Shown: positions 1-6,553 of the stretch, piece by piece
How the letters are laid out: each line of letters begins with the position of its first letter
Position numbering within the stretch: the stretch's first letter is position 1
Virus record (IMG/VR): IMGVR_UViG_3300009652_000304
DNA length: 6,553 nucleotides
Reading direction: 5' to 3' (one strand)
DNA from: a virus
The notes under the pieces: model-generated
What the model was told of the DNA's origin: nothing
Database searches by the model: none
Seen by the model: the letters and a program-made list of their open reading frames with translations, nothing else
Translations under genes and position numbers: made by a program

Positions 1-123
1 TCACCGGTATCTTTATCCACGTACCAATCCCAATCATCCTCACCTTCCTGTATTGTCGTTTCATCATCAATAGATTGGTTATCTGTCTCATTCATCCATC
101 TTTCCAGATCGTCAATCCATGAA
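1..123. repeat. Terminal overlap copy 1, identical to 6431-6553. This is a circularisation signature.
   Basis: Base-by-base comparison shows that tcaccggtatctttatccac...gtcaatccatgaa is identical at both window ends (123/123). Confidence 0.95.
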
Positions 124-998
124 TCAGGCCAGTCTATTTCAGGCACTGGGGGACAGGGGACTTTTACTTCCTGTTCCGGCGATAAAGCGGTGCCAAAGCC
201 CGCAGCATCTCCAACATAATTAAAATAAATTGTTTGACCTATTATACTACCCAACTCCCTAAAATCAATATTAGTGGTTTTTTCAGCAGTTACTATTTCA
301 CCATAATTCATCATTGTCTGATAAACCAAAGTAATAAAATTAGCACCAACATCAGTTATATTTGGTGGTGGACAGCTACTCGATGCACTATATAATGTCA
401 CTATATTTAAGTACCTATGCCAATAATGCGACTGTCCCCATGCACGAGTATTTCCTTCATAAATTAAATCAAAGTAATGTACATATCTAGGGATTGAAAC
501 CCCATTAACATTATAATATCCATCATGGACAATATCACGACATAACAGAACGGAACCATTACTAAGAGTTGCAACAATTTCTGCATCATTAATCACAACC
601 TGTATATTATCCGGATAAGTAATATTGCTAGGAATATCCACAGAACCATTAGCTACATAATTTTCACCAGAAACAAAATTATTCGCTAAATAATCTAAAA
701 TACTTTGAATAGTATTTGCATTAATAATAATTTTGCCAGTAATAACACCATATTGAACTGCCTTTCTCCATTGCTCACGATTATACGCTTGCTGTTTATT
801 CCAATAATCCTGAACAGCATATTGTAACGCCTCAGAGTCTGCAGCATATAATCCACAGGCAGTTAGACCGCCAGCAATTGCGTAATAAACACCCGGACCC
901 ATTAATACTGCAGCCGGATTTGCTTGCACTGGTTTAATGAAACTTAAAATATTAATTAACATTAATCCAATTATTAATATTGCAAACTTCTTTCGCAT
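1..998 (-). CDS. N-terminal part of a 554-aa putative adsorption / minor coat protein (gIII analogue). It continues across the circle junction into 6430..5764.
   Basis: The ATG is at 998-996, preceded by GAGAGGA about 10 nt upstream. I checked every in-frame triplet from 998 down to 3 and found no stop. The frame (998 mod 3 = 2) matches position 95, which is equivalent to the track Met at 6525. The N-terminus MRKKFAILIIGLMLINILSFIKPVQA/NPAAV looks like a Sec signal peptide. The gene sits directly after the coat gene and terminator, as gIII does in Ff. It is missing from the ORF track because it runs off the window edge. Confidence 0.8.
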   Translation of the reverse strand, partial: MRKKFAILIIGLMLINILSFIKPVQANPAAVLMGPGVYYAIAGGLTACGLYAADSEALQYAVQDYWNKQQAYNREQWRKAVQYGVITGKIIINANTIQSILDYLANNFVSGENYVANGSVDIPSNITYPDNIQVVINDAEIVATLSNGSVLLCRDIVHDGYYNVNGVSIPRYVHYFDLIYEGNTRAWGQSHYWHRYLNIVTLYSASSSCPPPNITDVGANFITLVYQTMMNYGEIVTAEKTTNIDFRELGSIIGQTIYFNYVGDAAGFGTALSPEQEVKVPCPPVPEIDWPDSWIDDLERWMNETDNQSIDDETTIQEGEDDWDWYVDKDTG

Positions 999-1072
999 AT
1001 TTTTTATATCCTCTCTTTTTACTCTTTTAGCGGCTTAATTTTGTTTAAGCAGCTAAAACAATAAAAATAGTT

Positions 1073-1103
1073 AGCCAGTCTGAAAATATATTTCAGACCG
1101 GCT
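1073..1103 (-). terminator. Intrinsic-terminator-like hairpin immediately downstream of the major coat gene.
   Basis: On the - strand, AGCCGGUCUGAAA / UUUCAGACUGGCU forms a 13-bp stem with one G-U pair and a 5-nt loop. It is followed by AACUAUUUUUAUUG. It begins 8 nt after the coat stop codon. Ff phages have a terminator at the same place, after gVIII. Confidence 0.65.
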
Positions 1104-1110
1104 TTTGCTT

Positions 1111-1275
1111 TTAACCTTTTGCAAGACTAGCAAACAGTCTTTTACCATAACGCCAAGCCAGGAAAATTGCCAATATTCCCAGTCCGTATGGAGCAACAGC
1201 CCCTAAAGTTGCAACAATATCACCCGAAATACTCTGTAATGCAGTTTGTACTGCTGTATTGACAGTTCCTTCCAT
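1111..1275 (-). CDS. Major coat protein (gVIII analogue), 54 aa, Pf3-like and without a cleavable leader.
   Basis: Hand translation gives MEGTVNTAVQTALQSISGDIVATLGAVAPYGLGILAIFLAWRYGKRLFASLAKG. It has a polar or acidic N-terminus, one hydrophobic helix and a basic C-terminus (R,K,R,K) suited to DNA contact. The RBS GGGGGTGA lies about 5 nt upstream of the ATG. The gene occupies the gVIII position and is followed by a terminator. Its architecture resembles my recollection of the Pf3 coat protein (MQSVITDVTGQLTAVQADITTIGGAIIVLAAVVLGIRWIKAQFF). Confidence 0.75.
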   Translation of the reverse strand: MEGTVNTAVQTALQSISGDIVATLGAVAPYGLGILAIFLAWRYGKRLFASLAKG

Positions 1276-1280
1276 CTTTT

Positions 1281-1442
1281 TCACCCCCTTGCAACTGTAG
1301 TGAATATTTTAACGACTGCCAAAATCATAAAGCCCATTAAAGCACATGACCCGACAATCAATATTCCCATAAATATAGCCTGCTGCCATATATCTATATT
1401 TAGTGTTATTAATTCGGCATAATTTTCAAAATCCATATACAT
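1281..1442 (-). CDS. Small single-TM protein, 53 aa (gVII/gIX-like minor virion protein by position).
   Basis: The sequence is MYMDFENYAELITLNIDIWQQAIFMGILIVGSCALMGFMILAVVKIFTTVARG. The ATG at 1442 lies 1 nt after the stop of the preceding small ORF, giving TAA-A-ATG coupling. The track's 89-aa version begins at a TTG (1550) with no SD, and its first 36 residues overlap the better-supported 57-aa ORF out of frame. Confidence 0.55.
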   Translation of the reverse strand: MYMDFENYAELITLNIDIWQQAIFMGILIVGSCALMGFMILAVVKIFTTVARG

Positions 1443-1443
1443 T

Positions 1444-1617
1444 TTATAAAATCCTTTTCCAAAAAATAAAAAATGATATAGCACACAATGCACCAAACAA
1501 CATAAATAAGACATATAGTAATGCCTGATTGATATATTGCATTTTTTCAACCAGTATTAATAAATCTGTAACATTTTCAATTAATGATGTTACCTGTTCA
1601 GCACTCCAAGCCTCCAT
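1444..1617 (-). CDS. Small single-TM protein, 57 aa (gVII/gIX-like by position).
   Basis: Hand translation gives MEAWSAEQVTSLIENVTDLLILVEKMQYINQALLYVLFMLFGALCAISFFIFWKRIL. An AGGAGA RBS lies 6 nt upstream of the ATG at 1617, which is 10 nt after the stop of the upstream gene. There are no in-frame stops between 1617 and the TAA at 1446-1444. It is too short for the ORF track. Confidence 0.6.
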   Translation of the reverse strand: MEAWSAEQVTSLIENVTDLLILVEKMQYINQALLYVLFMLFGALCAISFFIFWKRIL

Positions 1618-1627
1618 GTTTAATCTC

Positions 1628-2029
1628 CTATAACTCTATTGCTGGTGTTGTACGACTTGATCCCGTTACCAAATCCTTGACCAAATAAATGCTATCAAGA
1701 TACAGATCAATACTATTATACTTTCCACCCTGAACACCCTTCCGGATACGAGCCGAAGGCCTTACAACACAGAGAACCTCTTGATTTTTCATTGATTTTA
1801 TAACTGGTGCCATAGTTTGTACGTCAGCAGATGGTACAATAATTGAATAAGAGTTAAATTGAGTTTTATATTTACTTTGTGCATCTTCTTTTACAACTTT
1901 TAATTCGAAAATAATATAATAACCGCTATTATCTTGTTTTTCTCTCGGCTCAGGCCTTAACAACTGACCTTTAATAATTACTAAATCCTCTTGATCACCT
2001 AACACTTCTAAATAATCGTTCATATTCAT
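1628..2029 (-). CDS. Putative ssDNA-binding protein (gV analogue by position), 133 aa.
   Basis: This is a track ORF with a GGAGG RBS 8 nt upstream of the ATG at 2029. It lies directly downstream of the replication gene, where filamentous phages encode their ssDNA-binding protein. I recognise no sequence motif, so the function is inferred from synteny only. Confidence 0.55.
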   Translation of the reverse strand: MNMNDYLEVLGDQEDLVIIKGQLLRPEPREKQDNSGYYIIFELKVVKEDAQSKYKTQFNSYSIIVPSADVQTMAPVIKSMKNQEVLCVVRPSARIRKGVQGGKYNSIDLYLDSIYLVKDLVTGSSRTTPAIEL

Positions 2030-2117
2030 TTAACATACCTCCAATATATTTATATAAATATACTTCTAAAAATATTTTTATAATCCTCTTTTTCGATAAT
2101 AAATTTTTTTAATACCT

Positions 2118-3239
2118 TTATGCAGTTATTTCTAATTGTTTTATTGCTTGTTGAATGTCTGTAAATATTCCTCTTATCTCATATTTTGATCCCGGCAGCG
2201 GTATAAATTCTTTAACTATAGCTTGTACGTATTTTTCCTCAGTAAAAACTAAACCACCTTTTGTACTTATACCCGCCGAAGAAAAATCTTTCATATATCT
2301 ATACCAAGTTGCTTTTGATACCTCAGCCTTAACAGTTTTTTCAGAATCAACTTGTATCCTCGTCCAAACCGAAAACAAATTACTTGCTTTTCTCCGAGAA
2401 TAAACTTCATTTAATCTTTTCTTTACATCTTCAACACTTCTTACTACCTTCATTTCATAAACACCCTCTTTAAATATTTTCGTTATTTCATTTTCATAAA
2501 CATGTATAAAATAATCATCATCTAAATCAATACAAATATTTGATACTCCATCATATTTCATTTTACGTTTTTTTACCTCGACTTCAAATCTAACAATTCT
2601 CAATGCTATATCTTTAAGTAAGTTTAAATTTTCTACCGTAAATCTTTTATCATCTTTCAATTTTCTAAGCCGGGGCATATCATGAACCTTAAACTCCGTA
2701 CCTTTATTATATGCCTTTACAGTTGTACTAGCACCTTTGATATAAATAGAATTTAACCCATAATTCATAACCTCCCTCCTCGGATAGTTAATTCCCCTCA
2801 AACTTTTAAAAAATTCGTCACATTCTAACTTTGAACCTAATCCAAATACATACGCTACATCAGCCCTCATTAATTCCCATTCCGACCAGTTAGGTAATTT
2901 TACACCTAAACGATAATTTACTAAAGATACTAGGTATCTGCAACAATCCTTTATATTTTCAGGCCCTCCAAAAACATTATGGCCTAATATAAACTTATGT
3001 ATAGATCCTGATAACGTTATTCTATTATCAGTATTAAATCTTATAGATAATCTATTATCATAAGAACCCGATAATTCCTGAGTAGTTATCTGCCATAGAA
3101 CTTCTCCCGTCTCACAATCTATTTGCTCAGTTCGTTTACTTAAATTTAACAAATTTATATATTCATTGTATGGTATCTGTGGACTTCTAATCGATAATGT
3201 ATCGTATATTTTAATCGACCCCTCTATACCTATTCTCAA
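2118..3239 (-). CDS. Rolling-circle replication initiation protein, Ff gpII family, 373 aa.
   Basis: Co-linear motif matches to M13 gpII, as I recall its sequence: YDTLSIRSP ~ IDMLVLRLP; ILGHNVFG ~ LQGHNVFG; MRADVAYVF ~ SRIDATFSA; IVRFEVEVKKR ~ LVRFEARIKTR; TWYRYMKDFSSAGI ~ SFWRYVSALVECGI. The start is TTG at 3239. An in-frame stop at 3263-3261 leaves no upstream ATG, and GAAGG lies about 8 nt upstream. Confidence 0.85.
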   Translation of the reverse strand: MRIGIEGSIKIYDTLSIRSPQIPYNEYINLLNLSKRTEQIDCETGEVLWQITTQELSGSYDNRLSIRFNTDNRITLSGSIHKFILGHNVFGGPENIKDCCRYLVSLVNYRLGVKLPNWSEWELMRADVAYVFGLGSKLECDEFFKSLRGINYPRREVMNYGLNSIYIKGASTTVKAYNKGTEFKVHDMPRLRKLKDDKRFTVENLNLLKDIALRIVRFEVEVKKRKMKYDGVSNICIDLDDDYFIHVYENEITKIFKEGVYEMKVVRSVEDVKKRLNEVYSRRKASNLFSVWTRIQVDSEKTVKAEVSKATWYRYMKDFSSAGISTKGGLVFTEEKYVQAIVKEFIPLPGSKYEIRGIFTDIQQAIKQLEITA

Positions 3240-3255
3240 ACTTGAGACCTTCGTC
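3239..3255. repeat. Copy 1 of an exact 17-bp direct repeat, aacttgagaccttcgtc. It abuts the rep start codon.
   Basis: It is identical to 3306-3322, with a 67-bp offset. On the - strand it reads GACGAAGGTCTCAAGTT, which includes the rep SD-like GAAGG. Confidence 0.9.
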
Positions 3256-3277
3256 GTGTGTTACTATATACGACGAA
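3250..3277 (-). promoter_or_regulatory. Stem-loop in the rep leader or candidate origin: an 8-bp stem with a 12-nt AT-rich loop.
   Basis: ttcgtcgt (3250-3257) pairs perfectly with acgacgaa (3270-3277), and the loop is gtgttactatat. One arm lies inside repeat copy 1 and next to the SD of rep. The palindrome tctcaa-ac-ttgaga (3234-3247) follows on the - strand. Confidence 0.5.
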
Positions 3278-3305
3278 ACCGGCACTCATGCAAAATTACA
3301 TTTAT

Positions 3306-3322
3306 AACTTGAGACCTTCGTC
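3306..3322. repeat. Copy 2 of the exact 17-bp direct repeat, aacttgagaccttcgtc.
   Basis: 17/17 identity with 3239-3255. It lies in the non-coding region upstream of rep. Confidence 0.9.
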
Positions 3323-3353
3323 TCCCAAATTTTGGAAATACCACTGTATAACT

Positions 3354-3554
3354 TTATAAATTTATTTTTTTTGGCGTTCCCCTACGGGTCAGGCTTTCCG
3401 TTCCAATTCTCGGTAATACTAGCATTGATTTTATCTCGATATTTTTTGTCATAAATGCCTGCAAAATATCGGTAAAATCTAATGCTATTATCACCGGAAT
3501 TTCCTCTCCAATCCTTAACGCACACTTAAAGATACATAATTTTAAAGATTTCAT
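3354..3554 (-). CDS. Hypothetical 66-aa ORF. Coding status is doubtful.
   Basis: This track ORF is on the same strand as all the genes. However, I see no SD-like sequence upstream of the ATG at 3554 (ACTGGTATAAAGAAT-ATG) and no recognisable motif. It lies in the region expected to be the large intergenic/origin region. Confidence 0.3.
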   Translation of the reverse strand: MKSLKLCIFKCALRIGEEIPVIIALDFTDILQAFMTKNIEIKSMLVLPRIGTESLTRRGTPKKINL

Positions 3555-3660
3555 ATTCTTTATACCAGTAATCTAATTCCAAATCGTTTTTAATTGTGAT
3601 ACCTTGCAACCATAACCAGATATAAAATTCCAAACACAACAACCCCTTTTTTTTTTCAAC

Positions 3661-3688
3661 CCCTCCCCCAAATAAATTTGAGGGAGGG
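3661..3688. other. GC-rich stem-loop in the large intergenic region, preceded by a C4T10 tract.
   Basis: ccctccc (3661-3667) pairs with gggaggg (3682-3688). After one mismatch, caaa (3669-3672) pairs with tttg (3677-3680), closing a 4-nt loop. A T10 run lies at 3647-3656. Confidence 0.6.
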
Positions 3689-3750
3689 CTACGCCCATTT
3701 TAAAATTACTGATAAACCGTCAGTAAAGCAGTAAAGCCTTACGGCCAGCC

Positions 3751-3798
3751 AAAAATAATTTTTTTAACGCCGGTTTGACCGGCTAAAAATTTTTTTTG
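3751..3798. terminator. Short GC stem-loop flanked symmetrically by A/T runs. It is a possible bidirectional terminator after the 112-aa gene.
   Basis: gccgg (3769-3773) pairs with ccggc (3779-3783) around the loop tttga. One side carries aaaaataattttttt (3751-3765) and the other carries aaaaa plus T8 (3785-3797). The structure sits 31-78 nt downstream of the stop at 3829. The stem is only 5 bp, and A residues separate it from the U run, so the terminator call is weak. Confidence 0.35.
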
Positions 3799-3804
3799 TC
3801 TGCT

Positions 3805-3821
3805 GCTTGACTGACTGACTG
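3805..3821. repeat. TGAC-rich 17-nt element copy A (gcttgactgactgactg), just downstream of the 112-aa ORF stop.
   Basis: 15/17 identity with 4247-4263 (gcttgactaactgactа -> gcttgactaactgacta). Both copies lie within 25 nt of the 3' end of an accessory ORF. Confidence 0.7.
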
Positions 3822-3828
3822 TGTGACA

Positions 3829-4167
3829 CTAATTGTCCAATATGCTCAACTGAGTCATATCTAAACCTTTGGGGTATTGCTTTCTGCAAAAATCATTTTT
3901 TAACTGCCCATGAAACTCCGTGCTCATACTGTTAGAGGTTAAAAGCTTTTTACTATATTTTAAGCAATTATCCCCTACGCAATAAGGACACCAGTTATCG
4001 AAGCTTGGGTTGCAAAATCTGCCTGATGGAATATTTGTTTTTACAAGTGGATCTTTTCCGTACCAATTTACTTCTTTCCATTCTTTCCATTCCTGTTGTT
4101 CTAATAAAACCAATACAGCCTTTGTTATTTCTTGGTCAGATTTATACGAAAAAGCCAATCCCTTCAT
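3829..4167 (-). CDS. Hypothetical Cys-rich protein, 112 aa, with a C-x7-C-P-Y-C-x4-C cluster.
   Basis: This is a track ORF with a GGAGA RBS about 8 nt upstream of the ATG at 4167. Cys52, Cys60, Cys63 and Cys68 form FCNPSFDNWCPYCVGDNC. I recognise no family. Confidence 0.7.
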   Translation of the reverse strand: MKGLAFSYKSDQEITKAVLVLLEQQEWKEWKEVNWYGKDPLVKTNIPSGRFCNPSFDNWCPYCVGDNCLKYSKKLLTSNSMSTEFHGQLKNDFCRKQYPKGLDMTQLSILDN

Positions 4168-4211
4168 TTTTTATTCTCCTCTCTGTGTCACATTTTAAAC
4201 AGACTGCGCCC

Positions 4212-4236
4212 AACTCTCCGGTAATTCCGGAGAGTT
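4212..4236. other. Perfect 10-bp stem-loop between the 64-aa and 112-aa genes.
   Basis: aactctccgg (4212-4221) pairs with ccggagagtt (4227-4236) around the loop taatt. No U-tract follows on the - strand transcript (GGGCGCAGUCUG), so it is not a canonical terminator. Confidence 0.6.
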
Positions 4237-4246
4237 CACTTTATAT

Positions 4247-4263
4247 GCTTGACTAACTGACTA
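4247..4263. repeat. TGAC-rich 17-nt element copy B (gcttgactaactgacta), just downstream of the 64-aa ORF stop.
   Basis: 15/17 identity with 3805-3821. It ends 4 nt from the stop codon at 4267-4269. Confidence 0.7.
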
Positions 4264-4266
4264 ATG

Positions 4267-4461
4267 TTATTTATGGTCTCCAAAATCAACAACCAGTTGT
4301 AGTCTATATATTATCGCGCCAAGTTCATTTGACATTTTATTAGGTAAATAATCATAAAGTTCATCAAACACTTCTGGTTTGACATCAGCAATCAGTCGTA
4401 TCATGTCAATTAATTGTGATTCACTTTTAGTTACCCTTTTCGCTATATTTTTTTTACTCAT
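4267..4461 (-). CDS. Hypothetical 64-aa protein, the first gene of the accessory module.
   Basis: This is a track ORF with a GAGGAGG RBS about 9 nt upstream of the ATG at 4461. A near-consensus promoter lies directly upstream. I recognise no motif. Confidence 0.7.
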   Translation of the reverse strand: MSKKNIAKRVTKSESQLIDMIRLIADVKPEVFDELYDYLPNKMSNELGAIIYRLQLVVDFGDHK

Positions 4462-4490
4462 AATACCAACCTCCTCTATATGATAATACT

Positions 4491-4519
4491 ATTATATCAT
4501 ATTGTTACAGTTGTTACAA
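4491..4519 (-). promoter_or_regulatory. Sigma70/SigA-type promoter for the 64-aa/112-aa module, with an extended -10 and an overlapping direct repeat.
   Basis: On the - strand it reads TTGTAA (4519-4514), a 17-nt spacer, then TGATATAAT. The -10 TATAAT is at 4496-4491 and is preceded by the TGn extended motif. The + strand octamer ttgttaca occurs twice (4503-4510 and 4512-4519) and covers the -35 and the spacer. An imperfect AT palindrome (4478-4502) covers the -10 and the expected start site. Confidence 0.6.
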
Positions 4520-4603
4520 TAGTTATTTATATTTATTTTGTTAATTTTGTATTAAGATTTACTTTATCTGATACATTGATAAAACGATATTAATAATTAA
4601 TAA

Positions 4604-4657
4604 AGCAGGTTTTTAGTGGGACCCCCCCCACGGGGGCCCCCCCCACAAAAACCTGCT
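4604..4657. other. Large compound hairpin with C8 / G5 / C8 homopolymer runs, overlapping the stop codon of the Zot-like gene. Candidate terminator, packaging signal or origin structure.
   Basis: agcaggttttt (4604-4614) pairs with aaaaacctgct (4647-4657), giving 11 bp. gtggg (4616-4620) pairs with cccac (4642-4646). The G5 run (4632-4636) can pair with part of the C8 run (4622-4629). On the - strand the hairpin is followed by UUUAUUAAUUAUUAAU. Confidence 0.6.
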
Positions 4658-5405
4658 AATCAAAAATATTATTTTTTTGTTCCCGGAATATAGCTCTGCA
4701 ATCTGTTAAATTATCATCAAGACTTATATCGTAACCGTCAAATAGTTTCATACTGTCATATCGGTTTGCTATTGATTTTCTGAATATCATAAATTCCACA
4801 TCAGTCTTAAATGATAACCCATAATACTTTTCTATTATTACAAATATCTTAAAGGGTAATAATCTAAACCACCAATACATATTAGATGCTTTGCGATGTA
4901 CGTACTCTTTTTCTATCATGTTCCGTATTTGCCGATCTAACATTCTGTCTGACTGGGCTATCAATATGAAATCATATCCAAATTTTCTGTGCTGACTGAA
5001 AAATTTTACCCACTGCTGCCGGTCCTTTTTACCATAATTTTTCACGCTTACAGATTGATCGTCATCACTGTTAAAAAATTCTTCCAGTGCTTTTTTTTCT
5101 TCTTTATCGGTTCGGTCATTAAAACGAACTCCTGCCTCATCTATTACAACTAAACATTGACTTTCTCTTTTGTTTTTCAAATAACCTCTCATCTTCGCAA
5201 ATCTTGCTAAATTTAGAACATTTATATATTCTTCAGAAACATAAAAAAATCTTTCTTCATATCCTTTTCTTTTTTCCCTTTTTGTAAATTTTATTGGATA
5301 ATTGCTAATCACATCACGCCCGGCCCACAAATTTAATAATATTTTCCGGGTCACATTTAAAGATTTACCTGATCCCGGAGTACCGGAATATAAATCAACA
5401 CTCAC
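4656..5405 (-). CDS. Zot / gpI-family phage assembly ATPase, 249 aa.
   Basis: Walker A GTPGSGKS is at residues 8-15, and Walker B-like LVVIDEAG is at residues 85-92. The N-terminal layout is typical of Zot-domain proteins. The start is GTG at 5405, immediately after the TAA of the upstream gene, with AAGGGG 8 nt upstream. The gene occupies the gI position. Confidence 0.9.
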   Translation of the reverse strand: MSVDLYSGTPGSGKSLNVTRKILLNLWAGRDVISNYPIKFTKREKRKGYEERFFYVSEEYINVLNLARFAKMRGYLKNKRESQCLVVIDEAGVRFNDRTDKEEKKALEEFFNSDDDQSVSVKNYGKKDRQQWVKFFSQHRKFGYDFILIAQSDRMLDRQIRNMIEKEYVHRKASNMYWWFRLLPFKIFVIIEKYYGLSFKTDVEFMIFRKSIANRYDSMKLFDGYDISLDDNLTDCRAIFREQKNNIFD

Positions 5406-5657
5406 TTAATCAACCCCTTTTACCCAGCGCAACGGAATTCTTAAAACATAATAAATAGCAACCGCTACAAGGAATAATTCCAAGTGAGCAATAATTCCGG
5501 CAACTGGAATAATATAATTGATATATTCTATCCATGTATTTTCAAGTTCGAGTACATATATAAATGGTGAGTCAGGAAGTAATGAAAACAAAACTGTTAA
5601 TACTTCCCCGGCTGCAGCTATAACTTTATTTATTAGAGATATTATTGCTATCTGCAT
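5406..5657 (-). CDS. Hydrophobic minor coat / assembly protein (gVI analogue by position), 83 aa from the ATG at 5657.
   Basis: The track gives 5406..5663 from a TTG. I prefer the ATG at 5657 because GGAGG lies 6 nt upstream of it. The protein is dominated by hydrophobic stretches (IAIISLINKVIAAAG, IIPVAGIIAHLELFLVAVAIYYVL). It lies between the gIII-like and gI-like genes, as gVI does in Ff. Confidence 0.6.
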   Translation of the reverse strand: MQIAIISLINKVIAAAGEVLTVLFSLLPDSPFIYVLELENTWIEYINYIIPVAGIIAHLELFLVAVAIYYVLRIPLRWVKGVD

Positions 5658-5763
5658 AAACAACCTCCATTAAATTTTCTCGTACTGTCATACAACGTTT
5701 ACAAACTCTATCTTTATGGTAATTTAACATACCACAAAAAATACAAATCCAAGTTTTTAGCAT
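5626..5763 (-). CDS. 45-aa zinc-ribbon micro-protein with a RanBP2-type Cys4 pattern.
   Basis: Hand translation gives MLKTWICIFCGMLNYHKDRVCKRCMTVRENLMEVVYADSNNISNK. The ATG at 5763 directly abuts the TAA of the gIII-like gene, and a strong GGGAGGTGG lies about 7 nt upstream. The stop is TAA at 5628-5626, overlapping the start of the gVI-like gene by 32 nt. The segment W-x-C-x2-C-x3-N-x6-C-x2-C is present exactly. Confidence 0.5.
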   Translation of the reverse strand: MLKTWICIFCGMLNYHKDRVCKRCMTVRENLMEVVYADSNNISNK

Positions 5764-6553
5764 TTATACACCACCTCCCATTAATCTTCTGGTAGCTAAT
5801 ATTAGCCCAACATCAAATATAAGTAATTCAATTTTTTTCACAATGTTACGAATAGCGTCAAACATTCCCAAATCAATATTGAAAACGAAATCAGCTAATT
5901 TAGTATCTATATTAATATCTAATTTGCCATCCCAAGAGCCACCGTCTAACTGCTTAAAACTATTATATAAATCCCAAGGGAGACTAAACGGGAATTTACG
6001 TGTTATGGTACTAGCACCCTTTTTTAATGGCTGCCAGTCAATGCCCGTATCGTCTGTTGGAGGGTTAGTTGTAACTGTCGTAGGAGGGCCAGTTGTCACC
6101 GTTACTACAGGTGGCCCCAATGGTAGACCATCCGGACCTAAAGTTGTTTCTGTTGTTGTTGTTGTTGTTGTTGTTGTTTCTTTCCATTTTTTCGTTATAG
6201 GATCATAAAATTTTCTTGTTGTATCAGAACGTTCTATTGTTTTTTCAGTCGTTGTACCGTCTGGATTATTTATTATTTCGGTTTCCGGAGGATAATCAAT
6301 TGTTGTTTCATCCGGATTATTTATATCCGGTAAATCATCAGGCACATTAGGCTCTGGAACCGGTACCGGAAAACCTATTTTCCTATCATCATCATGACGT
6401 GGACCTTCACCTTTTCTACGCTTGTATATTTCACCGGTATCTTTATCCACGTACCAATCCCAATCATCCTCACCTTCCTGTATTGTCGTTTCATCATCAA
6501 TAGATTGGTTATCTGTCTCATTCATCCATCTTTCCAGATCGTCAATCCATGAA
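5764..6553 (-). CDS. C-terminal part of the same 554-aa adsorption-like protein. Positions 6431-6553 duplicate 1-123, and the track Met at 6525 is internal.
   Basis: The frame stays open to the window end. The protein has an acidic, Trp-rich segment (EGEDDWDWYVDKD). It then has a Pro/Thr-rich linker with INNPDETT / INNPDGTT repeats and a T9 run. The C-terminal hydrophobic tail IELLIFDVGLILATRRLMGGGV could be a membrane anchor. The stop is TAA at 5766-5764. Confidence 0.8.
   Translation of the reverse strand, partial: SWIDDLERWMNETDNQSIDDETTIQEGEDDWDWYVDKDTGEIYKRRKGEGPRHDDDRKIGFPVPVPEPNVPDDLPDINNPDETTIDYPPETEIINNPDGTTTEKTIERSDTTRKFYDPITKKWKETTTTTTTTTETTLGPDGLPLGPPVVTVTTGPPTTVTTNPPTDDTGIDWQPLKKGASTITRKFPFSLPWDLYNSFKQLDGGSWDGKLDINIDTKLADFVFNIDLGMFDAIRNIVKKIELLIFDVGLILATRRLMGGGV
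6151..6177 (-). repeat. Perfect trinucleotide microsatellite: (tgt)9 on the + strand, (ACA)9 on the coding strand, encoding Thr9.
   Basis: There are nine uninterrupted tgt units at 6151-6177, lying inside the linker of the adsorption-like protein (KETTTTTTTTTETT). Confidence 0.95.
6431..6553. repeat. Terminal overlap copy 2, identical to 1-123.
   Basis: Same comparison as copy 1. An ORF runs continuously and in frame across the junction, which supports circular continuity rather than two independent repeats. Confidence 0.95.

Follow-up and report, generated by a model that had tools for sequence, protein, structure and literature searches.

The window analysed here is the whole 6553-nt stretch of virus record IMGVR_UViG_3300009652_000304 (GC 33.7%). 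All its genes lie on the minus strand, as do the other elements described below unless stated otherwise, and they follow the inovirus order: a gpII initiator, a 133-aa protein with a predicted OB fold, two single-TM proteins, a coat protein, a terminator, a pIII-like protein, a 45-aa ORF, a pVI-like protein, a Zot ATPase and two accessory genes. From gII to gI, the order is identical to that of Ff/M13. Of the 11 ORFs examined, 9 have a GGAGG/GAGG-type Shine-Dalgarno site in front of them, in agreement with the strong ribosome-binding sites described in a previous sequence-only reading of this DNA. The genes listed in that reading were all correct, but it missed the 45-aa ORF and left the 64-aa and 112-aa accessory genes undescribed. 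The only unassigned ORF of at least 130 aa on either strand is a 193-aa product of an alternative start, lying in frame inside the pIII ORF; at 121 aa, the largest plus-strand ORF (5843-6208) lies antisense to the pIII poly-Thr region.

Positions 1..123 (no strand assigned), within the pIII-like gene, are an exact copy of 6431-6553. This terminal direct repeat corresponds to an assembly overlap and the unit therefore measures 6430 bp. Once the sequence is circularised, a minus-strand ORF of 554 aa crosses the junction (998 to 5764). Seven other public contigs consist of the same unit plus their own assembler overlap, with different breakpoints and 0-2 mismatches: three ENA MEGAHIT k141 contigs (overlap 141 nt), JGI 3300026255 (127 nt), JGI 3300009642 (123 nt), ENA SPAdes ERZ747220 (77 nt) and Logan SRR5007518 (30 nt). 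Circularity, or at minimum head-to-tail repetition, is thus independently confirmed by seven assemblies, as expected for the closed 6430-bp circle proposed earlier. The unit is near-invariant, with 0-2 SNPs over at least six samples from several projects. No larger contig embedding the same sequence, the observation that the sequence-only reading had named as contradicting it, was found: all 15 contigs examined that encode the identical Zot or pIII protein measure 5-10 kb, none being longer. The close relatives L087/L088 and L005 likewise have terminal repeats. Tandem prophage copies are another possible source of contigs with a terminal direct repeat.

The 373-aa protein (2118..3239; TTG start, GAAGG ribosome-binding site) is assigned by its profile matches to the gpII/X (Phage_CRI) rolling-circle initiators (PF05144, 2.3e-14; TIGR01629, 49.7 bits for a cut-off of 29; phrog_702, 3e-35), the first two passing curated thresholds as anticipated. 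Blocks S-x-HK...GHN..GG, RxDxA and TTxKxYxKGxE..HD are conserved in eight homologues. In annotated phage and plasmid collections the closest relative is a Ralstonia prophage Rep (34%), and this proximity to a phage of a Gram-negative host shows module exchange. The Rep family is also found on 2-kb plasmids of Acinetobacter and Klebsiella.

A hairpin upstream of Rep, with 10 nt between its 3′ end and the Rep start (3250..3277, TTCGTCGT[ATATAGTAACAC]ACGACGAA) is a candidate plus-strand origin and nick site. Its stems vary in sequence while the loop TAGTAAC is kept, and in at least nine lineages a TAGTAAC hairpin precedes a Phage_CRI Rep gene. In an alignment of seven sequences, 95% of cells pair, compared to 35-56% in slid controls; three pairs carry compensatory changes and none of 500 shuffles reaches the covariation score. 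Covariation in this alignment therefore shows the hairpin itself. It is flanked by two exact 16-nt direct repeats, ACGAAGGTCTCAAGTT (3306-3321 and 3239-3254, span 3239..3321), for 0.04 expected by chance. The copy at 3239-3254 shares bases with the ribosome-binding site and start codon of Rep; in L087, copy 2 is identical and copy 1 is off by 1 nt. These repeats are candidate initiator-binding or autoregulatory sites. The large intergenic region (3240..3828), the analogue of the Ff IG region, is strongly structured as ssDNA, with a long imperfect hairpin (~3719-3815), a 12-bp hairpin (3660-3689) and a fold z of -5.4 for segment 3555-3830. It is ~94% identical to L087, versus 86% for the structural genes. 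A 66-aa ORF inside it (o66, 3354-3554) is doubtful: it lacks a ribosome-binding site and carries a frameshift difference in L087.

The 133-aa protein in the gV position (1628..2029) had no match in Pfam or PHROG and only nine sequence homologues. Its AF2 model (pLDDT 74) gave 63 PDB matches at E<=1e-3 with Foldseek; the best 50 of these 63 are all SSB/PriB OB folds, the top one being S. aureus SsbA (TM 0.67). Position and predicted fold thus point to a ssDNA-binding protein, as the gene V position had suggested. Two small proteins with one TM helix each follow, both candidate minor coat proteins in the pVII/pIX position, the first possibly an assembly protein: one of 57 aa (1444..1617; C-terminal helix, hydropathy 2.57, homologues in L003 and L005, weak CAK1_04 match) and one of 53 aa (1281..1442; hydropathy 2.54, AAGGA ribosome-binding site, L003 and L005 homologues 47-60% identical). 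The putative major coat protein (54 aa, 1111..1275) has an acidic N-terminus, a hydrophobic core and a basic C-terminus; it is conserved in 21 loci and has sub-threshold matches to Phage_Coat_B (0.096) and TrbC (0.011). It is leaderless: its relatives have a signal peptide ending AFA|EG and, in the alignment, the window and L087 coats start at the relatives' mature N-terminus. The terminator predicted after the coat gene was located at 1073..1103, an intrinsic terminator-like hairpin with a 13-bp stem and a tail rich in T (five consecutive T), directly 3′ of the gene like the Ff terminator after gene VIII.

The 554-aa pIII-like protein, a putative adsorption protein, is split by the ends of the window. 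Its N-terminal two-thirds (1..998; over the junction the gene runs on into 5764-6430) comprise a signal peptide, then a domain of helices plus a beta-sandwich, and the first part of a linker that is acidic and rich in Pro/Thr; the C-terminal part (5764..6553) carries the linker, including a T9 run, and a conserved domain with the hydrophobic anchor IELLIFDVGLILATRRLMGGGV. The model (pLDDT 73) matched no PDB fold at E<=1e-3. Both this pLDDT and that of the 133-aa protein (73-74) are of moderate confidence, the alignments being shallow. Among 19 homologues the N-terminal domain varies; the C-terminal domain is ~71% identical in L003 and L005, detected in 49 loci, and shares 27% identity with the receptor-binding protein of CAK1 (E = 1e-6). 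One base past the pIII stop starts the 45-aa ORF (5626..5763; SD site GGGAGGTGG upstream), which overlaps the pVI start. It encodes a zinc-ribbon-like CxxC-x10-CxxC protein (Zn_ribbon_RanBP 5e-5, 22.9 bits, under the cut-off of 27), is kept in L087/L088 and is called by gene finders in L001, L093, L094 and L097. The pVI-like hydrophobic minor coat protein (83 aa, 5406..5657; 85 aa if the start is the TTG at 5663) has two hydrophobic segments, is conserved in 71 loci and shares 43% identity with the pVI analogue of CAK1 (E = 1e-16).

The Zot/pI morphogenesis ATPase (249 aa, 4656..5405) has Walker A GTPGSGKS and Walker B VVIDEAG motifs, the latter followed by a 26-aa acidic insertion in the family alignment A1. 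It matches PF05707 (1.1e-17, above the curated threshold, as the earlier reading had foreseen), phrog_197 (3.7e-25) and PDB 2r2a (5e-9). It aligns to M13 pI residues 1-211 with an hhalign probability of 98.3. Only the cytoplasmic domain of M13 pI corresponds to it: the window Zot has no TM or exoplasmic domain (hydropathy maximum 1.05). Directly 3′ of its stop lies a stable hairpin with a G8C5..G8TC3 core (4604..4657; dG -22.3 kcal/mol, z = -6.5). The G-run/C-run core is present in seven lineages with outer stems that are unrelated yet complementary, and was absent away from the Zot 3′ side in 1.7 Mb of related loci. It is a candidate terminator, packaging signal or minus-strand origin.

Beyond it, the best sigma-70-type promoter-like site, TTGTAA-17-TGnTATAAT (4491..4519), is a consensus match on the coding strand (10/12 matches plus extended -10). 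It lies upstream of a gene for a putative accessory or regulatory protein of 64 aa (4267..4461; strong GAGGAGG ribosome-binding site), which had no significant match in Pfam, PHROGs, NCBIfam or PADLOC and has a homologous 78-aa gene in L087. The 112-aa Cys-rich protein (3829..4167), a putative cargo, is a module swap relative to L087, which lacks this gene and has an unrelated 129-aa gene inserted elsewhere in the accessory region. It had no match in Pfam, PHROG or PADLOC and only 15 homologues among 1.84 billion representatives; one match falls in DUF4379 treble-clef zinc-finger repeats.

The window genome has the features by which Roux et al. recognised inoviruses (PMC6813254), namely a pI-like ATPase, 30-90-aa single-TM proteins and short genes. 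The pVI, Zot and pIII C-terminal domain are homologous to their counterparts in Clostridium phage CAK1. The small TM, coat, large secreted and hydrophobic proteins named in the sequence-only reading are all present; the coat, minor coat and pIII assignments come from sequence features, conservation and position, without significant profile matches. Pfam, PHROGs and NCBIfam gave no match to a secretin, integrase, transposase or recombinase and no spare ORF is big enough, so that their reported absence stands. On this sequence evidence, the window is very probably one complete circular genome, of 6430 bp, from an uncultivated filamentous phage (Tubulavirales) plus a 123-nt overlap, its host being most probably a Gram-positive anaerobe, a monoderm of the Bacillota.

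That no integrase is encoded is no proof of a strictly episomal existence, since integrase-less relatives occur integrated. L011 and L012, with the same Rep family and Zot proteins 44-47% identical, lie between chromosomal genes and have no recombinase among ORFs of at least 150 aa; a 55-nt direct repeat, its copies 8136 nt apart, brackets L012, and many relatives that are more distant are found on contigs between 30 kb and 5.6 Mb in length. The window genome could likewise be temperate, an excised or tandemly integrated prophage using a host recombinase or its own Rep. We consider this unlikely, given that the exact-Zot/pIII contigs are uniformly short and all seven checked close as circles, that close relatives have terminal repeats too, and that isolate-derived homologues were deposited as free 5.7-6.8 kb circles; neither a dif-like site beyond chance nor a tRNA fragment was found in the window genome. 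Such homologous circles are annotated in PLSDB as non-mobilizable plasmids, the Rep family is known on the 2-kb plasmids mentioned above and CAK1 infectivity was never demonstrated (bioRxiv 10.64898/2026.07.11.737922), all of which would suit a small rolling-circle plasmid or a defective remnant no longer making virions. This is quite improbable: the full set of morphogenesis genes is undamaged and has strong ribosome-binding sites, the unit hardly varies between samples, and in a close relative 86-93% identical every structural ORF stays open, which fits purifying selection on virion genes.

We found 312 genomic relatives. Among the best 80, nearly all of those on contigs of at least 20 kb belong to Bacillota, chiefly Clostridia, and two are Actinomycetota; each such contig with a phylum-level label is from one of these two phyla. 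Cultured Clostridioides, Clostridium, Brevibacillus, Paenibacillus and Exiguobacterium also carry Zot homologues, on 'plasmids' of 5.7-6.8 kb. The low-GC Gram-positive host proposed earlier thus gains indirect support, through relatives whose Zot identity does not exceed 51%; the nearest 'hosts' correspond to short MAG contigs that could be mis-binned (one labelled Muribaculaceae, one Micrarchaeota). Because the Zot relatives are almost entirely from Bacillota, mostly Clostridia, the host is most probably a monoderm of the class Clostridia or a neighbour. A diderm host whose secretin is borrowed, as CTXphi uses host EpsD, would account for the missing secretin, the Ralstonia-like Rep and a 46% identical Zot on a contig binned as Muribaculaceae, but is very improbable, as that contig is just 2.2 kb, the window Zot lacks the TM and exoplasmic part that contacts the secretin in Ff, the morphogenesis block shares homology with the one in CAK1 from Clostridium and the labelled large contigs are all from Bacillota or Actinomycetota.

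For a filamentous phage of a monoderm, we propose the following working. The 373-aa initiator would nick the coding (viral) strand upstream of its own gene, presumably within the TAGTAAC loop, to start rolling-circle replication, and the 133-aa protein may cover the displaced single strand. Like the Pf3 coat, the leaderless coat protein would insert into the membrane, where the two tiny TM proteins, the pVI-like and the secreted pIII-like proteins would also arrive. The Zot ATPase would then drive DNA extrusion across the cytoplasmic membrane, a secretin being unnecessary because the host, judged from the relatives' host range, would have no outer membrane. Since no recombinase is carried, an episomal replicative form probably persists and virions would be made chronically; integration by host enzymes is possible. 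The accessory genes (64 aa and 112 aa) sit in a variable stretch that separates Zot from the intergenic region.

Few cultured isolates of such phages are characterised (PMC10061712; bioRxiv 10.64898/2026.07.11.737922), as the earlier reading had said; at the sequence level the group is large, with 2473 Zot homologues and at least 200 related IMG/VR contigs, the best at 70% identity. The window genome thus joins a group already plentiful in metagenome catalogues, and the details new here are the putative TAGTAAC origin hairpin, the post-Zot G-run/C-run hairpin and a Zot that corresponds to the pI cytoplasmic domain only.

Bases 1–123 of the window recur exactly as its last 123, which leaves a non-redundant unit of 6430 bp; once this unit is circularised, a 554-aa ORF on the - strand reads across the junction, from 998 to 5764. 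The sequence-only reading had taken this to be a closed circle, and seven further public contigs bear it out. Each consists of the 6430-bp unit, with 0–2 mismatches, plus an overlap specific to the assembler: 141 nt in three MEGAHIT k141 contigs (ENA), 127 nt in JGI 3300026255, 123 nt in JGI 3300009642, 77 nt in a SPAdes contig (ERZ747220) and 30 nt in a Logan contig (SRR5007518). Their breakpoints differ. Searching the literature for the sample accessions turned up nothing on their biome. No contig carrying the exact Zot ATPase or pIII-like protein exceeds 10 kb, and the unit was thus not found embedded in a longer stretch that encodes a secretin or integrase, an outcome that would have spoken against the earlier interpretation. 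Since seven other assemblies close identically and no contig is longer than 10 kb, the unit is confirmed, as far as sequence data go, to be a circle or, strictly, a head-to-tail repeat.

The genome is a small circle with genes for replication, structure and assembly on one strand (the - strand), in the order known from Ff phages. Its GC content is 33.7%, and GC skew of the + strand is negative nearly throughout and slightly positive only near 6001–6400, which fits the location of all genes on the - strand. On both strands, no ORF of ≥130 aa is left unassigned apart from a 193-aa product of an alternative start that lies in frame in the pIII ORF. The largest + strand ORF (121 aa, 5843–6208, Val-rich) was rejected as spurious, being antisense to poly-Thr codons; a (GTT)n tract on the + strand (6143–6184), which corresponds to the T9 run in the pIII linker, gives rise to it. 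Scans of the genome for tRNAs and Rfam families gave no matches.

Of the profile searches proposed earlier, those with the two recognisable proteins gave matches above cut-offs for PF05707, PF05144 and TIGR01629. The 373-aa initiator Rep (3239–2118, - strand) carries an N-terminal catalytic domain of the Phage_CRI family (PF05144, 54.1 bits, cut-off 21.7) and also matches TIGR01629 (rep_II_X, 49.7 bits, cut-off 29) and phrog_702 (3e-35), while the C-terminal G2P_X_C domain stays sub-threshold (14.5 bits, cut-off 25). No match was found among PDB sequences. The closest Rep in annotated phage and plasmid records, at 34% identity, is that of a Ralstonia prophage. This record, ‘Phage WC36-1-filamentous’ (L092, GenBank PP701473.1, UNVERIFIED_ORG), gives Lentisphaerae bacterium WC36 as its host. 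All of its 6255 nt are 100% identical to a prophage on Ralstonia solanacearum megaplasmids (e.g. NZ_CP021653 1177578–1183832); the host label is for this reason doubtful, and the closest annotated relative of Rep is really a Ralstonia filamentous prophage.

A hairpin, TTCGTCGT[ATATAGTAACAC]ACGACGAA (3277–3250, - strand), precedes the Rep start by 10 nt; as an oligonucleotide sequence, the stretch with its TAGTAAC motif reads TTCGTCGTATATAGTAACACACGACGAA. Relatives keep the TAGTAAC loop core despite quite different stems, e.g. TCGGAGGGT/ACCCTCCGA. In an alignment of seven sequences, 95% of cells are paired and compensatory changes occur in 3 pairs; the covariation score was reached by none of 500 shuffles, and controls slid along the alignment pair at 35–56%. 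The hairpin precedes Phage_CRI Rep genes, mostly by no more than ~70 nt, in at least nine lineages, IMG/VR loci included, and loop variants of it were found in three more. A rolling-circle origin with a nick site in its loop would be expected to look like this; the nick is inferred.

The hairpin is flanked by two exact 16-nt direct repeats, ACGAAGGTCTCAAGTT (3306–3321 and 3239–3254, - strand), a pair for which 0.04 occurrences are expected by chance. A small palindrome, GAGACGAAGGTCTC, includes the first copy. The second takes in the ribosome-binding site of Rep and the initial base of its TTG start codon, an overlap that suggests autoregulation. In the intergenic region of ~590 nt (3828–3240, - strand), the part 3555–3830 is strongly structured as ssDNA (folding z = −5.4). 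Compared with the closest relative, 3401–3821 is ~94% identical, against 86% for the structural genes. Gene finders call a 66-aa ORF here (o66, 3354–3554, - strand), which gave no informative matches. Because it lacks a ribosome-binding site and differs by a terminal frameshift from the close relative L087, to which the stretch is 98% identical in DNA, it is probably non-coding and part of the cis-acting region.

Downstream of Rep, a 133-aa protein (2029–1628, - strand) has no profile match and only nine homologues in 5.8 billion proteins. A search with its AlphaFold model (pLDDT 74) found 63 PDB matches at E ≤ 1e-3; every one of the 50 listed is an SSB/PriB OB fold, and the gV protein of Ff is not among them, the predicted fold resembling cellular SSB. 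These matches argue for the model-based assignment of this protein as the ssDNA-binding protein expected at the gV position. Next come three short proteins, within the 30–90 aa typical of single-TM structural proteins and each with one hydrophobic segment: 57 aa (1617–1444), 53 aa (1442–1281) and the 54-aa major coat protein (1275–1111), all on the - strand. The coat protein, with acidic N-terminus and basic C-terminus, is conserved in 21 related loci and reaches the Phage_Coat_B profile only below threshold; a terminator with a 13-bp stem (1103–1073, - strand) directly follows its gene. In relatives (L003, L005, L009, L010, L017 and L052) the coat homologues are 80–95 aa long and carry a signal peptide of ~30 aa ending AFA|EG. 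In this genome and in L087 translation starts with M-EG..., precisely where the mature coat of the relatives has its N-terminus, which indicates that the coat of this lineage is leaderless and that the leader was lost within one lineage.

The 554-aa pIII-like protein (998 through the junction to 5764, - strand) has a signal peptide and three parts. No PDB fold at E ≤ 1e-3 matched the model (pLDDT 73) of its N-terminal helical and beta-sandwich domain, and for this reason nothing is deduced about a receptor. The linker is acidic and Pro/Thr-rich, with a run of nine threonines, and the C-terminal domain, found in 49 loci, is 27% identical to that of the receptor-binding protein of CAK1, a filamentous virus-like particle of Clostridium beijerinckii. 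The pVI-like protein (5657–5406, - strand), which shares 43% identity with the pVI analogue of CAK1, is conserved in 71 loci.

The second protein with a profile match is the 249-aa ATPase Zot (5405–4656, - strand; PF05707, 1.1e-17, 64.6 bits, cut-off 20.3; phrog_197, 3.7e-25). Nearly all of its about 2500 homologues are 220–250 aa long. A profile of 35 of them aligns (hhalign, probability 98.3%) to residues 1–211 of M13 pI; Zot ends ~26 residues past the aligned region, before the TM helix of pI at 254–272. Zot has no segment of TM-like hydropathy, and a moderately hydrophobic one, WWFRLLPFKIFVIIE, aligns to a cytoplasmic stretch of pI and not to its TM helix. Kyte-Doolittle hydropathy alone was rejected as proof, since the accepted TM helix of M13 pI scores only 1.31; the absence of a TM segment now rests on the profile alignment to pI. 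As the alignment is limited to pI 1–211 and Zot ends before the pI helix, the C-terminal TM helix and exoplasmic domain of full-length, Ff-type pI are missing, and Zot proteins of this clade represent the cytoplasmic ATPase domain of pI only, with neither its membrane anchor nor the exoplasmic portion through which Ff pI touches the secretin. Right after Walker B, residues 101–126 (5029–5106, - strand) form a mostly acidic 26-aa insertion, TDKEEKKALEEFFNSDDDQSVSVKNY, present in the closest relatives (Zot identity ≥64%) and absent from the rest of the family.

Immediately 3′ of the Zot stop lies a second hairpin (4604–4657) with a G8C5..G8TC3 core (dG −22.3 kcal/mol, z = −6.5). The core (consensus G6-9 C2-5 N G6-9 C2-4), enclosed by outer stems that are unrelated between lineages but perfectly complementary, is found 3′ of Zot in seven lineages and nowhere else in 1.7 Mb of related loci. 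In relatives it lies at 4101–4160 (L003), 4547–4606 (L005), 1594–1655 (L007), 2383–2441 (L008), 4628–4690 (L087) and 919–1027 (L109), the last with two tandem copies between Zot and the origin hairpin. Covariation was read directly from the sequences; a formal pair count was abandoned because MAFFT set the outer stems in different registers. Terminator, packaging signal and minus-strand origin are all possible roles of the hairpin, and its two G8 runs could in principle form a G-quadruplex.

The remaining genes are accessory. Between the pIII-like and pVI-like genes we found a 45-aa ORF with a CxxC-x10-CxxC pattern (5763–5626, - strand) that had been missed in the sequence-only reading. It starts one base past the pIII stop, its SD site GGGAGGTGG being embedded in the conserved pIII C-terminus, and is zinc-ribbon-like (Zn_ribbon_RanBP, 5e-5, below cut-off). 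It occurs only in this genome and in the 86–93%-identical relative, and not in L003, L005 or CAK1. Two genes with strong ribosome-binding sites follow Zot on the - strand. The first, o64 (64 aa, 4461–4267), has no informative matches. The second, o112 (112 aa, Cys-rich, 4167–3829), has no match in Pfam, PHROG, NCBIfam, PADLOC or PDB; its family numbers 15 members among 1.84 billion representative proteins, and one database match inside DUF4379 treble-clef zinc-finger repeats offers a weak lead. o112 is absent from L087, which in an accessory-gene swap (3829–4255 in the window versus 4829–5218 in L087) has instead an unrelated 129-aa gene, inserted between Zot and the o64 homologue and with a weak NikA-like match (0.004). 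Beyond this genome and its closest relative, the 64-, 112- and 45-aa genes are missing or replaced.

The earlier claim that the phage encodes no secretin, integrase or transposase holds in profile searches: Pfam, PHROGs and NCBIfam gave no match to a secretin, recombinase or transposase, and no spare ORF of ≥130 aa could accommodate one. The sole ORF of more than 400 aa, where a phage-encoded secretin might be sought, is the pIII-like protein, itself without a Pfam match, and a recombinase of its own, as in temperate inoviruses, is absent. The best matches to a dif-like attP had 10/28 mismatches, no better than in shuffled sequence, a weak test, as the queries were the B. subtilis and E. coli dif sites. 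Most likely the phage is episomal and releases virions chronically, as Ff does: it has neither a recombinase nor a dif-like site, it is recovered as 6.4-kb circles only, and isolates contain homologues in the form of free circles. Integration of the element into the host chromosome is possible, since two loci of the same Rep family, L011 and L012, are integrated between chromosomal genes and have no recognisable recombinase. The L011 element spans about 4500–11450, and the L012 element has 55-nt direct repeats (93% identical) at 1349–1403 and 9485–9539, 8136 nt apart.

A whole-genome nucleotide search against GenBank phages gave no match, and the exact genome was not found in the IMG/VR copy searched. 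Its close relative (Logan SRR24902074/76), a 6517-bp circle of 86–93% nucleotide identity, has all but the accessory slot in common with it. Gene order is also kept further away, in L003, L005 and IMG/VR 3300025864_000139, where identity is about 70% for Zot and 47–59% for Rep. IMG/VR holds at least 200 relatives of Zot, at best 70% identical in Zot and 59% in Rep, and the closest Zot proteins in GenBank phages (31–39%) are those of the ‘bajarodino’ and ‘Dulem’ viruses (rodent and lemur faeces) and of Clostridium phage CAK1.

A low-GC Gram-positive host had also been proposed, and the relatives support it. In GTDB genomes, 312 loci carry a relative; among the best 80, those on contigs of ≥20 kb are almost all from Bacillota, mostly Clostridia, with two from Actinomycetota. 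Isolates with relatives include Desulfosporosinus, Peptococcus, Anaerovorax, Blautia, Roseburia and Lacrimispora. Relatives in named genomes are at most 51% identical, and the closest are small MAG contigs, perhaps mis-binned. Together with short Zot genes on Bacillota ‘plasmids’, the long-contig relatives make a monoderm Bacillota host well supported at the level of sequence comparison. Single-protein Zot scans of genome contigs and IMG/VR gave no close relative, and no species-level host is therefore assigned. In every testable respect, the interpretation made from the sequence was supported.

Within this clade, a Desulfosporosinus sp. BG prophage (MASS01000020; L006/L010; Zot 48%) has swapped its replication and lysogeny modules and carries a Rep_trans initiator together with a large serine recombinase and an ImmA/HTH pair; the same genome has two further Zot copies at contig ends (L013, L014). 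Replication modules are exchanged within the clade, given Rep_trans in this prophage, a different Rep in CAK1 and a Rep here whose nearest annotated relative is that of a Ralstonia prophage.

CAK1 (OX639564, 6557 nt) is similar to our genome in size and in having nearly all genes on one strand, with an ssDNA-binding protein, small TM proteins, coat, a large receptor-binding protein, an 85-aa pVI analogue and a short Zot in the same order, and encodes neither secretin nor integrase. Identity is 43% for pVI, 34% for Zot and 27% for the pIII C-terminal domain. In contrast, its Rep is of an unrelated family (no significant match), its coat has a signal peptide whereas ours is leaderless, and its 80-aa ssDNA-binding protein is unrelated in sequence to the 133-aa protein. 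Two CAK1 genes have no counterpart here: another FtsK-like ‘assembly’ gene behind Zot and, on the other strand, one for an HTH regulator. The Ff phages (M13/fd/f1, Inoviridae) are nearly equal in size (6407 vs 6430 bp) and share the order gII, gV, gVII/gIX, gVIII, terminator, gIII, gVI, gI and structured, origin-bearing intergenic region; Rep is of the same Pfam family and Zot aligns to pI residues 1–211. Beyond Rep and Zot no sequence similarity to Ff was detectable. Unlike Ff, the genome has no gIV secretin, a pI without TM and periplasmic part, a coat without leader, a 133-aa gV analogue with a predicted SSB-like OB fold, and accessory genes between gI and the intergenic region. The major coat protein of the Pseudomonas inovirus Pf3 is leaderless, ~45–55 aa long and has a single TM segment. 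The likeness to Pf3, drawn from description, is limited to such a leaderless single-TM coat, and the hosts differ.

Short-Zot genomes are also found on 4–9 kb contigs of uncultivated inoviruses (IMG/VR UViGs, Roux et al. 2019; ‘bajarodino’, ‘Dulem’) and, as 5.7–6.8 kb circles, in ‘plasmids’ of Clostridioides difficile (pJMR5-1, NZ_ON887052), Clostridium butyricum and C. aceticum; further ones come from Brevibacillus brevis (pBbsII, NZ_CP134051), Paenibacillus popilliae and Exiguobacterium (other plasmid records: NC_010915, NZ_CP075900, NZ_AP019719 and NZ_CP009688). In the two inspected, pJMR5-1 (L089) and pBbsII (L090), all annotated genes lie on one strand, a large ORF and one of ~85 aa precede the short Zot, and the annotations include no recombinase. 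The ‘plasmids’ differ from our genome in Zot (only 26–38% identical) and Rep type, and are filed as non-mobilizable plasmids, none being described as a phage. With a short Zot and, in the two inspected, an inovirus-like layout on one strand, they look like replicative forms of filamentous phages of cultured Bacillota that were filed as plasmids.

The pI/Zot-like morphogenesis ATPase is the only universal marker of inoviruses, and Roux et al. catalogued thousands of cryptic inoviruses in metagenomes, 922 circular contigs among them (PMC6813254). The features by which they were recognised are exactly those of this genome. With that catalogue and at least 200 relatives in IMG/VR, the genome belongs to an already known, abundant inovirus group and does not overturn current understanding. 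The cis-acting hairpins annotated here, the leaderless coat and the cytoplasmic-only pI go beyond routine annotation and are of modest interest. It is conceivable, if on balance doubtful, that this Bacillota clade uses an assembly machine different from that of Ff, in which a pI reduced to its soluble cytoplasmic domain, and so dependent for docking on some other membrane protein of phage or host, would act with a leaderless coat and with the G-run hairpin as packaging signal or minus-strand origin.

Only a few filamentous phages of Gram-positive hosts have been cultured: those of Propionibacterium (B5, Philemon and new ones), CAK1 and inoviruses of Enterocloster/Hungatella (PMC10061712; bioRxiv 10.64898/2026.07.11.737922). 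Such phages are barely studied in the laboratory, yet common in anaerobic communities by sequence data. A complete genome, nearly unchanged across several independent samples and annotated gene by gene with candidate cis-acting sites, offers a convenient reference for recognising similar elements now filed as ‘plasmids’, for designing experiments on the origin and packaging signal, and for asking how an anchor-less pI ATPase drives extrusion through a monoderm envelope. If the assembly machine proposed here were real, the genome would be a compact model of how ssDNA filaments cross such an envelope without a secretin.

Follow-up and report, generated by a model that had tools for sequence, protein, structure and literature searches.

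A putative RanBP2-like zinc-ribbon gene at the gIII–gVI junction of an uncultivated Bacillota-type inovirus

Introduction

Is the 45-codon reading frame that lies between the adsorption gene and the next assembly gene of this filamentous phage a gene, and what would a zinc finger be doing at such a position? Ff phages are not known to carry any gene at the gIII–gVI boundary, and the RanBP2-like zinc ribbon is regarded as an essentially eukaryotic module. An initial annotation had described the frame, termed zf here, and had suggested an assembly factor or a regulator as its product. Its start signals, family, distribution, variation, origin and possible function are considered below.

Genomic context and start signals

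The window (the whole stretch of 6553 nt that was analysed) is a circle in permuted form that carries a terminal repeat of 123 nt; the gIII-like gene, which encodes 554 amino acids in the circular genome, is split in the window for this reason. The minus strand carries zf and all other genes, among them the following features.

5764..6553, minus strand: gIII-like adsorption gene, 3' part (the 5' part is window 1–998, minus strand)
5771..5779, minus strand: Shine–Dalgarno-like GGGAGGTGG for zf, within the 3' end of the gIII-like gene
5626..5763, minus strand: zf, 45 codons by translation (ATG 5763–5761, TAA 5628–5626)
5406..5657, minus strand: gVI-like gene, 83 amino acids, hydrophobic (ATG 5657, Shine–Dalgarno GGAGG 5668–5664 inside zf)
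4656..5405, minus strand: Zot/pI-like assembly ATPase, the next operon gene (PF05707, E = 1e-17)

The gIII-like gene was assigned by synteny only; its product carries a signal peptide, linkers rich in T/P and an anchor at the C-terminus, and gave no Pfam or PHROG match. Homology between this gVI-like gene and those of zf-less relatives starts at its first residues.

Translation of 5763..5626 on the minus strand gives a product of 45 amino acids, MLKTWICIFCGMLNYHKDRVCKRCMTVRENLMEVVYADSNNISNK, within which the stretch MLKTWICIFCGMLNYHK is found. The TAA of the gIII-like gene (5766–5764) abuts the zf ATG (5763–5761) with zero spacer, and the GGAGG core of GGGAGGTGG (5779–5771) sits 10 nt ahead of this ATG. 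The strong ribosome-binding site and the ATG directly after the TAA that the initial annotation had described were thus found, on the minus strand, and its 45-codon frame overlapping the downstream gene by 32 nt was confirmed, with public gene calls agreeing on the coordinates. Its description of the frame as unannotated holds in part only: automatic gene callers in public assemblies do call zf, on every public contig that carries it, and the JGI label reads 'hypothetical protein'. The gVI-like GGAGG (5668–5664) stands 6 nt before the ATG at 5657. A plus-strand ORF across the same region (5518–5673, 51 amino acids) was dismissed because all genes and the synteny are on the minus strand. The frame is a genuine ORF inside the gIII-gVI-gI operon with the anatomy of a translated gene, coupled by prediction to its neighbours, and is most likely a real gene.

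Zinc-ribbon pattern, family and predicted structure

5692..5751, minus strand: zinc-ribbon core, codons 5–24, W-x-C-x2-C-x3-N-x6-C-x2-C (translation, Pfam PF00641)

The exact RanBP2-type pattern that had been claimed is present in the peptide with all six signature residues (W5-x-C7-x2-C10-x3-N14-x6-C21-x2-C24), giving a Cys4 zinc ribbon with RanBP2-like spacing; the consensus W-x-C-x(2,4)-C-x(3)-N-x(6)-C-x(2)-C is presumably PROSITE PS01358, the RanBP2-type zinc finger. The pattern arose in none of 3000 shuffles of the window. As a regular expression it matched zf alone in the window and, among 17,939 ORFs from 181 loci, the zf-bearing phage clade alone. The best Pfam match was Zn_ribbon_RanBP (PF00641; E = 5e-5), with zf residues 4–29 aligned to profile positions 4–29 of 30; the family assignment thus holds as the best-scoring one, but the score of 22.9 bits falls short of the gathering threshold of 27 bits, and precomputed Pfam marks for this family on zf are 'weak' or 'faint'.

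Identity to RanBP2-type repeats is 44% across 27 amino acids, and zf is 33–50% identical to all five repeats of P0136, a RanBP2-type protein. An exhaustive HMMER search of 1.84 billion representatives retrieved RanBP2-repeat proteins: among the 150 matches listed (E to 2e-5), those beyond zf's own cluster were only multi-repeat RanBP2-type proteins of eukaryote-like look, and no other small single-domain relative was present. Sequence matches in the PDB were the fingers of RanBP2, MDM2, RBM10, Nup153 and RBM5, all of the RanBP2 type. A zinc ribbon of this type is built of two β-hairpin knuckles with four Cys around a single Zn. The AF2 model of zf is of moderate confidence (mean pLDDT 70.6; ∼77 for residues 1–30) and shows two short β pairs, with strands at residues 5–6 and 13–14. 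Foldseek listed many RanBP2/NZF fingers in the PDB, none of them significant (best E = 2.2), together with the ClpX ZBD (TM 0.53) and YacG, both likewise non-significant. The protein has no hydrophobic segment and its ribbon is net basic (K3, K17, R19, K22, R23, R28).

Ubiquitin-binding NZF fingers carry a T-F dipeptide directly after the second Cys and a hydrophobic residue near the C-terminus, and the Ran-binding motif of Nup153/RanBP2 is 'LV'. Both 'TF' and 'LV' are missing from zf, in which G11-M12 follows C10; we know of no ubiquitin system in bacteria. Single-stranded RNA-binding fingers of the ZRANB2, FUS, EWS and RBM5/10 class have a stacking aromatic residue after the conserved Asn, R19-R20 and N14/N24, and no RNA binding is reported for a finger in which K and S occupy the R19 and R20 positions (PMC6384913). 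By pattern alignment the equivalents in zf are Y15 (F, E or N elsewhere), K17-D18, M12 and K22, which do not make up this signature. The resemblance to RanBP2 therefore stands for the pattern and the best Pfam family but does not extend to the RNA-, ubiquitin- and Ran-binding signatures. A RanBP2/NZF-like zinc ribbon, a putative zinc binder, is in part shown by these comparisons, and the similarity may reflect homology or convergence.

Distribution among related phages

No zf was present in loci L006, L008, L009, L010, L012 and L013, where gIII and gVI overlap via TAATG. The sister junction (L006, L008, L009 and L012/L013, with Zot proteins of 63–72% identity by alignment) reads gIII ...GTGTAATG... 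gVI and has no intervening ORF. The closest relatives without zf have homologous gIII C-termini, gVI and Zot.

In ∼160 related Bacillota inovirus loci (17,939 ORFs from 181 loci searched) no zf homologue was detected beyond its own clade. Among 50,697 phage records, megablast with the window found no match, and tblastn with the zf peptide gave chance matches only (E = 8). A word-indexed protein search with the peptide returned its own 90% cluster only, and PHROGs, NCBIfam and PADLOC gave no meaningful match. Pattern scans of IMG/VR and of JGI metagenome contigs with the back-translated peptide found nothing, and neither did a Zot-based scan of IMG/VR for close relatives. The Zot scan of metagenome contigs yielded one locus (64% identical), in which DNA comparison revealed nothing matching the zf region. 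Among genomes, prophage-like Zot genes come no nearer than 44–51% identity (Desulfosporosinus, Pelotomaculum, Syntrophomonadaceae and other Clostridia). A literature search for zinc ribbons in inoviruses and RanBP2 fingers in phages retrieved nothing relevant.

An ORF is thus kept at this position within the clade of six haplotypes described below but not in the more distant relatives examined, in which gIII and gVI are joined directly. The gene is confined to one narrow lineage of low-GC (33.7%), uncultivated Bacillota-type inoviruses. Its absence from all more distant relatives examined points to a recent lineage-specific insertion and, judged from these sequences, zf is not a conserved part or core gene of the morphogenesis block.

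Variation and selection within the clade

5719..5721, minus strand: codon 15 (Tyr here), hypervariable Y/F/E/N (codons TAC, TTC, GAA, AAT, TAT)

Six protein haplotypes from independent metagenomes or samples were compared. Stops, frameshifts and variation ignoring the frame or the Cys positions were sought in them and none were found: the frame is open in all six, and W5, C7, C10, N14, C21 and C24 are kept throughout. Residues 1–14 and 17–28 are invariant, so that the zinc-ribbon core varies at codons 15 and 16 only. The 26 invariant core codons contain four variable nucleotides, all four synonymous and none non-synonymous, and the non-synonymous changes cluster at a few codons outside this core. 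In codons 1–35, ∼6 synonymous and 8 non-synonymous events were counted where 18% synonymous would be expected (binomial p = 0.027; 0.012 leaving out codon 15), these selection tests resting on ∼14 substitutions. Nei–Gojobori dN/dS is 0.21 for zf, compared with 0.14 in the C-terminal part of gIII and 0.09 in gVI. Variable sites per codon position in zf number 3/3/6, a third-position bias that is not strong. With a kept frame, a synonymous excess and invariant key residues, zf bears the marks of purifying selection as far as these sequences go.

The haplotypes are only ∼86–93% identical in DNA and form a shallow clade, so the conservation test is of limited power and an open 45-codon ORF is weak evidence by itself. 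Synonymous divergence of zf is half that of its flanks, and nucleotide diversity across the module is lowest in the ORF. This low diversity is compatible with a recent sweep, and constraint at the RNA or DNA level could contribute to the conservation.

Among 533 aligned codons none varies more than codon 15, and no other has four amino-acid states. The counterpart of residue 15 in ZRANB2 ZnF2 is, by alignment, the base-stacking Trp, and residue 15 is probably carried by the binding face of the protein. An 11-bp hairpin in the coding core, which appeared in the fold of a 201-nt region, was rejected because its 3' arm consists of the hypervariable codons 15–16; the fold of the entire 201-nt region is not unusual (z = −1.21).

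Origin at the junction and predicted coupling

5766..5794, minus strand: direct repeat copy 1, 3' end of gIII, coding for ..TRRLMGGGV* (repeat comparison)
5656..5684, minus strand: direct repeat copy 2, zf codons 27–36 (..VRENLMEVVY) with the Shine–Dalgarno sequence and start of gVI (repeat comparison)

The two copies of this imperfect repeat (∼30 nt) are 76–80% identical at a spacing of 110 nt, a score reached in three of 5000 shuffles. They bracket ∼80 nt that code for the zinc ribbon alone, which suggests the insertion of a cassette with duplication of the junction; part of the repeat similarity could come from both copies being Shine–Dalgarno/start contexts. On this reading, ∼80 nt for a minimal Cys4 zinc ribbon (residues 1–26) would have entered exactly at the ancestral TAATG overlap of gIII stop and gVI start, and ∼30 nt of the junction would have been duplicated. 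Copy 1 would remain the end of gIII, with its Shine–Dalgarno sequence now used by zf, and copy 2 would provide gVI with a Shine–Dalgarno sequence and start context. The C-terminal tail of zf (residues 27–45) would then be a by-product, made up of a duplicated gIII tail followed by out-of-frame gVI codons.

5628..5675, minus strand: predicted RNA hairpin pairing the gVI Shine–Dalgarno sequence and AUG, wholly inside zf
1073..1103, minus strand: hairpin resembling a terminator, behind the major-coat gene and immediately before gIII

The first of these hairpins has a predicted ΔG of −11.6 kcal/mol (z = −3.05; 0 of 200 shuffles). Sequestration of the Shine–Dalgarno sequence is predicted in five of the six haplotypes, with z from −0.9 to −3.1 and some of the hairpins weaker; the hairpin is broken in L015 with no compensation. 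The second is predicted to mark the start of a gIII-zf-gVI-gI transcription block, and no terminator was found within that block. The predicted coupling anatomy consists of the TAA–ATG adjacency, the Shine–Dalgarno sequences, the 32-nt overlap and the hairpin over the gVI Shine–Dalgarno sequence and AUG. Ribosomes ending gIII at the TAA would reinitiate at the adjoining zf ATG, and their translation of zf would pass through the hairpin that hides the gVI start signals. This passage would restore the coupling from gIII to gVI that the insertion would otherwise have broken.

Discussion

The reading considered probable is that zf is a real, recently acquired gene, inserted at the junction, coupled to its neighbours and encoding an accessory binding module. 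As to what the protein does, which is the least certain step, the best guess is a cytoplasmic one-domain binding module that would be accessory rather than core to assembly; its ligand would probably be a host or competitor protein or a nucleic acid. The absence of zf in sister phages, the four states of codon 15 and the diversity minimum point toward such an accessory, conflict-like role.

The finger shares its exact pattern and its ∼30-residue module with RanBP2-type/NZF fingers, which occur as repeats in large, mostly eukaryotic proteins, whereas zf is a free-standing phage protein of 45 amino acids in which N14, R20 and N24 of ZRANB2 are replaced by M12, D18 and K22. One-domain zinc-finger micro-proteins are known from prokaryotes, for example the C(P)XCG proteins of Haloferax volcanii (PMC6562870, PMC11241148). 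These micro-proteins, like zf, are of at most 70 amino acids, hardly more than one Cys4 unit and lineage-restricted; unlike the Haloferax proteins, zf lacks C(P)XCG knuckles, is phage-encoded and lies inside a morphogenesis operon with predicted coupling. The block itself resembles that of Ff-type phages (M13/fd/f1) in its adsorption protein, small hydrophobic pVI-like protein and Zot/pI ATPase and in the terminator after the major coat gene, but zf is an extra gene, missing also from the nearest relatives of this phage. It resembles morons in being found in one lineage only, absent from the same site in syntenic relatives, sharply bounded and dispensable for the conserved module. Classical morons have their own promoter and terminator, whereas zf amounts to ∼80 nt of new sequence with predicted translational coupling.

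A known parallel to a regulatory role is Com of phage Mu, a 62-residue CCCC zinc finger that activates translation of mom (PMC6483171). A ribbon of this kind might bind its own mRNA near the gVI hairpin or at GGAGG-type Shine–Dalgarno sequences and so tune gVI and gI in trans, which is considered improbable here. Like Com, zf is a small phage protein that begins with a Cys4 finger and ends in an unstructured tail, and it shares its operon with a gene whose start is buried in a hairpin, by prediction in the case of zf (PMC6483171); certain RanBP2-type fingers bind GGU, GGA or GGAGGA in single-stranded RNA (PMC6384913), and the zf ribbon is basic. The two proteins nevertheless have no detectable sequence relationship and differ in the spacing of their Cys pairs, and a Pfam search with zf at E ≤ 1 brought up no model of the Com family, while PHROG gave no match at E ≤ 0.1. 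The RNA-critical R19 and R20 of ZRANB2 are K17 and D18 in zf, and the stacking aromatic residue is E or N in two haplotypes; moreover, ribosome passage through zf would suffice to open the hairpin with no factor in trans, and sister phages manage without one. Improbable too is a core cofactor required for virion morphogenesis, with the packaging signal or the cytoplasmic side of the pI/Zot machine as its site of action. The embedding of zf in the gIII-gVI-gI block with predicted coupling, its staying with the block although replication and regulation modules differ between genomes, and the recurrence of non-homologous small Cys4 ORFs beside Zot in other Bacillota inoviruses (for example L063, L094 and L095) would fit such a role. 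The initial suggestion of an assembly factor is nonetheless weakened by the evidence for a recent lineage-specific insertion: the closest relatives without zf assemble without it, homologues are wanting outside the clade in the 181 loci and small ones among the 150 HMMER matches listed, and a radically hypervariable surface residue would be unusual for a housekeeping interface.

A functionless peptide, left by rearrangement of the junction and kept as a coupling leader or in a clade too young for decay, is judged quite improbable. The clade is indeed shallow, the low synonymous divergence points to constraint on the nucleotides or to a recent origin, the tail can be seen to be a by-product and the hairpin and coupling need no specific peptide. 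Against this, the six-residue signature is not explained by chance given the shuffles and the Pfam E-value, the substitutions in the 26-codon core are all synonymous while non-synonymous ones gather at a few codons elsewhere, and a mere leader could be far shorter. Highly improbable is a fusion product, made by readthrough of the gIII TAA, which would attach the ribbon to the cytoplasmic tail of pIII, or by a +1 shift in the 32-nt overlap, which would attach it to the N-terminus of pVI. The ATG of zf directly follows the TAA in the frame of gIII, with gVI shifted by +1 against zf; however, no slippery motif was seen in the overlap, the strong Shine–Dalgarno sequence and ATG favour independent initiation and an in-frame arrangement has a prior of one in three. 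TAA is, besides, the most efficient bacterial stop codon.

A bolder version of the capture of a RanBP2-like ribbon seems unlikely. The phage would hold it in minimal form as a free, rapidly evolving 5-kDa weapon (for counter-defence or superinfection, with residue 15 as a ligand contact under diversifying selection) or as a Com-like binder of GG-rich Shine–Dalgarno sequences that controls translation of the assembly genes. Were either case true, phage micro-proteins would gain a new functional class, and prokaryotes a natural RanBP2 scaffold with one finger.

If the accessory module of the preferred reading is made and binds zinc, zf would be a clean natural case of gene gain by a phage, in which ∼80 nt for a bare domain entered a stop/start junction and, because the junction was duplicated, the downstream gene retained its ribosome-binding site. 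Its practical value is modest pending a partner or phenotype; the single hypervariable surface residue offers an obvious experimental handle. The few RanBP2-like fingers outside eukaryotes would be joined by another one, and Gram-positive-type inoviruses, with accessory genes that have hardly been explored, would gain a micro-protein in their assembly operon.

Genome organization

The window corresponded to a circular genome of ~6,430 nt (GC 33.7%) in permuted form, with an exact 123-nt terminal direct repeat (window 1-123 = 6431-6553). Its assembly cut point fell within the gIII-like gene, the 5' part of which occupied 998..1 (-). Every recognisable gene was carried on the minus strand and the genome is that of an inovirus. 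The gIII and gVI labels were assigned from synteny and protein character, without family matches.

Features of the window, in order along the minus strand
3239..2118 (-), Rep (Phage_CRI), first in order
after Rep (-), 133-aa protein
(-), three small hydrophobic proteins including a coat-like 57-aa protein (1284..1111)
1103..1073 (-), terminator-like hairpin after the coat-like gene
start 998, across the window ends, end 5764 (-), gIII-like protein, 554 aa (synteny and protein character)
5763..5626 (-), zf, 45-codon ORF
5657..5406 (-), gVI-like hydrophobic protein, 83 aa (synteny and protein character)
5405..4656 (-), Zot/pI (PF05707, E = 1e-17)
after Zot/pI (-), two small ORFs

The gIII-like protein comprised a signal peptide, T/P-rich linkers and a C-terminal anchor, and the gVI-like protein a hydrophobic segment. 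Among otherwise ~90%-identical genomes (window 1-998 and 5764-6553 (-); related loci L001, L015, L017 and L018) the length of the gIII-like protein ranged from 512 to 558 aa; its N- and C-terminal parts aligned between these genomes and its central part did not, a pattern suggestive of exchanged domains in this adsorption protein. The interval from Zot to Rep included a 112-aa ORF (window 3829-4167 (-)) that contained a Cys cluster (CNPSFDNWCPYCVGDNC) and gave no family match in Pfam, PHROGs, NCBIfam or PADLOC. The Zot-Rep interval is a swappable module, because different ORFs replace it in L015-L017 (129, 78 and 57 aa in L015/L016). A repressor-like gene (HTH_3/HTH_19, 61-62 aa) lay on the opposite strand beside Rep in some clade members and some relatives (L017:2137-2322(-), L018:1167-1352(-), L012:17-205(-)); no ORF of the window genome had an HTH_3/HTH_19 match. 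Zot relatives of the Bacillota-type group were also found on short contigs binned to unrelated phyla (L022, Muribaculaceae MAG; L030, Micrarchaeota MAG; L100, Treponema MAG; L101, Bacteroidales), which are probably mis-binned free phage contigs and uninformative on host.

Reading frame and motif

Every feature that the initial annotation had described for zf was present, on the minus strand. The TAA of the adsorption gene (5766-5764) abuts the zf ATG (5763-5761), which is preceded by the proposed ribosome-binding site, GGGAGGTGG, at 5779-5771. The gVI-like gene starts at an ATG at 5657, with a separate GGAGG (5668-5664) 6 nt ahead of it, so the two genes overlap by 32 nt as had been claimed; sequence reading and public gene calls concur on this. 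The peptide, MLKTWICIFCGMLNYHKDRVCKRCMTVRENLMEVVYADSNNISNK, fits the pattern W-x-C-x2-C-x3-N-x6-C-x2-C exactly. This pattern arose in none of 3000 window shuffles and, in the 17,939 ORFs from the 181 loci fetched, was confined to this phage clade. The suggested zf-RanBP family was indeed the best Pfam match (Zn_ribbon_RanBP, PF00641, E = 5e-5), at 22.9 bits against a gathering score of 27, and zf thus lies below formal membership.

Conservation and diversity

At least eight contigs, 6.5-6.6 kb long, carried the identical ORF, and the 90%-identity cluster of this ORF comprised six protein haplotypes from different samples. DNA was fetched for all six, the genomes being ~86-93% identical to the window. 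The frame was kept in 6/6 haplotypes, one stopping a codon early within the gVI overlap, and the predicted conservation of all four Cys, the Trp and the Asn was borne out: residues 1-14 and 17-28 were invariant, including W5, C7, C10, N14, C21 and C24. Within these 26 codons all four variable nucleotides were synonymous (L2 CTA/TTA, C7 TGT/TGC, G11 GGT/GGC, V27 GTA/GTT). Of the events in codons 1-35, which lie outside the overlap, ~6 were synonymous and 8 non-synonymous, where a synonymous share of 18% was expected (binomial p = 0.027; p = 0.012 without codon 15), a test limited by shallow divergence, with only 3/3/6 variable sites per codon position. By the Nei-Gojobori method, zf had a dN/dS of 0.21; the final 80 gIII codons had 0.14 and gVI 0.09. 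From these tests, together with the motif, the Shine-Dalgarno (SD) sequence and the tight operon fit, zf is very probably a real protein-coding gene.

In the 1.58-kb gIII-zf-gVI-Zot alignment zf was the minimum of nucleotide diversity (pi 0.034-0.059 versus ~0.10), and its synonymous sites were also low (pS 0.14 versus 0.29-0.32); either a recent cassette sweep or added RNA-level constraint would explain this. Inside this low-diversity stretch, codon 15 (window 5719-5721 (-)) occurred in five forms (TAC, TAT, TTC, GAA, AAT) encoding Y, F, E or N, the only codon with four amino-acid states among 533 aligned codons (gIII C-terminus-zf-gVI-Zot). In RanBP2 fingers this position is taken by the aromatic that contacts the ligand. 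The pattern is as expected for a contested binding surface and not for a housekeeping one but, with six haplotypes, is only a lead.

Distribution and insertion structure

Relatives of the Zot protein formed a graded series. In those with a 63-72% identical Zot (L006, L008, L009/L010, L012/L013) no ORF lay between gIII and gVI; the gIII-like 3' end read ...GGNGGTG..GTGTAATG, with the gVI ATG overlapping the TAA. Homology of their gIII C-termini (..ATRRLLGGAV*, ..TRRLMGGGV*) and gVI N-termini with the window counterparts was clear. The expectation that related inoviruses keep zf at this position therefore held only within the clade, the zf-less relatives joining gIII directly to gVI. When the peptide was run with phmmer against every ORF of 20 aa or longer from the 181 loci, including ~160 related Bacillota-type inovirus/prophage loci (GTDB genomes, IMG/VR), no match was obtained beyond the clade. 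Exhaustive HMMER searching across 1.84 billion representatives gave 253 matches; the best 150 of the 253, which reach E = 2e-5, were the ORF's own cluster and otherwise all multi-repeat, eukaryotic-looking RanBP2-type proteins (repeats of the form GDWxCPxCxxxNFARNxxCRRC), with no small single-domain relative among them. By this comparison zf appears to be a recent insertion, not a conserved component of the morphogenesis block.

An imperfect direct repeat of 29-30 nt (identity 76-80%, spacing 110 nt, score reached in 3/5000 shuffles) lay on both sides of the ribbon-coding core.

Copies of the direct repeat
5794..5766 (-), copy 1, gIII end, TACCAGAAGA-TTAATGGGAGGTGGTGTAT
5684..5656 (-), copy 2, 3' part of zf, bearing the gVI SD and start context, TACGAGAAAATTTAAT-GGAGGTTGTTTAT

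Copy 2 was similar to the ancestral junction of the zf-less relatives. Residues 27-36 of zf (VRENLMEVVY) echo the gIII tail (TRRLMGGGV) and residues 37-45 are out-of-frame gVI codons; the new sequence would therefore be ~80 nt, apparently encoding exactly the zinc ribbon (residues 1-26). Such an insertion fits the concentration of variation in the tail (positions 29, 30, 33, 42-45), the lower AF2 confidence there (pLDDT 53-60 versus ~77 for the ribbon) and the ribbon as the conserved unit. The ORF is thus constrained and lineage-specific, and was seemingly inserted exactly at the gIII/gVI junction with duplication of that junction.

Small Cys-rich ORFs were also seen in related loci. Three diverged Lachnospiraceae/Dorea-type inovirus prophages carried, between the gVI-like gene and Zot, a ~88-aa ORF (MWFD[DE]N..C.TC[KR]YGDKE...HC..C; L063:1993-2259, L094:4838-5104, L095:4829-5092 (+)) that was non-homologous to zf, overlapped the Zot start by ~115 nt and had no above-threshold Pfam family. 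This gene block of Bacillota inoviruses may recurrently acquire small zinc-ribbon ORFs as additions. Other unrelated CxxC...CxxC ORFs of 27-90 aa lay mostly outside the morphogenesis block, with sub-threshold Pfam matches (TFIIB-type ribbon, 1.5e-4; ClpX C4 finger, 1e-3).

Other CxxC...CxxC ORFs in related inovirus loci
L025:632-715
L107:676-768
L121:4199-4336
L008:6568-6711(-)
L026:5902-6162
L027:9233-9499
L117:3644-3916
L172-L174 ~4897-4991

Expression

No terminator was found inside the gIII-zf-gVI-gI block, and the strong SD and TAA-ATG adjacency would suit termination-reinitiation at zf. A hairpin (5675..5628) lying wholly inside the zf ORF pairs the gVI SD and AUG (predicted dG -11.6 kcal/mol; z = -3.05, 0/200 shuffles). 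It was predicted in 5/6 haplotypes, more weakly in some (z -0.9 to -3.1), and was lost without compensation in L015, a clade genome. Ribosomes translating zf would open this hairpin, so that the insertion would have kept the gIII-to-gVI coupling of the ancestral TAATG; expression of zf is probably coupled to that of its neighbours.

Fold and ligand signatures

The peptide has no hydrophobic segment and should therefore be cytoplasmic. Its ribbon is basic (K3, K17, R19, K22, R23, R28 versus D18). PDB sequence matches were weak, those to zinc fingers being nearly all RanBP2-type (9hcj, a RanBP2-type ZnF protein; MDM2, 2c6a; RBM10, 2mxv; Nup153; RBM5), and BLASTP gave 44% identity over 27 residues with one repeat of P0136, a protein with RanBP2-type repeats. 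Foldseek gave nothing significant, its list holding many RanBP2/NZF fingers, the ClpX ZBD and YacG. Taken together, the predicted product is a Cys4 ribbon and a RanBP2-like fold class is supported at the level of sequence. NZF fingers carry a 'TF' motif and Ran-binding fingers an 'LV' motif, where zf has G11-M12. In ZRANB2 ZnF2, in the residue numbering of PMC6384913, W17 stacks on a base, R19 and R20 are critical arginines, and N14 and N24 contact RNA; the zf equivalents are Y15, K17 and D18, and M12 and K22, respectively. The RNA-binding signature is therefore absent, and zf matches no known ligand signature.

Interpretation

If zf is a real gene, our committed but tentative guess is that it encodes a small binding module, accessory in role, which would target a host or competitor macromolecule via the residue-15 face. 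Among phages, Mu Com is the closest analogue in mechanism, and zf parallels its architecture (PMC6483171); zf is nevertheless unlikely to be a Com-like regulator of gVI and gI translation, as no sequence relationship to Com was detected and zf lacks the RNA-contact residues. A core assembly cofactor is doubtful to a like degree, since sister phages have no zf.

That the ORF is a functionless by-product or a mere coupling leader seems improbable in view of the zinc-finger motif and the solely synonymous changes of its core. Synthesis of the ribbon as fusion products is highly improbable; zf shares its reading frame with gIII, gVI is offset from zf by +1, and the sequence gave no sign of readthrough or frameshift fusions.

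The preferred reading thus remains a binding module, the role of which is probably accessory. The nearest known kinds are RanBP2/NZF zinc ribbons and prokaryotic one-domain zinc-finger micro-proteins (PMC6562870, PMC11241148). No literature linking inoviruses with zinc ribbons was found. To our knowledge, Ff phages have nothing at the gIII/gVI site. The zf product would be a small accessory zinc-ribbon protein, encoded at an unusual site that bears a clear insertion scar.
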